From positions 186,001 to 250,000 of IMG/VR virus record IMGVR_UViG_3300050821_013430: a stretch of DNA of 64,000 nucleotides; one strand, 5' to 3'. This document shows, piece after piece, positions 1 through 64,000 of the stretch. The stretch's first letter is position 1. Each line of letters starts with the position of its first letter. The translations under genes and the position numbers were made by a program. A model generated the notes under the pieces. That model ran no database searches and was not told the DNA's origin. It saw only the letters and a list, made by a program, of their open reading frames with translations.

Positions 1-488
1 CAACTTGTACATAGTCGTTTTTCAACTACACCATCGGAAAAAATCTTACCATTTTTGATAAAATCAAGATTTTTTGTTCTATAACCTTCAGATAATGCTT
101 GAGCGGCCAGGCATACAACTCTCTTCATATTTGATGAAGAAAAGGGAGGCAGATGTTCATTAGTCAAAATTTGATCAGGTTTTAAACAGAAAAAGCATGT
201 ACCCCTGATTTCTTTGTTTTCAATAAATTTATTTTTACTAAAAGAGTTCCATTCATATCCATCTGGTACAGATATATTACATTCATATAACTTATGCGCT
301 GGCAAAAATTCCGTATTGCCATACCTTTGATCATATTGGGAATGCAATTTTTTACTAAATTCAGTATAAATGTATGAATTAGGAATTAATATTCCGCTAG
401 AATTCAGAATCCATTTATGTTTTTTTAAATAGTGATATATTTTTTGCCTATCTATATTAGTATTATAAAAATAATCTGCTACTCTAAT
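1..488 (-). CDS. HNH-type endonuclease, runs off the window edge; not in the ORF track (no ATG)
   Basis: Manual translation of an open frame: ...TCFFCLKPDQILTNEHLPPFS...KRLCTS(C), i.e. CxxC, HxxP and LCxxC of HNH/zinc-finger nucleases. Possible ATT start 6 nt after GGAG. Confidence 0.55.
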   Translation of the reverse strand, partial: MRVADYFYNTNIDRQKIYHYLKKHKWILNSSGILIPNSYIYTEFSKKLHSQYDQRYGNTEFLPAHKLYECNISVPDGYEWNSFSKNKFIENKEIRGTCFFCLKPDQILTNEHLPPFSSSNMKRVVCLAAQALSEGYRTKNLDFIKNGKIFSDGVVEKRLCTS

Positions 489-508
489 GTTTTACTCCAT
501 ATAGATAA

Positions 509-1513
509 TTATTTATTATCTAATAATAGTTTTTCTTTTTTCGCTTCTTTCATGTCATAAGCCATCATCTCATCTACCAACGCATTAAAATCATATTTGG
601 GCTCCCATCCAAGTTCTTTCCTAATCTTTGACGCGTCTCCGCATAACGCATCCACTTCGGAAGCACGATAATACTTTGGATCAATTTCAACATAATCTCG
701 ATAATCCATATCGAGTTTGCTAAAAACTATCTCAACAAATTCTCTTACTGATCTCATCTCCCCGCTTGCGATAACGAAATCATCTGCTCGGTCTGCCGTA
801 GCGATAAGATACATGGCCTCTGCCATATCGGCAGCGTGCGACCAGTCTCGTTTCGCTTCCAAATTACCAAGATACAATTTCTCTTGCAATCCAAGTTTGA
901 TTCTGCAAGCAGCGGCGGTGATCTTTTTTGAAACGAAGTTCTCGGATCGTCTATATGACTCATGATTAAATGCTATACTGTTAGAAGCATGTAAATTATA
1001 TGCCTCTCTGTAATTTACTGTTGTATGATACGAAGCGATCTTTGCTGTCGCGTATGGGCTTCTTGGATGGAATAAACTTTTTTCACTTTGTAAAGGTGGG
1101 GTCGAGCCAAACATTTCGGATGAAGATGCTTGTAAGAAATGAGTTTTTGGGCTTGTCTTTCTGATTGCTTCTAATACTCTAACCGTTCCCGTTCCCACAA
1201 CATCCATAACATATTCTGGTATTTCAAAAGAAATTTTCACGTGAGACATCGCTGCCATATTGAAAAATAGATCGGGCTTAATATCTCCTATCCAACTAAA
1301 TAACGAAGATGAATCGCCCAAATCACCATAAGTGAGTTCGAGATTTTTCTTCTTCTCTGGTTCGAGTTCGATATGATCAATTCGTTCGGTGTTAAAAACA
1401 CTCGATCGTCGTTTAAGCCCACAAACCTTATATCCTTTGGATAATAGGAGATCGGTTAAAAAACTTCCCGTTTGTCCGGTGATACCAGTGATACATGCTG
1501 TCCCGATAGTCAT
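509..1513 (-). CDS. gmd: GDP-mannose 4,6-dehydratase
   Basis: ITGITGQTGS nucleotide-binding motif, QASSSEMFG, PRSPYATAK (YxxxK), FNHES, LGNLEAKRDW. Confidence 0.95.
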   Translation of the reverse strand: MTIGTACITGITGQTGSFLTDLLLSKGYKVCGLKRRSSVFNTERIDHIELEPEKKKNLELTYGDLGDSSSLFSWIGDIKPDLFFNMAAMSHVKISFEIPEYVMDVVGTGTVRVLEAIRKTSPKTHFLQASSSEMFGSTPPLQSEKSLFHPRSPYATAKIASYHTTVNYREAYNLHASNSIAFNHESYRRSENFVSKKITAAACRIKLGLQEKLYLGNLEAKRDWSHAADMAEAMYLIATADRADDFVIASGEMRSVREFVEIVFSKLDMDYRDYVEIDPKYYRASEVDALCGDASKIRKELGWEPKYDFNALVDEMMAYDMKEAKKEKLLLDNK

Positions 1514-2619
1514 TTAATTTCCTTCCGTATTTCTTTCCAATCATTTTCCCAAATAGTAATTATGTTATATCCCGCTTCTTTTAACAAAATTTCTCTTTGC
1601 TTAGTATTTTTAAATAACTCACCAAATGAACGTTTGTTGGATAAGTTTGTTTCATTTTCTGAAAAGACTTTTGGATTACCATGCCAATAATCGCCATAAA
1701 ATTCATAAATAGTATTTGTATGAGGATCAAACGCATCTGGTTTAATAGTTTGTTTTCCTATTTTCATCTTTTTAGGATGGCGATATTCTTGCGGAATATT
1801 TAAATAATCTAACCATTCCATTTCTATTTTAGAAATATTTGAAAAACATTCGGGACATCCAGTTCCACGCAAATGATTGTACGGGGCTTGTGAAAAATCG
1901 CCATGTTTAGGACATATTATTATTACGTGTTCATGAGAATGAGTATAAATTGCTTTACTATATAAGTAGTAATCGTTATGTCTGATATTGGCTTGTTCAA
2001 TAAATTCTTGTGTCGTAAGAGTCAGTTTTTGATTGGCTTCTTCCCTACTACATCCAGGACACTTCGCGCCGCTCAAATGATCATTCGGGGCCTGTTTAAA
2101 TTCACCATGAATATGACAATAAATAATGACTGTTATCTTATTAGTTTCATAAACAACTTGTTCATATCCGTATTTATTGTTATGTTTTTCATTTGCTCTA
2201 CGAATAAAATCTTCTCTACCAATTTTACTAGCATCTATTGCGCATAGATTGCATCCTTTTCCTTTAAGATGACCGCTCGCGCGCTGTTTGAATTTTCCAT
2301 GTATTCGACAAATTACAATTATTTTTTCTTTACTTTGACCATAAATTGTTTCACTATAATCGTATAGTGATCCATGAATTTGTTTGGCTTTTAAAATAAA
2401 TTCTTTCGTATTTGAATTTTGTTCTTCGTATTTGCATTTAGAACAACCATGCCCTATAACATGGGATACGGCTCTTTGCCAAAAACTACCATGAATCTGG
2501 CAAATTATTTCTATTTTGGAAAGTGCGCCCCGATAATCCGCCTTACTATAATTAAATTTGTCTCCGTGAATCGTACGGGCTTTTTCTATAAATTCCTCTT
2601 TTGTTCCACGCCTCGACAT
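1510..2619 (-). CDS. Putative homing endonuclease with 4 zinc-binding DUF723-like repeats and C-terminal PD-(D/E)XK-like domain
   Basis: Four repeats YSxxxY...IxCxxHGxFxQ...HxxGxxCxxC; C-terminal KPDAFD...YEFYGDYWHGNP; AT-rich. Confidence 0.7.
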   Translation of the reverse strand: MSRRGTKEEFIEKARTIHGDKFNYSKADYRGALSKIEIICQIHGSFWQRAVSHVIGHGCSKCKYEEQNSNTKEFILKAKQIHGSLYDYSETIYGQSKEKIIVICRIHGKFKQRASGHLKGKGCNLCAIDASKIGREDFIRRANEKHNNKYGYEQVVYETNKITVIIYCHIHGEFKQAPNDHLSGAKCPGCSREEANQKLTLTTQEFIEQANIRHNDYYLYSKAIYTHSHEHVIIICPKHGDFSQAPYNHLRGTGCPECFSNISKIEMEWLDYLNIPQEYRHPKKMKIGKQTIKPDAFDPHTNTIYEFYGDYWHGNPKVFSENETNLSNKRSFGELFKNTKQREILLKEAGYNIITIWENDWKEIRKEIK

Positions 2620-2621
2620 TT

Positions 2622-3758
2622 TTACTCTATATTCGTCAAATATTCATCCAATGTTTTCAGGATATGCTTTTGTTCCCATTTTGATAATTCAGGAAACGAA
2701 GGTAATATCAAACATTCCTTATTCAATCGGTCTGCGTTAGTGCAGTCCCCATCCCATATATCCGGATGATTCTGCAAATGTTTATGCGCCTTGATAGAAT
2801 AAAACATTGGTCTTACTTCGATCCCTTTTTCTCTGAAAAAGGCATCAGCAGCCTCAAATGATTTTTGTTTTGGGATACGGACACCAAACATCCAGTTGGC
2901 GTGAGTAGTTTCTTTTGGAATTGCCTGCATCCGAACATCCTCACGATCTTTGAGATGATTTCGATAGGTCTCGAAAATATTGGCTTTCATTTCTTGAATT
3001 TGAGGTAAGATTTCTAATTGCCCCACGAGAAGGCCAGCCTGCACATTCGTAATGCGGTAATTATAACCCAACTCATTATGAATAAATTTCTTACTTGATT
3101 GCCCTTGTCCTTGGACACATTTGGCAAATTCATAAGCATCCACATCGTTGGTGATGAATGCCCCTCCTTCACCACTCGTAATATTTTTATTGGAAAAGAA
3201 AGAAATGGCGGAAGCAAAAGAAGCAGTACCGGTTTGTTTGTCTTCGTAAGTGCCGAGAAAACCCTCACAATTATCCTCAACGAAAAGGGTCTCGGGGTAT
3301 TTGCGTTGTAGAGCAGGGACGTTGAGAATATTTCCGATGTTATGAACAACGAGTACGGAAGCGTCCGGATATTTTTTGATAGCAGCGTCCAAAAGATTTA
3401 GATCGTAGTTCCAAGTGTTTAGATCGGCATCAACAGGAATAAGAAAAAAATCTCCCCGATCAAAAAGAAAAGCATTCCAAGCGGCGACGTAAACGTTATT
3501 GGGAACAATTAGTTTTTGGAAGAAGGGCGAAAGTTTGAGTTCGACTTGCCAGTAACGAGTAAGCTCTTTGGCCATCAGGTGGCACGCTACTGTTCCGTTG
3601 AAAACTGGCAGAACATATTTGACATCGAGAAGTTCTTGTAGTTTCTCTTGCATCATCTGAACATACTTACCATGGAATGAAATCCAACCAGAATCGAGGG
3701 CATCGTGAGCATATTTCAATGAGGAGGGTGGCAAAAAGGGTTTATGAATAGGGATCAT
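2622..3758 (-). CDS. DegT/DnrJ/EryC1/StrS PLP aminotransferase (perosamine synthase-like)
   Basis: FNGTVACHL, EDNCEG, SFFSNKNITSGEGG (PLP lysine), GYNYRITNVQA; adjacent to gmd. Confidence 0.9.
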   Translation of the reverse strand: MIPIHKPFLPPSSLKYAHDALDSGWISFHGKYVQMMQEKLQELLDVKYVLPVFNGTVACHLMAKELTRYWQVELKLSPFFQKLIVPNNVYVAAWNAFLFDRGDFFLIPVDADLNTWNYDLNLLDAAIKKYPDASVLVVHNIGNILNVPALQRKYPETLFVEDNCEGFLGTYEDKQTGTASFASAISFFSNKNITSGEGGAFITNDVDAYEFAKCVQGQGQSSKKFIHNELGYNYRITNVQAGLLVGQLEILPQIQEMKANIFETYRNHLKDREDVRMQAIPKETTHANWMFGVRIPKQKSFEAADAFFREKGIEVRPMFYSIKAHKHLQNHPDIWDGDCTNADRLNKECLILPSFPELSKWEQKHILKTLDEYLTNIE

Positions 3759-3764
3759 TTTTAT

Positions 3765-4442
3765 TTATACCTGATCAAACTTTATCACTTCTGGGTCTTG
3801 ATCTTTTATTAAATACTTATATGTAAGTCCGGCTTTTTCGCATATTATATCCAATGATTTGCCTTCGAAAAAGAATAAATGAAATTTGGTAAATTCATAA
3901 CAATACTTATAGCAAGGCGTTGAATGCACCATACTTGCACCTGGTTTAAGCAAGGATTTCATCAATCTTAATTCACTAATTGGGTCTTGCAGGTGTTCTA
4001 ATAAATTATGAGAAATGATACCGTCAAATTTTATTTCATTTATTTTTTCTTTACTTAGCGTATCTATTTTCATAAATGGATCGTAATTTAATAATGTATA
4101 TCCTAACTCTTTCGCTTTATTTCCTGCTGGGGAAATTTGACTTCCCCAATTTAAATATATACCATTTGGATTTGGGCTAAGCGCTAATAAATTGGCAACC
4201 TCACGCATAATCGAAGCCTCATCGCCATCACGATATCCACTATCAAATACTTTTTGATATGCTTCACCCAATTTTTCTTTGGATAGATTTAACATTTGTT
4301 GCGTTCCAAAAATAACACCACAATCTGGACATTTATGTCTTACTAGGTGTTGATCTAATCCATCTATTGGTAAAAATAGACAATCACTCTCCAAAATACC
4401 AAAAGTATCTCCTTGATATTGGCAAATTGGACAAATCATCAT
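3765..4442 (-). CDS. Class I SAM-dependent methyltransferase-like protein with N-terminal CxxC pairs
   Basis: CPIC/CPDC N-terminus; FDGIISHNLLEHLQDP...LLKPG motif. Confidence 0.65.
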   Translation of the reverse strand: MMICPICQYQGDTFGILESDCLFLPIDGLDQHLVRHKCPDCGVIFGTQQMLNLSKEKLGEAYQKVFDSGYRDGDEASIMREVANLLALSPNPNGIYLNWGSQISPAGNKAKELGYTLLNYDPFMKIDTLSKEKINEIKFDGIISHNLLEHLQDPISELRLMKSLLKPGASMVHSTPCYKYCYEFTKFHLFFFEGKSLDIICEKAGLTYKYLIKDQDPEVIKFDQV

Positions 4443-5107
4443 TTTATTCTAATAGCAATACCAACGCCCGGCTCCGATACTGTATAAGCGTGATACTCAA
4501 AATTTGTATATAACTGTTGTATATCTCTAAATACTTGATCTAAATGTCCGCCATGATTTGGATTCAACACAATATCATCAAATAATAATATACCGCCAAT
4601 ATTGAGCCGTGACATTGTATTATTGAGATCATCGCGCGCCCCGTTATCTGAATGATCCCCATCTACCAAAATTAGGTCGAACATCATTTCAGGATTTTTC
4701 TGGAAAAATTCAGGCACTGTTTGATGGCTATTTCCATTGAAAAAATGGATTTCTTTCTGATATCCTAATTTCTTCATTTCTCTGGCAACAAAGTCTGGGC
4801 CCGGATTAGGAGAATTGCAATAGTCAGGCTCCCACACATCAAAACAATATAATTCGCATTCGGGAGCAGCAACGGCGACCATACCCAATGACCACCCGCG
4901 GCGAGTACCAATTTCTAAATAATTTTTTGGTTTTAGAAGTTTAGCGGCCCAAGCAACAAACCCACGGGTTTCACCCCACCCCGCGTTGAGCATACTTATT
5001 AAATAGGGCCCTATAACCTGATCTTCTTCCATTGCTGTTATGATATCTTTGACAAAAAGAATGTTATTGGGATCACGAACTCCCGTGAATATTTGTTCGG
5101 ATTCCAT
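4439..5107 (-). CDS. Class I SAM-dependent methyltransferase (Methyltransf_24-like)
   Basis: YLEIGTRRGWS, FDLILVDGDHS, GGILLFDD. Confidence 0.8.
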   Translation of the reverse strand: MESEQIFTGVRDPNNILFVKDIITAMEEDQVIGPYLISMLNAGWGETRGFVAWAAKLLKPKNYLEIGTRRGWSLGMVAVAAPECELYCFDVWEPDYCNSPNPGPDFVAREMKKLGYQKEIHFFNGNSHQTVPEFFQKNPEMMFDLILVDGDHSDNGARDDLNNTMSRLNIGGILLFDDIVLNPNHGGHLDQVFRDIQQLYTNFEYHAYTVSEPGVGIAIRIK

Positions 5108-5126
5108 TTAGGCCTTATATAAATGT

Positions 5127-5957
5127 CTAATTTGTATATAAACTTTTCAATTTCTGAATAAATTGAAACCAATTTTTGGCTATATACGCGGTATCATACT
5201 GAGAATTACCAATCAAATTAACCACCGCATCATTATCATCTCTATACCCAATAGTATTAGCAACTGCCAATGGCATCCATAAATTGCCCCCAATACCAAT
5301 AGAAATGACAAACTTAGACTCCTTCATAATAAGGCAGTCTTGTTGAATTTGTTTTAGTGTAGGAACGGTAACGCCCAATGCGGGAATAGTCAAATCTATA
5401 ATTCGATCATTTGGAATATTTTCTATTATTTGATCATAGATACAAAAGATAGAGCTTCTATTTACACTAACATCGTATTCTTTATTTTTTTCTATTTCTC
5501 TTTCCCCCAAAACAACGATTTTATATCTCTGAGAAATTTTTTGTAATACTTCCCATAAAGTGGGAGATAGTTTAGTAAATACAGATTTTAGTATGCCTCT
5601 AATTTTTGTGGTCAAAACTATATACTCTCCTCCCAAATTTAGAGAAGTGCCTTTACATAACAAATGAGATAGATTAGGGGTTTTAGGAGGTGTTCCTAAA
5701 TTAGTGAGAGTATTAACGGTATGTATAACCGTATGATTGAAATGATCAAAAGCATATGGTGGTTCGGTGAATAATAGATTTCCCAACTCATCCAAAAACT
5801 GATAATATTTCGGATCACCTTTTCTCCAAAAATCTACAATTTTCCTATCATGAGAAATTCTAATTTCCTCATATTCGTGCTTTACGGCATCAAAAAATAT
5901 TCTAATAACAAGGCTATCTCCGAGACCCCCGGCTATTGTTAGTGCGGTTTTTTTCAT
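5127..5957 (-). CDS. GT9 (heptosyltransferase)-like glycosyltransferase paralog 1
   Basis: N-terminal GGLGD; shares LCKG...EYIVxTTKxR and DLTIPALG...QIQQDCLIM...GxGGN blocks with the next two genes. Confidence 0.45.
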   Translation of the reverse strand: MKKTALTIAGGLGDSLVIRIFFDAVKHEYEEIRISHDRKIVDFWRKGDPKYYQFLDELGNLLFTEPPYAFDHFNHTVIHTVNTLTNLGTPPKTPNLSHLLCKGTSLNLGGEYIVLTTKIRGILKSVFTKLSPTLWEVLQKISQRYKIVVLGEREIEKNKEYDVSVNRSSIFCIYDQIIENIPNDRIIDLTIPALGVTVPTLKQIQQDCLIMKESKFVISIGIGGNLWMPLAVANTIGYRDDNDAVVNLIGNSQYDTAYIAKNWFQFIQKLKSLYTN

Positions 5958-6805
5958 AGATATTTTTTTAGTGTTTTAATAAAATGCAGCCAATTTTTAG
6001 TAACTATCGCATTGGGATATTCTTTACTATATATAATATCCGCGAATATAGCGGTGTCAGTTCTAAATCCTATTACCATTTTTGCTACCGATTGGGCCAT
6101 GCAAGTATTACCGCCAATGCCAAGAGTGATACAAAATTTAGCTTCATTCATAATAAGACAATCTTGTTGTATCTGCGTTATATCAGATACTGTTTCCCCA
6201 AGTGCTGGGACAGTTAAATCCACGATACGATCGGCTGGTAGATTAGCTATAATTTGTTCATAAATCCCAAACACTGAGGATTTAATATTGTCATATTCTT
6301 TACGCATTTCTACAACACGTTCCCCTAAAACAACTATTTTATATTTTTTAGATAGTTCTCGTAGCACTTTCCATAATTCTACCGAGAGAGGAAGAAAAAG
6401 ATATTTCTCTAATTGCCTTAATTTAGTAGTAATAACTATATACTCTTCTCCTAAATTGAGAGGAGCGCCTTTACATAGGAAATGGGCCATTTCCGCTTTT
6501 TGCGGTGTTAATCCTAATTTTTGTACTAAGACGCCACAATCTCCACCATAAACAGGCGAATCTAGCTCTAATATATAAGGAGGTTCTGAAAAAAATAATT
6601 TGCCAAGATCTGCTAAAAGTTTATCCCATAATTGCTTTTTATGTGGCCAATCTGGCGCTTCCATATGCAAACCGCCCTCCCATAATTTGGTATGGAAACT
6701 TAATTTGATTTGGTCGTATTGATTTTTAATAAGATCCAAATGATATTTTATATTTATAATTTCCCCAAGGGAAGTTGGTATTCCCCCATAATCTAAAACT
6801 CTCAT
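5954..6805 (-). CDS. GT9-like glycosyltransferase paralog 2
   Basis: Same conserved blocks; TSLGE in place of GLGD. Confidence 0.45.
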   Translation of the reverse strand: MRVLDYGGIPTSLGEIINIKYHLDLIKNQYDQIKLSFHTKLWEGGLHMEAPDWPHKKQLWDKLLADLGKLFFSEPPYILELDSPVYGGDCGVLVQKLGLTPQKAEMAHFLCKGAPLNLGEEYIVITTKLRQLEKYLFLPLSVELWKVLRELSKKYKIVVLGERVVEMRKEYDNIKSSVFGIYEQIIANLPADRIVDLTVPALGETVSDITQIQQDCLIMNEAKFCITLGIGGNTCMAQSVAKMVIGFRTDTAIFADIIYSKEYPNAIVTKNWLHFIKTLKKYL

Positions 6806-7632
6806 TATGATCCTTCCAATGTTTTGATAAATTCATCCCAATTTTTGAATATTTTTGCAGAAGTGAAATTAGGATTTAGAATTATATCAGCAGCATAATC
6901 ATTATCTGTTTCGTTCCTATAACCAATTACTTTATTACCTGCCGTTGCAGCGAGCCAAACATTACCACCAAGGCCTAAGGTTATAATAAATTTTGCCCGC
7001 TGCATGATCAATCCATCTTGTTGTATTTGCGGTAATGTGGGCGCCGTGACTCCTAATGCCGGAATAGTCAAATCTATTACACGATCTGTCGGAAGGTTGG
7101 TTATAATTTGATCATAAATTCCATAGGCTAAATCCATAAAATGTCCGTATTCAACATTTTTTTCTACTTCTCTTTCTCCTAAAATAACTATTTTGTATTT
7201 AGTAGATAGTTTTTGTAATACTTTCCATAATTTGATAAGCATTGGAAGTATTTTTTTTCTTGATATTGCTCTAATTTTAGTAGTAATAACCACATACTCT
7301 TCATCTATACTAATCGGAGTTCCCTTACATAAAAGATGCTGTAATTTTGGTTTGGTAACAGGGACAGAAAGACTTTTTACCGTATTTAGAGTATGAATGG
7401 CTTGATAAGCATTATGATCGAAAATATATGGAGGCTCTGTAAATAATAAAGTCCCTATATCATCTAAGAATTTTAGATAAGCGCTATCGCCATTTTTATG
7501 GTGGCGAATAACATTTTTGTCATGCGAAATCTTAATCAAATTATATTCATGTTTTACTGTATCAAAAATGATACGAGCGACGATATTATCGCCCAAACCT
7601 AAACAGATTGATGTAGATATCTGTTTCATCAA
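6805..7632 (-). CDS. GT9-like glycosyltransferase paralog 3
   Basis: LGLGD N-terminus and same conserved blocks. Confidence 0.45.
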   Translation of the reverse strand: MMKQISTSICLGLGDNIVARIIFDTVKHEYNLIKISHDKNVIRHHKNGDSAYLKFLDDIGTLLFTEPPYIFDHNAYQAIHTLNTVKSLSVPVTKPKLQHLLCKGTPISIDEEYVVITTKIRAISRKKILPMLIKLWKVLQKLSTKYKIVILGEREVEKNVEYGHFMDLAYGIYDQIITNLPTDRVIDLTIPALGVTAPTLPQIQQDGLIMQRAKFIITLGLGGNVWLAATAGNKVIGYRNETDNDYAADIILNPNFTSAKIFKNWDEFIKTLEGS

Positions 7633-7934
7633 TATGTTTTATGTTGATCTTGTATAAATGATCCATTATCCAAATCTTGTGTTTTAGAAACCATAATCAT
7701 TTCTACTACTTTTTTATCTACTTCCAAAATGATCTGCTGCCTTTGCACGTTTAGATCGCAAGACTTCTTGAAAGCATCAAAAAGTTTTGCAAGTCCAACA
7801 TCATCGCTACCGTATGTGGTCTTGAATTCGTCGAAAGTCATTCTTCGTATAGCATACAAATTTTCTTGTACCATAAACATTTTTTGATTTATTGTTGCTA
7901 ATTTGTCAATGAGCGATCCAAGTGTATCTGACAT
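7629..7934 (-). CDS. Small helical protein, DUF4254-like
   Basis: TLGSLIDKLATIN resembles the DUF4254 'GSxIDxLSI' motif; coupled by stop/start overlap. Confidence 0.4.
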   Translation of the reverse strand: MSDTLGSLIDKLATINQKMFMVQENLYAIRRMTFDEFKTTYGSDDVGLAKLFDAFKKSCDLNVQRQQIILEVDKKVVEMIMVSKTQDLDNGSFIQDQHKTY

Positions 7935-7946
7935 AATATTCTCCGT

Positions 7947-8567
7947 CTATTTTCTTATTAGTTTTTTGGCAGGTATCCCCACATAAATACCAGGATCTAC
8001 TATATCCTTGGCTACACAAGCAGCGGCACCAATTACAACATTATTGCAAATATCAATACTTTCAATAGAGGAGGCGTTGGTGCCAAAATAAACACATTCC
8101 CCCGCATTTACTTTCCCACTAATATGCACGCCCGGGGCAGTGGTGAAAAACTGGCCAGTCGTGGTATCATGCCCGATAGTAGTGGCCAAATTTAGTTGGG
8201 ACCAAGCTCCCAATTTTACATCACAAGTAATAATGCAATTGGCACAAACAACGGAGCCATAGCCTATCTCAATGGTTTTAGACATCAAATTGGCTGAGGG
8301 CGAAATCAATGTCTCAAAAATATCTTCCGTTCTATGACGGTCTCGTATTTTAGACACTATCTTTTTTCTAAGTTGGGAGTCTCCTACCGCTATCACGGCG
8401 TAGTGTTTAGTCGGATCAAAATATTCTTCTGATTCTATTTTCTTATCGCAACAATATCCACCATATTCAACATCAATAAATGCCTCTACTTCTTTACCAC
8501 ATTGATTGGCTAACCAAAAAACTTCTTTGGCAAATCCACCCGATCCGAATATACAAATTTTCTTCAT
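7947..8567 (-). CDS. Sugar acetyltransferase, NeuD/PglD/PerB family (left-handed beta-helix)
   Basis: IFGSGGFAKEV, VIAVGD, hexapeptide repeats IGYGSVV/IGHDTT, YVGIPAK. Confidence 0.88.
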   Translation of the reverse strand: MKKICIFGSGGFAKEVFWLANQCGKEVEAFIDVEYGGYCCDKKIESEEYFDPTKHYAVIAVGDSQLRKKIVSKIRDRHRTEDIFETLISPSANLMSKTIEIGYGSVVCANCIITCDVKLGAWSQLNLATTIGHDTTTGQFFTTAPGVHISGKVNAGECVYFGTNASSIESIDICNNVVIGAAACVAKDIVDPGIYVGIPAKKLIRK

Positions 8568-9214
8568 CTTGAATAAACCGGTTTTGGAACACCATTATCC
8601 ATATCTTTGATGCTTGGCAAAATTCTTACATTGCCATCAATATCATCACAATCAAAAGCCACAATCATCAATCGTAATCCTTTTGATTGTACAACGCTAG
8701 AGGCCCTATGCAAATCTCTCGCAGTATATTCTATCATTTGATTTTTTGGTGCAGAAACGATATCATGGGGTTCTCCTAATTTTTTAGAAAGAGCATTGTC
8801 CCATAAATCCCATTTTTCTTTTGTATCTTTGGTTTCTAAATTATTGGGCAATTCCATTGGCGTATCAATAAATTCAGTAGAAGGCCCCGCCCCCCATGAA
8901 ATTACCATCAAATGAAATTCATCATGATTTTTAGCATAGACCTTTTTATCTAAAAGTCTAACATTATAGTCCGTATGCCAGTGTTTTCCATCGATACCGG
9001 CCTCGCCCGCTCTAAAATCTTGGGGTCTAATTTGGAGAATATTTTTCCGACCATCAAATGGAAACTGATCTAAAAGATCAATAAGAAATTTAGGAGCACC
9101 GGAAGTCTTGACTTGATCATAACTCATTGCAAAATAATGCGGACAATTATAGATATCTTCCTGGGCTGGGGCCTCAATAATTTTAGTGAATTTATGAGTT
9201 GTATTATAGAGCAT
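8564..9214 (-). CDS. Putative 2OG-Fe(II) dioxygenase-like protein
   Basis: WHTD (HxD) plus distal LHRA...LR pattern of double-stranded beta-helix oxygenases. Confidence 0.4.
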   Translation of the reverse strand: MLYNTTHKFTKIIEAPAQEDIYNCPHYFAMSYDQVKTSGAPKFLIDLLDQFPFDGRKNILQIRPQDFRAGEAGIDGKHWHTDYNVRLLDKKVYAKNHDEFHLMVISWGAGPSTEFIDTPMELPNNLETKDTKEKWDLWDNALSKKLGEPHDIVSAPKNQMIEYTARDLHRASSVVQSKGLRLMIVAFDCDDIDGNVRILPSIKDMDNGVPKPVYSR

Positions 9215-10133
9215 TTGCTAACCTTTCATCTAACATATTCAATACTTTTTTAGTATTAGTTTCGGTCGAAAGCGAAAATTCTGCTGAATACTTCACTTTA
9301 TCTTGCAACATCGTGCTTAGCCAAAATTGCTCTGGTTTTTTCGGCATCACAATCGGTTTGACGAAACCAATAAATTTGACCTTCCGCTTGAACAAATTTT
9401 CCTGAGTAAGAGCAAAAGTCCATACACCAGAAGCCCGTCCGATGATGGTATCGCAGTGAGTGCTGAGAAAAGAAACCTCATTTAGATCGGATAATTGTTT
9501 ATCTTTCTTCTTGATAATGTTGGAAGTATAAACTACATTGTCCGGCAATTTGATATTAGCACCCTTGGACAAGATGAAAATCTTATCCATATGTTTCTTG
9601 GCCAATTCGGCAATAATGGGGGCCATATCAAAATTGACCGCCTGATTGGAAGCGGCAGCACCGTTCTCAATCAAAATCTTGGGGCCAGTATGTTCCTCTA
9701 ACCACCTCTGAGTTTCCTCAATCTCAAACTTAGAATAGTCAATGGCAGGAAAGAAATCGGATACCTCAGTCGAGATATCGGATAGTGAAAATTCCCATAA
9801 TTTTTTGCAGGTATCGTCGAAGGCTTCGTAGAGGCTATCGATGGTCAGCCCATATTTCCGAAAGTATTTCAATCCTTGCTGGCAGTACCAGGTATTGACA
9901 TAAACATCATCGCCCAATCTAATAAAATTGGCATATTGATCGACATTTTTATAGGCGAGCGGATCGTAGCCGAGATTTGGAATATCCGAGAGTAAATTGA
10001 ATGGGTTTGGATGTGAATAGGTAAATGTTGTTTCGGGGCACTGCTCTTTGACCTTTTGCATAATCAAACGAACAAATGATCTCCCGGTATGAATATCCCC
10101 CCGGTGATGGTGGGAAAAGAACACAATTCTCAT
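9204..10133 (-). CDS. Putative GT-B fold glycosyltransferase-like protein
   Basis: HRGDIHTGRSFV N-terminus, DLNEVSFLSTHCDTIIGRASG C-terminal block; cluster context. Confidence 0.35.
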   Translation of the reverse strand: MRIVFFSHHHRGDIHTGRSFVRLIMQKVKEQCPETTFTYSHPNPFNLLSDIPNLGYDPLAYKNVDQYANFIRLGDDVYVNTWYCQQGLKYFRKYGLTIDSLYEAFDDTCKKLWEFSLSDISTEVSDFFPAIDYSKFEIEETQRWLEEHTGPKILIENGAAASNQAVNFDMAPIIAELAKKHMDKIFILSKGANIKLPDNVVYTSNIIKKKDKQLSDLNEVSFLSTHCDTIIGRASGVWTFALTQENLFKRKVKFIGFVKPIVMPKKPEQFWLSTMLQDKVKYSAEFSLSTETNTKKVLNMLDERLANAL

Positions 10134-11542
10134 AGAATGGATGGCCCAACAAATAGGTAGGGGCCGGTCGTGCGGTCTTCTTCTGAATGATTTCTAACAT
10201 TGGAATTATGATGGTGATAGGCCCTAATAGACTTACTGGGATTGATTACCGTATAGTTCGCGTTGCTAAACTCTTGGGCAAGCCTTTCATCGCACCCCGG
10301 CATTCCAAGCCTAAAATCCGCACTCACACCCTCTATCTTGCCGCGGAATATCCAAGCATCTTGATTTTTTTCATCGAGAACGGGAGGTTTAGTTGGCTCA
10401 CAATTCCAACGACTGAGAGCATAAATTGTGTTAGGGGGCATTCTATCAATCAATGCTATGGTACCATCGAAATAAATATCCGAGTTGCAAATAATTGCAA
10501 TATCATTATCCCCACTAATCTGATTGACTTTCTGAAAGAGAAAATCAAAAGTTGGGTTATCATCGGAACTTACAATGATGATATCGAAAAGAGAGTTCTC
10601 AATGTTCTTCTGCAAGCAGAAATCTATCTCGGCTTTTCGTTGAGGGTCTTTGTCTTCATAGTAATTATAGAACAAGCGCACTTTGCTGGTCAATTTGGGG
10701 ACGGGCAGTTGAAATGGTGATGACGACGGAGCCGGAGGTGGGCGGGGCGGAGTAGGCTTACGATGATAAGTAGTAGCCGGGCGAAGCGGAGTTCTTGCTT
10801 GCGGTTTCAGCACTTCTGCTATTTTTCTATTGTCGGGGGCTGCATCGATAGAAGCGATTGGGGCGATGATCTGAGATGAGGGATTGGATTGAATAACGAG
10901 CTTAGCGTCTGTGGAAGCGGTGGCAAACCAAATGCGACGATTATGCGGCAATGCTTCGAGAGTATTTTTGAGGGGCCAGTTATATTGGAAAGGATCGGTG
11001 TTAAGTTTTGCTTCGTCTTTTCTATTGAAAGAAGCCCCTGCACCCTTGATAATTTGTTCTATTTTTTCAGCAGTGCCAATTGAGCCAAAACCGTTATAGG
11101 AAAAGGTTTGTTCGAGCCTATTCTCTTGATAAACTAACTCTTTGCTGACATCGCCGCTATTGATGACCGAAGTTTCTAAAACGAATTGTTTGGCGCAAGA
11201 CAAAATATTCTTGATATGTTGCTCGTAATTTTTCAAATGACAGGCGGTATCAATAGAAAGGACAAGATCAAAAGTTTGATTTTGGAAAGGCCAGTTATGA
11301 TCGAGGTCTGACCTGATGGTCTTTATTCCTGGAAATTTCTGAGAAACGAGTTTTAGATGTTGATCTCTGGCATCAACTACGGTAATTTCTCCGCCAAGAC
11401 GAAAAAGTGCTCCCGCCAATTCGCCCGTACCACAGCCAAGATCGAGGATTTTCTTGCCCCAAAAAAACGGGTGGCCATAATGATCAACTATCGCTTTTAC
11501 GATGCGATGCGACCATTCGTGATAACGAGGGCCAAGATGCAT
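10130..11542 (-). CDS. Fusion: SAM methyltransferase + Pro-rich linker + GT-A-like domain
   Basis: KILDLGCGTG; PTPPRPPPAP linker; IICNSDIYFD (DxD-like)...ALSRW...QDAWIF. Confidence 0.6.
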   Translation of the reverse strand: MHLGPRYHEWSHRIVKAIVDHYGHPFFWGKKILDLGCGTGELAGALFRLGGEITVVDARDQHLKLVSQKFPGIKTIRSDLDHNWPFQNQTFDLVLSIDTACHLKNYEQHIKNILSCAKQFVLETSVINSGDVSKELVYQENRLEQTFSYNGFGSIGTAEKIEQIIKGAGASFNRKDEAKLNTDPFQYNWPLKNTLEALPHNRRIWFATASTDAKLVIQSNPSSQIIAPIASIDAAPDNRKIAEVLKPQARTPLRPATTYHRKPTPPRPPPAPSSSPFQLPVPKLTSKVRLFYNYYEDKDPQRKAEIDFCLQKNIENSLFDIIIVSSDDNPTFDFLFQKVNQISGDNDIAIICNSDIYFDGTIALIDRMPPNTIYALSRWNCEPTKPPVLDEKNQDAWIFRGKIEGVSADFRLGMPGCDERLAQEFSNANYTVINPSKSIRAYHHHNSNVRNHSEEDRTTGPYLFVGPSIL

Positions 11543-11543
11543 C

Positions 11544-11711
11544 TTAGCCCGTCTCCGATCGCTTGGCTCTAATGAATACTTCTGGTTCTTTGGAATGCTC
11601 GGTTAGAGAAGAAGTAAAACCACAACCTTTGCATTTGACCTGCTTCTGGGCACCTAACTCAGAGATGATATCGAGTTCATCTTCGCAGAGGAGACATTTC
11701 AATAGCCTCAT
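11544..11711 (-). CDS. Small zinc-ribbon protein (55 aa, not in ORF track)
   Basis: Manual translation MRLLKCLLCEDEL...VKCKGCGF; GGAG SD upstream; stop 1 nt before next start. Confidence 0.55.
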   Translation of the reverse strand: MRLLKCLLCEDELDIISELGAQKQVKCKGCGFTSSLTEHSKEPEVFIRAKRSETG

Positions 11712-11818
11712 ACTGCTCCTAATCCGGCCCAGGACGAATGATTAGAAGTAGGATGGGGGTAGAGGGCTAAGGGCGTCTCGGCGTCATATAAGTCAAACTG
11801 GTTCATCTTTCTTTGCTT

Positions 11819-12706
11819 TCAATATCCTCGGTGTTTTCTACTGGCCTTTTCGGAAGCATTCTTGCCCTTGGTAGTCAATTGTAATCCTACCCCGCTGCGT
11901 TTGATATACTCTGCGGCAATTAGTTGCTCAATAGCATCCGCTACACCAGGCCCAAGTTCCGCCAAATACTGCTTTCGATAGCCCGCTTTCAATCGAAAGA
12001 TGGCCAAGATTTTCTCTTGCAGTTCCGGCAGTTCTTCCTCTTGAGTCAATGTAGCCGGAGCCATCGAGGGTGGCAAGACCACCGTGGCAAAAATATGTTG
12101 CCCCGCTTTGCCTAAGATGATGGCAGTATCATCAGGAATAGCATACACATTCTCATCCCAATCTACCGTTGATTTCTCAAACATATTCTTTCCGCCAAAA
12201 TTACCATATTGAGAAGAGACTTGCCCAGTTTTCAAATCTACTTTGGCGAAAAACAAACGACTGCCATCTCCGCTAGCATACCCACTCAATTTGGTATTGG
12301 GACTGATTTTTACTTCGACATCTCTTTTATTATAGCCGAAATGACGCAGGGCTTTTTGGATGGCCGGATGCAAATCTTTTATGTCCATCTGCACACCGCG
12401 TTGATAGGAATACGGCTCTTCGCTCTTGGTCAATTCGCTGAAACTTTCGGTTGGCTCTGCCTCTATTTGGGGCTGATCCTGCACCATAGCATCCAAAATT
12501 TCCTTGGCCGCATTGATCTCTACCGTCTTAGCGTGGGCTTCCGGGGAAGGATTGACATCGGGATGAAATTCCAAAACCCTTTCTCGATAGGCTTTATTGA
12601 GTTGTTCCTGAGTAAATGGTGATTGTAAGCCCAAAATATCGAGGGCTTGTTGATGAGTGAGGGTGGCTAATTTGAGGAAATAATAGGCTTTTCGGTGCAA
12701 ATCCAT
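11819..12706 (-). CDS. J-domain (DnaJ-type) protein with unknown C-terminal region
   Basis: ALDILGL...LNKAYRERVLEFHPDVNP...EINAAKEIL with HPD motif. Confidence 0.85.
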   Translation of the reverse strand: MDLHRKAYYFLKLATLTHQQALDILGLQSPFTQEQLNKAYRERVLEFHPDVNPSPEAHAKTVEINAAKEILDAMVQDQPQIEAEPTESFSELTKSEEPYSYQRGVQMDIKDLHPAIQKALRHFGYNKRDVEVKISPNTKLSGYASGDGSRLFFAKVDLKTGQVSSQYGNFGGKNMFEKSTVDWDENVYAIPDDTAIILGKAGQHIFATVVLPPSMAPATLTQEEELPELQEKILAIFRLKAGYRKQYLAELGPGVADAIEQLIAAEYIKRSGVGLQLTTKGKNASEKASRKHRGY

Positions 12707-12723
12707 ATGAGAATGCTAAAAAA

Positions 12724-13320
12724 TTACTTAGTGTCCGGGTCGTTCAGAATATCTTTGATATCTTGCTTATTGAGCGTGCCCCAACCACCCTCACTAAGGA
12801 AGTGTATTACTTGTCGCTCATTTCTGGCCCTGCCGCATCGATTGCATCGCTCACAAGTCCATATCTCATCTTCTTTGGCATAAGTATCGCGAAACTCTGA
12901 ATTGAGACCTAACCAATGGGAGAGTTTATGTAAAACACTAATTTTGGGGACTGGCCTAAATGCCCCTCGGTAATAAGCGGCAAAAGGAGAACAGGCAATA
13001 AGTTCTGATTTTGTCATCCATTTCACGGGACAATTTTCTTCGGTCATCTTAGGTTCGCCCGTTGCTTCGACACGAAAAAGATAGACCCAATTTCCGCGTC
13101 CTTCATCTACAATTGCTCCGGTAGGGCCATTATACATCGGAGTGATTTTGGTCGCAATCATTCCTGTTTCTTCTTTGAGTTCTCGGGCACAAGCGGCTTC
13201 GAGGGTTTCGCCTTCTTCGCATTTTCCGCCAGGGAGCGAGAAGCCATTTCCGCGTCTATTCCAAACGCATAAAATCTTTCCCTCATTGTTTTCGATATAG
13301 GCCACGACTGCTTTATTCAT
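12724..13320 (-). CDS. NUDIX hydrolase with C-terminal Cys cluster
   Basis: Nudix box GGKCEEGETLEAACARELKEETG. Confidence 0.9.
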   Translation of the reverse strand: MNKAVVAYIENNEGKILCVWNRRGNGFSLPGGKCEEGETLEAACARELKEETGMIATKITPMYNGPTGAIVDEGRGNWVYLFRVEATGEPKMTEENCPVKWMTKSELIACSPFAAYYRGAFRPVPKISVLHKLSHWLGLNSEFRDTYAKEDEIWTCERCNRCGRARNERQVIHFLSEGGWGTLNKQDIKDILNDPDTK

Positions 13321-13346
13321 CTTACTTTCTTTCCAATATGTAATTG

Positions 13347-13583
13347 CTACTTTTCGGTTTTCTTTTCATCAGTAGTGTCATCAAACACTACTACGGACGC
13401 CCCATTATGAGAATGAACAAAAAGTAAGTCTTCGAGTGAATGATAGATGTTTATCGATGAGTGGCTGCCCTCCCAATGTAGGGCACACTGACCATCCGAA
13501 AACATCACTCCTAATGCAACAATCCCACAACCACTAACACCACTTACATCTACCTTACGCTCTAATTTGAACGTTTTTAGCAT
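13347..13583 (-). CDS. Conserved phage hypothetical protein
   Basis: FxLxRxxDVSGVSGxGxVAxGVxFxDG pattern; GGAG SD. Confidence 0.55.
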   Translation of the reverse strand: MLKTFKLERKVDVSGVSGCGIVALGVMFSDGQCALHWEGSHSSINIYHSLEDLLFVHSHNGASVVVFDDTTDEKKTEK

Positions 13584-13620
13584 ATGTTTTCTCCGCTAAT
13601 ATACATATCGGACTATCACC

Positions 13621-13648
13621 AATCTAATTACTGACAATTTGATGTCAA
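13621..13648 (-). promoter_or_regulatory. Sigma70-type promoter TTGACA-16-TAGATT
   Basis: Intergenic, oriented toward downstream minus-strand gene; same layout as 27641 and 58609. Confidence 0.5.
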
Positions 13649-13677
13649 GGGGATAATCATTGGGATTTGTTGGTCAA

Positions 13678-14547
13678 TTAGACATTGAAAATCGTTGGCC
13701 CCGGCTCTATCATATTCTTAGGAGTTTGCATCGGCGTGCCTCCGGGCATTGGTTTTGGTGCCGGAGCAGGCACTTGCTCTGGTTTGGCGGGCATCATCTT
13801 CATCAATTGATCATGCAGATAGTTCAATATTCCTTCTACTTTCTTATGGTATTCAGGATTGAGAACACCTTTATAGACATTGAGTCCTTGCAAAACAAGT
13901 TCAACATTTTTGAGAGGATCGGTAGCATTTCCCATTTTGAGGTCTTCTAGGGTATAAAGCAGCGTATCGTGTTCTCTATTCAACCAGGTAGCAACCTGAT
14001 GATTTTTAGCATCTTCACTAAATGCGAAGTAGCGGCTCACTAATGGCTTGTTCTTTTCTTGCAGGGCCTTGGAAGGATTAGCGAGTAGTGCTAAAAGATA
14101 TTGAACGGTCTTTTCCATTTCGGGAGCGACGGGATGAATTTCTTGGGCCTTGGCAATCAAACGATCTGCCAATTCCATTACGGCGGATTTCTTCTTTTTA
14201 TCCTTGCCGATGGCGGGATATTTGGAATGCACTTTGCGACTAACTAAGTCTTGTAATCCTTTGAGACTGCCTTTATACCAGGATGGGGCTTTACTATACT
14301 GATGTGCCCGGGCTAATGCGTTGCGGGCCTGATCAATATCGTTGATAGGGAAATGGTCTTTATGATCCTTAGCACTCGAAGCGGGGACACAAACGGTGCC
14401 CCTATTTCTTACCTTGGCCTTGGGGTCGAGTTTCTTCTTTTTCTTCTTCTCGGCCGTTTTAGCCAGCAACTCATTTGCAAATTCCGCGTAGTTCTCACAA
14501 TATTTGCTGAGTTTGTTCAGATTGGCTATCGTTTTCAGATCATTCAT
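13678..14547 (-). CDS. Hypothetical protein with DUF6582-like motif, possibly virion-associated
   Basis: HFPINDIDQARNALAR motif; poly-Lys stretch; Pro-rich tail. Confidence 0.4.
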   Translation of the reverse strand: MNDLKTIANLNKLSKYCENYAEFANELLAKTAEKKKKKKLDPKAKVRNRGTVCVPASSAKDHKDHFPINDIDQARNALARAHQYSKAPSWYKGSLKGLQDLVSRKVHSKYPAIGKDKKKKSAVMELADRLIAKAQEIHPVAPEMEKTVQYLLALLANPSKALQEKNKPLVSRYFAFSEDAKNHQVATWLNREHDTLLYTLEDLKMGNATDPLKNVELVLQGLNVYKGVLNPEYHKKVEGILNYLHDQLMKMMPAKPEQVPAPAPKPMPGGTPMQTPKNMIEPGPTIFNV

Positions 14548-14589
14548 CGCTATACTCCCTAATAGGAAATATGCAGATTTATTGGCAGT

Positions 14590-15324
14590 TTAGAACAAAA
14601 CGCTCATTTTTGCCAATTTTGAGCGGGGCACCGCTTTGGCGAATTTTTCAATGCCCACCATATTTTGAGTTTCCAAGATGGCTTCTTCTAACTTCTCAAT
14701 GTTAGCGCCTATAATATCTCTCGCAAACAAACGCAAATAGGTTGGGCTGCCGCTGGATATGATTAGTTTCTCTATTTTAGCCATCTCTTTTCGACTTGTC
14801 AATAGATATTTGGCTAACTCGTATAAAAATCTTGGTCGCTTGGACTTGATGATCATTTCCTTGAATTTCTCCACTTTGGATGACCCAAGATGTTTGATGA
14901 TCATATAAGCAAACTTAGCTCGACCTGATTTGAGAATTAGGTTTTCTATCTTGCCTTTCTTAGCACCTTTGACAAGGCAAGCGAAATAAGTCATTACTTT
15001 CAGATCGCCAGAAGTTTGGACTACTTGTTGTAGTCGATGAATATCGGCCCCTGGTATATATTGGGCGAACAATAGGGAATATTTTGTGTTCCTTTGATCT
15101 AAGATCAATTGCTGCATTCGATACATCTTGAAGCGAGCAACATAAGCAAAAAAGAAGGCCGAAGAAACATCTTTATCCTCGATGATCTCATCTTGCACTT
15201 GATTGAGAAACCCATCGTCTTCTGGCTGATATGGATCATATTCATCAATACCGGGATACTTATCTAAGTAGGTATTGAAATCATCATAGTAATCTTTGGA
15301 TGTAAATACGGCAGGTATGATCAT
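14590..15324 (-). CDS. Alpha-helical repeat protein
   Basis: About 25-aa repeats (LILKSGRAKFAY / MIIKSKRPRFLY / LIISSGSPTYLR). Confidence 0.5.
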   Translation of the reverse strand: MIIPAVFTSKDYYDDFNTYLDKYPGIDEYDPYQPEDDGFLNQVQDEIIEDKDVSSAFFFAYVARFKMYRMQQLILDQRNTKYSLLFAQYIPGADIHRLQQVVQTSGDLKVMTYFACLVKGAKKGKIENLILKSGRAKFAYMIIKHLGSSKVEKFKEMIIKSKRPRFLYELAKYLLTSRKEMAKIEKLIISSGSPTYLRLFARDIIGANIEKLEEAILETQNMVGIEKFAKAVPRSKLAKMSVLF

Positions 15325-15340
15325 ACCATATTTATATCGC

Positions 15341-16606
15341 TTAGGCTTTGATTTCGCTCAATATTTTATCCAAGAACGAATTGCTCCAAGTCCCTTCTCT
15401 TTTTGCCTTGACAATAAAATCCTTCACACCCTCACATTTCTTGTCGTATGTCGAATAGAAGGGTGCGGGGAAAGAGACATTTCTACGCTGAATTTCGAGG
15501 GCAAAATCCTTCTTATTTTTTGACCCCTCCGCACTTATCAGGCTCCAAATCTCCCTATATTCCGCTTCCATTTTTTTGAGCCAAGCCACATATCGTTTTT
15601 TGAGGTCTTGAACGGTCTCGGCGATTTCAGGAGGCATTGCTCCCACAACATCGTCATCCTTTTCGTGAAGGATCAATTCCAAACAATTGCGAGTAGAGGC
15701 GCCCAAACTATCTCGCATCTTATTCAATACGACATAATTTGCGTTCTTGACCTTTATTCGATTGAATTTACCATCCAAAACAACAACGCCTTCTCCGCCT
15801 TGTTCCAAGGGATTTTGGGCATTGACAAATTCGATCACCTTATCGATATTGGATAGGGAATAGGTTTTGACAGTAGGGATATTGACTACTTCCATCTCGG
15901 ATTGAATGTAATGATTGTCAATTGACACTTCTTGTAGGGTGTTGAGGTTTCTTGCGGCTAAGAATACTACTCGACAATCATTATTGCGGATTACGATTTG
16001 ATTGAAGGGGCTGGTGAGTTCAAATACCCAAGTGTAATTTTTATCTAAATAGGAAGTAATCTCCTCGAAGGTATTGCCGGAAGTATCCTTGACCGCCTTC
16101 TCGAAAAGAGTGCGGAAGGTCATTTCCTTCCAACTATCGAGGGGAATATCGGCCTCGGGCACGCTCCGCGTTGAAACTACCCAGCGGTAATTCTCAAACG
16201 GATTTGCCCAGAGAAGAATAAGAGTACCATCTTCCTTATTTTGGACTTTGAGATTGGGATCGCTCCAATCAATTTGGGCAGCCGCACCTTGTCCAAAATT
16301 GTAGAAGCGTCGAAATCCCATTGCGAGCACTACGGTTTCGCCTGGGCAAATGTCATCGTAGCATAAACGATCATTGACCATCTTGGCTTGGGAGGTAAGA
16401 GAGCGGCCATCCTTGGTCGCTAAGATTAGCCCACGGCATTCCTGCACGATAAGATCATCATCTTTGGCCTCGATCTGGTCATAATTCATAGACCAAAAAT
16501 AACCCGCTTTGGCGAAAGAAACATAAATTCCGTGTTCTCGCGCCAGATCGCCGAATGACCTTGTTTCTAAGTATTGCTGAACAAGAAGTTTGTTATTTTG
16601 TTCCAT
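15341..16606 (-). CDS. T4 Rnl1-like RNA ligase
   Basis: ECRGLIL, GFRRFYN, KEDGT (motif I KxDG), FELTSP, EGVVV, RIKVKN. Confidence 0.85.
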   Translation of the reverse strand: MEQNNKLLVQQYLETRSFGDLAREHGIYVSFAKAGYFWSMNYDQIEAKDDDLIVQECRGLILATKDGRSLTSQAKMVNDRLCYDDICPGETVVLAMGFRRFYNFGQGAAAQIDWSDPNLKVQNKEDGTLILLWANPFENYRWVVSTRSVPEADIPLDSWKEMTFRTLFEKAVKDTSGNTFEEITSYLDKNYTWVFELTSPFNQIVIRNNDCRVVFLAARNLNTLQEVSIDNHYIQSEMEVVNIPTVKTYSLSNIDKVIEFVNAQNPLEQGGEGVVVLDGKFNRIKVKNANYVVLNKMRDSLGASTRNCLELILHEKDDDVVGAMPPEIAETVQDLKKRYVAWLKKMEAEYREIWSLISAEGSKNKKDFALEIQRRNVSFPAPFYSTYDKKCEGVKDFIVKAKREGTWSNSFLDKILSEIKA

Positions 16607-16854
16607 AGAGAAGGTTTCCGAGAAGGAATGATGTTTTTACTAACTTGCAATGGGGCGTAAGGAAACCAAAATTGCAAAGGCCGCAAGGTTTCTCGAATGG
16701 TAATTTGCCGAATAACTCCCACAAGCCTTCTTTTGGCTTCGGTAGTCTTAGCGGCCAAAACACAATCAGTTAGTCGCATAGAAATATAGGTCAATGTAGA
16801 GGTGTCCAATTTTCGGACGCTATCATACATCTTATCGAAACGAGCATATATCAT
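16567..16854 (-). CDS. Hypothetical protein
   Basis: ORF in coupled gene run. Confidence 0.4.
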   Translation of the reverse strand: MIYARFDKMYDSVRKLDTSTLTYISMRLTDCVLAAKTTEAKRRLVGVIRQITIRETLRPLQFWFPYAPLQVSKNIIPSRKPSLWNKITNFLFSNT

Positions 16855-17099
16855 TGGTTAGTTTCATCTCCGTGAAACGTAGTTTCCGATAGACGATTAC
16901 GAATTTCCTTGCGAAAACTTGCAATTTTGTCCCCGAGGGATTTTGCCATAACGGAGCCCAAGAGGATTGCTTCCTGCTCACTTGCCTTCTCGAAATTGGA
17001 TAGAAGATGATCCATTTCTATCTCGAATTTGCGGAAGAGTTCCTTGCCATCGTCGGTGAGATATCCGTTTCCGTTGATGTATTTTCTAAAAGTTTTCAT
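16851..17099 (-). CDS. Hypothetical protein (start trimmed to MKTFRK)
   Basis: ORF track, start adjusted to avoid long overlap. Confidence 0.5.
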   Translation of the reverse strand: MKTFRKYINGNGYLTDDGKELFRKFEIEMDHLLSNFEKASEQEAILLGSVMAKSLGDKIASFRKEIRNRLSETTFHGDETNQ

Positions 17100-17355
17100 A
17101 ATTTTGTTTTGCCTTGAATTTAGTGGTTGCGATTGCGAGGAGAAAAACGGCGGTGGGAACGACCATTGCCCACGACATCGAGAAGGCCTGATCTCCGATG
17201 GGGATGGTGAAACACGGTTGAGAGGATGACGGAATCCAAACATTCATACAAAGATAAATCCCAATGTATCCAAAGACGAAAATAATGCCCTTGAATAACC
17301 ATCCGCGGAAAAACAAGAGGTATAAAAGAACGCCTAAAACTGCTATAAAAATCAT
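17086..17355 (-). CDS. Small membrane protein
   Basis: Three hydrophobic segments. Confidence 0.55.
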   Translation of the reverse strand: MIFIAVLGVLLYLLFFRGWLFKGIIFVFGYIGIYLCMNVWIPSSSQPCFTIPIGDQAFSMSWAMVVPTAVFLLAIATTKFKAKQNYENF

Positions 17356-17358
17356 AAT

Positions 17359-17760
17359 TTATCCAAAAATTTGTAATGTCTGAAAGAAGTCTATCACATC
17401 TTCCCGATTGTAAATGTCGATCTCAAATGAGTGGGCATCGGAAGCAAATTCTCTTTGCCATCCCTTTTCCGTCCAATATGACATTTCAATAGGATCAGAA
17501 GAGGTTCGTCGCACTTGAATATAGGAGAGTTTGTATTTGCTATCGATGAATAATTCTTGTTCGACAACATTGAATTTACCATCAATGCCATATCTGAAAT
17601 GCAGCGGCCCTTTGCAGCCATCAAAATACCATTTATTTGCTTCGGTATATTTTCTAATGGGCTCTCTGCAAACGGGGCATCCTTCGCGGGTGAGAATGTC
17701 CCAAGGAACGGGGAAGACTGGAATATATGGGATACTCACTGAGACATTAATGGGAAGCAT
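17359..17760 (-). CDS. Hypothetical protein (CxxC; ends FFQTLQIFG)
   Basis: TAATG overlap with upstream gene. Confidence 0.5.
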   Translation of the reverse strand: MLPINVSVSIPYIPVFPVPWDILTREGCPVCREPIRKYTEANKWYFDGCKGPLHFRYGIDGKFNVVEQELFIDSKYKLSYIQVRRTSSDPIEMSYWTEKGWQREFASDAHSFEIDIYNREDVIDFFQTLQIFG

Positions 17761-18068
17761 TATTCTAGGGAACACGCAGCGTCGAAATGATCTTTGCCGC
17801 ATTGAGCACACTTCTCATCCATCAATGATGACCAATCGAGGGATATTGAATTGCTATATGTAGAAGTTCCAAATCCTTCGTCATCGAAATATTTTTTGAT
17901 ACGATCACGATATTTTGGTGGCAAAGAGGCGTCAATAGCATAGGAGACATAGCCTCTTCCTTTGGTGGTGGCATCGAGAATGGTGCCTCTAATTTTGTCA
18001 ATTTCGTTTTTCATTTTGATAAGAAGACTGCGTTTGCTGTTGTTGGCCATTTCTTGGGCAAGTTTCAT
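17760..18068 (-). CDS. Hypothetical, 'DWS' paralog family, C-terminal CAQCGKDH tag
   Basis: Similarity to 24068, 24382 and 24762 ORFs. Confidence 0.6.
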   Translation of the reverse strand: MKLAQEMANNSKRSLLIKMKNEIDKIRGTILDATTKGRGYVSYAIDASLPPKYRDRIKKYFDDEGFGTSTYSNSISLDWSSLMDEKCAQCGKDHFDAACSLE

Positions 18069-18256
18069 TTTGATTTCTTCTTTGCTTTCTTATCTAACTT
18101 TTTGAGGTATGTTTCAACGGTATCAATTAGTTCTTCCAAATTTTCGGCAGCATAATCTGGTTCCTCGGCAGTTTCGGGATCAAAGCCTTTGGCCAAATCG
18201 TAATCGGTTTGATTGAGAATTAGGAGAATAAGGCTTTTGATTTGAGTCCTATTCAT
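18065..18256 (-). CDS. Hypothetical protein
   Basis: Coupled ORF. Confidence 0.5.
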   Translation of the reverse strand: MNRTQIKSLILLILNQTDYDLAKGFDPETAEEPDYAAENLEELIDTVETYLKKLDKKAKKKSK

Positions 18257-18473
18257 TTGGTTCCTTGTAATTTAGGATTTCAAGATAGGTTTCGTAGGGC
18301 ATCCACATTGTTGGCGTCCCGTCTTTACGACGGAAGACGACGAGACTATCGGGGTCATCGTCATCGGCAAACTCGCAATAATCGCCTTTTTCGTGTTTGA
18401 GGGGAGGAGAGAGTTTATCGAGAAGTCGGAGGGCTTCGAGTATTTCTTTGTTGTCGGAGGATTTGGTGGTCAT
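18249..18473 (-). CDS. Hypothetical protein
   Basis: Coupled ORF. Confidence 0.5.
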   Translation of the reverse strand: MTTKSSDNKEILEALRLLDKLSPPLKHEKGDYCEFADDDDPDSLVVFRRKDGTPTMWMPYETYLEILNYKEPNE

Positions 18474-18847
18474 TGAATATCAAATACCATTTTGATATCA
18501 CTGATAGGGTATAATTTATCCTTAAAATTATCTATATTGCTATAATCAACATCATCAGCATTAGAGATATTCATTCTACTTTGCATTTTATTATATTTTA
18601 CTTTATAGTATCTGCATTGCTTCTCGATAGAAGAAACTATTTCCAATTCGATGGTCGAATCATTCCTATTTTCAAATTCTCGTAAAAATCGCAAACAAGT
18701 AAGAGGAATATAACTCAATCCACTATATTTATTATTAGAAGCCCCGCCAGAAATGATTATTTGAGTAAAATTTTTTTCTATAAGAAAAGTATCATTTGTC
18801 AAGGAACGTCCGTCTAATATAATTTTCGCATCAAGTATTGTTGTCAT
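18470..18847 (-). CDS. Hypothetical protein (AT-rich)
   Basis: Coupled ORF. Confidence 0.45.
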   Translation of the reverse strand: MTTILDAKIILDGRSLTNDTFLIEKNFTQIIISGGASNNKYSGLSYIPLTCLRFLREFENRNDSTIELEIVSSIEKQCRYYKVKYNKMQSRMNISNADDVDYSNIDNFKDKLYPISDIKMVFDIQ

Positions 18848-18851
18848 TTTG

Positions 18852-19388
18852 TTATCCTATAATACCTTCGGCAGCCATTCTATAACCGTGAAGTGCAAAA
18901 AGTGCGCTATAACTTGCATAAATAAGCAGAAAAATTTTTCTAATCAATGATAGATCAAATCTATAAATTGTTCTTAATGCATATTTCCAAGCATTACATT
19001 CTTCTCTGAATATAATATTTATTGGGGATTGATCTAAATCATAATTTACACCCATTTCTGAAATGAAAATATTTTCTTCCCTATTATAATTTCCTGCCAA
19101 TAGAGAAAGATGGTGCCCATACTCATGAAATAATGTTGTTGTTTCGTGCAACAAAGAATAATCAGGAATTGTTAGCAATGATCGATGTATAACAATTTTA
19201 TTTGGATAATATTGTCCAATATTGTCCTTTTTTATATTTATTCTATCTTTTACGGTTTCATTGCTAAAAATGATTAGTGAAAATACACCATTTTTCATCC
19301 ACCTATCATAGTCATATCGTGAATCACACAATTTACGATCAATATAATGAAAAATATTATTATAAATTTGAGAATTAATTATTTGCAT
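18852..19388 (-). CDS. Putative HExxH zinc metallopeptidase (ImmA/IrrE-like)
   Basis: LFHEYGHHL and downstream EECNAW. Confidence 0.55.
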   Translation of the reverse strand: MQIINSQIYNNIFHYIDRKLCDSRYDYDRWMKNGVFSLIIFSNETVKDRINIKKDNIGQYYPNKIVIHRSLLTIPDYSLLHETTTLFHEYGHHLSLLAGNYNREENIFISEMGVNYDLDQSPINIIFREECNAWKYALRTIYRFDLSLIRKIFLLIYASYSALFALHGYRMAAEGIIG

Positions 19389-19684
19389 TAGTATAATTGA
19401 GGTTTATTCCCTTTGGCACAATCTTCGCACACACCCAATTCATTTTGATCGTAATAGTGGTGTTCGCTATCTCCAAATTCAAAATTACCGAAACAACAAT
19501 TACAAACTCGGTATTCGGAAACAAAAGCATTATTATCTACTGTTTTGACATCGGTAGGTGGTTCCCACCCAGTTTTTAATGCATCAACAAATCGCTGTCT
19601 CATTTGTTGAAAACAGGCAATGTTTGCGTCGCAAATCTCAATTTGATGATTTAAGTTTTGTCGTTTGATTTCATTAGCATCCAT
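19388..19684 (-). CDS. Hypothetical protein with Cys pairs
   Basis: GGAG SD; CNCC...CEDC. Confidence 0.5.
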   Translation of the reverse strand: MDANEIKRQNLNHQIEICDANIACFQQMRQRFVDALKTGWEPPTDVKTVDNNAFVSEYRVCNCCFGNFEFGDSEHHYYDQNELGVCEDCAKGNKPQLY

Positions 19685-19703
19685 TGGTTATTTCTCCATG
19701 TTT

Positions 19704-20306
19704 TCATTCTATACCAACTAATAATAAAGGGTGAGCAATATCAGCATATATAATTTCTATTAGAGTTTTTTCATAATTGCCGGGCCCCGTGCTCATATTT
19801 TTTGCAACCTTTTTGATCGGCACCAACTCAATGCCCAAATCACTAATTCCATTCTTACGGAAAAGAGGTATTTTGAATAAACAATCACTTGTCATAAATG
19901 TGTATTTACCAAATTGGACTTCTAATATTATTTTAATTAAATTAGAATTTAATGAAAGTTCTTTATAAAAATCAGCATCAGAATAAGTTCGTTTAAGTTC
20001 GGATTTTTCTTTTTCTTTTGCTGACAATTTACAAAAATCATCAATAGTTTGCCTATCTGCATTTTTGATTTTTGGACATTTGTAATTTGTTGTCCAGCCA
20101 CATTTAATAAGACCATCAGATATTTTTGCATTCATATCTATTGGACTATAAACTACTGTTCCGGTTCTATTAGAATTACCACCAATGGTGTGTGTTCTAC
20201 ACGATTCTAAATCCACATTAGATAAAGTTGAATTAAGTTCTGTAATAATTGGGCCGCTATCACATAGTCCTTGCATATTAAATGCTTCAAATTTACTTAC
20301 TTTCAT
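19704..20306 (-). CDS. BglII/BstYI-family type II restriction endonuclease
   Basis: DADFYK...LEVQFGKYTFM..D...GIELVP...MSTG...YEK pattern; directly downstream of MTase. Confidence 0.75.
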   Translation of the reverse strand: MKVSKFEAFNMQGLCDSGPIITELNSTLSNVDLESCRTHTIGGNSNRTGTVVYSPIDMNAKISDGLIKCGWTTNYKCPKIKNADRQTIDDFCKLSAKEKEKSELKRTYSDADFYKELSLNSNLIKIILEVQFGKYTFMTSDCLFKIPLFRKNGISDLGIELVPIKKVAKNMSTGPGNYEKTLIEIIYADIAHPLLLVGIE

Positions 20307-21363
20307 CTTCTTTTTTGACTTTCTTGGGATCATAAATCGGAGTATTCATTGCGCGGGTTTTTAGTTCACCTTTCTCCAATAATTCAATTCTTTCTAAGGA
20401 AATATCGATATATTTTTTCTCGATATCACATCCATATCCTTTTCTCTTGTTTTTGAGTGCAGCAATCACAGTAGAGCCCGCACCCAGATAAGGATCAAAA
20501 ACAATATCATTTTCATTAGTAAGGGAAAGAACAAATCTTTCTACTAATTCAACAGGAAATTGACAAGGGTGTTCTGTTTTTTCACAATGATTATGTTTCA
20601 CATTTGGAATGTCCCACACATCGCCAGGATTTTTACCAAGCGGATTACCAGATAATTCCCCTTTGCGTAGTCCTTTGTAATATCTTTTGCCAGGATATTT
20701 AGAAGGAACTCTTACCGGATCAAGATTGAAAATATAATTATTAGTGTCTTTAACAAACCATAAAATGGTTTCATGTCTTCCTGAAAATCTATTTTTACAA
20801 TGTAATCCGTGTTCGAAGTGCCAAATGATCCTATTTTTGAGAGTAAAACCAAGTTTTTTGAAAATAGGATATAAAATAATATCCAATGGAATAACTTCTG
20901 CATCTTTTTTAGAAATAGAATTGCCCACTTGCCAACAAATAGACCCCGTGTCTTTTAGTTTTGTTGCACATTTTGTAATAATTTCTTCTTGAATTTTTAC
21001 ATAGGCATCGAGCGAAGAAATTTTTTCATACTCTTTACCAACATTGTATGGTGGGGATGTAATGATTAGCTGAACTGACTTATTTTCTATTTTATCTAAA
21101 AAATCTAAATTACTACCTTGCTCTACTAAATAATCTGTTAGATTTTGTTTTGAGCAAAATTGTCTATTAGTTTCTTGAAACTTACCATCTATTCCACGAA
21201 TGATAATGGGCGCGGCTTTCTGTTCGGCAAGAGCACCGGCAGCAAGTATAGCTTTATTACGAGTACGATAGTATCGATTAGAGTGGGGCGCCCCCCATAT
21301 TGCTCGTTGCCACCCTCGTTGAGTTTTAGAAACACAAACCGCTTGTATCTTTGATATTTTCAT
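20293..21363 (-). CDS. Beta-class N4-C/N6-A DNA methyltransferase with N-terminal DUF2188-like domain
   Basis: LIITSPPYN, HPCQFP, VFDPYLGAGST; N-terminus GW...TRNKAILAAGALA...IIIRGIDGKFQE. Confidence 0.88.
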   Translation of the reverse strand: MKISKIQAVCVSKTQRGWQRAIWGAPHSNRYYRTRNKAILAAGALAEQKAAPIIIRGIDGKFQETNRQFCSKQNLTDYLVEQGSNLDFLDKIENKSVQLIITSPPYNVGKEYEKISSLDAYVKIQEEIITKCATKLKDTGSICWQVGNSISKKDAEVIPLDIILYPIFKKLGFTLKNRIIWHFEHGLHCKNRFSGRHETILWFVKDTNNYIFNLDPVRVPSKYPGKRYYKGLRKGELSGNPLGKNPGDVWDIPNVKHNHCEKTEHPCQFPVELVERFVLSLTNENDIVFDPYLGAGSTVIAALKNKRKGYGCDIEKKYIDISLERIELLEKGELKTRAMNTPIYDPKKVKKEDESK

Positions 21364-21364
21364 C

Positions 21365-21553
21365 TTATTCCTCGTTTGATTTGCCTAATGTCTTATTGCA
21401 CTGGGCCTGTAAAATATTACGAATAAACTCCGCTCTGCTAATGTATTTCCCCGTCTTTTTCAAATACTGAGAAAACGCATCGTCAATTAGTTGCACCAGC
21501 GAGGGCGTCAATTTTAAAAGATACTGCTCGCTCAATTTTTCAATTTTTTTCAT
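21365..21553 (-). CDS. Ribbon-helix-helix-like DNA-binding protein (copy 1)
   Basis: QYLLKLTPSLVQLIDDAF...ISRAEFIRNIL; homologous to 47551..47718. Confidence 0.6.
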   Translation of the reverse strand: MKKIEKLSEQYLLKLTPSLVQLIDDAFSQYLKKTGKYISRAEFIRNILQAQCNKTLGKSNEE

Positions 21554-21572
21554 TAAAACCTGCCGTTTGCAT

Positions 21573-21590
21573 GATATATACTTATATATC
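21573..21590. promoter_or_regulatory. Perfect inverted repeat GATATATA-CT-TATATATC between divergent genes (candidate operator or divergent promoter)
   Basis: Direct reading of the 71-nt intergenic region. Confidence 0.45.
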
Positions 21591-21624
21591 TAAATATATA
21601 CCTATATTTTGAAAGGAAACTAAT

Positions 21625-22674
21625 ATGGAAACTTTTTGTTGCTCGGTTTGTGCTCGCGATATGCCTCAAACATATAGATGTCGTGGAATGTGTTGTGCCT
21701 GTTATACTCGTCTTAGACGACACGGGGTTATCAGCAAGATAGATAAACCAATACTACCAATTTCTTTAACACCTGAACAATCAGCATATATCAACGGAAG
21801 TTTGCTTGGTGATGGACATATTAATTATTATAGCGGCACCGGAAATGCTTCTTTCCGAAAATTACGCTCACAAAAAGACAAATCATATCTTGAATGGGAA
21901 AGACAATTTCTGATTGATTTCTGCACACCATCCTCTAAGGTTTTTGATAGTTCTATATTTGACACGCGAACAAATAAATATTATTACCATTCACGGTTTC
22001 ATACACGATCATGTAGTTTATTTGGAGAATTATATGAAAAATGGTATCCAAACGGTATAAAAATTGTTCCTCGAGATTTGGAATTAACACCATTAACAAT
22101 GGCGATTTGGTTTTTGGATGATGGCGGAATAAGCATTAAGGGAAATAAGCCGCATCTATTTGAAATAAAAATAGCAACTGATGGATTTTTAGAACAAGAT
22201 GTTGAATTTTTGGCACATTTATTACAAGAACGATACAATGAATATTTTGCCGTTTGCAAACACGAAAAACATTTCATAATAAATGCTGCTACTATGGCCT
22301 CGCGTGCCATCATTAAGGATATTGATCCTTATATTCCAAAAGAAATTATGGAACGAAAAACTATAAAATGGAGAAATTCACTTTCTAAAATAAATGAAGA
22401 CATTTTTCTCGGCGGAAACGGCAAATTGAAAGAACAACGATTTTTACAAAATTTTAATGAGAAATTGCAAAATTTATTTAAAAGTAGTAAAAGTTTTACA
22501 ATTTCTGAAATCGGTGAAATGCTGGAATGTTTCAAATCTGTAAATGGACAAATTTGTATAAATAGAGATAAAGTATTAGGATACTTAGAAAAATATCTAC
22601 AAAATAATTTGATTACACAAGAAAAAATTGGTAGAAAATATGTGTATTCCTTTACCAAAGAATTTATGATTTAA
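21625..22674 (+). CDS. LAGLIDADG homing endonuclease (two-motif, I-SceI-like)
   Basis: YINGSLLGDGHI and MAIWFLDDGGI; N-terminal CxxC...CCAC. Confidence 0.8.
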   Translation: METFCCSVCARDMPQTYRCRGMCCACYTRLRRHGVISKIDKPILPISLTPEQSAYINGSLLGDGHINYYSGTGNASFRKLRSQKDKSYLEWERQFLIDFCTPSSKVFDSSIFDTRTNKYYYHSRFHTRSCSLFGELYEKWYPNGIKIVPRDLELTPLTMAIWFLDDGGISIKGNKPHLFEIKIATDGFLEQDVEFLAHLLQERYNEYFAVCKHEKHFIINAATMASRAIIKDIDPYIPKEIMERKTIKWRNSLSKINEDIFLGGNGKLKEQRFLQNFNEKLQNLFKSSKSFTISEIGEMLECFKSVNGQICINRDKVLGYLEKYLQNNLITQEKIGRKYVYSFTKEFMI

Positions 22675-23606
22675 AAATCAGCATCAGGTGATCCAACTCG
22701 AAAAAGTGGAAGTCCGTTCTCATACACCCATCTACAAATCTGCAACCGGTCATCAATCCAAGCGCATACCTTATACTTCCCCCTGATCTGCTCCTCGAAA
22801 ATTCGTTCTTTTATCAGGACATCTTTTTCTTTGTTGCCACTGGGACGCATAAACAATTCGTACTTCACTTCGGGCAAGTGCTTCTGATAGAAGCGTTCCG
22901 TTGGTGCTCGATCTTTTTCTTCTCGTCCCGAGACAAACAAAACCTTATAGCCTAATTTGAAATAGTTCCGCACGCATTCAATCACGTGCGCGTGCGGTAT
23001 GTCCAAATCCGAGGTGCTCGCGTCATACACATTGCGCCCCGGATGAGGCAAACAAATTGTTCCATCATTATCCACGACGATCGCGGCAGGTAAGCCAGTA
23101 TCTTGCTCCAATGGCCTCCATACCTTCGAGCCTAATTTAGGCGCAAAAACCTCTACCTTTGGTTTGTAATGCTTGAACATTTCCTTCCCGCTCGTCTTCC
23201 ACCATTTCTCAATTACCTTGTCATCTAATCTGGCAGTGCCCGTGCGCTTGGAATTGCGTTCTAAGGCTTCTTCCAAAGAGATATAAAAATGCTTTTCGAT
23301 GACCATTGCATCAACATTGCACTTTTTGACGATTTCACAAGTTTGGGAGAAATGCTTGGGCGCCAAATTTAGATTGTCGATGATGATATTTTTACCAGTC
23401 TTCAATCCTTTTTCGATGAGGAAATTTCGTGTTGCCTCAATGATTTTTTCGTATTCGGAAGACCATACCGATCCATTGAAAGTGGCACGAAGGTCATCGT
23501 TGTTCAGGCGTAAGGTGTTTAGAGGGTCTTTGGCCACCTCTTCCTTAGCCCAAGTCGATTTTCCACTTGATGGTATTCCGACCGTTAGAAATATCTTTCT
23601 TTGCAT
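22671..23606 (-). CDS. pseT: Polynucleotide 5'-kinase/3'-phosphatase (T4 PseT-like)
   Basis: GIPSSGKST P-loop, RLNNDDLR, HAD DNDGT, SGRE, IDDRLQI. Confidence 0.88.
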   Translation of the reverse strand: MQRKIFLTVGIPSSGKSTWAKEEVAKDPLNTLRLNNDDLRATFNGSVWSSEYEKIIEATRNFLIEKGLKTGKNIIIDNLNLAPKHFSQTCEIVKKCNVDAMVIEKHFYISLEEALERNSKRTGTARLDDKVIEKWWKTSGKEMFKHYKPKVEVFAPKLGSKVWRPLEQDTGLPAAIVVDNDGTICLPHPGRNVYDASTSDLDIPHAHVIECVRNYFKLGYKVLFVSGREEKDRAPTERFYQKHLPEVKYELFMRPSGNKEKDVLIKERIFEEQIRGKYKVCAWIDDRLQICRWVYENGLPLFRVGSPDADF

Positions 23607-23619
23607 TTTATTCTCTCTT

Positions 23620-24075
23620 TCAATCAGCAGCCCACTTTATCGCTGTCAATAAAAATCCATCCGCATTTTGCAACAATCTAAATTCGTTATAGTTCGCAAA
23701 TTCTCTGGTAAATTTTTCTACCAAGTCTTGTTCTTCTTGTATCGAAAGTTTGGGCACAAGAGGAATTAAAAGCCTACCATTTCTATATGAATAGCATTGA
23801 TTTGCTCGTATTGTTCTAAACCCATAATCTAATCCAACATAAGCGATAGCGTCATTTTCCCTTGCCTTAACCAATGGAATAGCGCCATATGGCAACTGGT
23901 CGGTGATAATTGCCTTTGGAAAGGTCTCTCGTCGTTTTCGTTCTCGATCAAGAAGATCTTGCAAATTGCTTTCTTTGCAACGCAAGCACTTATAGACTTC
24001 TCCATCTGTATGATACCAATCGCACACGATGGTGAGTTTATTATGACCGAAAAGGCGACACCAAAAGTTATTCAT
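23620..24075 (-). CDS. Hypothetical protein
   Basis: Start trimmed to MNNFWC. Confidence 0.5.
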   Translation of the reverse strand: MNNFWCRLFGHNKLTIVCDWYHTDGEVYKCLRCKESNLQDLLDRERKRRETFPKAIITDQLPYGAIPLVKARENDAIAYVGLDYGFRTIRANQCYSYRNGRLLIPLVPKLSIQEEQDLVEKFTREFANYNEFRLLQNADGFLLTAIKWAAD

Positions 24076-24391
24076 TTTCGTGAAATTGGCCACATTGCGC
24101 ACACGGTACCGGCATCCCACCGCTCCAATCGAGAGTAATCGTTGGCTTGCTGGTATAAGTAAGCCAAAGTCTAACTTTTATTCCCTCATCAGTAAAATAT
24201 TTCACCACCTTGTCAATATCTTGCTGCGACAAATTGAAATTCTCAATCCAATTGTAATGATCTACTTTGGTCTTACCATCCGCAGCGACATTCCACATAT
24301 CTTGTTTGAGATGATCGATTGCTTTTCTCGGTCTATCTTCAATGGCCTTTTTAGTTCCTATGCAAATTGTTTCGAGTAGGCTCATTGACAC
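24068..24391 (-). CDS. Hypothetical, 'DWS' family, C-terminal CAQCGQFH tag
   Basis: KYFTDEGI...LDWS...CAQCGQFH. Confidence 0.6.
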   Translation of the reverse strand: MSMSLLETICIGTKKAIEDRPRKAIDHLKQDMWNVAADGKTKVDHYNWIENFNLSQQDIDKVVKYFTDEGIKVRLWLTYTSKPTITLDWSGGMPVPCAQCGQFHENE

Positions 24392-24771
24392 GCCTCATGT
24401 ACCTCATGACATTGTGGGCAAGTATCTGGATAGGTATTGTTTGATTGCTTCATTTTGTCTGACCAATCAAAATAGACTAAAACATCATTATCCCATTCAG
24501 GATCGAAATCGTTCCAATCATCATCTTCATCATAATTGCAAGAAAGATCATTCACGAAAAATCCCTCATTCTCAAAATATTTCTTGATCTTTTTTCGATC
24601 TTTTTTGGAAAGTTTCTGCCACTTCTTCATTTCACGAAAATTATAGTGAGTTTTTCCTTTGATAGCCTTTTTCTTTATTCCATCAACAATCTTTTGTACT
24701 ATCAATGTATAATGACTATCTTTATTGTCTGCTGACAATTTACAAACCTCATCAATTAAATTCATTGGCAA
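24382..24771 (-). CDS. Hypothetical, 'DWS' family, C-terminal CPQCHEVH tag
   Basis: KYFENEGF...FDWS...CPQCHEVHEAC. Confidence 0.6.
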   Translation of the reverse strand: MPMNLIDEVCKLSADNKDSHYTLIVQKIVDGIKKKAIKGKTHYNFREMKKWQKLSKKDRKKIKKYFENEGFFVNDLSCNYDEDDDWNDFDPEWDNDVLVYFDWSDKMKQSNNTYPDTCPQCHEVHEACQ

Positions 24772-25061
24772 ACCTCATGCATCTCGCCACATTGGGAACA
24801 CGGCTTCTTTATATGCTTCGACCAATCTACTCTAATTGTATGAATGCCGGTCTGTTTGACCTCAAAACCCTTTTCAATTAATTCTTTGATGATTTTATCC
24901 ATTAGATGGGGTGAAAAACAATCGTAAAAAGTAAAAACCGTGCTTTCATTTCCGACTAAGGCCTTATTTTTGATATGGATATAGAGATTATCCATATCTG
25001 ATTGTATTTTTAATTTATTAGCCGCTTCTACTTCCTTTGCCATTTCTTCTGCTAAATTCAT
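24762..25061 (-). CDS. Hypothetical, 'DWS' family, C-terminal CSQCGEMH tag
   Basis: EKGFEV...VDWS...CSQCGEMHEVC. Confidence 0.6.
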   Translation of the reverse strand: MNLAEEMAKEVEAANKLKIQSDMDNLYIHIKNKALVGNESTVFTFYDCFSPHLMDKIIKELIEKGFEVKQTGIHTIRVDWSKHIKKPCSQCGEMHEVCQ

Positions 25062-25603
25062 TTTATTTTACCGTCTTTCTTTGCTTTCCCTACACTATCA
25101 ATTGTTTTCTTCATACTCTTTTCTAATCTTTTGAGATATTTGGCGTTTTGTTCCTTCTTATACTTCGCCATTTCGATATCAAATTTAGCCTTTTCTATCT
25201 TATATTTAGCATAATTTTCTTTATGCTTTTTCATATTTTGTTTGTAAGATTTCAGAAGCGCCTCATATCTTTGATATTCCGCTTCATAAAACTCATTATC
25301 AACGATTTTCCTACCGTTGAATACGAGATGACAAGTAATGGTCTTTTCGTCATAGTAGCCGTGCTCTATGTCCAAAACAATTCCTACATCAGTATTATTC
25401 GGGTCAGCGTCGGTGGGTAGTTTGACCATATTTAGAAATTCGTTGTATGACATAAAAGTGCTGTCCCCATCGCCCCAATCATTTGAGCAGCAAGTTCTTG
25501 CTAATTCGTGCTTGTCAATTCGAGCAAAAGTTTCTTTTTGTTTTAGGGGCGGAGTAGGCTTGCTCGGCGGAGAGGGACGAAAAGGTTCAATAGGGCGTTT
25601 CAT
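25058..25603 (-). CDS. Hypothetical protein with Lys-rich coiled coil
   Basis: ORF track. Confidence 0.55.
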   Translation of the reverse strand: MKRPIEPFRPSPPSKPTPPLKQKETFARIDKHELARTCCSNDWGDGDSTFMSYNEFLNMVKLPTDADPNNTDVGIVLDIEHGYYDEKTITCHLVFNGRKIVDNEFYEAEYQRYEALLKSYKQNMKKHKENYAKYKIEKAKFDIEMAKYKKEQNAKYLKRLEKSMKKTIDSVGKAKKDGKIK

Positions 25604-25606
25604 TTC

Positions 25607-25870
25607 TTACTCCAATAATTTTTCTATACCGTTATCAACCTTGACACGCATCTTCTCAAATTTTTCACACTCTTCATCCCAAGTGGCAGTAAGTTTGCGT
25701 GCGATATTAGCACGACGAATAAACTCTTGTTTATCCTGTTCTGGGACTTCTTTTAGATACCAGGTGATTTGTTCTTCTAAATCATCAGGATGACATCCAA
25801 CATCATCAGCAAGACTTTTGAGTTTAGTTTTGGTTTTCTTTTGCAATTGTTTCCAGGCCTTCTTTTTCAT
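25607..25870 (-). CDS. Hypothetical protein
   Basis: ATGA overlap with upstream gene. Confidence 0.5.
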   Translation of the reverse strand: MKKKAWKQLQKKTKTKLKSLADDVGCHPDDLEEQITWYLKEVPEQDKQEFIRRANIARKLTATWDEECEKFEKMRVKVDNGIEKLLE

Positions 25871-26118
25871 AGAATTTCCTTTGCGATTTTCTGAAAGGAT
25901 TTCTTGTCTATTTGTAATAGACATTCTTGAATGATACTAGCGGGTTTGCCAACCTCAATATGCATTTCGCCACTATTCTCATCACCTTCCGGATCAAAAT
26001 ACCATTCTCGGTCATCGAGAAAATAGAGAGTGGGATTTTTACCTTTGCCCACTTCGGGCACATAAAACTCAAAATCACTACCACTGCAATGAACGAGTTT
26101 CTCAATTTTCTGCGTCAT
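25867..26118 (-). CDS. Hypothetical protein, tandem paralog A (MTQKIEK)
   Basis: Same first 21 nt as 26115..26366. Confidence 0.55.
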   Translation of the reverse strand: MTQKIEKLVHCSGSDFEFYVPEVGKGKNPTLYFLDDREWYFDPEGDENSGEMHIEVGKPASIIQECLLQIDKKSFQKIAKEIL

Positions 26119-26366
26119 TTTGCCAATTCCTTTACAAGTCTATTGAAATCTTTCAAATCTATACAATAGTCATACCAATCACCAATCACGCTCGCTGGTA
26201 AGCCGGGTTTGATTTTGGGCGGAGCCCCTACCTCATCTTCATCGTGATAATAATCTCTATTGAGGAAATATAGTTTGGCATTTTTGCCTCTCCCAATTTG
26301 GGCAGCATAGAGAGCGGGATAGGGAATATTATTGCACTTGACAAATTTCTCAATTTTCTGCGTCAT
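26115..26366 (-). CDS. Hypothetical protein, tandem paralog B (MTQKIEK)
   Basis: Shared GxGKN..LYFL..G.PASVI pattern. Confidence 0.55.
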   Translation of the reverse strand: MTQKIEKFVKCNNIPYPALYAAQIGRGKNAKLYFLNRDYYHDEDEVGAPPKIKPGLPASVIGDWYDYCIDLKDFNRLVKELAK

Positions 26367-26367
26367 C

Positions 26368-26676
26368 TTATTTCTCTCCCAACTGATATGTAATACTAAC
26401 TTTTCTTACTTCCAATTCATCTACTGTAATTGGTTTTCTCCAATCGAATTTATTTGGAATAGTGCGAAAGCACCTGTAAGCAAGATCGAGCCCGGGAAAA
26501 TGTTTCCCTGCATCTGATTTCTTATCAAACAAATATACATTGAGAAGATCATCAGTGAAATAATACTCATAAACATATCCTGACTTTTGATATCCTACGC
26601 TATGTATGCCCTCTTCCTCTAAGAGAAGTTTGTTTTTAGGATCATATAGGACATATTTAGTTTGCGTCGTTTTCAT
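26368..26676 (-). CDS. Hypothetical protein
   Basis: ATGA overlap. Confidence 0.5.
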   Translation of the reverse strand: MKTTQTKYVLYDPKNKLLLEEEGIHSVGYQKSGYVYEYYFTDDLLNVYLFDKKSDAGKHFPGLDLAYRCFRTIPNKFDWRKPITVDELEVRKVSITYQLGEK

Positions 26677-27290
26677 TTCTTTATCTCGTGAATATTTCCG
26701 CACTGTGGGCAAACACACTCATCAAACTTCTGAGGTTTGACTACGCATACGCCTCTTGGATTGATGATCCCGATACCTAACTCGCCATCGTTTGTCTCTG
26801 GAATAACACCGAGAAATTTTGGATCAGTGATCAAAATCATATCATCACCAGTCAAATACTCCGATGTCATAATTTCCATTCCGTTGGAATATCGTCTGCC
26901 ATATACTTTTTCAATAGGCATCTGATCAATACTGGTGTTCTGGTGCGATACCATTATACGACTGCACATCAAATTCCAAGACTGAAATTTGTTCAATGCC
27001 TTCTCTATGGTAGGCACAACACGATCTGTAATTTCCGCCGCTTTGTATAGCGCTGAAATAAGAGCCTTATTGAAAGTCTCTACATCAGGAAAATGATAGG
27101 TAGGAACAATGCAGTGGTCGCCAAAAGTTGTGATCTCCGGCTCAAAACTACCACCAACATTTTTACCAATGACTACCCGTGGTAGATCAAAATCACATTC
27201 ATAGGATGGTGATGCGGTGCCCAACGGGTCTATAATTAGTATTTGCGCCAATGGATTTTTGTCAGTCAATTCTATGCTATTATTCATCAT
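26673..27290 (-). CDS. Hypothetical protein with C-terminal CPQCGNIH tag
   Basis: ATGA overlaps at both ends. Confidence 0.55.
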   Translation of the reverse strand: MMNNSIELTDKNPLAQILIIDPLGTASPSYECDFDLPRVVIGKNVGGSFEPEITTFGDHCIVPTYHFPDVETFNKALISALYKAAEITDRVVPTIEKALNKFQSWNLMCSRIMVSHQNTSIDQMPIEKVYGRRYSNGMEIMTSEYLTGDDMILITDPKFLGVIPETNDGELGIGIINPRGVCVVKPQKFDECVCPQCGNIHEIKK

Positions 27291-27625
27291 CGCAGTCCCT
27301 TTATCAACTCTTTCCAATTGACCTTATGTTTCTTGCAATGTTTTTCGAGACGCTTCATTAGCGTTTCCAAATTACCAATGAAATACATATCACAATCGGA
27401 ATAGATTGAAACTTTATAGACATCTTTTGATCCGGCTTTTTGACCTAACTTGAATGCATTTGCGGTAGTCTCAAATGCATCATAATTGTATGCCTCAGGA
27501 TGAACGACAAGATCAGCACTATCGTAAAAAGTATCATAACACTCATCGTACGGGGCGCCATCCAGCCATTTATTATATAATCGTTCGAGAATATCGGTGA
27601 ATTTATTATTGGTTTTGAGTTTCAT
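27287..27625 (-). CDS. Hypothetical protein
   Basis: GAGG SD; downstream of promoter at 27641. Confidence 0.5.
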   Translation of the reverse strand: MKLKTNNKFTDILERLYNKWLDGAPYDECYDTFYDSADLVVHPEAYNYDAFETTANAFKLGQKAGSKDVYKVSIYSDCDMYFIGNLETLMKRLEKHCKKHKVNWKELIKGLR

Positions 27626-27640
27626 CTTGCCTCGTGTCAA

Positions 27641-27668
27641 TATGTAATCAGGAATAATTGAGTGTCAA
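27641..27668 (-). promoter_or_regulatory. Sigma70-type promoter TTGACA-16-TACATA
   Basis: TTGACACTCAATTatTCCTGATTACAT, near-identical to 58609..58636. Confidence 0.55.
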
Positions 27669-27670
27669 TG

Positions 27671-28771
27671 CTACTGGGTCGCTTCGTGCAACGCCGAAAC
27701 CTTGGAAAAGAAAGGCTGACAATTGAGCAACGCCCGATGCTGAACGACGATGTTCATCGGGAATGAATTTCTGATCCCCACCAATTCTATTTCTTTCTCA
27801 ACCGCATTGTCATCCAAGAAACGGCATAAGCGCTCTACATACCGAATTTTGGGTTTGGTGCCCCCATCAAAACACTTCAATTTCGCCAAATGACAAGCCG
27901 TGAGAACGAACACGAATTTTTCCGTTTGATCCAGTTTGGCATAATCGACGCCGCAGGTGCCCCGTTCCAAAAGCGAGTAAATGATCGGCTCGAAACGCTT
28001 GTAATGTTCGTGCCAAATTCTAAACTGAATTGCTGCCGCTGCTCCCACATAGCCTGCTATAATACTCTCGACGGTATCGAGATCATCCAAATTGAGTTTC
28101 GCTGCTTCTTGCATAGCATTTGACGCAAGCGTCCATCCGCGCGGTGATGGGCTGGCAAATTCAACACCGCTTTCAATTTCGCCGCACGCCAATTCGGGAT
28201 GCCTTATCAAAAAACCAAGAATAAGTTCATTGAGACCTGCATCCCGAGCCCATTTGATCCAATGTTGGAAATTGAAACTCAAAATAAACTTGGCACCTCG
28301 ATCGAGCAGGGCAGTGCTAATATTATTGGAATATGCGCCTTCGCTTATTAGGTTTCCCGTTAGAATGCACGCTGCGGCATTGATTGGCTTTCCATTTATT
28401 GTTCTGAATTGCAAAAGTTCCAATAATGGGGCAGTGATTTCACTATGGCACTTATCGACCTCATCAAATAGTAGGATTTGATCGGCCACGCCACCTTCTA
28501 ACTTGGGTAGGTAATAAGGCTGCTTATAGACGACCACATCCGAGGCATCGTTGAGGATTGGCCAGCCTGCGAGGTCTGGGCGTTCAATAACTGAGAGATT
28601 TACAATGCTAATTTTATAGCCCATCTCTCGTGCAGCCTGCAAGGAGAGAAAGGTCTTTCCAATACCCCTCCGCCCAAATAGGAATAAATTGCCCTCAGTT
28701 TTGATATTGAAACGGAGTAAATTGAGGGCTTCCTCTTGATTGATTTCTTTTAGGTTGAGGGCGTTTCCCAT
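27671..28771 (-). CDS. MoxR-like AAA+ ATPase (AAA_5), paralog 1
   Basis: Walker A GRRGIGKT, Walker B LLFDEVDK, LTGN, ALLDR. Confidence 0.8.
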   Translation of the reverse strand: MGNALNLKEINQEEALNLLRFNIKTEGNLFLFGRRGIGKTFLSLQAAREMGYKISIVNLSVIERPDLAGWPILNDASDVVVYKQPYYLPKLEGGVADQILLFDEVDKCHSEITAPLLELLQFRTINGKPINAAACILTGNLISEGAYSNNISTALLDRGAKFILSFNFQHWIKWARDAGLNELILGFLIRHPELACGEIESGVEFASPSPRGWTLASNAMQEAAKLNLDDLDTVESIIAGYVGAAAAIQFRIWHEHYKRFEPIIYSLLERGTCGVDYAKLDQTEKFVFVLTACHLAKLKCFDGGTKPKIRYVERLCRFLDDNAVEKEIELVGIRNSFPMNIVVQHRALLNCQPFFSKVSALHEATQ

Positions 28772-28798
28772 AGTGTTATACTATGAGATATATCCGAA

Positions 28799-29257
28799 TT
28801 ACTTAGTCTTTTTAACGGCTTTCTTAGTGTTTGGCAGTTTGATATTGTATAGTTTGCTAAGGGCTTCTTTTTGAGCGGAGGACAAAGATTGGACAAGATC
28901 AAATTCAGATTGTTTCTCTTTGATCTTTTCTTGCTCTTGTTCAGCGATTATCTGCATATTTATCATCGCATCCTTATAGGATAGTTGAAAATCAGTTGCC
29001 AAACGTTTTGCTATACTCTTGACTTTTTGCTGAAAAGCGCTCGATGCCAATATTAGTTCTGTCAAATGATCTTTATTTGGCACTGACTTACCAACATAAT
29101 TTTGGCATTCCTCAGGGTTATTCTCAAATAATTGATCAAAATAGGTAGGGACGTCTTCTACATACTGACCATCAGCAAAAGCAAGATCAGTCCCAGACAA
29201 AAAATCGTTCAATAATGATTTGCATTTTTTATCGGTTAGTGTTTTTTTTGTTGTCAT
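28799..29257 (-). CDS. Hypothetical protein
   Basis: ORF track, coupled. Confidence 0.5.
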   Translation of the reverse strand: MTTKKTLTDKKCKSLLNDFLSGTDLAFADGQYVEDVPTYFDQLFENNPEECQNYVGKSVPNKDHLTELILASSAFQQKVKSIAKRLATDFQLSYKDAMINMQIIAEQEQEKIKEKQSEFDLVQSLSSAQKEALSKLYNIKLPNTKKAVKKTK

Positions 29258-29649
29258 TTTGCTTCTTTCACTTTTACATTGGGGTATTTTTCCAACAACG
29301 CTTTCAGCGTTTTGCGTTCTTCTTTTTCTTTATCTTCTTTTGCCTTTTGTTCGCGTCCCAAGCGTTTGGCTTCTTGTTTGTCGAAGGCTTGCCGCTCTTT
29401 GTTGGACATCGGGGCCCTATACGACAAGTATAGTTCTTGATATCCTTCTTCCCAGCCGGTAGTCGATACTTGTAATTGAATATCGGATATCTCTCCGTAT
29501 CTTTTATATAGATCGTCAATATGATTATCTATTTGGGCGATATGCTGACCTATCTTCTTTTCGTAATCGGTCATTGTATAAGTGCCATCTGCTATAACAA
29601 AAGGCCCAGTAATTTGTTCTGATATCACTTTGCTATATTTATTATCCAT
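29254..29649 (-). CDS. Hypothetical protein with charged C-terminal helix
   Basis: Start trimmed to MDNKY. Confidence 0.5.
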   Translation of the reverse strand: MDNKYSKVISEQITGPFVIADGTYTMTDYEKKIGQHIAQIDNHIDDLYKRYGEISDIQLQVSTTGWEEGYQELYLSYRAPMSNKERQAFDKQEAKRLGREQKAKEDKEKEERKTLKALLEKYPNVKVKEAK

Positions 29650-29650
29650 A

Positions 29651-29923
29651 TCAATGCACCTTCTTACACTGCGGGCAACGGTCAATTCCGACCTGCATCT
29701 CTTTGACCACCGTATCAATCGGACAGCCATCCTTCGCGTAGTAGATGAAATCGGTTTTATCGAAATCGGGACGGACGAAATACTCATCAATTCGAGCATA
29801 TGCTTTGACCGTGCAGCCCTTGCACAGACACGCGTAGATGTCCATAAGCGGATACGACTCATAACTATCGGTAATCCGAACATCACTCCGCTTGCAGAGA
29901 TTGCAAATATCGAAGATCATCAA
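29651..29923 (-). CDS. Cys-rich hypothetical with C-terminal CPQCKKVH tag
   Basis: ORF track. Confidence 0.55.
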   Translation of the reverse strand: MMIFDICNLCKRSDVRITDSYESYPLMDIYACLCKGCTVKAYARIDEYFVRPDFDKTDFIYYAKDGCPIDTVVKEMQVGIDRCPQCKKVH

Positions 29924-30357
29924 TGCACCAAATTACACTGAGGACATCGGAGGGTGCGCAGGCGATCGACCGCATCGCTATATTCATTACCATAAGCAAC
30001 CAGCATCGGGTGATCTGGTGATTTGGCGGTAAGTTTCATCTCTTGATACATCTCTTTGGAACAATCAGGACAGAGATAAAAGAAACGTGAATCGATCGTC
30101 GAAGGGACTGAGATGTCTTTTTTGCAGAGATCACATTTAGAGGATATCATAGGTACCTGAATAGTTTGGAAGGTAATATTAGGGATGGTGTAAGTCGTAA
30201 GTGGAATATACTGCGTATAGTATGGATAGGTATAAGTAGTCGTATTCGTATTGAAATACGTTCCCGTACCAGTGAAAAAGGAATTAGTAAGAAGTGTAGA
30301 AGTTCCGGTGGTGGTGTATTGATAATAGCCGGTATTGATGGGAAAAGTTGATGTCAT
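29920..30357 (-). CDS. Thr/Tyr-rich hypothetical with C-terminal CPQCNLVH tag
   Basis: ORF track. Confidence 0.55.
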   Translation of the reverse strand: MTSTFPINTGYYQYTTTGTSTLLTNSFFTGTGTYFNTNTTTYTYPYYTQYIPLTTYTIPNITFQTIQVPMISSKCDLCKKDISVPSTIDSRFFYLCPDCSKEMYQEMKLTAKSPDHPMLVAYGNEYSDAVDRLRTLRCPQCNLVH

Positions 30358-30372
30358 TGTTTAGTCTCTTAG

Positions 30373-30624
30373 TTAGGGGTGTTCTTTGCCGCACTGAGGA
30401 CAGTTTGGTCTCTCGGCCTTCATTTTGATAACGGTTTCATCGGCCATACTGGTGAGAGGATAATAGTATCCGTTGATTACTGTCGGATCGGTCGGGCCCC
30501 AATGACTGCCTGTTTTGGCCCAACAAGTGTTGAGCATTTCGGCAGCACAGATGGGGCATAGCACCCGATAGTGTTGTTCAAAATCTTTGTCAAACCCCGG
30601 CTTGTTGCATAATTCACAGTTCAT
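30373..30624 (-). CDS. Cys-rich hypothetical with C-terminal CPQCGKEH tag
   Basis: ATGA overlap. Confidence 0.55.
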   Translation of the reverse strand: MNCELCNKPGFDKDFEQHYRVLCPICAAEMLNTCWAKTGSHWGPTDPTVINGYYYPLTSMADETVIKMKAERPNCPQCGKEHP

Positions 30625-30842
30625 TGATGGCTTTCTCCACATTGAGGACAATAACCATTGTCTTTCTTGAAAGAGATGATCATACTATCAACAGCGCTCG
30701 TGGCTGCATATCCAAACCAATCGGCGGAATAAATATCACCGAATGTTTTCGATAACCCTGCTTTATAGAAGCATTCCCGGCAAATAACCCTATTCCAAGA
30801 GCCTGAGGAATACCCAGGCTTTTTACACATCTCACACTTCAT
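30621..30842 (-). CDS. Cys-rich hypothetical with C-terminal CPQCGESH tag
   Basis: TGATG overlap with IscA-like gene. Confidence 0.55.
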   Translation of the reverse strand: MKCEMCKKPGYSSGSWNRVICRECFYKAGLSKTFGDIYSADWFGYAATSAVDSMIISFKKDNGYCPQCGESHQ

Positions 30843-31165
30843 CAGAAAGCCACCGATTTTCCGCAGCCGCAAGAGCCTTCGGCAAGAGGCGAATTGAAAC
30901 GAAATCCTGAAGACATCAATCCATCTTCGTAATCTACCGTCGTGCCCTCTAAGTATTGGGCGGACATACTATCGATCACGATCTTGACGCCATCCTGCTC
31001 GGTGATCTCATCCATTTCGTTGGTGATATCATCGAACATCATATCGCGGGTAAATCCCGAACAGCCCCCGCCTTTGACGCAAATTCGGATGCTGAGATGT
31101 CCAATATCCATCTCTTCCGACATCTCTTTCAGTTTAGCGACTGCTTTTTCAGTTAGTATAATCAC
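30842..31165 (-). CDS. A-type Fe-S cluster carrier (IscA/ErpA/HesB family)
   Basis: LTEKAV...GGGCSGF...IDxxSxxYLEGTTVDY...F.FNSP...GSCGCGKS. Confidence 0.92.
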   Translation of the reverse strand: MIILTEKAVAKLKEMSEEMDIGHLSIRICVKGGGCSGFTRDMMFDDITNEMDEITEQDGVKIVIDSMSAQYLEGTTVDYEDGLMSSGFRFNSPLAEGSCGCGKSVAF

Positions 31166-32313
31166 GAATATTCCCTTCCCATCTTACGAGCGCCCATTTC
31201 ATCTTTTCCTGTCCCCCAAGATACATAAGAAATGTCTTTGCCGGTTGCCGTTTCAATTAGACAAATGAAATCCTTATAGGCTTCATCTCCAATTTCTTTC
31301 CATCCCTTTTCCTGAGAAATGATCGGTTTGGCTGAAAAGAAATCCTGACCTGAAATTGGATCGCCCTGTTCATAACTTAGACATACGGGTATGGTGTCCA
31401 TACCAGTTAGAATATCCAATTTGGTTAGAATAAGGCGATCAATAGTGCTCTTAGAAAGAGCATAGCGTAATGCTGGCAAATCAATTCCTCCAATTCGCCG
31501 CGGTCTATTCGTTGTAGCGCCTTTTTCATTCCCGCGCTTTCTAATCTCATCACCCCACTCATTCTTCTGCTCCGTTGGTAGTGGCATATTACCCACTGCC
31601 GTAAAATAGGGTTTGATACAAGCATAAGTATTACTGGGCAAAAATCGAGCAAATCCTGAATTATAGATACCGTTCAATGAGCACTCGCCCGATGAAACAT
31701 AAGGATATGGCCCAAAAGGAATTTCGAGTAGTATCCCTTGTCCGCCCTCGAAGATCAAATCGCTTTGTTGGAAGGTCTCATACATTTCCGACACATACTT
31801 GAATTGCACGCCAAGTTTTTGCAGAGATTGTATCACTTCGGTTTTGTCTTTGATGAGGGCGGATAGTTTGGTGCCGCAACGATTGATCCGATCTGAAAGG
31901 CAAGGCGTGATTCCCTTTCCGGTTGATCCAATGCGCACAACATTTTCTTTGTCCTGCTCTTTATGCTTCGGCAGGACAACGAATGCATCGGGATCAACAA
32001 TTGTTCTGGCAGCGGCTCCGGGAAATAATTCCTCAGTTTCTTGCACTTCTTGCAAAAATGCGTCCGGATCAATTGCCACACCGGATGCCAAAAAGGCGTG
32101 AGCATCGGGATTAGAAAAATCAGTCGAAGGTAAGAGATGCCGAACAATTTTGACGCCATTATGGTATAATGTATGGCCACAATTTGCCCCACCACCGAAA
32201 CGGACAACATAATGACGCTGATGATATTTATGCTGCGACCAGTATAATGTCGCCCTGCCTTTTCCGTTATCACCAAAGGCTGCGTCGAGTATTGCTATGT
32301 TGTCGGTTCTCAT
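31162..32313 (-). CDS. purA: Adenylosuccinate synthetase
   Basis: FGDNGKG (catalytic Asp kept), GGGANCGHT, EGGQG, YPYVSS, GATTNRPRR, LTKLDIL. Confidence 0.85.
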   Translation of the reverse strand: MRTDNIAILDAAFGDNGKGRATLYWSQHKYHQRHYVVRFGGGANCGHTLYHNGVKIVRHLLPSTDFSNPDAHAFLASGVAIDPDAFLQEVQETEELFPGAAARTIVDPDAFVVLPKHKEQDKENVVRIGSTGKGITPCLSDRINRCGTKLSALIKDKTEVIQSLQKLGVQFKYVSEMYETFQQSDLIFEGGQGILLEIPFGPYPYVSSGECSLNGIYNSGFARFLPSNTYACIKPYFTAVGNMPLPTEQKNEWGDEIRKRGNEKGATTNRPRRIGGIDLPALRYALSKSTIDRLILTKLDILTGMDTIPVCLSYEQGDPISGQDFFSAKPIISQEKGWKEIGDEAYKDFICLIETATGKDISYVSWGTGKDEMGARKMGREYS

Positions 32314-33287
32314 TGATTTTCCTCATCCTGAGTGGCGATTTCTTCTTCGGATACATTTGTCTGCTCTTCTACATTGAACTCCGGATCACAATCAAAGCAG
32401 ATTTCATCCTCACCCTCTATCAATTCTTCTCCACATTCACCACAATGGGCTGAGATGTTGTAGTCATTACAATCTTCGCACATATCCCCGCCCTCATCAA
32501 TTTCAATGCCACATTCTTGACAAGTAGTGATATCGCTTTCTTCTGAGGTGCTTTCTTCTTCCGGCATCGAGTACAACGGCTCCGAGCGCTCCTGATCAAC
32601 CACACGCAGTACCTTGTACTTGCATACACGAATTTTCTGGTTGAGGTCATTAGGCACCGAAACTACATCGGCGGGATCGACTTCCACTTCCAACATTGGG
32701 CCATCACCATAAAAACCAAAAGCGTATGACCAACAAGCAGCGTGATACCCACTGCCACAATGTTTATCGGGATTATCTTCTACTTGCTCACGAGGCATCT
32801 CCAAGATTTGGCCAGGAGTATTATCGAAGGTGCCAGTATGACAATCCTTGAAATCCCATCTTACTTTCTTGTATAGAATGATATTTCCGTTCGGGCATAT
32901 TGGTTGGTTATTCTTCTCCAAAAAGGCATATAATTCTTGTCGCGAGCGTTCTGATGGATTGTTGCCTAATTTCTCGGTGAAACGCATCAGCGGCTCGTAT
33001 GGCAGCCCATCGTTCATAAAGTCAGCGATTTTCTGGGCTACCACCGGATGGGCCTCGGTGCCATTGACCATCGCCTTACCTTCTTGGACGGTGAAAACGC
33101 CTTTGCTACCGGTCTCCAAACGCTTGGCACGGTCAATCAGACCCTCGACTTTCTCGTAATCTTTGGATTTGAGGACATCAATGAGTTCGGAGGCTAAGGT
33201 CTCTCGACGACTGATGATATGGGTTTGCCCGTCGTAATTGACAACGACATTTTGGTTAGAGATGATCCAATTTACTTCTGTTTGCAT
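32310..33287 (-). CDS. rIIB: RIIB-like protein with acidic Cys-rich C-terminal extension
   Basis: NNPSERS..ELY.FL, YKKV...DCHTG.FDN.PG...MPR..V.DNP...C..G.H. Confidence 0.8.
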   Translation of the reverse strand: MQTEVNWIISNQNVVVNYDGQTHIISRRETLASELIDVLKSKDYEKVEGLIDRAKRLETGSKGVFTVQEGKAMVNGTEAHPVVAQKIADFMNDGLPYEPLMRFTEKLGNNPSERSRQELYAFLEKNNQPICPNGNIILYKKVRWDFKDCHTGTFDNTPGQILEMPREQVEDNPDKHCGSGYHAACWSYAFGFYGDGPMLEVEVDPADVVSVPNDLNQKIRVCKYKVLRVVDQERSEPLYSMPEEESTSEESDITTCQECGIEIDEGGDMCEDCNDYNISAHCGECGEELIEGEDEICFDCDPEFNVEEQTNVSEEEIATQDEENQ

Positions 33288-35392
33288 TTTGAGGCTCCTT
33301 GTGCCGTATCGATTAGGTTGATGTATTGTATAAACGCTGGTGAAAGGTTGTTCTTTGAATAGTAATCCAATGAATTGATTAGAGGGTATGTGCTCTCTAC
33401 ATTCAGCCGAAGTAAGTCAGCGTCTAACTCTGGGTTTTTCTTGTACCAGGCTTGGATTGCCTTGGTGGGCACGGTTTTGCCCAAACTTGTGTAAGCGTTG
33501 TACAATGCTCCGTACTTGTTGCGCACTTCCAGTAGTTTGGCTATTGCGTTGTGATATCGAACAAACAAAGACTTCTTGTTGATAAATAAGTCCTTCTTCT
33601 TCTCGAAGAGTTCAATCATTGCTGTTTTAGGAAAGTTGTAGTTAGTGCAGGCGACTTGTATTTGCTCCATATCTAACTTGGAATCCGCCCCGAAAATCTT
33701 GTCCACGAAGTCTACGAAAGTTTGCGCCTTGGGAAAGACTTCCTTGATCCTGGCTTCTGGTATCTTCTCATCCACCCCATAGAAAGAGGTCTTGGGCGAG
33801 AGGTTTGCCAAATTGGTGAATAAGTCATTACGAATGCACAAAGCATTATAGAGAGACGAGCGCTCGCCGTTCCATTCATCTCGTTTTAGAGGACATAGCA
33901 CCTTATCAGCGGCATCGTTTTCGACCTCCGCCGCTGGCAGCATACGGAAGGCCCCATTGACAAACTTGAATACGAGCAGGCGCGTGCTCGTACTTGCCTT
34001 TCGCTTCTTGGGAAGCGTGAGATCCACGGTAGAGAGTTTCTGCGTTCCTAATTCAGTTAGATGCAGTTTCTTGTCTAAGGCATCAAAAGAAGGAATAGAT
34101 TCGTGATGATAAGCGGAAAGAATGCAGATATGTTCTACGGTAGGATTGTTGGCAAACAATGGCTTGATCAGATTGGTATTGATCTCGATAGTCTTGACAT
34201 CCAAATCATTGAAATAGAACAACGCCTTATCGAGAATACGCATTGAGTACTTGGTAGAACGAAAGGTTTGAGTTGTTCCTGATTCTCGGCAAAACTCTAT
34301 GATGATAGCCTTATCATTGTAATAATCGAGTTTGATACCGTTGTACAATAACTCAGCCCCCTGCCAGGACAAGGGTTTGAGAAAGTTCGTTGAATTGAAT
34401 TCCGGTTGGATCGTTTCTGCCCAAAGACAATTTGCTTCGTAGTATGAGGCACATTGGCTGATTCGCTTCTCAATACTGGACTTGATCTCTCCAATAACGG
34501 AATTGAGTGTCGCGACAATCTTGGCTTGGGTGGGGGCGTCCAAATGCACCGTCTCTCTATTAGCCGAAAGAGAGAGTTCGCCAGTCTTGAAAAGAAGGTA
34601 GAGGGTACCGTTTAGGCTATTCCAAAATTCTTGGTTCTTGAAACTCTTCAATTGATGGACATCTAATGGGTATTCGATCTCATCGATGATTAGCCCAACA
34701 CTTCGATAGTCATCATAAAGACCATCCGTGATCATCCAATTAGCGCCAGAAACGGCAGGTTTGATCTCCTCCCATTTCCAGCCAGTGTCGTTCTTGATGA
34801 TGGGCTTGACTTTCCAATGACGACATACTGCTTGTGTATGCTCGGCAAAGGAACGAAAGTCTTGCCCCTTGACTTCGATGATGATCTCGGTACCATTGGG
34901 ATCGTCAGTAGAGATTTTGGAAAGGAGCACGATCTTGCCTACCTGAGTTTCATCGATGACACAGGCGTAGTTGTACTTGGTGCCATCAACGATAGTTTCA
35001 ATGGTGAAAGTATCGGTATATGCGAGGGGAACTTTGGCCCCAATTCCAAAACCACCCACTTGGGTGTTAGAGCCTCGTTTAGAAGAGGAACCAAACTTGA
35101 CGAAAATGTTCTCCATTCGATCCGGGGAGATGCCCGGGCCCCAATCCTTGATCTTATACCAAGGCTCAAAGGCGGTAGGTAAAGTGATCTGAATTGGATG
35201 TTCGGCCTTTCCAACTTCTCGATGAGCATCCACTGCATTGGATGCGACTTCGCGGCAAATAGAGGAAATTGGGTTTGAGTAGAGTTTATTCCTGAGGATA
35301 TCAAAGACCATCCCCAAATCACCAATAGAGAAAAAGTTCTCCTTGAAATTTCCGGAGGATTCAATCGTGGGTTTGATTGTATTGAGTATCAT
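33272..35392 (-). CDS. rIIA: RIIA-like protein (N-terminal GHKL/HSP90-type ATPase domain)
   Basis: LYSNPISSICREVASNAVDAH, IKDWGPGIS, GGFGIGAK; directly upstream of rIIB. Confidence 0.8.
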   Translation of the reverse strand: MILNTIKPTIESSGNFKENFFSIGDLGMVFDILRNKLYSNPISSICREVASNAVDAHREVGKAEHPIQITLPTAFEPWYKIKDWGPGISPDRMENIFVKFGSSSKRGSNTQVGGFGIGAKVPLAYTDTFTIETIVDGTKYNYACVIDETQVGKIVLLSKISTDDPNGTEIIIEVKGQDFRSFAEHTQAVCRHWKVKPIIKNDTGWKWEEIKPAVSGANWMITDGLYDDYRSVGLIIDEIEYPLDVHQLKSFKNQEFWNSLNGTLYLLFKTGELSLSANRETVHLDAPTQAKIVATLNSVIGEIKSSIEKRISQCASYYEANCLWAETIQPEFNSTNFLKPLSWQGAELLYNGIKLDYYNDKAIIIEFCRESGTTQTFRSTKYSMRILDKALFYFNDLDVKTIEINTNLIKPLFANNPTVEHICILSAYHHESIPSFDALDKKLHLTELGTQKLSTVDLTLPKKRKASTSTRLLVFKFVNGAFRMLPAAEVENDAADKVLCPLKRDEWNGERSSLYNALCIRNDLFTNLANLSPKTSFYGVDEKIPEARIKEVFPKAQTFVDFVDKIFGADSKLDMEQIQVACTNYNFPKTAMIELFEKKKDLFINKKSLFVRYHNAIAKLLEVRNKYGALYNAYTSLGKTVPTKAIQAWYKKNPELDADLLRLNVESTYPLINSLDYYSKNNLSPAFIQYINLIDTAQGASKCKQK

Positions 35393-35432
35393 TCAATTCA
35401 CCGTAATATGCCCGACCAATTGTCGAGCGGAT

Positions 35433-35461
35433 AGTGTAATGTCGAAGGAAAAGCACGTCAA
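35433..35461 (-). promoter_or_regulatory. Sigma70-type promoter TTGACG-17-TACACT upstream of rIIA
   Basis: Intergenic consensus match. Confidence 0.5.
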
Positions 35462-35469
35462 TGATCTGC

Positions 35470-35970
35470 TCATTCTTTCGATTTGAGTTGGCTAACGCCG
35501 AATAACTGACGGGCCAGATCATTGACTTCCCGTCGCACGAAGTGTAAGTCCTTGTAAGTGATCGGGCCAAATGGCCCCATTTTAGGTTGTTGGCCATCTT
35601 CCGTTTTCTCCAACATCACGGGAGATAAGTCTTCGCCTTCGAGATTGGTATCGAAAGAAAGCCACCAAGTTTGGGTAGGAGCGTAGGCTTTATCTATGGT
35701 GGCTAATTTGCCCACATAGGAGATGCCACCATACACTTCCATCTCTAAAAACCACTTGAATTCGAGCAATTGATCGAAGGTCTTGTTGTGAGCGGGATGG
35801 CCCTTAGGAAGGCCCACGAAGCCCTTCCAGGTGCCCGAGACGGGTTCTCGGAGGGCAAGGCAGGGGAAAGTGTGGCGATACCAGAAACAAAGATCGGGCT
35901 CTCTTCTCTTCCAAATTCCATCTGGAAGTGAAGATTTATCAAAAAATTCTATTCTAATTAGATTAGACAT
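35470..35970 (-). CDS. Conserved phage hypothetical protein
   Basis: GFVGLPKGHP...VYGGISY...WWLSFD pattern. Confidence 0.55.
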   Translation of the reverse strand: MSNLIRIEFFDKSSLPDGIWKRREPDLCFWYRHTFPCLALREPVSGTWKGFVGLPKGHPAHNKTFDQLLEFKWFLEMEVYGGISYVGKLATIDKAYAPTQTWWLSFDTNLEGEDLSPVMLEKTEDGQQPKMGPFGPITYKDLHFVRREVNDLARQLFGVSQLKSKE

Positions 35971-35974
35971 AAGG

Positions 35975-36889
35975 TTATTTATCTTTCTTATGCCTTTTTC
36001 TAAGCACTCCGTCTAATATATTTTGCTTAGCACTTAGTGGTCGTAGATTTTCCAATGACCAACATTTCTTGAAATTCTCATCTTCCATAGAAGAATACGG
36101 AAGATCAGATTGAGGAATAATATGATCAATTTGCCAAGTCCAAGTGGCAGGATCATTATCATCCCAAGTATCTACTTTATACATTCCGTGGTTATTTCTA
36201 TTCATCCAAGTATTTTCTCCGATCATTTGAGATGTCAAATGGTCTATAAGTTGATACATAGTATAACCAAGATATTTCATAATAGATTGTTCATATTTTG
36301 AACTATCACTTCTTTTGATCATTCTCCATATAGCATTAGAAAATAATATTCTAAAAGCAAATGCCAAATCATTTTTTCTTCGTTTTCTTCTATTTTTATT
36401 TATTTTTTCTTTGTTCTTATATTGTTCTCTATACTTTTTACCATATGCTCTATGATATTCTCGATTTTGTTGGCGATATTCTTTATGTTTTTTATTTATG
36501 TTTTCTTTATTTGCTTGATAATATTCTTTGGATTGGGCATTTTTGGCTTCTCTATTTTCTTCACGATATTTTTTATGCTGAACAGCAATTTTTTCTTTAT
36601 TTTTTTGATAAGATCGTCTATTTCCGGCATTTAGTTTTTCTTTATTTTCTGCTCTTTTTGCCGCAAGTTTTTCTTCATTTTCTTTTCTATATTTCTTTAC
36701 ACGGACACTAATTTCTTCTTTATGTTCCTGATGATATGTTCTACTATATTGATTTAGTTTTTCTTTATGAGTTGCATTATATATGCGTTTTTGTTCTTTT
36801 CGGCAAGACTTACACACATTTCTACCTTTTTCGAAAAGGTCAGGAGACCCCGACAAATTGCATTTTATACAAATTTTTATATCAGTCAT
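35975..36889 (-). CDS. HNH-family endonuclease with long Y-x-E-x-N-K-E-K repeat helix (paralog 1)
   Basis: N-terminal CIKC...CKSC; C-terminal WQIDHIIPQSDLPY...CWSLENLRPL. Confidence 0.7.
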   Translation of the reverse strand: MTDIKICIKCNLSGSPDLFEKGRNVCKSCRKEQKRIYNATHKEKLNQYSRTYHQEHKEEISVRVKKYRKENEEKLAAKRAENKEKLNAGNRRSYQKNKEKIAVQHKKYREENREAKNAQSKEYYQANKENINKKHKEYRQQNREYHRAYGKKYREQYKNKEKINKNRRKRRKNDLAFAFRILFSNAIWRMIKRSDSSKYEQSIMKYLGYTMYQLIDHLTSQMIGENTWMNRNNHGMYKVDTWDDNDPATWTWQIDHIIPQSDLPYSSMEDENFKKCWSLENLRPLSAKQNILDGVLRKRHKKDK

Positions 36890-37016
36890 TGCAAAATAGT
36901 GTCATTTAGAGGGGCGGAAGAGATGTCTAACCCAGCGCCCAACACTATATATCGCCCAAACCAAGAACGAAGAAACAAAGAGTAATCGCAGTAATGGAAT
37001 GGCAAAATCAATCATC

Positions 37017-38444
37017 TCAATCACCTAACTTATAGACCTTTCCGAAGGGAGCGACAAAATCTCCCTCATTAGTAATTAGCCAGAATACGGGCACCTGAGG
37101 GTTTTTCATCTTGGCCAAATCCTCATCGAGTAATCCGCCATCAGTAATCACGATTAGGAAATCGGCTTGACCCAGGTGCTTCTTATACTCATCGAAGTAG
37201 GATGCGAGCACCGTACCTCCGCGTCCCACCGGTTTCAGGTTTTGCAGAGTCGTCTTATTGAAGCGTTGCAGTTTGATAGCCTTATCCCAATACACTTTGG
37301 CATCGGCATAGACTATGCTTCCTTCGGCTCGTTGGTCTAATGATTGCAACTGCGATACTCCGTAGGCCATATTGTCTTTGGACATTGACATAGAGGTATC
37401 GAGAAGGCAGGCAAATTTGCAGCGCTGATCAATGCGTTTAGGTATTAGCAAGCCTGCAAAGAAAGCACGAGAACGAAAGCGTGTCCAGTCATTTTGAGAA
37501 TGACCATCACGAGATCGAAGCATTTGGGCACGAATAGCGTCCTGAAACCTAATCTTGGGAGCCAATAATGCCCCTAATTCATCTTCCAAGGCTCCCGGCA
37601 CCTTGCCCGCCATTCGTTTGGTCATATCCATCGCACGAGCGATCCGTTTGGCCATTTCTTCTTGGCTTTCCTCGGCGTCCATATGTTCATCAATGGTGCC
37701 CCCAAAATCGAAAACGCTACTATCAGGATACTTGGTTTGCAAATCCAAGAGATACTGGTAGATTTTCTCCGGTGAGCGCATCGCTTCCGGCAGTTTGGGA
37801 TCGGCAAAGAAAAACTTGACCATCTTGGTCTTTTCTTCCATTGCGTCTTTTTCTTGCTGAGTGAGGTCTCGATTTTCTTCCGGATGCGGCATCGGGAGAG
37901 AAGGCATTTCCATATCAGGATCGACCAGAACGGTATCGAAATCATCCGGAATGGCCTTTGGGTCTTTACATAACTCTTCTAATTGACTAAGGGTAAGAAA
38001 GTTGCCAAGTTCCTTCTTGAAGGTAGCGGCAGGGTCTCTACCGCGAAGTTTGAGATCGTCCATTACGGTAAAATTGACCAAATAATCAACAGCGATGTTC
38101 CAAAGGTGAGGATCACGACGACCTCGACGCTGGGCATGCATATACAGGCAGTGCCATGCCTCATGACAACAAATTAATCGTAATCCGAGCAAAGACTTAG
38201 AAAGTATAAAATGGATGTTCCAAAAAAATTTACGGCCTGTTGTTGCGGCAGTGGGAACATGCGTTGTAGCAATATGCTCAACGGGAAACATTAGAGCAAA
38301 TAATAAAGGAGACCCTCCCAAACCAGTTCCAATGGATGATGGTTTAGGATTTAGGCCAAGTTCTAAAAAAATCTTTTCTAATTTCTTCTCAGCCTGACAA
38401 ATGAGATCGGGCTCAATTTTACCAATAATTTTTGAGAATTTCAT
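37017..38444 (-). CDS. DUF2201-type metallopeptidase-like + VWA domain protein
   Basis: PTAAT.G, CHEAWH (HExxH), WNIAVDYLVN; MIDAS DTSMSMS, GRGGT, ITDG. Confidence 0.8.
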   Translation of the reverse strand: MKFSKIIGKIEPDLICQAEKKLEKIFLELGLNPKPSSIGTGLGGSPLLFALMFPVEHIATTHVPTAATTGRKFFWNIHFILSKSLLGLRLICCHEAWHCLYMHAQRRGRRDPHLWNIAVDYLVNFTVMDDLKLRGRDPAATFKKELGNFLTLSQLEELCKDPKAIPDDFDTVLVDPDMEMPSLPMPHPEENRDLTQQEKDAMEEKTKMVKFFFADPKLPEAMRSPEKIYQYLLDLQTKYPDSSVFDFGGTIDEHMDAEESQEEMAKRIARAMDMTKRMAGKVPGALEDELGALLAPKIRFQDAIRAQMLRSRDGHSQNDWTRFRSRAFFAGLLIPKRIDQRCKFACLLDTSMSMSKDNMAYGVSQLQSLDQRAEGSIVYADAKVYWDKAIKLQRFNKTTLQNLKPVGRGGTVLASYFDEYKKHLGQADFLIVITDGGLLDEDLAKMKNPQVPVFWLITNEGDFVAPFGKVYKLGD

Positions 38445-39436
38445 TTCTTACGATGTCTTACTCTATGGACGCCATCTAATATATTTTGTTTAGCATTTAG
38501 CGGTCGAAGATTTTCGAGAGCCCAACATTTCTTGAAATTTTCATCTTCCATCGAAGTATATGGAAGATCGGACTGAGGAATGATATGATCAATATTCCAA
38601 GTCCAAGTAGAAGGGTCATTATCATCCCAGGTTTTTGGATCATATCTTCCGTGATTATTCCAATTCATCCAAGCATTTGAACCAATCCATTGACTTTCTA
38701 TATGGTGTTTCACTTTTTGCTTTGTATATCCCAATATAATAAATGTTTTATCAGACTTGGGAACGCTATTTTTCTTCAAACTATTTATCAATAAGGCCCT
38801 AACCATTCTATGTATAATAATATTTGGATTATTTTTATTTCTATGATATTGTCTTTTAGATATTTCTTTTTTCTTTTCGGAATTTTCTCTCACCCAATTT
38901 TTATTATTTTGTAATTCCTTTTCTTTATTTTTATTGTAATATTCTTTTCTTTTTAGTTTTATTTTTTCTTTATTCTCTTCTCGATATTCTTTATAATGGG
39001 CGCCAATTTCTTCTATATTTTCTTGACGCCATTCTTTTTTGCGGGCCGCTATTTTCTCTTTATTATTTTCTCGATAATTTTTTTGTTGATAAGAAACTTT
39101 TTCTTTATTTTCTTTTCTATATTTTCTTTCACGATCAGCAATATAATCTTTATTTTCTTCTCTATATACGGCAATATTTTCTTTGTTTTTCTGATAATAT
39201 TCTTTATGATATTCTAAAATATATTCTTTATTATTTTCGTAATATTCTTTCTCTCGCGCAGCAATTTTCTCTTTATTGTCTTCACGATATTTTGAATACC
39301 TAATTTTATAGCATACTCGACATTCAGTATTATATTTATTAGTGTCTTTTCTAAAAAAGAAATTTTCTTTTGTAAGTGGCTTGGTCTCACCGCAAACCCG
39401 ACACTTTTGTATTTGTTCTACTGTTTTCTTATTCAT
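38441..39436 (-). CDS. HNH-family endonuclease with repeat helix (paralog 2)
   Basis: CRVC...CRVC; WNIDHIIPQSDLPY...CWALENLRPL. Confidence 0.7.
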   Translation of the reverse strand: MNKKTVEQIQKCRVCGETKPLTKENFFFRKDTNKYNTECRVCYKIRYSKYREDNKEKIAAREKEYYENNKEYILEYHKEYYQKNKENIAVYREENKDYIADRERKYRKENKEKVSYQQKNYRENNKEKIAARKKEWRQENIEEIGAHYKEYREENKEKIKLKRKEYYNKNKEKELQNNKNWVRENSEKKKEISKRQYHRNKNNPNIIIHRMVRALLINSLKKNSVPKSDKTFIILGYTKQKVKHHIESQWIGSNAWMNWNNHGRYDPKTWDDNDPSTWTWNIDHIIPQSDLPYTSMEDENFKKCWALENLRPLNAKQNILDGVHRVRHRKK

Positions 39437-39472
39437 ATATCTATGCGATTTTATTTAGTATTTTATCAAAAA

Positions 39473-39766
39473 TTACTCTTCTTCATTAGCAATTTTTAGA
39501 AGGACTGAGCCGTGGCAAGGCAGAGGAGCACAAAAACAGCCGAGTACCTTTCCACGCAATTCCTTCTTGGCTGCTGCCATCAATTCCGGCTGTTCTCGTA
39601 GCCACACCTCATAAAATTGGATAGCCTCTTCACGCGTATCGGCTTCGTATAATGCGGCTGTTCCTTTCTGATGAGAGAAAGGATTACCCCATTTTGATCC
39701 CTTCCCCCGTCCTACATAGATATCATAGGGCTCACCACTATGAATATTGACTACCTTGGGCGTCAT
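39473..39766 (-). CDS. DUF4326 family protein
   Basis: IYVGR.KGSKWGNPF...LRGKVLGCFCAPLPCHG. Confidence 0.8.
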   Translation of the reverse strand: MTPKVVNIHSGEPYDIYVGRGKGSKWGNPFSHQKGTAALYEADTREEAIQFYEVWLREQPELMAAAKKELRGKVLGCFCAPLPCHGSVLLKIANEEE

Positions 39767-40903
39767 TTATGCGGCCTCACATAGTGTCTTATATATCTCG
39801 CGCATAAAAGGCCAGGTCTCGTGCTTGCTCAATTTCCAATCGAGTATTCGTTGATGACCCATTTCATTCCTCAATGAGACGAGAACGGTTTCCTGTTCTA
39901 CTTGTTGTAAGAAGCGTCCGACCCAAGTCAATTCCTTCGGAATCTTCACTTCCAATTTGGCATACTCATCCAAGAAGGATGCCAGCCGGGCGCACACCAT
40001 TGAGCAAGCCACGAATTGTTGGCTTTTGTCCTTCAATTTCTTGAAGGCAGAGGACATATCATCGCCAGCAAAAAGGTAATCTACCATCGGCAGCAACTGC
40101 TTGTAATACTCGAAATACACCAGGTAATTGATGCCCACTTGCTTGCCAACGCATCCGCAGACTTTTTCGGACAAGAGATCGGTGCCCCAATTTCTCTCCT
40201 CTCCCTCAAAAAGGAGAGCAGAGGCATTAGTCCAACTACGGGGAGAAGGATCACCATAGTTATCGGCATTGTCTTCCGGGCCCACCAAATGTTGGGGATG
40301 ATCGGTAAGATAGGTAGTGATAGAAGGGTGAATGGCTTTGGATACCGCAGCCCAGGCCAAAAATGCTTTGATATTGGCTTCCAACCGATACTTTTCCGTC
40401 CGATCCAATAGTGGCTGAATGGGTCGCTGGCTACCTTCGGTAAGCAAATTACCAGTCATTACTACGCTACGAAGATTGGGTAGCGCTAACCCATTGATGG
40501 TATGTCGTTGAGTAAGTTCCAATAATGGCGCTTGTAGGCTATGATCGGCCTTATCCACCTCATCCAATAAGGCTACCACTGGTTTATCGCCTTCAATCAT
40601 TGGGGCGAAGAAAATGGGTAGCATATACTCCACAAACTTCTTTCGATCATCATTATTGAAGAGTTTTGGATAGCCTCCGAGATCAGGACGCTCTAATACC
40701 GAAAGATTGATGTAGGCTTCTACCATTCCAGCCTTTTTGATCTCTTGTTCGATGATACTGGTTTTCCCTATACCTCTTCGACCAAAGATGGCTAAATTAC
40801 TCCCTACTGCCAATGAAGCGGCAAGGTGTTGGCTATACTGCTCGGTATTGAGGGTTAGCAGATTATAGTCAGAAGCGACGGTTGCTTGAATAGTGTCAGT
40901 CAT
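39767..40903 (-). CDS. MoxR-like AAA+ ATPase (AAA_5), paralog 2
   Basis: GRRGIGKT, LLDEVDKA, MTGN, PLLDR, PSPRSW. Confidence 0.8.
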   Translation of the reverse strand: MTDTIQATVASDYNLLTLNTEQYSQHLAASLAVGSNLAIFGRRGIGKTSIIEQEIKKAGMVEAYINLSVLERPDLGGYPKLFNNDDRKKFVEYMLPIFFAPMIEGDKPVVALLDEVDKADHSLQAPLLELTQRHTINGLALPNLRSVVMTGNLLTEGSQRPIQPLLDRTEKYRLEANIKAFLAWAAVSKAIHPSITTYLTDHPQHLVGPEDNADNYGDPSPRSWTNASALLFEGEERNWGTDLLSEKVCGCVGKQVGINYLVYFEYYKQLLPMVDYLFAGDDMSSAFKKLKDKSQQFVACSMVCARLASFLDEYAKLEVKIPKELTWVGRFLQQVEQETVLVSLRNEMGHQRILDWKLSKHETWPFMREIYKTLCEAA

Positions 40904-41251
40904 TTAGTTGAGTAGGCTCTTGTCCGTAGTATGGCTCTTCCCTAACAAGTTCAACTTGTCTAAGTCATCATCATCAAAAACGAGAGTTCCATCAACATAC
41001 TCTTTGAGAAGAGTTTGAGCACTCTTCCAAGGATCAGACTGAAAGGAAAGTTGGCCGTGAGAAAAGGCAATTCGCACCTTGATATTAGCGGGACATTTCA
41101 GAGCATCTAACTCAGAAGCAAGCCAATAAGAGGAAATGCAGATGTCTTTGAGATTAGGGGTGGTCTTGAAAGCCTCGGGAATAAGGGGATCGTTTTCCAC
41201 TTGTTTAGTCCAGGCGCTGTATTGTTCTTCGGTAATGTAGTCAGGTCTCAT
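40904..41251 (-). CDS. Hypothetical protein
   Basis: GGAG SD. Confidence 0.5.
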   Translation of the reverse strand: MRPDYITEEQYSAWTKQVENDPLIPEAFKTTPNLKDICISSYWLASELDALKCPANIKVRIAFSHGQLSFQSDPWKSAQTLLKEYVDGTLVFDDDDLDKLNLLGKSHTTDKSLLN

Positions 41252-41279
41252 TGATAGTAATAGTCTCCGTTATCAGTGT

Positions 41280-41308
41280 AAAGTAATGCTGGTCATTTGA
41301 CCTGGCAA
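41280..41308 (-). promoter_or_regulatory. Sigma70-type promoter TTGCCA-17-TACTTT
   Basis: Intergenic; CCCC precedes the -35 box as at 13648 and 44854. Confidence 0.4.
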
Positions 41309-41319
41309 GGGGGTGCTAA

Positions 41320-41781
41320 TTAGAGATGATAGAGTTTGCTACCACCAGATTTAGCGTAAAAGTCGCGGCTGGTTTTGTCCCAAGGTACCACGACCAATTT
41401 TTTGCGAGGCGTCAATCGTTTGGCCTTTTTGAGGATGGCAGTGCCTACTCCTTGTTTTCGATAAGAGCGGCTGACATAAATCTCGAAGAGACTTCCTTGA
41501 AAAGATCGATAACTGGTGAAACCAGCACCGTGGTTGCTTTCATAGATGCAGTTAGCGCCATCTTCATTGGATAGAAGAGCCCAGCCCGCAATCTTGTCAT
41601 CGACCAAGGCTAAGATGGCTTTGGCATCAATCGAGCGCATTTCACTGGCTCGTTCTAAGTAATTGAGTTCATAATTCATCCCCGACCAATGATCCAGGGT
41701 AAGTTTGCGAAGTTGCTTATGCAGTTTGGGATCGGCGAAGACTTTGGATAGGGGTAGAGTTTTAGTGCGGACTTGTGGCAT
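41320..41781 (-). CDS. GNAT N-acetyltransferase
   Basis: IYVSRSYRKQGVGTAIL, FYAKSG. Confidence 0.75.
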   Translation of the reverse strand: MPQVRTKTLPLSKVFADPKLHKQLRKLTLDHWSGMNYELNYLERASEMRSIDAKAILALVDDKIAGWALLSNEDGANCIYESNHGAGFTSYRSFQGSLFEIYVSRSYRKQGVGTAILKKAKRLTPRKKLVVVPWDKTSRDFYAKSGGSKLYHL

Positions 41782-42263
41782 TATTCCTCGTTAGGATTGA
41801 TGATCAGAATTGGTTTGTTGATGCTCTTAGCGTATTGGATACAGTTATAGGTACCGCCTTTGCTACCGTCGTGAATAGCAATCAGGGTATCGCAACGATC
41901 GACCATCCATTGGTTGCGGGTTTGCATCTTCGCAGGTGAGTACCCGCCCTCGCTAACGATTACTACCTCGGTAGCCAAAGCCAATAGTCTCTTGTAAGTC
42001 TCTTGGGATTGTTGGGGCCAGGCCGTTTCTTGGCCAATGAATGGCACTGCGGCGATGAACGGGATGCTGAGTTTATAGCAGACGAAGGCAGCATACTGAT
42101 CTACACCGAGAGCCATTCCTGAAATGGCTTTCTCGGGTTTGAGTTCTTTGAGAGCGGCTTCGAGTTTCTGGCAGATGCGGAGATAGGTGGGGTTGGGGAG
42201 TTTATAGCCGGTCGCCTTGTCAGGCAGTTTGTCGGGGCGGTGCCCGGTGAATGCCACCATCAT
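41781..42263 (-). CDS. SLOG superfamily protein (YspA/DUF1273-like)
   Basis: VAFTGHRP, ISGMALGVDQ, RNQWMVD, KGGTYNCI. Confidence 0.8.
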   Translation of the reverse strand: MMVAFTGHRPDKLPDKATGYKLPNPTYLRICQKLEAALKELKPEKAISGMALGVDQYAAFVCYKLSIPFIAAVPFIGQETAWPQQSQETYKRLLALATEVVIVSEGGYSPAKMQTRNQWMVDRCDTLIAIHDGSKGGTYNCIQYAKSINKPILIINPNEE

Positions 42264-42640
42264 AGTTTCTTGACCTGCCACTCCAAATTAGTGAGTTTGC
42301 TTTGCAATTCACGCATCTCCCTCAAATCGTCGCTGGTTTTAGTCAGGATGGTCATGCGGCGCTTGATCGCAGCCACCTGTTTCTTCAATCCCTTCTTGTT
42401 CTCCTTGCGATTTTCGACTACTTCAATAGCAATCCAATATCCACGACCTTTACGAACGATAACGCGTGTTCCGTCCTTGGCAGACATCAATCGCTTCATC
42501 ACCGACTTGGAAAAGGTACCCGGTTGAATATCCTCTAACTTGAAAGGGATTTTCAGAGCCTTAGTTTTGGGAGAGAGCCAATCTTTGATCTGATTAGTAG
42601 ATACATAGTTGCTTACGAACTTGAACCTCTTCATTGTCAT
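42260..42640 (-). CDS. Hypothetical basic protein
   Basis: Coupled ORF. Confidence 0.5.
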   Translation of the reverse strand: MTMKRFKFVSNYVSTNQIKDWLSPKTKALKIPFKLEDIQPGTFSKSVMKRLMSAKDGTRVIVRKGRGYWIAIEVVENRKENKKGLKKQVAAIKRRMTILTKTSDDLREMRELQSKLTNLEWQVKKL

Positions 42641-42648
42641 TCTCCTTC

Positions 42649-43098
42649 TTAGCACCCAAGGCTGCTGGTATGCCACCCACAATCATCCATCGCACTATAC
42701 AACGGGCCAGTAGCATCATACATCTCACTTAGGCTAAGACCCGCCTCGGAAGCAAGATGCTTGGCCTCAGTAATGGCCGCACCTGCCTCCGCCATTTTGG
42801 CTTTGACTTGCTTCTCAACGGCTCGAAACTCTTGTTCCAAGGTGTTGGATTTGGTTTTGGCTTCCTCTTCCGTCATCAACCTCTCGTGGTCTAAGAGCAG
42901 GTTATCCTCTTTCTTAGCCACCCACGCACTATCCCACTTGACCATTATCTTGCCTCGGGAGGTGATATCTGTCACCGTTCCAAAGACGAGGTTGCTTTCT
43001 TCTCCGTTGAAAACGGGCTTCTTGTCGAAACCACCATCATAATAGCCATAAGCAGCACCAACACGATCACCAATCGCAAACTTCTTTGTCTCTGTCAT
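42649..43098 (-). CDS. Hypothetical protein (SH3-like N-terminus + helix)
   Basis: FAIGDRV...FGTVT...IMVKWD; TAATG overlap. Confidence 0.5.
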   Translation of the reverse strand: MTETKKFAIGDRVGAAYGYYDGGFDKKPVFNGEESNLVFGTVTDITSRGKIMVKWDSAWVAKKEDNLLLDHERLMTEEEAKTKSNTLEQEFRAVEKQVKAKMAEAGAAITEAKHLASEAGLSLSEMYDATGPLYSAMDDCGWHTSSLGC

Positions 43099-43328
43099 TA
43101 TTCTGTTTCCTTTCCATTCTGTTTCATAGCACGCATACGCGCAGACAAGTACGGGTGCAAATTCCACGCACATTCTAACGCTGCGGCCTCTAAGGTATCG
43201 TTTCTCACTTGATTGAGTAGGACTTCTAAGCCCCATACCAAATCGTCTTCCATCTCTTCATCGCCGATGTTCAATTCTTCAAGTAAGGGGCGAAGCCAAG
43301 TCTGAGCCAGTTTGTAGGTATCCATCAT
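43098..43328 (-). CDS. Hypothetical protein
   Basis: Coupled ORF. Confidence 0.45.
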   Translation of the reverse strand: MMDTYKLAQTWLRPLLEELNIGDEEMEDDLVWGLEVLLNQVRNDTLEAAALECAWNLHPYLSARMRAMKQNGKETE

Positions 43329-43540
43329 CGTTTTCCTTTCAATAGGTCAGTTCTGATTTCAATCCCGTCTTTTACTACCGGGATCACCTTGCGGATACCG
43401 TCATCAATTCGATGTACTTGTACCACCACAAGAAAGTCTTCCTTGGCTGGCAGCACCATCGTGCCTCCAAACCAAGCGTATTTGCTAAGTTGCATTTTCA
43501 GGGCCAGACATATTTGCCGGGCTTCGAAGAAGGTAGCCAT
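43325..43540 (-). CDS. Hypothetical protein
   Basis: GGAG SD. Confidence 0.5.
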   Translation of the reverse strand: MATFFEARQICLALKMQLSKYAWFGGTMVLPAKEDFLVVVQVHRIDDGIRKVIPVVKDGIEIRTDLLKGKR

Positions 43541-43551
43541 AGGGGCTCCGT

Positions 43552-44130
43552 TTAGTGAAAGGTAAGGAAAGTTTGGATGCGCTCGACCATATCAGCGCGG
43601 TCTGACAAATCAGCGTCATCAAAAAGATGACCACAATCAATGCTACTGCCAGTTGATGAGGTGTCTATATACCAGCCCCCAGGAGGATTGAAATCGTGCC
43701 CTACCGTATAAGAGACAGAAGAGTGCGGTGAATAGTAGTGTAGTGAGAGGTATTCTATGCCGAATTGGAAGACTTTTCGCTCTTCACTATTGATAATGAT
43801 GTTAGAGGAGGCTGAATATGAGCAGGGCCATTTGTCCGGGAAGGTTTTGCAGTTTGCGTGAGCCCAGAAGTAAAAGTCTTCCGGCGTATTGCGCAGCGTT
43901 TCCGACGGTTGTTCGACATATTGATTGGTTGCCAAATCAATCACCAAATCGAATTGACGAGGCTTGGTGCGTTTGCCACCCGTCAATGATAGATGGGTGG
44001 CGGTCATTTTTTGACCTTCGCACCAAAAAGGATCGGCAACAGAGAACTCTATCTTCCTTTTGCCGTTGCAAATTGGACACACCTCTATCTGCTCAATCAA
44101 TTGGCCGAGAGTGTCGAAGGCAGGTTGCAT
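43552..44130 (-). CDS. Hypothetical protein (CxxC; ends IQTFLTFH)
   Basis: ORF track. Confidence 0.5.
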   Translation of the reverse strand: MQPAFDTLGQLIEQIEVCPICNGKRKIEFSVADPFWCEGQKMTATHLSLTGGKRTKPRQFDLVIDLATNQYVEQPSETLRNTPEDFYFWAHANCKTFPDKWPCSYSASSNIIINSEERKVFQFGIEYLSLHYYSPHSSVSYTVGHDFNPPGGWYIDTSSTGSSIDCGHLFDDADLSDRADMVERIQTFLTFH

Positions 44131-44132
44131 CC

Positions 44133-44357
44133 TTAGTCGGTAGGTTTTTCTACCGTCTCAATGGTAATGAGAACACGCTGACCAATTTTGAGTTGATCAG
44201 CGATAAAAGGCTTGATGATCAAACTACCATCAAAAAGGGCTTCTTTGGCGGTAGTGGGTGTATCGAGCACGCTGCCATCGCATTTGATGGCGATATTGGT
44301 TTTGGAATCATTGATCTTCACCACATCACCAAACTTACCAGTTAGAACGACTTTCAT
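44133..44357 (-). CDS. Hypothetical protein
   Basis: ATGA overlap. Confidence 0.5.
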   Translation of the reverse strand: MKVVLTGKFGDVVKINDSKTNIAIKCDGSVLDTPTTAKEALFDGSLIIKPFIADQLKIGQRVLITIETVEKPTD

Positions 44358-44554
44358 TGCTTGCTCCTTTTGGGAATGGCCCGCACCCGAGGATAACTCT
44401 CTTCCCAGTGCCCCGCGTCGTCGCATCCAATTGCTGTCAATAGATGCCTATCTATTTCGCAGCACTTCTTACACCAATAAGCATATTGAGTTTCACGGGA
44501 AAGATATACAGGCATATCCGTCTCTTGCTCGCAGTGATCGCAGAAGGTTTTCAT
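44354..44554 (-). CDS. Small zinc-finger-like protein
   Basis: CDHC...CKKC; ATGA overlap. Confidence 0.5.
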   Translation of the reverse strand: MKTFCDHCEQETDMPVYLSRETQYAYWCKKCCEIDRHLLTAIGCDDAGHWEESYPRVRAIPKRSKQ

Positions 44555-44805
44555 TCGTGTTTCTTTCCGCATTGGGGACAAATGCCAAGATCAATGATTT
44601 GGGTTTTGAGTTTGGCTACTTCTTCACGAAGTTGGGCCAAATCGTTTTCAACCTTCTTTTCGGGAAAGAGCGGCTCCTCGAAAAAGATGCCGGTGCAGCC
44701 ACCACTAACAGGGCTGAAATATGCCACCCCAGAAGCCATAGAACGAATGGGCTCACCAGAAACGCCTGATGGGCCGGTAGGCCCGGATATGATGTTGTTG
44801 TTCAT
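44551..44805 (-). CDS. Hypothetical with C-terminal CPQCGKKH tag
   Basis: AAGGAG SD. Confidence 0.55.
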   Translation of the reverse strand: MNNNIISGPTGPSGVSGEPIRSMASGVAYFSPVSGGCTGIFFEEPLFPEKKVENDLAQLREEVAKLKTQIIDLGICPQCGKKHE

Positions 44806-44826
44806 TGAGATATCTCCTTGCTAAGG

Positions 44827-44854
44827 AGCATAATCATCAATGATGGGATGGCAA
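44827..44854 (-). promoter_or_regulatory. Sigma70-type promoter TTGCCA-16-TATGCT
   Basis: Intergenic consensus match. Confidence 0.45.
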
Positions 44855-44861
44855 GGGGTGG

Positions 44862-45095
44862 TTAGTGTTTTTGTCCGCACTGAGGGCAGAGATCGGTGGG
44901 CCAATCCAATTGAATTGAAGGAATGTAGAGATATTGAATTGGGTTTGGGAGTTGAATTGTGCAAGTATAAGTCCCGGTTTCCACATCAAAATTGGAAGAG
45001 AGTATTTTGAGTTCGGGGATGAGTTCATCCTTAGGCCAAATCTCAGACATCAATTCCAAATAGGTCGTTATGTTTTGGCCATCATCCTTGGTCAT
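44862..45095 (-). CDS. Hypothetical with C-terminal CPQCGQKH tag
   Basis: ORF track. Confidence 0.55.
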   Translation of the reverse strand: MTKDDGQNITTYLELMSEIWPKDELIPELKILSSNFDVETGTYTCTIQLPNPIQYLYIPSIQLDWPTDLCPQCGQKH

Positions 45096-45381
45096 CTTTG
45101 CTCCTAAACAGATACCCCATTAGTCCGGTGCCGAAAAGGCATACCGCCCCACCTGCTAAGAACCACAACACAATGGGGAAAGGTTGCAACAGATAGACGC
45201 TTAGTCCTGCCCAGCATCCAAGACAAAAGGGACACTCGAACAATTTGTAGAAGAAGACGCCGAGATAAGGTACCCGAAAGAGTTGCAAACGAAGTTTGAG
45301 CATCAGATCGAAGGGCCCGTCTGCCTCCTTCAATGCGAAGAAAATTCCGAAAATGGCCAGAATAGAGATGACTATTGACAC
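45082..45381 (-). CDS. Small membrane protein, DUF1360-like
   Basis: Hydrophobic helices with CPFCLGCW. Confidence 0.5.
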   Translation of the reverse strand: MSIVISILAIFGIFFALKEADGPFDLMLKLRLQLFRVPYLGVFFYKLFECPFCLGCWAGLSVYLLQPFPIVLWFLAGGAVCLFGTGLMGYLFRSKDDQG

Positions 45382-45432
45382 GAGAAACCTCAGTGGTTAT
45401 ACATAGTTAGGCATAGAAATGGAGCAGAAATT

Positions 45433-46368
45433 ATGAATAAATATGTTTGCAACGAGAAAATTTTCACCACAGAAAATGCTTTGTCATTTTATTTGCTGGG
45501 TGTATTTTTGACTGATGGCTGGATCGAAAAATCCAAGCCAAATTTAGTAGGATTTTGTTCAACAGATTTCGAATGGATCAGAGATATCAAAAATATTATA
45601 TCTTTGGATTTACCATTGCATACTAAGAAAACGAAATATAAAAATTTATACCATTTTGAGATGAATAATAAAATTATACGAAAATGGTTTGACAAATATG
45701 GATTTACTACAAATAAATCATTAGATATACAATTTCCAAAAATACCAAATGAATATATCATAAGTTTTATTAGAGGGTGTTGGGATGGCGACGGATTTAT
45801 ATCACATACATCTCGACACAAAACGGGTGGGCGTCATAATAAAGATATTTTATATCACGATATAAGTTGCGGAATTTCATCGGGAAGTAAAAATTTTATT
45901 GACGAAATGGGTGCCAACATAACAAGAATATTTGACATCGATGTCAATATAACCAATAAATTTTCAGAAAAACCTGATGCATTATATATCGTGGGTAGAA
46001 AATGTATTGATATACACGAGCATTTTATGCTGCGAATAAATGGAACTAAATGTTATAAATTTGTTAAAATGCTATATGACGGGGCTGAAATATTTCTTGA
46101 AAGAAAGAAAATAATAGCGGATGATGTTATCAACTATTATAATACAAATAACATTATACCACACGATAAAATTATGTGGCCAAAAATTGATTTACTCGTA
46201 GCAATGGTAAATAATAAAGGTTATAGGGCAGTTGGTCGAGAACTAAATACAACAGACTGCACAGTCAAAAATCATATAAGAAGTAATAATAAATTACATC
46301 TTGTAAAATCACCTTTCGTATCATTTGGTAGTAAAAATACGCAAGACAATATTAGTCAGCAGAAATAG
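45433..46368 (+). CDS. LAGLIDADG (DOD-type) homing endonuclease
   Basis: YLLGVFLTDGWI and FIRGCWDGDGFI; AT-rich. Confidence 0.8.
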   Translation: MNKYVCNEKIFTTENALSFYLLGVFLTDGWIEKSKPNLVGFCSTDFEWIRDIKNIISLDLPLHTKKTKYKNLYHFEMNNKIIRKWFDKYGFTTNKSLDIQFPKIPNEYIISFIRGCWDGDGFISHTSRHKTGGRHNKDILYHDISCGISSGSKNFIDEMGANITRIFDIDVNITNKFSEKPDALYIVGRKCIDIHEHFMLRINGTKCYKFVKMLYDGAEIFLERKKIIADDVINYYNTNNIIPHDKIMWPKIDLLVAMVNNKGYRAVGRELNTTDCTVKNHIRSNNKLHLVKSPFVSFGSKNTQDNISQQK

Positions 46369-47071
46369 CGCACCTTGTTCCTGCCTCATATTGACGAAAC
46401 CGATTTGGATGAGCAAAATTTGAGAAGGTGCAATATTCGGGCCCACCATATCGCTGGTGCCAAAATCCACCCTTCGTTGCATAACCCCATTGACGGTTGG
46501 GTGCTTTTACTATCTCAGTCGTATTACCAAGCATATCGAACAAACCATACTCATTAGTGCATAATGGATGCGATCCTGATGGCGATCCCTTGAACAAACT
46601 CTTTGCATAGGGACGCCAAGTATTTGGAAACCATAACTTCCACCAATCTACCTTGATATAATTGATAGCGTCATCTCGACACCATCCAAGATGGTAGGTG
46701 TTGCCGTAGAAGAATTGATGATGCGCTGGCCCAAGACACGCAGTTTCCCATTCTTCTTCGGTCGCTAATCGTTTATGCTGAGATGCGCAGTATTGTTCGG
46801 CATCAGAAAAAGTTAGTGCGTAGTAAGGAAGATGCAGGTACAAATTTGGTGCTTCATAAACATCGAGGCAAAAATCGTGATCCTTATCCTCGATTTTTAC
46901 CATCCCTGCTGGGCATTTGGATGGAATATGGATATCGATCTGTTTATCGGCCAGAAACTCAACCGGATGGTCTTCAATAGCATTCAACTGAACAGCGCTT
47001 AGTTTTGGTTGATCGTGTCTAAGCAGACTACCAAGCCATACGGCAGCCATAACATACGAAAGTCTCACCAT
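46352..47071 (-). CDS. FGE-sulfatase (SUMF1) domain protein, probably exported; start uncertain
   Basis: CPAGMV, FCLDVYE, KRLATEEEWETAC, YGLFDMLGN..E, GGFW. Confidence 0.75.
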   Translation of the reverse strand: MVRLSYVMAAVWLGSLLRHDQPKLSAVQLNAIEDHPVEFLADKQIDIHIPSKCPAGMVKIEDKDHDFCLDVYEAPNLYLHLPYYALTFSDAEQYCASQHKRLATEEEWETACLGPAHHQFFYGNTYHLGWCRDDAINYIKVDWWKLWFPNTWRPYAKSLFKGSPSGSHPLCTNEYGLFDMLGNTTEIVKAPNRQWGYATKGGFWHQRYGGPEYCTFSNFAHPNRFRQYEAGTRCAISAD

Positions 47072-47237
47072 CCATTTGATTAGGGCCGTTCGCAAAAGGG
47101 TAATATTCATTGCATTGCCTGCAAATCTCGCCCTCATAGTCTTTGCTCCGCTTACTTCTCGGAATATCCTCATCTATATAGTCTTCCAGCGTTTGATCGA
47201 GATCACCAGAAAAATCGAGGTTTAGGTTATCTGCCAT
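47028..47237 (-). CDS. Small zinc-finger protein
   Basis: CRQC...CYGC. Confidence 0.5.
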   Translation of the reverse strand: MADNLNLDFSGDLDQTLEDYIDEDIPRSKRSKDYEGEICRQCNEYYPFANGPNQMDGETFVCYGCRMAW

Positions 47238-47266
47238 GCGCTTTTCCCTTTCGAGGAGATGTCAAA

Positions 47267-47539
47267 CTATTCGTCTAATAGGGTAAGGTCTTCTTTCAGA
47301 ACCCAACAAGTGGCATTGTTTTGAGTGTCTTTGACCTCCATTACCGCAATGCTATGATTGTCGTATCTTTCTCTCTGTAAAAACTGCGGCCCGCTAACGA
47401 TCATTAGTTGATCATACCCACTATCGAGTTCCACATCCCAGTCAATGCCTACATTCGCTAATGTAGAACTGAACTTGAAAGTTGGGCCACCCGTTTTGGT
47501 GAAACGAGCCCTTTTTCCAAGATAATCGTGCATTGTCAT
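47267..47539 (-). CDS. Hypothetical protein
   Basis: AAGGAG SD before MTMHDY. Confidence 0.5.
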   Translation of the reverse strand: MTMHDYLGKRARFTKTGGPTFKFSSTLANVGIDWDVELDSGYDQLMIVSGPQFLQRERYDNHSIAVMEVKDTQNNATCWVLKEDLTLLDE

Positions 47540-47550
47540 TCTATCTCTCC

Positions 47551-47718
47551 TTATTTGGTTTTCTTCGAACAAGCCTCTTGCAAGAGCCTGCGAACAAACT
47601 CCGATTTCGCGATGTATTCGCCCGTCTTTTTCAGATGCTTCGAGAATGCCTCGTCGATCATCTCATCCAACTCGGGCGAGAGTCGGATCAGGTATTGTTT
47701 CGTGAGATTTTGTTTCAT
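47551..47718 (-). CDS. Ribbon-helix-helix-like DNA-binding protein (copy 2; 55 aa, not in ORF track)
   Basis: Manual translation MKQNLTKQYLIRLSPELDEMIDEAFSKHLKKTGEYIAKSEFVRRLLQEACSKKTK; aligns without gaps to 21365..21553. Confidence 0.7.
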   Translation of the reverse strand: MKQNLTKQYLIRLSPELDEMIDEAFSKHLKKTGEYIAKSEFVRRLLQEACSKKTK

Positions 47719-47782
47719 TTTACACCGTATATTTGTATGTGGCGATATGCATAGTGTGGTATATATTTATTAGGAGAACGAA

Positions 47783-49132
47783 ATGCCAGCAAAGAAAACA
47801 ACAGAACAGTTCGTCCAAGATGCTCGTTGTGTGCATGGCGACACCTACGATTACTCTATGGTCATTTATATCAACAGCGCTACAAAAGTGCAGATTGGCT
47901 GCATCCAACACGGGATTTTCTTGCAAACGCCCAACGATCATTTAGGCGGACATGGCTGCAATAAATGTGCCAAAATAATAACTGCTAACAAGAAAAGAAG
48001 AACAAATGATAGTTTTATTGTTATGGCAAACGAAACTCATGGCAATAAATATGATTATTCACTTGTGGAATATTGTGATAGTCTTACAAAAGTAAGTATT
48101 AAATGCTCTAAACACGGAGTATTTAGTCAGACCCCAGCGAGACATCTTTCTGGTCAAGGGTGTCCTAAATGTGGCAGAGAAAAAGCAAATGATAGCATGC
48201 GCAAGGAACTATCTGATTTTATCAACGAAGCGATAAGCATACATGGCACTACATATGATTATTCATTAGTTGAATATATTACAACACATAAACCAGTGAA
48301 TATAATATGCAAAATTCACGGAAATTTCCAACAGACGCCACACGGTCATTTAGAAGGCCGTGGGTGCCCAAATTGTGGCTATGAATGCGTATCACAAAAA
48401 CTTTTATCTAATACAGGTGCCTTTATACAGAAGGCACAAGAAAAATATGGAAATCTATATGATTATAGTTTTGTTGAATATATCAGTAGTCATATACCGG
48501 TGTTAATTGTATGCCAAAAACACGGACTTTTTAGTCAAAAACCAATAACACATTTACAATATGGTTGTGTGCAATGTGGTTATGATACGACCAGTGAAAA
48601 ACTCTCATATACACTTAAAGAATTTGTGGCGAAGGCAGATATTATACATCATGATAAATATGACTATTCCAAATCAATATATGTGGGGTCTCGATCCGAG
48701 ATTTGCATTAAATGCCCGCAACATGGAGAATTTTGGCAGAAACCCGTAACTCATCTCAGGGGTTCTGGGTGTCCCAAATGTGGGAAATCTATTTCCAATG
48801 TAGAAACCATGTGGCTTGATACCGTTGGTGTCCCAAATGACAAAAATCATAGACAAGTATTGATTAGGATTACCGATGCACAATCTAAAAAGAAGCGTAT
48901 TATAGTTGATGGATTTATGCCGGAAACCAATACGATTTACGAATTTTTAGGAGATTTCTGGCACGGAAATCCATCAGTTTTTGATCTAAATACTATCAAT
49001 GCTGCCACTCATACAACTTTTGGAGAGTTATATGAAAATACTATTGAACGAGAGCGACTAATCAAACAAGCAGGGTATAATGTTGTCAGTATTTGGGAAA
49101 ATGAATGGCATAGAATAAAAAATGCTATGTGA
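47783..49132 (+). CDS. Putative homing endonuclease with 5 DUF723-like repeats and PD-(D/E)XK-like domain
   Basis: Five CxxHGxFxQxPxxH...CxxC repeats; IVDGF...YEFLGDFWHGNP. Confidence 0.72.
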   Translation: MPAKKTTEQFVQDARCVHGDTYDYSMVIYINSATKVQIGCIQHGIFLQTPNDHLGGHGCNKCAKIITANKKRRTNDSFIVMANETHGNKYDYSLVEYCDSLTKVSIKCSKHGVFSQTPARHLSGQGCPKCGREKANDSMRKELSDFINEAISIHGTTYDYSLVEYITTHKPVNIICKIHGNFQQTPHGHLEGRGCPNCGYECVSQKLLSNTGAFIQKAQEKYGNLYDYSFVEYISSHIPVLIVCQKHGLFSQKPITHLQYGCVQCGYDTTSEKLSYTLKEFVAKADIIHHDKYDYSKSIYVGSRSEICIKCPQHGEFWQKPVTHLRGSGCPKCGKSISNVETMWLDTVGVPNDKNHRQVLIRITDAQSKKKRIIVDGFMPETNTIYEFLGDFWHGNPSVFDLNTINAATHTTFGELYENTIERERLIKQAGYNVVSIWENEWHRIKNAM

Positions 49133-51014
49133 GCATTTCCAAAAAATCTAACTCTCCAATACATTGAACGCCAAGTTTTTTCGCTTTTTCACTTTTGGTG
49201 CTTGTCGAGTCGGATTGTGCTTGAACTAAATAAGTTAGACCCCGAGACACACTTTTGATTTCACCACCATTATTTTTGACCATTTCTTCAAGTTCTGCAC
49301 GCTGATGTTCCATTTTTCCAGTAAAACAAAAACTTTTACCATCAAATTTCCCGCCAATCACTTTTTCTTTCTTTTCCATTATCTTTACTCCATTTTTCAA
49401 CAATTTATCGATCACACTTTGATATTTTTTAAGTCCGTCAAATAAACTTTGTGATCTTGACTCGCCCATCCCTTTTACTTGCATCATTTTCTCAACAGAT
49501 AGAGACATCAGTTTATCTATATTATCATAGCCAGCACTTATCAAAAGACGAATACTGCTTGATCCTATTAAATTTATTGACAGTCCGCCTACAAATACAT
49601 CAAGAGGGATAGGATTTACTTTCCATAACTCCTGATGAACTTTGGTAGCGGATTTCTTTCCCATACGATCTAATGATTGTAAATCGTCAATAGTTAAGGT
49701 ATATAAGTCTGAAACATTTTCTACCAAATTTTCAGAGACTAATCTCTCAATTAATTTCTGACCCACTTCCAAGATGTTGAGTTCCTTGACCCAATTCTTG
49801 ATGCGACCAATGACTTGCTCGGGACACTTGTCGGTATTACGGCAAACCAAGTATTCCCCATCCATTACCAGTGAATGATCACAGGAAGGGCATTTCTTGG
49901 GGGCCTTGGCAACAATGGTAGCCTTCTTGACCACCTTTTCAACTCTCGGGATAATTTCTCCTGCCTTGCAGACCAAGACTTCTGCGCCTTCTCCCAATCC
50001 CAAACTTTCGATGTAGGAAAGGTTATAGACGGAAGCCTTCTCGATTTCAGAGCCGAGAAGTTTGGTCTTCTCAAACCAGCATCTTGGGTTTATTCTCCCC
50101 ATACTCCCAGTCTCCCAGGTGATGGCTTTGACGATGGCTTTGGCAAACTGATTGGCAAACTTGAACGCCATCTTGCCTTTGGGCCTGAGATTAGTTTCAC
50201 CAAGAGAGTGTTGGAACATAAGATCGTCGCAGGCCACTACTAATCCATCAATTTCGTAGTTGAGGCTATCGCGTGTCTTATCCTGGTAGTCTTGCCACAT
50301 TTGATTGACTTCTTTGGTAGTGGTATAAGACTTCCAATTAGGAGTAATGAAGCCATTCCCCTCCAAGAAGTCAAACTTCTCGTGTTCATAAACCCATTCT
50401 GGGTTATCTGTCAGGATGTCATACATCATCAGAGTAAGATGTTGGCAGCCCTCCCCATCCAAACGACGACACAAGCCGGATGCCGCGTTCCTGGGATTGC
50501 TATAAGTTGGAAAGTACTTTTGATGGTCATCTTTCAGGAGGACGATTTCACCGCGAATGACACCAGAGAAATCTTCCCAATAAGCATCCAGTTTCTTGAC
50601 TGCACCTTTCATTTTGCGAACATTGACGAGAATGTTTTCCCCAGTTTCTCCCCCGCCTCTAAGAATTGCCTTGACCAGTTTGCCATCCTCATATTGACAA
50701 CCGATGCTAAGTCCATCTAATTTCTCGGAGACCACAACGGGCTTGCCTTCGAGATCCTCGGTAATCCAGACGGTCATCTCCTCGGGCGTATTGACTTTGT
50801 TGAGAGAGCCCAGGGGGAAGAGATGCTTCTCCTTCTTCCACTCGGTGGTAGATGGCTCTGCACCGACCTCGGCAAGGATCGGATTGGTAGGATCTAAGAC
50901 GCCTAACTCGGCGATGAGCGCGTCAAACTCATCATCATCGATGATGGACTGACCATTGTAGTAAGCCTCTCGGGCTTTGTTGATGGTCTTCTCTAACTCT
51001 TGAACATTGGGCAT
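49125..51014 (-). CDS. ligA: NAD-dependent DNA ligase
   Basis: AYY.G..II.D.EFD, SL.KV, SEKLDG (KxDG), RGE, NPRNAASG, IDGLV, AFKF, HhH repeats, C-terminal BRCT (FCFTG). Confidence 0.95.
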   Translation of the reverse strand: MPNVQELEKTINKAREAYYNGQSIIDDDEFDALIAELGVLDPTNPILAEVGAEPSTTEWKKEKHLFPLGSLNKVNTPEEMTVWITEDLEGKPVVVSEKLDGLSIGCQYEDGKLVKAILRGGGETGENILVNVRKMKGAVKKLDAYWEDFSGVIRGEIVLLKDDHQKYFPTYSNPRNAASGLCRRLDGEGCQHLTLMMYDILTDNPEWVYEHEKFDFLEGNGFITPNWKSYTTTKEVNQMWQDYQDKTRDSLNYEIDGLVVACDDLMFQHSLGETNLRPKGKMAFKFANQFAKAIVKAITWETGSMGRINPRCWFEKTKLLGSEIEKASVYNLSYIESLGLGEGAEVLVCKAGEIIPRVEKVVKKATIVAKAPKKCPSCDHSLVMDGEYLVCRNTDKCPEQVIGRIKNWVKELNILEVGQKLIERLVSENLVENVSDLYTLTIDDLQSLDRMGKKSATKVHQELWKVNPIPLDVFVGGLSINLIGSSSIRLLISAGYDNIDKLMSLSVEKMMQVKGMGESRSQSLFDGLKKYQSVIDKLLKNGVKIMEKKEKVIGGKFDGKSFCFTGKMEHQRAELEEMVKNNGGEIKSVSRGLTYLVQAQSDSTSTKSEKAKKLGVQCIGELDFLEMLT

Positions 51015-51015
51015 C

Positions 51016-51237
51016 TTAGTGATCTCCTCCGCACTGCGGGCAGCATTCCTTGAAAGTCAGGAAGCCTGACTTTGATTTTCCGGGCTCTGTGGTGTAATAC
51101 TTACAGACACGCGCCATCCGTGGGCCCCAATTACCTACACCGGTAGCGATATAGGTTTTGACATCTCTGTCATTATGCACGCCCATACATCCGTTCCCTG
51201 TCGTACAACACCAGACATTTCTATCTAACACACTCAT
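51016..51237 (-). CDS. Hypothetical with C-terminal CPQCGGDH tag
   Basis: ORF track. Confidence 0.55.
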   Translation of the reverse strand: MSVLDRNVWCCTTGNGCMGVHNDRDVKTYIATGVGNWGPRMARVCKYYTTEPGKSKSGFLTFKECCPQCGGDH

Positions 51238-52049
51238 ATCTGTACTTCCTTTACCCAGTGAATTGTCCGCCCGTCTTTGGCTTGGCTTCGGATTACCGGA
51301 TTACCCAATGGGTCTTGCTTTTGTCCATAGACCTTGAATTGGTCGTAGAAGGTACCCACATTTCCATACAAGTCGGAATAGGTGGCAATGGTCGCCCCGC
51401 CCGCATCATAAGCCTCCCGTACGATCTTGATCAGAGACTTGCAGAGAGTGGTAAGTTGAGTATGGGTTAGTTGGCTGACCAATGTATCAGGCTTGATTTT
51501 AGCGGCATAGAGAGCCTCCGCCCTTAGATAATTCCCAGTTCCGCAAAACCATCTTTGATCTAGCATCACCTCAGCGATGGTCTTATGACCACGAGCCTTT
51601 TGCAGTTTGGCAATGAAACCCTCTGGTATATGGGGCCATTCCAAGGCATCCCAGCCCAAGGTATTCAGTTTCCGAAAGGTGTCCATTCGAGAACTGATCT
51701 TGAAAGTCCCAAAATGTCTTGGGTCATTGAAGTAGATGCTACCATTGTCGAAGTCAAATTGAAGGGCAGAGTGCTTTTGCTTCTTGCCAAAAGAGCCCGT
51801 CATTCCGAGCGTGATATGGAAATCAACATCGGCATTGTTGCTGTCAAATGCTTGCCAATAGAGAAACTTGCCCTTGCAGCACATTCGCACATTGGTAAGC
51901 GGCCAATCGAGCCTATCCAAAAGGGCGTGGGTAATATCCATTCCTTTCCCGAAGCGCCCTCCTATTACTGCAATATGGGCCAAATTATGACCTCCAAATT
52001 CAGCATTGAGTTGATTGGTTATGCGTTTGACTTCGGCCGATTCAGGCAT
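51234..52049 (-). CDS. Fpg/Nei-family DNA glycosylase/AP lyase lacking the C-terminal zinc finger
   Basis: N-terminal PE, KGKF, LGMTG, DPRHFG, H2TH LDQ...GTGNYLRAEALY. Confidence 0.88.
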   Translation of the reverse strand: MPESAEVKRITNQLNAEFGGHNLAHIAVIGGRFGKGMDITHALLDRLDWPLTNVRMCCKGKFLYWQAFDSNNADVDFHITLGMTGSFGKKQKHSALQFDFDNGSIYFNDPRHFGTFKISSRMDTFRKLNTLGWDALEWPHIPEGFIAKLQKARGHKTIAEVMLDQRWFCGTGNYLRAEALYAAKIKPDTLVSQLTHTQLTTLCKSLIKIVREAYDAGGATIATYSDLYGNVGTFYDQFKVYGQKQDPLGNPVIRSQAKDGRTIHWVKEVQI

Positions 52050-52051
52050 CG

Positions 52052-52366
52052 TTATTCCCCATACACATCAGCATCAATCCATTGCACACATTCAATCGCA
52101 CGTAAGGTGTTATACACCTCATCTCGCTTCTTCTCATTCACCCCAATTCTCACTAAGGGTAGAGCGTTGATATGGGCATCTTGATAGACAAGAGTGTCTT
52201 TCAGCAGTTTGATGTCTTTGGCTTTGATCAGGGGCTCGATAGCGGTCAGAAAAGTCTGCTTGACCTTATCATCCAGTTTGGCCTGACCCGCTTGGGTATC
52301 GGCCTTCTTGTCGCCCTTCTTGGGGTAGTAGGGAGTTTGGTGTAGGAAGATAGTGTAGTGTTTCAT
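52052..52366 (-). CDS. Hypothetical protein
   Basis: ORF track. Confidence 0.5.
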   Translation of the reverse strand: MKHYTIFLHQTPYYPKKGDKKADTQAGQAKLDDKVKQTFLTAIEPLIKAKDIKLLKDTLVYQDAHINALPLVRIGVNEKKRDEVYNTLRAIECVQWIDADVYGE

Positions 52367-52737
52367 TTGAGTAGCGGTAATCCCTTGATTAGTTTGGGAG
52401 CATTGGATTTGCGAACGGGGAACAGGGCCGCGCAGGTGATGGTGCCCGGATCAATTTCCGTTCGACCCGCGTCGCGCACCGTCGCATCCGCCAAGCCTTC
52501 GTCCAACAAGGCTTGCCATTCCACTTCGGATGCTGCCAACACCACCTTGGCGTGGGCGCTTTCCATCCACTCCTGCATCACTTGCTTCTGCTGCTTGGAA
52601 AGAGATGGCGTATTGGTGTAATAGCGTTGTAGGATGTATTGTAGAGCGTGGCAGCACTGGGCTGCGGTTTTGCCCGTTGAGAGACCTAACTCTTTGCGGA
52701 CGACGATGTAGAGAACAGGCTCGTTGGGATCACTCAT
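52363..52737 (-). CDS. pth2: Peptidyl-tRNA hydrolase type 2
   Basis: VVRKEL.LSTGKTAAQCCHA, KVVL, DAGRTEI.PGT. Confidence 0.88.
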   Translation of the reverse strand: MSDPNEPVLYIVVRKELGLSTGKTAAQCCHALQYILQRYYTNTPSLSKQQKQVMQEWMESAHAKVVLAASEVEWQALLDEGLADATVRDAGRTEIDPGTITCAALFPVRKSNAPKLIKGLPLLK

Positions 52738-53212
52738 TGGGTGCCCTCACAATCTTGAACGGTTCATACGGACTAACATAGAAATAGCCGCGCTGGTAAT
52801 CAGCATATCCTTCCGCTCGATTATAGTCAGACTTCTTGCCATCCGCACGCTTGGGGGCGTTGGGCAATGCATTCACTGGCTTGATTTGTAGATACACTTT
52901 GATAGTGCTGGCTGCTTTGGGGTAGAGCCAAAAGTAGTAGTACTTACTTTGACCAGCGTATGGTAGATTGTCATAGTCAATGTCGTTATTGAATTTGGCC
53001 AGCAATTGGCAATGGATATGGTCGAGAGCAAACTCGACGTAGGGGCCGAGGTCGCCATAGACAATCCGCCGATAGCCACGAGCGAAGAGTATTCCGTTAG
53101 GAAGGTGAAACTCGGTAGTTTCATCGCCTTGTTCAGGGAGTGTAAGTTTCTCTTCCAATTCTTGCTTGTCTTCTAAGCGATTGGGATAGATGGCGGTAGT
53201 TTGGAAAGTCAT
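52730..53212 (-). CDS. Hypothetical protein
   Basis: RIVYGDLGPYVEF...YADY..G.FYVSP; coupled. Confidence 0.5.
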   Translation of the reverse strand: MTFQTTAIYPNRLEDKQELEEKLTLPEQGDETTEFHLPNGILFARGYRRIVYGDLGPYVEFALDHIHCQLLAKFNNDIDYDNLPYAGQSKYYYFWLYPKAASTIKVYLQIKPVNALPNAPKRADGKKSDYNRAEGYADYQRGYFYVSPYEPFKIVRAPNE

Positions 53213-54645
53213 TCATCTTCCTCGATATTGATCTTCCTAACCATATACAGTTTGCCCCGCGTCCTCGTAAAGGCCACATAATTGCATCGACGTTCTTCCT
53301 CTGAGTTAGACCTCAATGTATCCGCTAAGATGAATACCGTATCACTTTCCTTCCCCTTGATACGATGTATCGATGAGCCCAATACAATACTCCTTTCATC
53401 CCCGTCCTTGAACAAGTTCTTGATGTTATCTTTTACCTCTTCAATGGAGGAAGTGCCGCTGCATAGATTTTGCAAGCATTCCGCCTTGTCCGAAATCCAT
53501 TCGGTGTTGGCTCTTGGGTTTTTGTCCAGCATTCGTTTCCGTTCGGTTTTCTCCCAATTATCGAGCCATTTGAGGAAGGCATCTACTTTCTTTTTCTTGG
53601 AACGCTTGATCAGGTATAGTAGCCCATCACCAATATCCCTACCGAGGATGTTAGTAGGTATTCCGTTTTTGATTAGCCTCATACACAAGGCTATCAATGG
53701 GGCATTAGTTCTACTCAACAAATAGGAGTTAGGTTTGATATGCTTCTGAATATCGACAAGGGCTATATTGATGATTTCCCCATCACCATTATGCTCGAAT
53801 GGTTGGATATCAGATACGATCTTCTGCGCTAAGGCGACTATCTTTTTAGGGCATCGATAGCAAATTGGTAGTGGAAACTCTTTCGGTTTCAGTCGGTGTC
53901 GTAAGTTATCTAAGGCCGATGCATCCGCTCCTCTCCAATTGTAAATTGCCTGCCAGGGGTCAATGACCGCGATCACTCTACCACCAGGCTTGACCACCGA
54001 TAATGCTAACGCGATCATAATCTTGGATAGGTCGTGGCACTCGTCGATCATTACCACATCAAAACTTCCGGCATTCAGATTGAATACAAAAGGCCACCAA
54101 ACCATATCATCATAATCGAGAGTATCAGTCTTTTCTTTACACTGCCTGAGAGCCTTACATACATACTGAATGAATACTTCGCGTTCGACATCGCAAGTAT
54201 CGATACCATATTGATCAATCAGATCATCAATTTTGGACGATGTATCAATAATGGTCGATTTGCATAGTGAAACGGTTTTGCACACATTGTCAATCAGATC
54301 GTAGCGTTCTTTTGGGTCATCAACGAGATTTTCTACGATCTCCCAGCACTTATTGTTGTTGAGAACGACATTAGGAAATCGTTGGCGCACTGCTCGATAC
54401 CCGAGGCTATGTAGCGTCATACAATCCACGAAAGAGCCAAGTTTGCTACTCAATTCTTCTTGAATTGACTTGTTGAATGCACAAAATAGCAGCCGCTTAC
54501 CTTTGGGTATATATTTGGCACCCTCGACAAGGACGGTAGTTTTTGCTGAGCCCGCGCGAGCAATGACAATCAAATTGTCGTTAGTTTTGGCAATGGCCCT
54601 GAATATATCGACCTGGTACGACGACCAGTCCAGTTTCTTCTGCAT
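53209..54645 (-). CDS. UvrD/Rep-family SF1 helicase
   Basis: ARAGSAKT, DECHD, DPWQAIYNWRGA, CYRCP, SIHRIKGKE, YVAFTR. Confidence 0.9.
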   Translation of the reverse strand: MQKKLDWSSYQVDIFRAIAKTNDNLIVIARAGSAKTTVLVEGAKYIPKGKRLLFCAFNKSIQEELSSKLGSFVDCMTLHSLGYRAVRQRFPNVVLNNNKCWEIVENLVDDPKERYDLIDNVCKTVSLCKSTIIDTSSKIDDLIDQYGIDTCDVEREVFIQYVCKALRQCKEKTDTLDYDDMVWWPFVFNLNAGSFDVVMIDECHDLSKIMIALALSVVKPGGRVIAVIDPWQAIYNWRGADASALDNLRHRLKPKEFPLPICYRCPKKIVALAQKIVSDIQPFEHNGDGEIINIALVDIQKHIKPNSYLLSRTNAPLIALCMRLIKNGIPTNILGRDIGDGLLYLIKRSKKKKVDAFLKWLDNWEKTERKRMLDKNPRANTEWISDKAECLQNLCSGTSSIEEVKDNIKNLFKDGDERSIVLGSSIHRIKGKESDTVFILADTLRSNSEEERRCNYVAFTRTRGKLYMVRKINIEEDE

Positions 54646-54669
54646 CCTCTACTTGTAATTCCACACCAT

Positions 54670-54882
54670 TCACTTGTCAATGCCCAACAATCGCAAACAC
54701 ATCCCACACTTCTCTTTTCTCCGCTTCCTCACCGTCGAGAAACGCCTACCACACATTGTTCTCGGCCCACCATTCGGGATGTAATGCTGCGTGCTGCCTT
54801 CCTCAGCATCATCGAATACCTCGACCCACCAGCCCCTTCCTGTTTGGCCGTAGTAGGCTTCTTCAAGGGGTCTAATGCTCAT
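54670..54882 (-). CDS. Hypothetical protein with Cys/His cluster
   Basis: Start trimmed to MSIRP. Confidence 0.4.
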   Translation of the reverse strand: MSIRPLEEAYYGQTGRGWWVEVFDDAEEGSTQHYIPNGGPRTMCGRRFSTVRKRRKEKCGMCLRLLGIDK

Positions 54883-55213
54883 TTGGATTCTTCTTCCACT
54901 CCTCAAATCCCACCTTCTCAATCTCTTTCTCGACACATTTATTGCAGGTTCCATAGGTGCATTTCACCCCACAAGTCCCACAAGAGGGACAATTGGCTTC
55001 GACCCATACTCGACACTCGGGGCAGTCAGTTTCCTCGGCGGTGAAAGTGTATCCAACATCGCAAGCGGGTTTGGGCAAATGGCTGTACTTATTGTCGCGC
55101 TGCACGATTGCCCAAGTCGATAGGACTTTCCCGCACGCCATCGTAGCATCCTGCGCGGACTGATAGACTTCGACGCAGTAATGAATGGCTTGTCCATCCC
55201 AATCTTCAATCAT
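54872..55213 (-). CDS. Cys-rich hypothetical protein
   Basis: Several CxxC pairs. Confidence 0.45.
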   Translation of the reverse strand: MIEDWDGQAIHYCVEVYQSAQDATMACGKVLSTWAIVQRDNKYSHLPKPACDVGYTFTAEETDCPECRVWVEANCPSCGTCGVKCTYGTCNKCVEKEIEKVGFEEWKKNPNEH

Positions 55214-55215
55214 TG

Positions 55216-55617
55216 CTAAAACCACATCAATTCCAACACTCCGTCCTTATTGAGAGGACAAGTGATCATTGCTACGGCAGGATGGAATAGGCTTGGGCGT
55301 CTGGTAGTAAAAAGTCCGTGTTCAACATAGAGATTAGCGTTGAGCGGATATTCTGCTTGGTGATCATACATATCAGTCTGAAAAATCATCCGCGTTCCCC
55401 AAACGGTCATTCGGTTAGTACCCTTTGTACTATCATCGTGCTGATCTCTTATGTCGTCAATAATGCCAATGGGGGCGGTACCATCTGATACGGTGGCGAC
55501 TACCTGACTATCAGCCACAATGAGTTGCGCCACCATACCGGGTGAAAATGTAGCGTTTGGATGGACGAGGAAAGAAGCCGGTAATCCGTGTCCAAAAGTA
55601 TTTACAAGTCGTAGCAT
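55216..55617 (-). CDS. Hypothetical beta-rich protein, possibly capsid decoration-like
   Basis: F.PGMVAQL...APIGIIDD pattern; functional guess only. Confidence 0.35.
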   Translation of the reverse strand: MLRLVNTFGHGLPASFLVHPNATFSPGMVAQLIVADSQVVATVSDGTAPIGIIDDIRDQHDDSTKGTNRMTVWGTRMIFQTDMYDHQAEYPLNANLYVEHGLFTTRRPSLFHPAVAMITCPLNKDGVLELMWF

Positions 55618-55618
55618 A

Positions 55619-55972
55619 TTAGTGTCCTTTCTTACTTGGTGTTTGTCTCGTTATCGTTTCTATCTGTCTATACATCTTGGCTGCCTCCCCTAACTCGGGA
55701 ACATTATGGGCATACTTTTCCGCTACTTCCAAAACATAGAGAAGGTATTGCAGTTCCATTTCGGCATAATATGGGTCTTCGTGTAGTTCGGGTTTGAGAT
55801 ATGGTCGTAGGCTTTCTTCTGACCATTTTGGATTGGCCTCGCGTACGGCAGTGTTGCGCTCTTTGTTCATTACTCGTGCGCAAATTTTCACCGGGTTGAA
55901 CATATGCTCTGCGATATACTTACAACCTTCTTCGGTCGAAAGGAGTTCTTCCAATGACTTCTTATCGCTCAT
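55619..55972 (-). CDS. Hypothetical protein
   Basis: GGGAG SD before MSDKK. Confidence 0.5.
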   Translation of the reverse strand: MSDKKSLEELLSTEEGCKYIAEHMFNPVKICARVMNKERNTAVREANPKWSEESLRPYLKPELHEDPYYAEMELQYLLYVLEVAEKYAHNVPELGEAAKMYRQIETITRQTPSKKGH

Positions 55973-56237
55973 AATGTCTCTCCCATCCCTCAATAAATCC
56001 ATCCACAAAGCATTGCAGTTTGATTTGCCTCGCGTCGCCCAATGTATCCCAAGTTGCCCTTTTGATCATCAGCCGTGAGGTATGACCGGCTTCGACATTT
56101 ACGAAGTCAGTCCAAATACCTCGCTCTATTCCCAGCCAAATGGCTACTTCATATGCCGCATCATTCAAGCAGTCTTCTTCTTTGGAAGTGCCAAGACAAT
56201 AAGTCTCGATCTCGTTGCCTTCATTGTCAATCATCAT
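55962..56237 (-). CDS. Hypothetical protein
   Basis: Coupled ORF. Confidence 0.45.
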   Translation of the reverse strand: MMIDNEGNEIETYCLGTSKEEDCLNDAAYEVAIWLGIERGIWTDFVNVEAGHTSRLMIKRATWDTLGDARQIKLQCFVDGFIEGWERHYER

Positions 56238-56413
56238 ATCTGTCCCATCAAAATTGACCTAACTATTTTCATCTTCCTCTGCCATTCGGCCAATAACTCT
56301 TCACTCTCTAAAAGTTCTCCAAGTCGTTCTTCCAATGCTTGATGATCTACGGGCCCTTCCCATAAATCACCAAATACTACCTTGTTGATCTTTTTGACTG
56401 TTAGTTTCTTCAT
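56234..56413 (-). CDS. Hypothetical protein (59 aa, not in ORF track)
   Basis: Manual translation MKKLTVKKINKVVFGDLWEG...; ATGA overlaps at both ends. Confidence 0.5.
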   Translation of the reverse strand: MKKLTVKKINKVVFGDLWEGPVDHQALEERLGELLESEELLAEWQRKMKIVRSILMGQI

Positions 56414-56646
56414 CCCTCAAATCCTCCCTCTATTTTCTTGCCTTGCTTGATCATCTCGGCCGCTTTGGCAAATGCCTCGGCTTCGGCGCAATGGCTTGTT
56501 GCCCACCGCATAACTAAAACTTCCTCCGCATCTTTGAGAGCTTTCTTTTCCAATGAGAGCAAAAACTCCACCACCTTGGTGCGCATTTCTTCATAGCCTT
56601 GATCATAACTATCGTGTAAGTCTTCCATATTGATACCAAGTGCCAT
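56410..56646 (-). CDS. Hypothetical protein
   Basis: Start trimmed to MALGIN. Confidence 0.45.
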   Translation of the reverse strand: MALGINMEDLHDSYDQGYEEMRTKVVEFLLSLEKKALKDAEEVLVMRWATSHCAEAEAFAKAAEMIKQGKKIEGGFEG

Positions 56647-56657
56647 CGTATTTTTCT

Positions 56658-56894
56658 CTATCGGGGATTTATTGACCGGACATAGATGTTGTCCTGCCCC
56701 ACACAAACTGCTCGATTTGGATAGCAGGCTTGAATTGGATCGTCGCCGCAAACCATTTTGCAGGCACTCATTTGCATTGCTTGCTCCCTCACACCCGCGC
56801 CACAATAAACAAGCAAAAATCCAAAACTTACCAGCATAAGCAGCGCAAATCCGACCGTGCCTGCGATCTCCCAAAATTGTTCTCGTGTCATCAT
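56658..56894 (-). CDS. Small membrane protein with Cys-rich C-terminus
   Basis: One TM helix followed by four Cys; ATGA overlap. Confidence 0.5.
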   Translation of the reverse strand: MMTREQFWEIAGTVGFALLMLVSFGFLLVYCGAGVREQAMQMSACKMVCGDDPIQACYPNRAVCVGQDNIYVRSINPR

Positions 56895-57127
56895 TGAAGT
56901 TTCCGACAATAGCAAGCGTTAGGTGTAGGGAATGGTTTAGAGAAGCAATTCCCCTGTAAACAAGTAGCCCGATCGGGATCATAGCAATTTGTTGAGCAGG
57001 ATGCATAGTGGGCGCCACGACAATCGAGCGCATCAACATAACACGAGTTCGAGTTAGGGCAATCTGCTGCCGCGAGCGAGGTACCCACCATCAGTGCCAA
57101 ACCTAAACCAATCATTACCTTCTTCAT
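56891..57127 (-). CDS. Small secreted Cys-rich protein
   Basis: Signal peptide MKKVMIGLGLALMVGTSLA followed by 9 Cys; GAGG SD. Confidence 0.6.
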   Translation of the reverse strand: MKKVMIGLGLALMVGTSLAAADCPNSNSCYVDALDCRGAHYASCSTNCYDPDRATCLQGNCFSKPFPTPNACYCRKLQ

Positions 57128-57129
57128 TG

Positions 57130-57429
57130 TTATACCTCGTTATCTAATCCACACATCAATCTAAAACACTGCGGGCACCTATCATAATGACCGTATTTGA
57201 GCACCTTGGATATCTGAATGTTATTGGCAGGCCTGCTGGTAAATTTGGGAGCCATCATCCAATCCGTCTCGTATGAATCCGTTTTGGTTAGAATTGGATT
57301 CTTATGGGGTAATTCCAATCTGACGCAGCAGCCAGCACCACACGTGCTAATCACGCAGCCTTGTATTACTATGTTGCCAATTGTAGCGGAAACAATATCT
57401 CCCTTGTTGATTTCGGATAGCGCAATCAT
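57130..57429 (-). CDS. Hypothetical with variant tag CPQCFRLMC
   Basis: ORF track. Confidence 0.5.
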   Translation of the reverse strand: MIALSEINKGDIVSATIGNIVIQGCVISTCGAGCCVRLELPHKNPILTKTDSYETDWMMAPKFTSRPANNIQISKVLKYGHYDRCPQCFRLMCGLDNEV

Positions 57430-57794
57430 TCATCATCTCCAAGTTCTACGGACACCAAACGTCCATCTGGCGTCGTGTCAAATCCCCGCAGTAGATCATC
57501 AATCTGGTGATGATCCCATGCCTCTAACCACACACGCACGCGTGCAAGTAAGGGCTTGTAGGATGGTAGGTGGCCCGATAAAGGGTAGGACGCAGAAAGA
57601 AACCCAATAGCGATAGTGGTGGTGGTAATCTTGCCTAAATCCACGGCTGCCAATGTTGCATCGATGGCTGCAAAGTCGGGCCTCTCATCGAAAGAGCAAC
57701 AAGCACGATAGATCAGGTCGAGCGCACGATCAATTCGGTTTTCGGATTGTAAGGCGTAGAGTTTGTCCCAATCGAGTGGTGTAAGGTCGCTCAT
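57426..57794 (-). CDS. Hypothetical protein
   Basis: ATGA overlap. Confidence 0.45.
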   Translation of the reverse strand: MSDLTPLDWDKLYALQSENRIDRALDLIYRACCSFDERPDFAAIDATLAAVDLGKITTTTIAIGFLSASYPLSGHLPSYKPLLARVRVWLEAWDHHQIDDLLRGFDTTPDGRLVSVELGDDE

Positions 57795-58063
57795 TTTCCC
57801 CATAACTCAGTTATCGGATACATATGCGCACCTTCGTGATTTGCTTCGAGTTGGCATTGCGGCCCGAGGAAGGTTCTCTCCTGTTGGCAACGATTGGTCT
57901 CACCTTTTAGTTCAACCATTGTTCGTAGAGTAGCACGCAAGCGTTCGTTCTCAGCACGCAACTCAACAATCTCTTGCTGCTCTTTGGTGCCGGGGCAGGG
58001 CAAATGGTCGCGGTAATCCTCACCAGTTCTAAACTTGGTTCCGCAGGTGCAAAAATCATCCAT
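57791..58063 (-). CDS. Hypothetical protein (Cys/His clusters and coiled coil)
   Basis: GGAG SD. Confidence 0.5.
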   Translation of the reverse strand: MDDFCTCGTKFRTGEDYRDHLPCPGTKEQQEIVELRAENERLRATLRTMVELKGETNRCQQERTFLGPQCQLEANHEGAHMYPITELWGK

Positions 58064-58077
58064 TGAGTATTCTCCTA

Positions 58078-58248
58078 TTATAGGGGTAGATAGACGCCCT
58101 TAGGCAAACGAATTTGCAAGTCCTTAGCCACCGATAGGTTGGTGCTAAACCGATCGATATACTCAGCAATCTCTCCGTATAAGTCCTGCAATTCGCTCAC
58201 CTCAGTCTCTTCCGGCACTTCGATTTCAATGGTCATCTTGGTAATCAT
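58078..58248 (-). CDS. Hypothetical protein (56 aa, not in ORF track)
   Basis: Manual translation MITKMTIEIEVPEE...; GGAG SD. Confidence 0.5.
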   Translation of the reverse strand: MITKMTIEIEVPEETEVSELQDLYGEIAEYIDRFSTNLSVAKDLQIRLPKGVYLPL

Positions 58249-58562
58249 CAGTTCAACTCCTTGGTTTCCGTTTCTTTTCCGTGCTCCTCATACGGCTCTC
58301 CGCAGTCGGGACAAACACCTTCACAATGAGCGTCAAAAGCGCTCCAAAACTCATCTTCCGTCCAACCAGTCGTAGCCAAAAACAAATTCCATAGCGAGAT
58401 CATATGGAAATTGAGGGTTTCATCTTCTTCCAATCCATCGGGATGGAAGGCATTGAAAAGAGCGTCATATACCGAATTGACGCCATCAAAATCGGCTCGG
58501 AAGCCGGTGTCTAAAACTTCCTCTACTACTGGGGTCGTATCTTTCTTCTCTGTATCGTTCAT
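58248..58562 (-). CDS. Acidic hypothetical protein with C-terminal CPDC
   Basis: Start trimmed to MNDTEK; AAGGA SD. Confidence 0.5.
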   Translation of the reverse strand: MNDTEKKDTTPVVEEVLDTGFRADFDGVNSVYDALFNAFHPDGLEEDETLNFHMISLWNLFLATTGWTEDEFWSAFDAHCEGVCPDCGEPYEEHGKETETKELN

Positions 58563-58608
58563 CGTGTTATCCTTGTTTTTGAGGCCGCGTGGGCCGTATG
58601 ATAGGGGT

Positions 58609-58636
58609 AATGTAATCAGGATGAATTGAGTGTCAA
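58609..58636 (-). promoter_or_regulatory. Sigma70-type promoter TTGACA-16-TACATT
   Basis: TTGACACTCAATTcaTCCTGATTACAT, near-identical to 27641..27668. Confidence 0.55.
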
Positions 58637-58701
58637 GATTTTGGTAATCAGAATGATTGGAAAGGGCGAAAAACGCTGGTAGAACGGATATATAGACGCT
58701 G

Positions 58702-59700
58702 ATGACGAAAATCAATGTATCGCCCGAAAAACTCGCTGATATGGTGCGTCAAACTTCGATCGCTGAGGTGGCGAAAGAATTGAATTGTAGTGGTAATCTT
58801 ATTAGGACGGTTTTGCATCGAAACGGGTTCAGTAATCTGGTAATGAGGATGAATAAGCACATCCAATGGCCAACAAATGAAGCGCTTGTCGAATGGATCA
58901 ATAATGGATCACTAACATCCGTTGCCAAGCAACTAAATTGTTCAATAACGGCAGTCCATAGAAAGGTAAAAGTAGAGGGCTTATCTAACCTTATTGACAA
59001 GTACTCCAATTTCGTGGCTTACAACAAACAAGTGCTCTTGGATGAAGGGGCAGAGGCCTTTTACCTTTTGGGCGCCTTTATGACTGATGGGTGCATACGA
59101 AATACGCATTGTTATGCGAGCATAACATCAAAAGATGGTGATTGGATCGAGATCATCAAGAATACTCTTTGCCCCAATGCAAATATCGTCAAAACCGGCA
59201 ATGCTAACATACTCAGAATATGCTGCCTAAGAATTGTAGAGTGGTTTATTGACCATCAATGTACGCCCAAAAAGTCGCTAACCCTACAATTTCCCAATGT
59301 ACCGGACGAATACCTACCAGACTTTATTCGCGGATGCATCGATGGTGATGGAAGCATATCTAAAACTCACTCTTTTAGTAGGCGCAATAATCGATATTAT
59401 GATGCCGTATCTTGTTATCTTTGCGGCAGTTCCTTAGCGTTTATGCAAACACTTTGCGCTATACTTGAAAAACAAGGCATTGAGCATAGCCTACTCACTA
59501 TTGAGAACAATACATCAGTATTAGATGGTAGGGTTATAGAACAACAACACCCACACTATCGGGTGGGTTTCAAGCAGCGCACATTGGACAAATTCCTCGA
59601 ATGGATTTACTATCCGGGACATACATTGTCAATGCCAAGAAAGAAAGCATTGGCTGAATACGCTATCGCTTTTAGAAAGACCGTGCGGCCACATATTTGA
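58702..59700 (+). CDS. LAGLIDADG (DOD-type) homing endonuclease with N-terminal HTH repeats
   Basis: FYLLGAFMTDGCI and FIRGCIDGDGSI; two 'VAKxLNCS' HTH-like units. Confidence 0.8.
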   Translation: MTKINVSPEKLADMVRQTSIAEVAKELNCSGNLIRTVLHRNGFSNLVMRMNKHIQWPTNEALVEWINNGSLTSVAKQLNCSITAVHRKVKVEGLSNLIDKYSNFVAYNKQVLLDEGAEAFYLLGAFMTDGCIRNTHCYASITSKDGDWIEIIKNTLCPNANIVKTGNANILRICCLRIVEWFIDHQCTPKKSLTLQFPNVPDEYLPDFIRGCIDGDGSISKTHSFSRRNNRYYDAVSCYLCGSSLAFMQTLCAILEKQGIEHSLLTIENNTSVLDGRVIEQQHPHYRVGFKQRTLDKFLEWIYYPGHTLSMPRKKALAEYAIAFRKTVRPHI

Positions 59701-59720
59701 TCAACAATGATCAACTATTA

Positions 59721-60986
59721 TCAGGTCTGCTCAAATACCTTGACATATCGTTGGGCTATTTTCGTCCAACTATTCTCTTCTATGTGTTTGATTTGCTTGG
59801 CGATTTGGGCTTCCTTGCCAGCCGGATCAGAAAAGAGCTTGTCCAAATTCTCAGCAATTTGCTCAGGCGTGTCCGCTTTGATGGTAGGTAGGTCGCTAAA
59901 ATGGGGAATAGAGGAGCTGATCACCGGCATCCCCGCAGCCATCGCCAAACGAGCCGCGCCCGAGGCCCCGAAAACCTGATGGCCCGGTGCCGAGACATAG
60001 GGAAAGACCGCTACTTGATTGGTGCGCAAGTAGCTCTCTACTACCTGATCAGATTGAAACCCCCGCACAATACCAACTTGCTCCCGTACTCCCAGCTCTT
60101 CGATTAGCCTCATTAGGTCATCGAAGTAGAATTGATGCTCAGTTTTGGCGAAGGGACTTTCGGAAAAGACCGCAGTGAAGAAGATGTCCGGATGTTTGCC
60201 TTTCAGTAGAGCAGTGGCCCGGATGCAATGCTCGAAGCGTTTGTATCGTAGTCCAAACCCTATCTGAATGAATGTCTTCTCCGACCGATAGAGGTTCCAG
60301 AGTCGTTCCTTACGATATGGATAGCAGCCGTGAGGGATCAAATGGGTTTGGGCTAAAACGCCTTTGTTCCGAAGAGCTTGTTGTCCGCCCGGAAGATGCA
60401 CGATGATCTCATGCATTGCTGCTTCGCAAATGGTTTTGTCCAAGTGCGTTGGGAAGATGGAATGCATAATGGTGATGACACGAAAGTCGGAAAGTTGAGT
60501 GAGTAGGGAGAGCCAGTGCCGAGCATTGGGAAAGAGCCCGAACTCATGGTTGAGGAGTACGATGTCGGGATCATAGGACTTGACCTTGGCTACCAATTCG
60601 GTCAGACCTTCTCCTCGTTTCCAACAAGAGATGATCTTGTCCGATGTCAGTTTGGGATTGGTGTAGGACGGAACGGGAGGATTGCGTTCGGCAAAAATGC
60701 GAAGCTCGCCCACCATCTCTACCAGCTCATTGGCCAACGATTTTGCATAGGAAGCAAGTCCGCACTCCATATCCCAATTAGTGATGAAGGCTACTTTGAG
60801 TTTGGTGGGACACTTCTTTTCGCTCTTGCAGCAAATTTGTCCATCTACTATCTTGTAGTTGGTTAGCAGTTCCTTAGTTGGCACCCCATCCAAATCCTTA
60901 GCCTCAATTACTCGCAAGTCAGGATGATCAAATGGCTGATCAGAAACTAACTGGATACGATTCTGCTTGATTCCAAGGTACCGCAT
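59721..60986 (-). CDS. GT4-family glycosyltransferase
   Basis: CGLASYA, HEFGLF, TIMHS, IPHG, GFGLRYKRFE, ASGA..LAMAAG.PVI. Confidence 0.8.
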   Translation of the reverse strand: MRYLGIKQNRIQLVSDQPFDHPDLRVIEAKDLDGVPTKELLTNYKIVDGQICCKSEKKCPTKLKVAFITNWDMECGLASYAKSLANELVEMVGELRIFAERNPPVPSYTNPKLTSDKIISCWKRGEGLTELVAKVKSYDPDIVLLNHEFGLFPNARHWLSLLTQLSDFRVITIMHSIFPTHLDKTICEAAMHEIIVHLPGGQQALRNKGVLAQTHLIPHGCYPYRKERLWNLYRSEKTFIQIGFGLRYKRFEHCIRATALLKGKHPDIFFTAVFSESPFAKTEHQFYFDDLMRLIEELGVREQVGIVRGFQSDQVVESYLRTNQVAVFPYVSAPGHQVFGASGAARLAMAAGMPVISSSIPHFSDLPTIKADTPEQIAENLDKLFSDPAGKEAQIAKQIKHIEENSWTKIAQRYVKVFEQT

Positions 60987-60989
60987 CTT

Positions 60990-61943
60990 TTAGCCTCCAC
61001 CTATAATTGATCTCACTCTTGATTTCAGTTCCTCAAAGAGATGAGTTTCTATCGGTAGGTGCGGAGGTAGTTTCTTGCTTTTGGCCTGTTCTATGGCGGA
61101 AAAGAGCCGATCTTTCGAGAAACCAAAGAACGGCAGTAAAACCCCTCCTCCGGCATGAGTGAATTTCAACTTGTCATGATGGTGAATTGACACGCAGGGT
61201 GTTCCGGCTAATTCAGCCAGAATAGTGCCGTGGTATCGTTGGGTGATCACCAATTGATACTGTGAGAAGAGATAGGTAAGCCTTTCGATAGTGGGAGGTA
61301 CTTGGCATAGCAAACCGTCGAAGTTTCGAGCCGCAGTTTTGCTCAATATCTCCATCGAAGCGGCATGATCATCCAAAGTTGCGTTTTGACACATCGGATA
61401 GAAGTCAATCCGATACTCCGGATACAATGCTTCCAATGCCTGAGCAAACTCTGACTTGAAGTGTTCCCAAGCGGTCTGCTTCCAAATAGGATCGTTCCAA
61501 GTTGGAATGACCAAACAATTGGACATAATAAGAATGGCTTGTTGCTTATTCCAAGATCGAGTCTTGCCATCCAACGCATACACCAAATCAGGAATGTAAA
61601 TACTGTTGGGGTAGATCTGATTGGGGGAGCGGGTGGCGATCAGTTTGGCCCGATCCAATAGGGCTTGATGATCGGGATGGATATTGGTTTCCAATCCGAC
61701 CCCAATGTAGAGGATAGATCTAGCCCGCAATGCTTGCTTGACAGCAGCATCCGTCGGAAGCGGATTGTCCAAGAAGGATCCGCCCCCCAAGAAAACCGCA
61801 TCTGCGGCTTCTATGTCGATTTGATTGAGTTGATCGACAAACTTGAAGTCGATCTCAGGAAAGAGGTATTGGAAGGACTGCTTGAAGAGTTCATCTCCCG
61901 CGTTGCCCTTCCCATAAAACCCCCACACCAAAACTTTCGGCAC
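60990..61943 (-). CDS. Polysaccharide pyruvyl transferase family protein
   Basis: GFYGKGNAGDE, GGGSF, IATR, PDLV, ITQRYHG. Confidence 0.8.
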   Translation of the reverse strand: MPKVLVWGFYGKGNAGDELFKQSFQYLFPEIDFKFVDQLNQIDIEAADAVFLGGGSFLDNPLPTDAAVKQALRARSILYIGVGLETNIHPDHQALLDRAKLIATRSPNQIYPNSIYIPDLVYALDGKTRSWNKQQAILIMSNCLVIPTWNDPIWKQTAWEHFKSEFAQALEALYPEYRIDFYPMCQNATLDDHAASMEILSKTAARNFDGLLCQVPPTIERLTYLFSQYQLVITQRYHGTILAELAGTPCVSIHHHDKLKFTHAGGGVLLPFFGFSKDRLFSAIEQAKSKKLPPHLPIETHLFEELKSRVRSIIGGG

Positions 61944-61952
61944 TTGCTACCT

Positions 61953-62189
61953 TTAGTAGTCTGCTTCCCAAACTACTTCTCTGGCCGAAGAAACCGACCA
62001 TTCAATCACGAGGAAGTGTTGCCCATTAGTATGGGTTACCTCGAAATCGAGTTCATCTGGCACTGCATTACTGCAAGGAATTTCAACCAGTTCACACTTG
62101 AAATACACTCTTACTCTATCCGGCTTACCACGTCGCAAACGAAGTGATACCGAATTACTTCCAACTACAAGTAGTTCTCCACTGATCAT
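61953..62189 (-). CDS. Hypothetical protein
   Basis: GGAGG SD. Confidence 0.55.
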   Translation of the reverse strand: MISGELLVVGSNSVSLRLRRGKPDRVRVYFKCELVEIPCSNAVPDELDFEVTHTNGQHFLVIEWSVSSAREVVWEADY

Positions 62190-62285
62190 ATTGCCTCCAT
62201 ATAACTATGACAGGTTATGCAGTCAATTGTGAAGAATTAGCCCTCGTCGTCCGACAATCAGAGAATCGTTTGTAATGTGGCGGGC

Positions 62286-62573
62286 TTAGACCTTACAAAT
62301 CACCTGATCTTCGCGCAAAACCAAGTAGTTCTTGTTGTCAAACTTGACTTCGGACGCGGCGTGACGACGGAAGAGGATCCGATCACCGACTGCTACCTCT
62401 AAGGGCAGAATGCCATTGTTGGTAATACGTCCAGAGCCGATAGCAACGATGGTGGCCTCGATCTCGGCGGAGTCGATATTGCCCGGCTTATAGAGCAAGC
62501 CTCCGGCAATCTTCTCGTCTTCCTTCTTTTCGGGCGCTTCGCAGATAATTCCGTCTCGAATAGGTTGTAGCAT
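62286..62573 (-). CDS. groS: Co-chaperonin GroES (Cpn10)
   Basis: LQPIRD.II, mobile loop KIAGGLLYKP, AIGSG, VAVGDRILF, YLVLREDQV. Confidence 0.9.
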   Translation of the reverse strand: MLQPIRDGIICEAPEKKEDEKIAGGLLYKPGNIDSAEIEATIVAIGSGRITNNGILPLEVAVGDRILFRRHAASEVKFDNKNYLVLREDQVICKV

Positions 62574-62577
62574 AATG

Positions 62578-63135
62578 TTAGTCTCCTTGTATAGGCGTTT
62601 CAATGATAGTAATGAGTTGTGAAAAGGCCTGCTTGATCCGTTTGACTTGCGCAGGTTTAGAGAGTGAGAGTTGAATATCCTTGCAAGGCTGTTTCAATTC
62701 GGAGAGAAAGTCTTTCAGGATAGTAGGGTGATGATGCCAATAATCGTCTTTCAGTTTGGAATGGGCCCAGGAGATCAATTCCTTAGGCACCCAAGGCTTG
62801 TCGGTTTGGATAGCCTTTTTTCTGCCCACTTGCAGGATTTTGATTTTGGAATTGGCAACGAAGAGGTGGAAGTACTTGGTGATCTTGATTGTGGGCCAAT
62901 CAAATTCGGCAGCAAACTCGAAGAAGTTTCGATGTCCTCGGCGCTGGTTGCAGGGTTTGCAGGCAACGGTGAGATTGGTGGGGCAGAAGGCCCCGTCTTT
63001 TGAGTCAGGCACGATATGGTCTAAACTCACCTCTTCGAGATCGAGATAGCACTCGCAAAAACAGCAGATCGGCCCGTCTCGTTTGATCACTGCTTCGCGA
63101 ATGCGTTTCTCTTTACGGCGTTGGGAGGCGCTCAC
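62578..63135 (-). CDS. HNH endonuclease
   Basis: RDGPICCFC...SLDHIVP..KDG.....NL.VACKPCNQ.RG. Confidence 0.85.
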   Translation of the reverse strand: MSASQRRKEKRIREAVIKRDGPICCFCECYLDLEEVSLDHIVPDSKDGAFCPTNLTVACKPCNQRRGHRNFFEFAAEFDWPTIKITKYFHLFVANSKIKILQVGRKKAIQTDKPWVPKELISWAHSKLKDDYWHHHPTILKDFLSELKQPCKDIQLSLSKPAQVKRIKQAFSQLITIIETPIQGD

Positions 63136-63429
63136 TTAGTTGCTCAGTAGGCTTCTCAACTCATCTACTGGGTTGAGAGGCTTATTGTCCGAAGCGGTAA
63201 TCAGTTTGGCCAAATCCATCAGCGCATCCGATACCGTCTCTCCGGATGCCTTGAAAGCCACTTCTTTGCCGCGGCCGAAGGCGTCCTTATGTCTGACTGC
63301 GGAGACATACCACTTACCGTTCTTCAATTGACTGACTAATACGCCTGGGGCGGTCTTATCCTTGTCATACTTGAACGTTAGTGCTTTTGCCACCAACTCG
63401 ATCATCGTTTCTGTATTCGTGTTCTTCAT
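63136..63429 (-). CDS. Hypothetical protein
   Basis: Coupled ORF. Confidence 0.5.
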   Translation of the reverse strand: MKNTNTETMIELVAKALTFKYDKDKTAPGVLVSQLKNGKWYVSAVRHKDAFGRGKEVAFKASGETVSDALMDLAKLITASDNKPLNPVDELRSLLSN

Positions 63430-63965
63430 TGTACCTCTGGGAATAATGCGTTGAGTTCTTCTTGATCACGGTTCAATAACAAGCGATACCTTGCGAATTG
63501 ATTGCTTGGCCCGTTGTTGATGATTACGTGATTGCGGCGGAGGAAATCGAGTGTCGTATCGTACTCCTTGGAAGTGATCTTGCACTTCATCGCCTTGTCT
63601 AAATTCTGCTTGATTGTCGTGGTCAATATCGGAGTAGTCGTGTTGAGCAACGAGACCAATTTTTCCGCGATATCCTTCACCTTTGTAGGTGCCTTGTCCA
63701 AAATCGAAGTGATGCTGGGCTTAGCAGATGGTAATCTAATCACCGGTGCTATTGTTGGCAAGGTGAGTTGCGTCGATTTGGTTTTGCCATCTCCAATTCC
63801 AGTACGGATAATTCCAAGCAATTCCTTCTTGCACGAAGTAAAACAAGGAGAGCAAACTTTTCGACCTTTCTTCTCGTACTCTTCGACTGTGCAGGGCCGC
63901 TCCTTAGTTAGTTTTTGTTGGCAGGCAGAAGCAAACACTCCATCCGCATTCTTGACCAAATGCAC
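63426..63965 (-). CDS. Hypothetical protein (N-terminal Cys cluster, possible winged helix)
   Basis: ORF track. Confidence 0.45.
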   Translation of the reverse strand: MHLVKNADGVFASACQQKLTKERPCTVEEYEKKGRKVCSPCFTSCKKELLGIIRTGIGDGKTKSTQLTLPTIAPVIRLPSAKPSITSILDKAPTKVKDIAEKLVSLLNTTTPILTTTIKQNLDKAMKCKITSKEYDTTLDFLRRNHVIINNGPSNQFARYRLLLNRDQEELNALFPEVQ

Positions 63966-64000
63966 TTGATGCCCTTCCTTGGCGAAGTAGAGTTCGTTAT

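What the first reader, a model, noticed from the sequence alone, without database searches (positions are those of the whole stretch)
21365..22674. Repeated cassette: small RHH-like regulator divergent from an antisense homing endonuclease (also 47551-49132)
Seen: two homologous ~55-60 aa minus-strand genes (QYLLKLTPSLVQLIDDAFSQYLKKTGKYISRAEFIR versus QYLIRLSPELDEMIDEAFSKHLKKTGEYIAKSEFVR) each sit head-to-head, 64-71 nt apart, with a plus-strand endonuclease. The partners belong to unrelated families (LAGLIDADG and DUF723-repeat PD-(D/E)XK). The first spacer has a perfect palindrome GATATATA-CT-TATATATC. The second RHH gene is missing from the ORF track. Inference: a dedicated repressor module for free-standing nucleases that can be paired with different nuclease families. 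Alternative: copy 1 controls the R-M operon directly downstream of it.
Basis: partly seen in the sequence, partly recalled or inferred. Interest (0 to 1): 0.68.

Follow-up and report, generated by a model that had tools for sequence, protein, structure and literature searches.

The report
Phage repressor gene paired with nucleases
Two copies of a small, previously unnamed DNA-binding repressor gene in a giant soil phage each sit head-to-head with a selfish DNA-cutting gene. Related phages show the same repressor beside five unrelated nuclease families, so it looks like a portable on/off switch for dangerous nuclease cassettes, although binding has not been shown.

Summary
RHH1 (21365-21553, minus strand) and RHH2 (47551-47718, minus strand) are 54% identical paralogues and the only two copies in a 472,749-bp jumbo-phage record. 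Each lies 71 or 64 nt head-to-head with a plus-strand homing endonuclease gene (HEG): one LAGLIDADG_2, one a DUF723/DUF4379 zinc-finger nuclease.

- **Fold.** The predicted fold and homodimer are ribbon-helix-helix (RHH). No Pfam or PHROG model reaches threshold. The family has 36 clusters, all from metagenomes.
- **Context.** Of 15 family contexts, 10 have an antisense HEG directly upstream, drawn from five nuclease families. Sister RHHs carry different HEGs. Five contexts have no HEG but mostly keep the same upstream boxes at fixed distances from the RHH start.
- **Downstream genes.** The RHH always heads a co-directional operon, often a methyltransferase or restriction-modification (R-M) pair.
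- **Reverse check.** None of 110 loci holding homologues of three of these HEGs carries this RHH, and 17 of 19 HEG-like genes in this genome lack it.

Best reading: an Arc/omega-like autorepressor with its compact control region forms a portable module. It gates its own cassette and probably the abutting HEG. It is not a repressor dedicated to nucleases. This is a new variant of a known kind. DNA binding and repression are inferred, not shown.

The parts
21365..21553 (-). RHH1, 62 aa, first gene of the RHH1-methyltransferase-endonuclease operon
   Evidence: ORF. AF2 pLDDT 89.9. RHH-dominated structural matches. Dimer model 0.56 against 0.00 for the best control. Family of 36 clusters.
21554..21624 (.). 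71-nt shared control region between RHH1 and the LAGLIDADG HEG
   Evidence: Sequence. Homologous along its length to the spacer of the close relative L013, although the HEG there is HNH_3.
21597..21606 (-). Distal box TATAGGTATA, starting 53 nt upstream of the RHH1 ATG and 20 nt from the HEG ATG
   Evidence: A distal box lies 49 to 54 nt upstream of the RHH ATG in 10 of 14 family spacers.
21573..21590 (.). Perfect palindrome GATATATA-CT-TATATATC. On the minus strand it contains the proximal box TATATC, 25 nt upstream of the ATG.
21591..21602 (-). 12-mer GGTATATATTTA shared with spacer 2
   Evidence: Three occurrences in 472,749 bp, two of them in the two spacers. The third lies inside a coding region.
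21625..22674 (+). Antisense LAGLIDADG_2 homing endonuclease, 349 aa. Its 3' end overlaps the PNKP stop by 4 nt.
   Evidence: Pfam 108 bits; PHROG 11023. Only copy in the genome. Absent from the close relative L013.
20293..21363 (-). N4/N6 DNA methyltransferase, starting 1 nt after the RHH1 stop
   Evidence: PF01555 at 199 bits; NCBIfam adenine methyltransferase E 2e-45. Junction read.
19704..20333 (-). BglII-like type II restriction endonuclease, overlapping the methyltransferase by 41 nt
   Evidence: PF09195 at 30.2 bits (cut-off 26); PHROG 28079 E 3e-18.
22671..23606 (-). Polynucleotide kinase-phosphatase, convergent with the HEG. It carries a recombination breakpoint near nt 460.
   Evidence: Pfam. 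Against L013, nt 1-460 are about 95% identical and the rest about 50%.
47551..47718 (-). RHH2, 55 aa, first gene of a minus-strand cassette
   Evidence: Weak RHH_1, NikR and ParD similarity.
47719..47782 (.). 64-nt shared control region between RHH2 and the DUF723 nuclease
47746..47753 (.). Palindromic box TATGCATA, the only occurrence in the genome
47758..47769 (+). 12-mer GGTATATATTTA shared with spacer 1, here pointing toward the HEG
47783..49132 (+). Antisense DUF723/DUF4379 zinc-finger-repeat endonuclease, 449 aa. Its 3' end overlaps the ligase stop by 8 nt.
46352..47539 (-). Cassette downstream of RHH2: a 90-aa ORF (47267-47539), a 69-aa zinc-ribbon ORF (47028-47237) and an FGE-sulfatase-like 273-aa ORF (46352-47173)
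   Evidence: An SD-like GGAGAG lies in the 11-nt gap after the RHH2 stop.
49125..51014 (-). NAD-dependent DNA ligase, convergent with the HEG. In a relative the same ligase | HEG | RHH site holds an HNH_5 HEG.
45433..46368 (+). Second antisense HEG (LAGLIDADG_3), bracketing the far end of the RHH2 cassette. It has no RHH neighbour.

Best explanation
RHH1 and RHH2 belong to an unnamed RHH family known only from uncultivated phages.

**Proposed mechanism.**
- Each protein is a dimeric Arc/omega/CopG-type DNA-binding protein, encoded as the first gene of a short operon on the main coding strand.
- I infer that it binds family-specific boxes in the 61-72-nt region directly upstream. These are a distal TATGCATA/TATAGGYATA-type box about 52 nt upstream of the ATG, YATAWC units, and a proximal TATAWC about 30 nt upstream.
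- I infer that this binding shuts off its own promoter after an initial burst.
- The start codon and ribosome site of the antisense homing endonuclease lie only 9-20 nt beyond the distal box. Any promoter for the endonuclease must therefore overlap the same boxes, so the bound repressor would gate the nuclease as well.

**What is constant and what varies.** The RHH gene plus its control region is the constant, portable part. The flanking genes are interchangeable. Upstream is a homing endonuclease from any of five families. Downstream is an R-M pair, a methyltransferase, PNKP, a phosphoesterase or other genes.

**Shown:** paralogy, RHH fold and dimer models, gene order, recurrence of the pairing, conserved box geometry, and HEG turnover beside orthologous RHHs.

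**Inferred:** DNA binding, repression, and control of the HEG side.
For: **Fold.** AF2 model, RHH-dominated structural matches and homodimer model. The near-invariant Q-x-L-x-K/R in the predicted strand across the family predicts a shared operator.

**Control region.**
- YATAWC occurs 18 times in 12 spacers, against 4.0 +/- 1.9 in dinucleotide-preserving shuffles (0 of 2000 shuffles reach 18).
- Six of 12 spacers have at least two copies, against 0 of 160 other upstream regions in this genome.
- The distal box lies 49 to 54 nt upstream of the RHH ATG in 10 of 14 spacers, and the proximal box 25 to 31 nt upstream in 10 of 14. This holds whether the upstream neighbour is a HEG or a co-directional gene.
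- The boxes are unique to the two spacers in 472,749 bp.

**Pairing.**
- Ten of 15 family contexts have an antisense HEG directly upstream, from five nuclease families. The baseline in this genome is about 1.5%.
- Spacers with a HEG measure 61-72 nt in eight cases, plus one of 91 and one of 161.
- Sister RHHs carry different HEGs at the same site: P0042 has HNH_3 and P0043 has GIY-YIG. At the ligase site the HEG is DUF723 here and HNH_5 in a relative.
- The HEG-RHH pair lies on either side of the same conserved gene in relatives, for both PNKP and DUF7227.

**Operon.** RHH1's stop lies 1 nt before the methyltransferase start.

**Precedent.** The Arc RHH represses the divergent tnpB | tnpA-arc promoter of IS605, and Arc genes were noted beside homing endonucleases (bioRxiv 10.64898/2026.09.24.754181).
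Against: - There are no binding or expression data. The only sequencing run holding this DNA is the source metagenome, and no RNA run holds it.
- The boxes sit where -35 and -10 elements of the RHH promoter would sit, so they may be promoter elements rather than operators. The sigma-70 consensus scan was not above shuffles.
- The repeats have no uniform periodicity.
- RHH2's spacer departs from the common geometry.
- HEGs clearly do not need this RHH. 17 of 19 HEG-like genes here lack it, and so do all 110 homologue loci.
- The 15 contexts are phylogenetically related. Only about 7 HEG junction types are independent.
- The family tree rests on ~58 aligned residues and is weakly supported at most nodes.
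Confidence: 0.55

Rival explanations
1. The RHH regulates only its own downstream operon. For RHH1 that would make it a C-protein-like controller of the R-M pair. The HEG has no regulatory link to it. HEGs accumulate there because the promoter-bearing gap at the head of an autonomous accessory cassette is one of the few places an antisense insert is tolerated. Alternatively, RHH-led cassettes spread by co-conversion alongside whichever HEG is adjacent.
For: - Five of 15 members lack a HEG, and most of these keep the boxes.
- Methyltransferase or R-M genes recur downstream.
- The upstream gap is about 62-72 nt whatever the neighbour.
- The region is hypervariable between phages whose flanking proteins are 97-98% identical, with a sharp breakpoint inside PNKP next to the HEG.
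- The association is one-way.
Against: - The HEG start lies 9-20 nt from the distal box, so the HEG has no room for an independent promoter within the spacer.
- Both RHH-headed units in this genome carry a HEG, although about 160 other gaps of at least 60 nt exist.
- The head-to-head orientation is constant across five nuclease families.
Confidence: 0.3
2. The RHH gene or its AT-rich palindromic control region is itself the homing target, or a recombination hot spot that different HEGs invade repeatedly. RHH copies without a HEG would then be empty sites.
For: - HEGs of different families occupy exactly the same position next to orthologous RHHs.
- HEG-free members exist.
- The spacer is conserved right up to the HEG start between RHH1 and L013, although the HEGs differ.
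Against: - Five unrelated nuclease families would all have to converge on one small, rare family.
- The convergent neighbours are conserved enzymes (ligase, PNKP, DUF7227), which are the usual kind of HEG target.
- The mosaic breakpoint lies in PNKP, not in the RHH.
Confidence: 0.08
3. The RHH acts as an antitoxin-like protein inhibitor that binds and neutralises the neighbouring nuclease.
For: Many RHH proteins are type II antitoxins. Structural neighbours include ParD, TacA, VapB and MazE.
Against: - The protein ends within about 10 residues of helix B, so it has no toxin-binding tail.
- The partners come from five unrelated folds.
- The nuclease is transcribed divergently rather than downstream in the same operon.
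Confidence: 0.03

Closest known systems
Arc of phage P22 (immI region: Pant-arc-ant, with divergent Pmnt)
   Same: A small RHH dimer encoded as the first gene of the operon it shuts off after a burst. Its operator lies inside a compact divergent promoter region, so a single bound repressor affects both directions. (Own knowledge of the P22 system.)
   Different: No sequence membership: the Pfam scan at E <= 1 gave no Arc-family hit. The flanking genes here are nucleases or R-M genes, not an antirepressor. Binding is untested.
Arc RHH of IS605-family transposons (Moon et al., bioRxiv 10.64898/2026.09.24.754181)
   Same: An RHH repressor inside a selfish element. It sits divergent from a nuclease gene (tnpB) and binds the intergenic bidirectional promoter. 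The authors note Arc genes next to homing endonucleases.
   Different: A different RHH family in a different host element: here a lytic jumbo phage rather than an insertion sequence. The partners are protein-only HEGs from five families plus R-M cassettes. The function here is inferred, not measured.
Controller (C) proteins of type II R-M systems, such as C.PvuII and C.BglII (reviewed in PMC3874152)
   Same: A small DNA-binding protein encoded upstream of, and co-oriented with, R-M genes. It is presumed to time nuclease expression. The endonuclease in the RHH1 operon is BglII-like.
   Different: C proteins are helix-turn-helix activator-repressors that bind C-boxes (own knowledge). This protein has an RHH fold. 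The gene order here is regulator, methyltransferase, endonuclease. The same regulator family also heads operons that are not R-M.
Omega repressor of pSM19035 (omega-epsilon-zeta)
   Same: An RHH that binds cooperatively to repeats in its own promoter, with affinity depending on their number and orientation. It acts strictly as a repressor (PMC3874152). It is a structural neighbour.
   Different: The repeats here are short YATAWC-type units without uniform phasing. The setting is a plasmid toxin-antitoxin and partition system rather than a phage nuclease cassette.
I-TevI autorepression in phage T4
   Same: Expression of a phage homing endonuclease held down by a DNA-binding protein acting at its own promoter. 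(Own knowledge.)
   Different: In T4 the endonuclease is its own repressor. Here a separate RHH gene would do the job.

Membership tests
Ribbon-helix-helix (MetJ/Arc/CopG) superfamily | N-terminal strand followed by two helices | tested here: met
   AF2 model pLDDT 89.9: extended residues 1-16, helix 17-34, helix 40-56. Nearly all of the top ~40 VIA-align matches are RHH proteins, Z 4.0-6.4, rmsd 1.5-3 A over 42-51 residues. Foldseek alone gave no significant hit.
Ribbon-helix-helix (MetJ/Arc/CopG) superfamily | Obligate homodimer with an antiparallel two-stranded ribbon | tested here: met
   Homodimer model ipSAE 0.56 against 0.00 for the best of 3 controls. Runs agree in at least 91% of contacts; partner pLDDT at least 74. 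Contacts 12:12, 12:11 and 11:13 indicate a symmetric strand pair. The mark was reached by 21 of 30 solved homodimers and 0 of 23 solved single chains. This is a model, not a measurement.
Ribbon-helix-helix (MetJ/Arc/CopG) superfamily | Sequence match to a curated RHH model above threshold | tested here: not met
   PF01402 RHH_1 scores 14.2 bits against a cut-off of 20.5, for RHH2 only. RHH1 has no hit. NikR and ParD NCBIfam hits are far below cut-off. The PDB profile search gives E 0.6. PHROGs gives nothing.
Ribbon-helix-helix (MetJ/Arc/CopG) superfamily | Sequence-specific binding to repeated operator sites | not testable with these tools
   Candidate boxes are enriched and positionally fixed. 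There are no binding data.
R-M controller (C) proteins | Helix-turn-helix (Xre-like) fold | tested here: not met
   The fold is RHH.
R-M controller (C) proteins | Encoded directly upstream of, and co-oriented with, the R-M genes | tested here: met
   Met for RHH1: its stop lies 1 nt before the methyltransferase start, and the endonuclease overlaps the methyltransferase. Not met for RHH2.
Type II antitoxins of RHH type | C-terminal toxin-binding extension, with the toxin gene next in the same operon | tested here: not met
   The proteins are 55-62 aa and end soon after helix B. The nuclease is transcribed divergently.
IS605-type Arc (Pfam Arc family) | Sequence membership | tested here: not met
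   The Pfam scan at E <= 1 gave no Arc-family hit.
IS605-type Arc (Pfam Arc family) | Divergent from a selfish nuclease across a short bidirectional control region | tested here: met
   Spacers are 71 and 64 nt here, and 61-91 nt in most relatives.
Free-standing homing endonuclease genes | Nuclease domain of a HEG family, intact | tested here: met
   LAGLIDADG_2 at 108 bits with both motifs. The DUF723/DUF4379 protein matches PHROG 559/681 endonucleases.
Free-standing homing endonuclease genes | Presence/absence polymorphism between close relatives, with mosaic flanks | tested here: met
   The L013 phage has flanking proteins 97-98% identical but lacks the LAGLIDADG gene. PNKP identity drops from about 95% to about 50% near nt 460. 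The ligase site holds HNH_5 in a relative.
Free-standing homing endonuclease genes | Site-specific cleavage of HEG-less alleles | not testable with these tools
   Needs an enzyme assay.

The most novel reading that the evidence does not exclude
In this clade of soil and peat jumbo phages, the unit of selfish mobility is a two-part cassette. Its constant component is the RHH repressor with its ~65-nt bidirectional control region. Nuclease ORFs of any family (LAGLIDADG, GIY-YIG, HNH, Vsr-like) are swapped in on one side, and R-M or repair cargo on the other. One tiny repressor would then coordinately throttle a homing endonuclease and a restriction system, and cargo cassettes would ride on HEG-driven gene conversion.
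Probability: 0.35. Interest if true: 0.72.

Novelty: new variant of a known kind. Interest (0 to 1): 0.55.

Why it matters
Free-standing homing endonucleases are toxic if over-expressed. How phages keep them in check is known for only a few cases, such as I-TevI autorepression.

A small, portable RHH switch found beside five nuclease families, and often heading R-M operons, would be a general plug-in solution for taming DNA-cutting selfish genes. It would parallel the recently reported Arc repressor of IS605 and extend that idea to lytic jumbo phages and protein-only HEGs.

It would also supply three useful things:
- a non-HTH analogue of R-M controller proteins;
- a compact bidirectional repressor-operator part of about 250 bp in total, usable in synthetic biology;
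- a natural system, using the close relatives with swapped HEGs and the mid-PNKP breakpoint, for studying how HEG-driven gene conversion shuffles accessory cassettes.

If the RHH only autoregulates its own operon, the finding reduces to an ordinary new RHH family with an interesting insertion-site bias.

Tried and rejected
- **Family scans.** PHROGs gave no hit for either RHH. The Pfam 'Caulimovir_coat_dom' hits (23 bits against a cut-off of 27) were treated as spurious low-complexity helix similarity.
- **Word-based protein search.** With RHH1 alone it found only RHH1 itself.
- **Cultured collections.** GenBank phages gave no match by megablast or tblastn. The GTDB genome scan gave no relative.
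- **Locus scans with the full alignment.** The family alignment A2 was too divergent for the search for related loci. Subsets found only the same phage plus a few short contigs.
- **Distant relatives.** Phages with ligase 45-48% identical, or PNKP 31-60% identical, have neither RHH nor HEG at those loci. They are too divergent to count as empty sites.
- **Repeat periodicity.** Autocorrelation showed no uniform period. There is a (TA)n signal in some spacers and a 9-nt signal in others.
- **K-mer enrichment.** A 7-mer search with mononucleotide shuffles gave only modest enrichment. The degenerate YATAWC test with dinucleotide shuffles was clearer.
- **Promoter scan.** The sigma-70 consensus scan was not above shuffles.
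- **Phage RNA polymerase.** No multisubunit RNA polymerase domains were detected. This is not proof of absence.
- **Nuclease fold of the 449-aa protein.** The PDB sequence search of its C-terminus gave nothing. The single-sequence AF2 model had pLDDT 43 and is unusable. The PD-(D/E)XK label therefore stays weak.
- **P0004's neighbour.** Its divergent 568-aa neighbour has no nuclease signature and was counted as non-HEG.
- **HEG N-termini.** The different HEGs share no N-terminal module, so a fixed N-terminal adaptor is rejected.
- **Antitoxin reading.** Rejected on protein length and partner diversity.
- **Read data.** Only the source DNA run holds the locus and there is no RNA.
- **Restrictions.** No alternative genetic code was needed.
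Full report
**Setting.** The window is bases 186001-250000 of a 472,749-bp IMG/VR virus record, a jumbo phage from a soil metagenome. About 600 of 727 ORFs lie on the minus strand. Plus-strand genes occur mostly as isolated antisense singletons.

**Observation check.**
- RHH1 (21365-21553, minus strand, 62 aa) and RHH2 (47551-47718, minus strand, 55 aa) are real ORFs. They are 54% identical over 48 residues, E 4e-22. They are the only two copies in the genome.
- The spacers to the plus-strand genes are 71 nt and 64 nt. The palindrome is at 21573-21590.
- The first partner is a LAGLIDADG_2 enzyme at 108 bits with both catalytic motifs present. The second is a DUF723/DUF4379 zinc-finger-repeat protein that matches PHROG endonuclease families at E 4e-67 and 7e-63.
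- The 'PD-(D/E)XK' label for the second enzyme rests on sub-threshold RAP and MTES_1575 hits. I could not improve it.
- The head-to-head geometry alone says little. Any antisense insert in a minus-strand array is head-to-head with some gene.

**Is it an RHH?**
- No curated model reaches threshold.
- An exhaustive profile search found a small family of 36 clusters at 50% identity. Their common pattern is a K-Q-x-L-L-K-x-S-P strand segment, a helix, a T-G-x-Y-I-T/S-K/R-S-E-F-I-R turn, and a second helix.
- With that alignment, AF2 gives pLDDT 89.9 and two helices after an extended N-terminus.
- Foldseek found nothing significant. An all-against-representatives structural search returned a list made almost entirely of RHH proteins: TraM N-domain, NikR, PutA, AmrZ, TacA, SvtR, omega, Arc and ParG. 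Z was 4-6.4 and rmsd 1.5-3 A.
- A homodimer model scored 0.56 against 0.00 for the best of three controls. It showed symmetric 12:12 strand contacts. The runs agreed in at least 91% of contacts, and partner pLDDT was at least 74. The mark is reached by 21 of 30 solved homodimers and 0 of 23 solved single chains.
- I accept the RHH fold. Family membership by sequence model is not met.

**Surroundings.**
- RHH1's stop is 1 nt from the start of an N4/N6 methyltransferase. That gene overlaps a BglII-like endonuclease.
- RHH2 is followed after 11 nt by a 90-aa ORF, then a 69-aa zinc-ribbon ORF and an FGE-sulfatase-like gene.
- The HEGs' 3' ends overlap the stops of conserved enzymes: PNKP for the first and NAD-ligase for the second.
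- The RHH2 cassette is bracketed at its far end by another antisense HEG, 45433-46368.

**HEG census.** The genome has 19 ORFs with HEG-type domains, 9 of them antisense. Only two abut an RHH. The divergent neighbours of the other seven are unrelated small proteins.

**Relatives of the RHH.** Fifteen contexts could be read. Ten have an antisense nuclease directly upstream:

| Family member | Upstream antisense nuclease |
|---|---|
| RHH1 | LAGLIDADG_2 |
| RHH2 | DUF723 |
| P0002, P0003, P0042 | HNH_3 |
| P0044 | HNH/HNH_5 |
| P0011, L010, P0043 | GIY-YIG (NUMOD3-containing in P0011 and L010) |
| P0038 | SegE-like GIY-YIG |

- Five contexts have no HEG: P0041, P0008, P0009, P0006, and P0004, whose divergent 568-aa neighbour has no nuclease signature.
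- Allowing for relatedness, there are about seven independent HEG junction types among about twelve distinct contexts. The baseline in this genome is about 1.5%.
- The tree of the RHH domain is short and weakly supported except at a few nodes. It puts different HEG families beside sister RHHs: P0042/HNH_3 with P0043/GIY-YIG (support 0.98), and RHH1/LAGLIDADG with P0002/HNH_3.
- At the ligase site a relative has HNH_5 where this phage has DUF723.
- The HEG-RHH pair lies upstream of PNKP in L013 but downstream of it here. Likewise it lies on either side of DUF7227 in other contigs.

**Downstream of the RHH.** Methyltransferase or R-M-like genes of unrelated types follow in at least five contexts: RHH1, P0003, P0004, P0011 and P0043. 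Elsewhere the next gene is PNKP, a metallophosphoesterase, DUF7227 or an unknown gene.

**The reverse test.** I fetched 110 IMG/VR loci holding homologues of the DUF723, GIY-YIG and HNH_3 nucleases. None carries this RHH family. Only 17 of 92 have any divergent upstream neighbour. The association is therefore one-way: this RHH usually has a HEG, but HEGs usually have no such RHH.

**Control region.**
- The two spacers share the 12-mer GGTATATATTTA. It occurs three times in the genome, and the third occurrence is inside a gene.
- Across the family, YATAWC occurs 18 times in 12 spacers, against 4.0 +/- 1.9 in dinucleotide shuffles (0 of 2000). At least two copies occur in 6 of 12 spacers, against 0 of 160 other upstream regions.
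- A distal box (TATGCATA, TATAGGYATA or a near variant) starts 49 to 54 nt upstream of the RHH ATG in 10 of 14 spacers. A proximal TATAWC starts 25 to 31 nt upstream in 10 of 14. This holds with or without a HEG.
- In this genome TATGCATA occurs once, in spacer 2. The composite distal-plus-proximal pattern occurs once, in spacer 1. The RHHs therefore have no visible regulon beyond their own spacers.
- The HEG start codon lies 9-20 nt beyond the distal box, with its Shine-Dalgarno sequence abutting the box.
- I cannot separate operator from promoter. The boxes sit roughly where -35 and -10 elements would sit, the consensus scan is uninformative, and the repeats have no single period.

**Evidence that the HEGs are mobile here.** The L013 phage shares flanking proteins at 97-98% identity but differs completely between them. 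Its PNKP is about 95% identical to ours over the first ~460 nt and about 50% identical thereafter. The divergent half abuts our LAGLIDADG gene. This is the mosaic expected from HEG-associated gene conversion, though other recombination could produce it too.

**Interpretation.** The constant element is the RHH plus its ~65-nt control region, at the head of an autonomous cassette. The genes on both sides change. The most economical mechanism is an Arc/omega-type autorepressor whose binding sites fill a compact divergent control region. It would limit its own operon and, by geometry, the abutting HEG.
- RHH fold and dimer: confidence about 0.9.
- Autoregulation through the boxes: about 0.65.
- Control of the HEG side: about 0.5.
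- The combined statement: 0.55.

The main rival (0.3) keeps the autoregulation but denies any link to the HEG. It explains the adjacency by insertion tolerance at unit boundaries, or by cassettes hitch-hiking on HEG co-conversion. The homing-target reading (0.08) and the antitoxin reading (0.03) are less likely, for the reasons given under rival explanations.

**Comparison with known systems.** Functionally this resembles three things:
- P22 Arc (own knowledge);
- the omega repressor (PMC3874152);
- most closely, the Arc RHH recently shown to repress the divergent tnpB | tnpA-arc promoter of IS605. Those authors also noted Arc genes beside homing endonucleases (bioRxiv 10.64898/2026.09.24.754181).

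It is not a sequence member of those families. It is not a C protein, because the fold test fails. It is not an antitoxin.

I rate it a new variant of a known kind: a new RHH family from phages only, recurrently paired head-to-head with five HEG families and often heading R-M operons.

Noticed in passing
whole genome (G000), including the window: Strong avoidance of 6-bp palindromes. GCCGGC occurs 0 times against 74.7 expected, CTCGAG 7 against 91, and GAATTC 23 against 123 (order-4 Markov expectation). This suggests long exposure to type II restriction. AGATCT, the BglII site, is also low at 62 against 134.
   Followed up: partly
window 22671-23606 versus L013:4200-5135: PNKP is a mosaic. The kinase half is about 95% identical to the close relative, and the phosphatase half about 50%. 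The switch falls near nt 460, next to the LAGLIDADG gene.
   Followed up: yes
window 24068-25061 (-): Three tandem paralogous small genes (about 99-129 aa) all end in a C-x-Q-C-G-x-x-H-E-x-C-Q motif. This looks like a lineage-specific zinc-ribbon family of unknown role.
   Followed up: no
window 45433-46368 (+) and 58702-59700 (+): Two more antisense LAGLIDADG_3 homing endonuclease genes, the second with an N-terminal HTH. Neither has an RHH neighbour. The first brackets the far end of the RHH2 cassette.
   Followed up: partly
L064:2578-2940 (IMGVR_UViG_3300050821_002957, 405,631 bp): A 120-aa generic CopG-like RHH lies co-directionally about 60 nt upstream of a GIY-YIG HEG in another jumbo-phage contig. 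It gives only a weak hit to the family profile, E 0.0017.
   Followed up: partly
family members P0006, P0012, P0017, P0042, P0043; P0013, P0015, P0021, P0024, P0029, P0032, P0035: Some members add a conserved ~45-aa C-terminal helical extension. Others add large C-terminal domains, reaching 190-335 aa in total. These may be sensor or partner-binding domains fused to the same RHH head.
   Followed up: no
L013:7291-8198: The closely related phage carries a TnpB-like gene (OrfB_IS605, Cas12f1-like_TNB) a few genes downstream of its HEG-RHH-PNKP unit. This is another selfish nuclease in the same hypervariable region.
   Followed up: no
window 20293-21363 (-): The methyltransferase carries an N-terminal DUF2188 segment at 23.3 bits (cut-off 22), ahead of the N6_N4_Mtase domain.
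   Followed up: no
window 22671-23606 and 49125-51014: The phage encodes both a T4-type polynucleotide kinase-phosphatase and an NAD-dependent ligase. That is a nucleic-acid repair pair, and each gene has an antisense HEG lodged at its 3' end.
   Followed up: no
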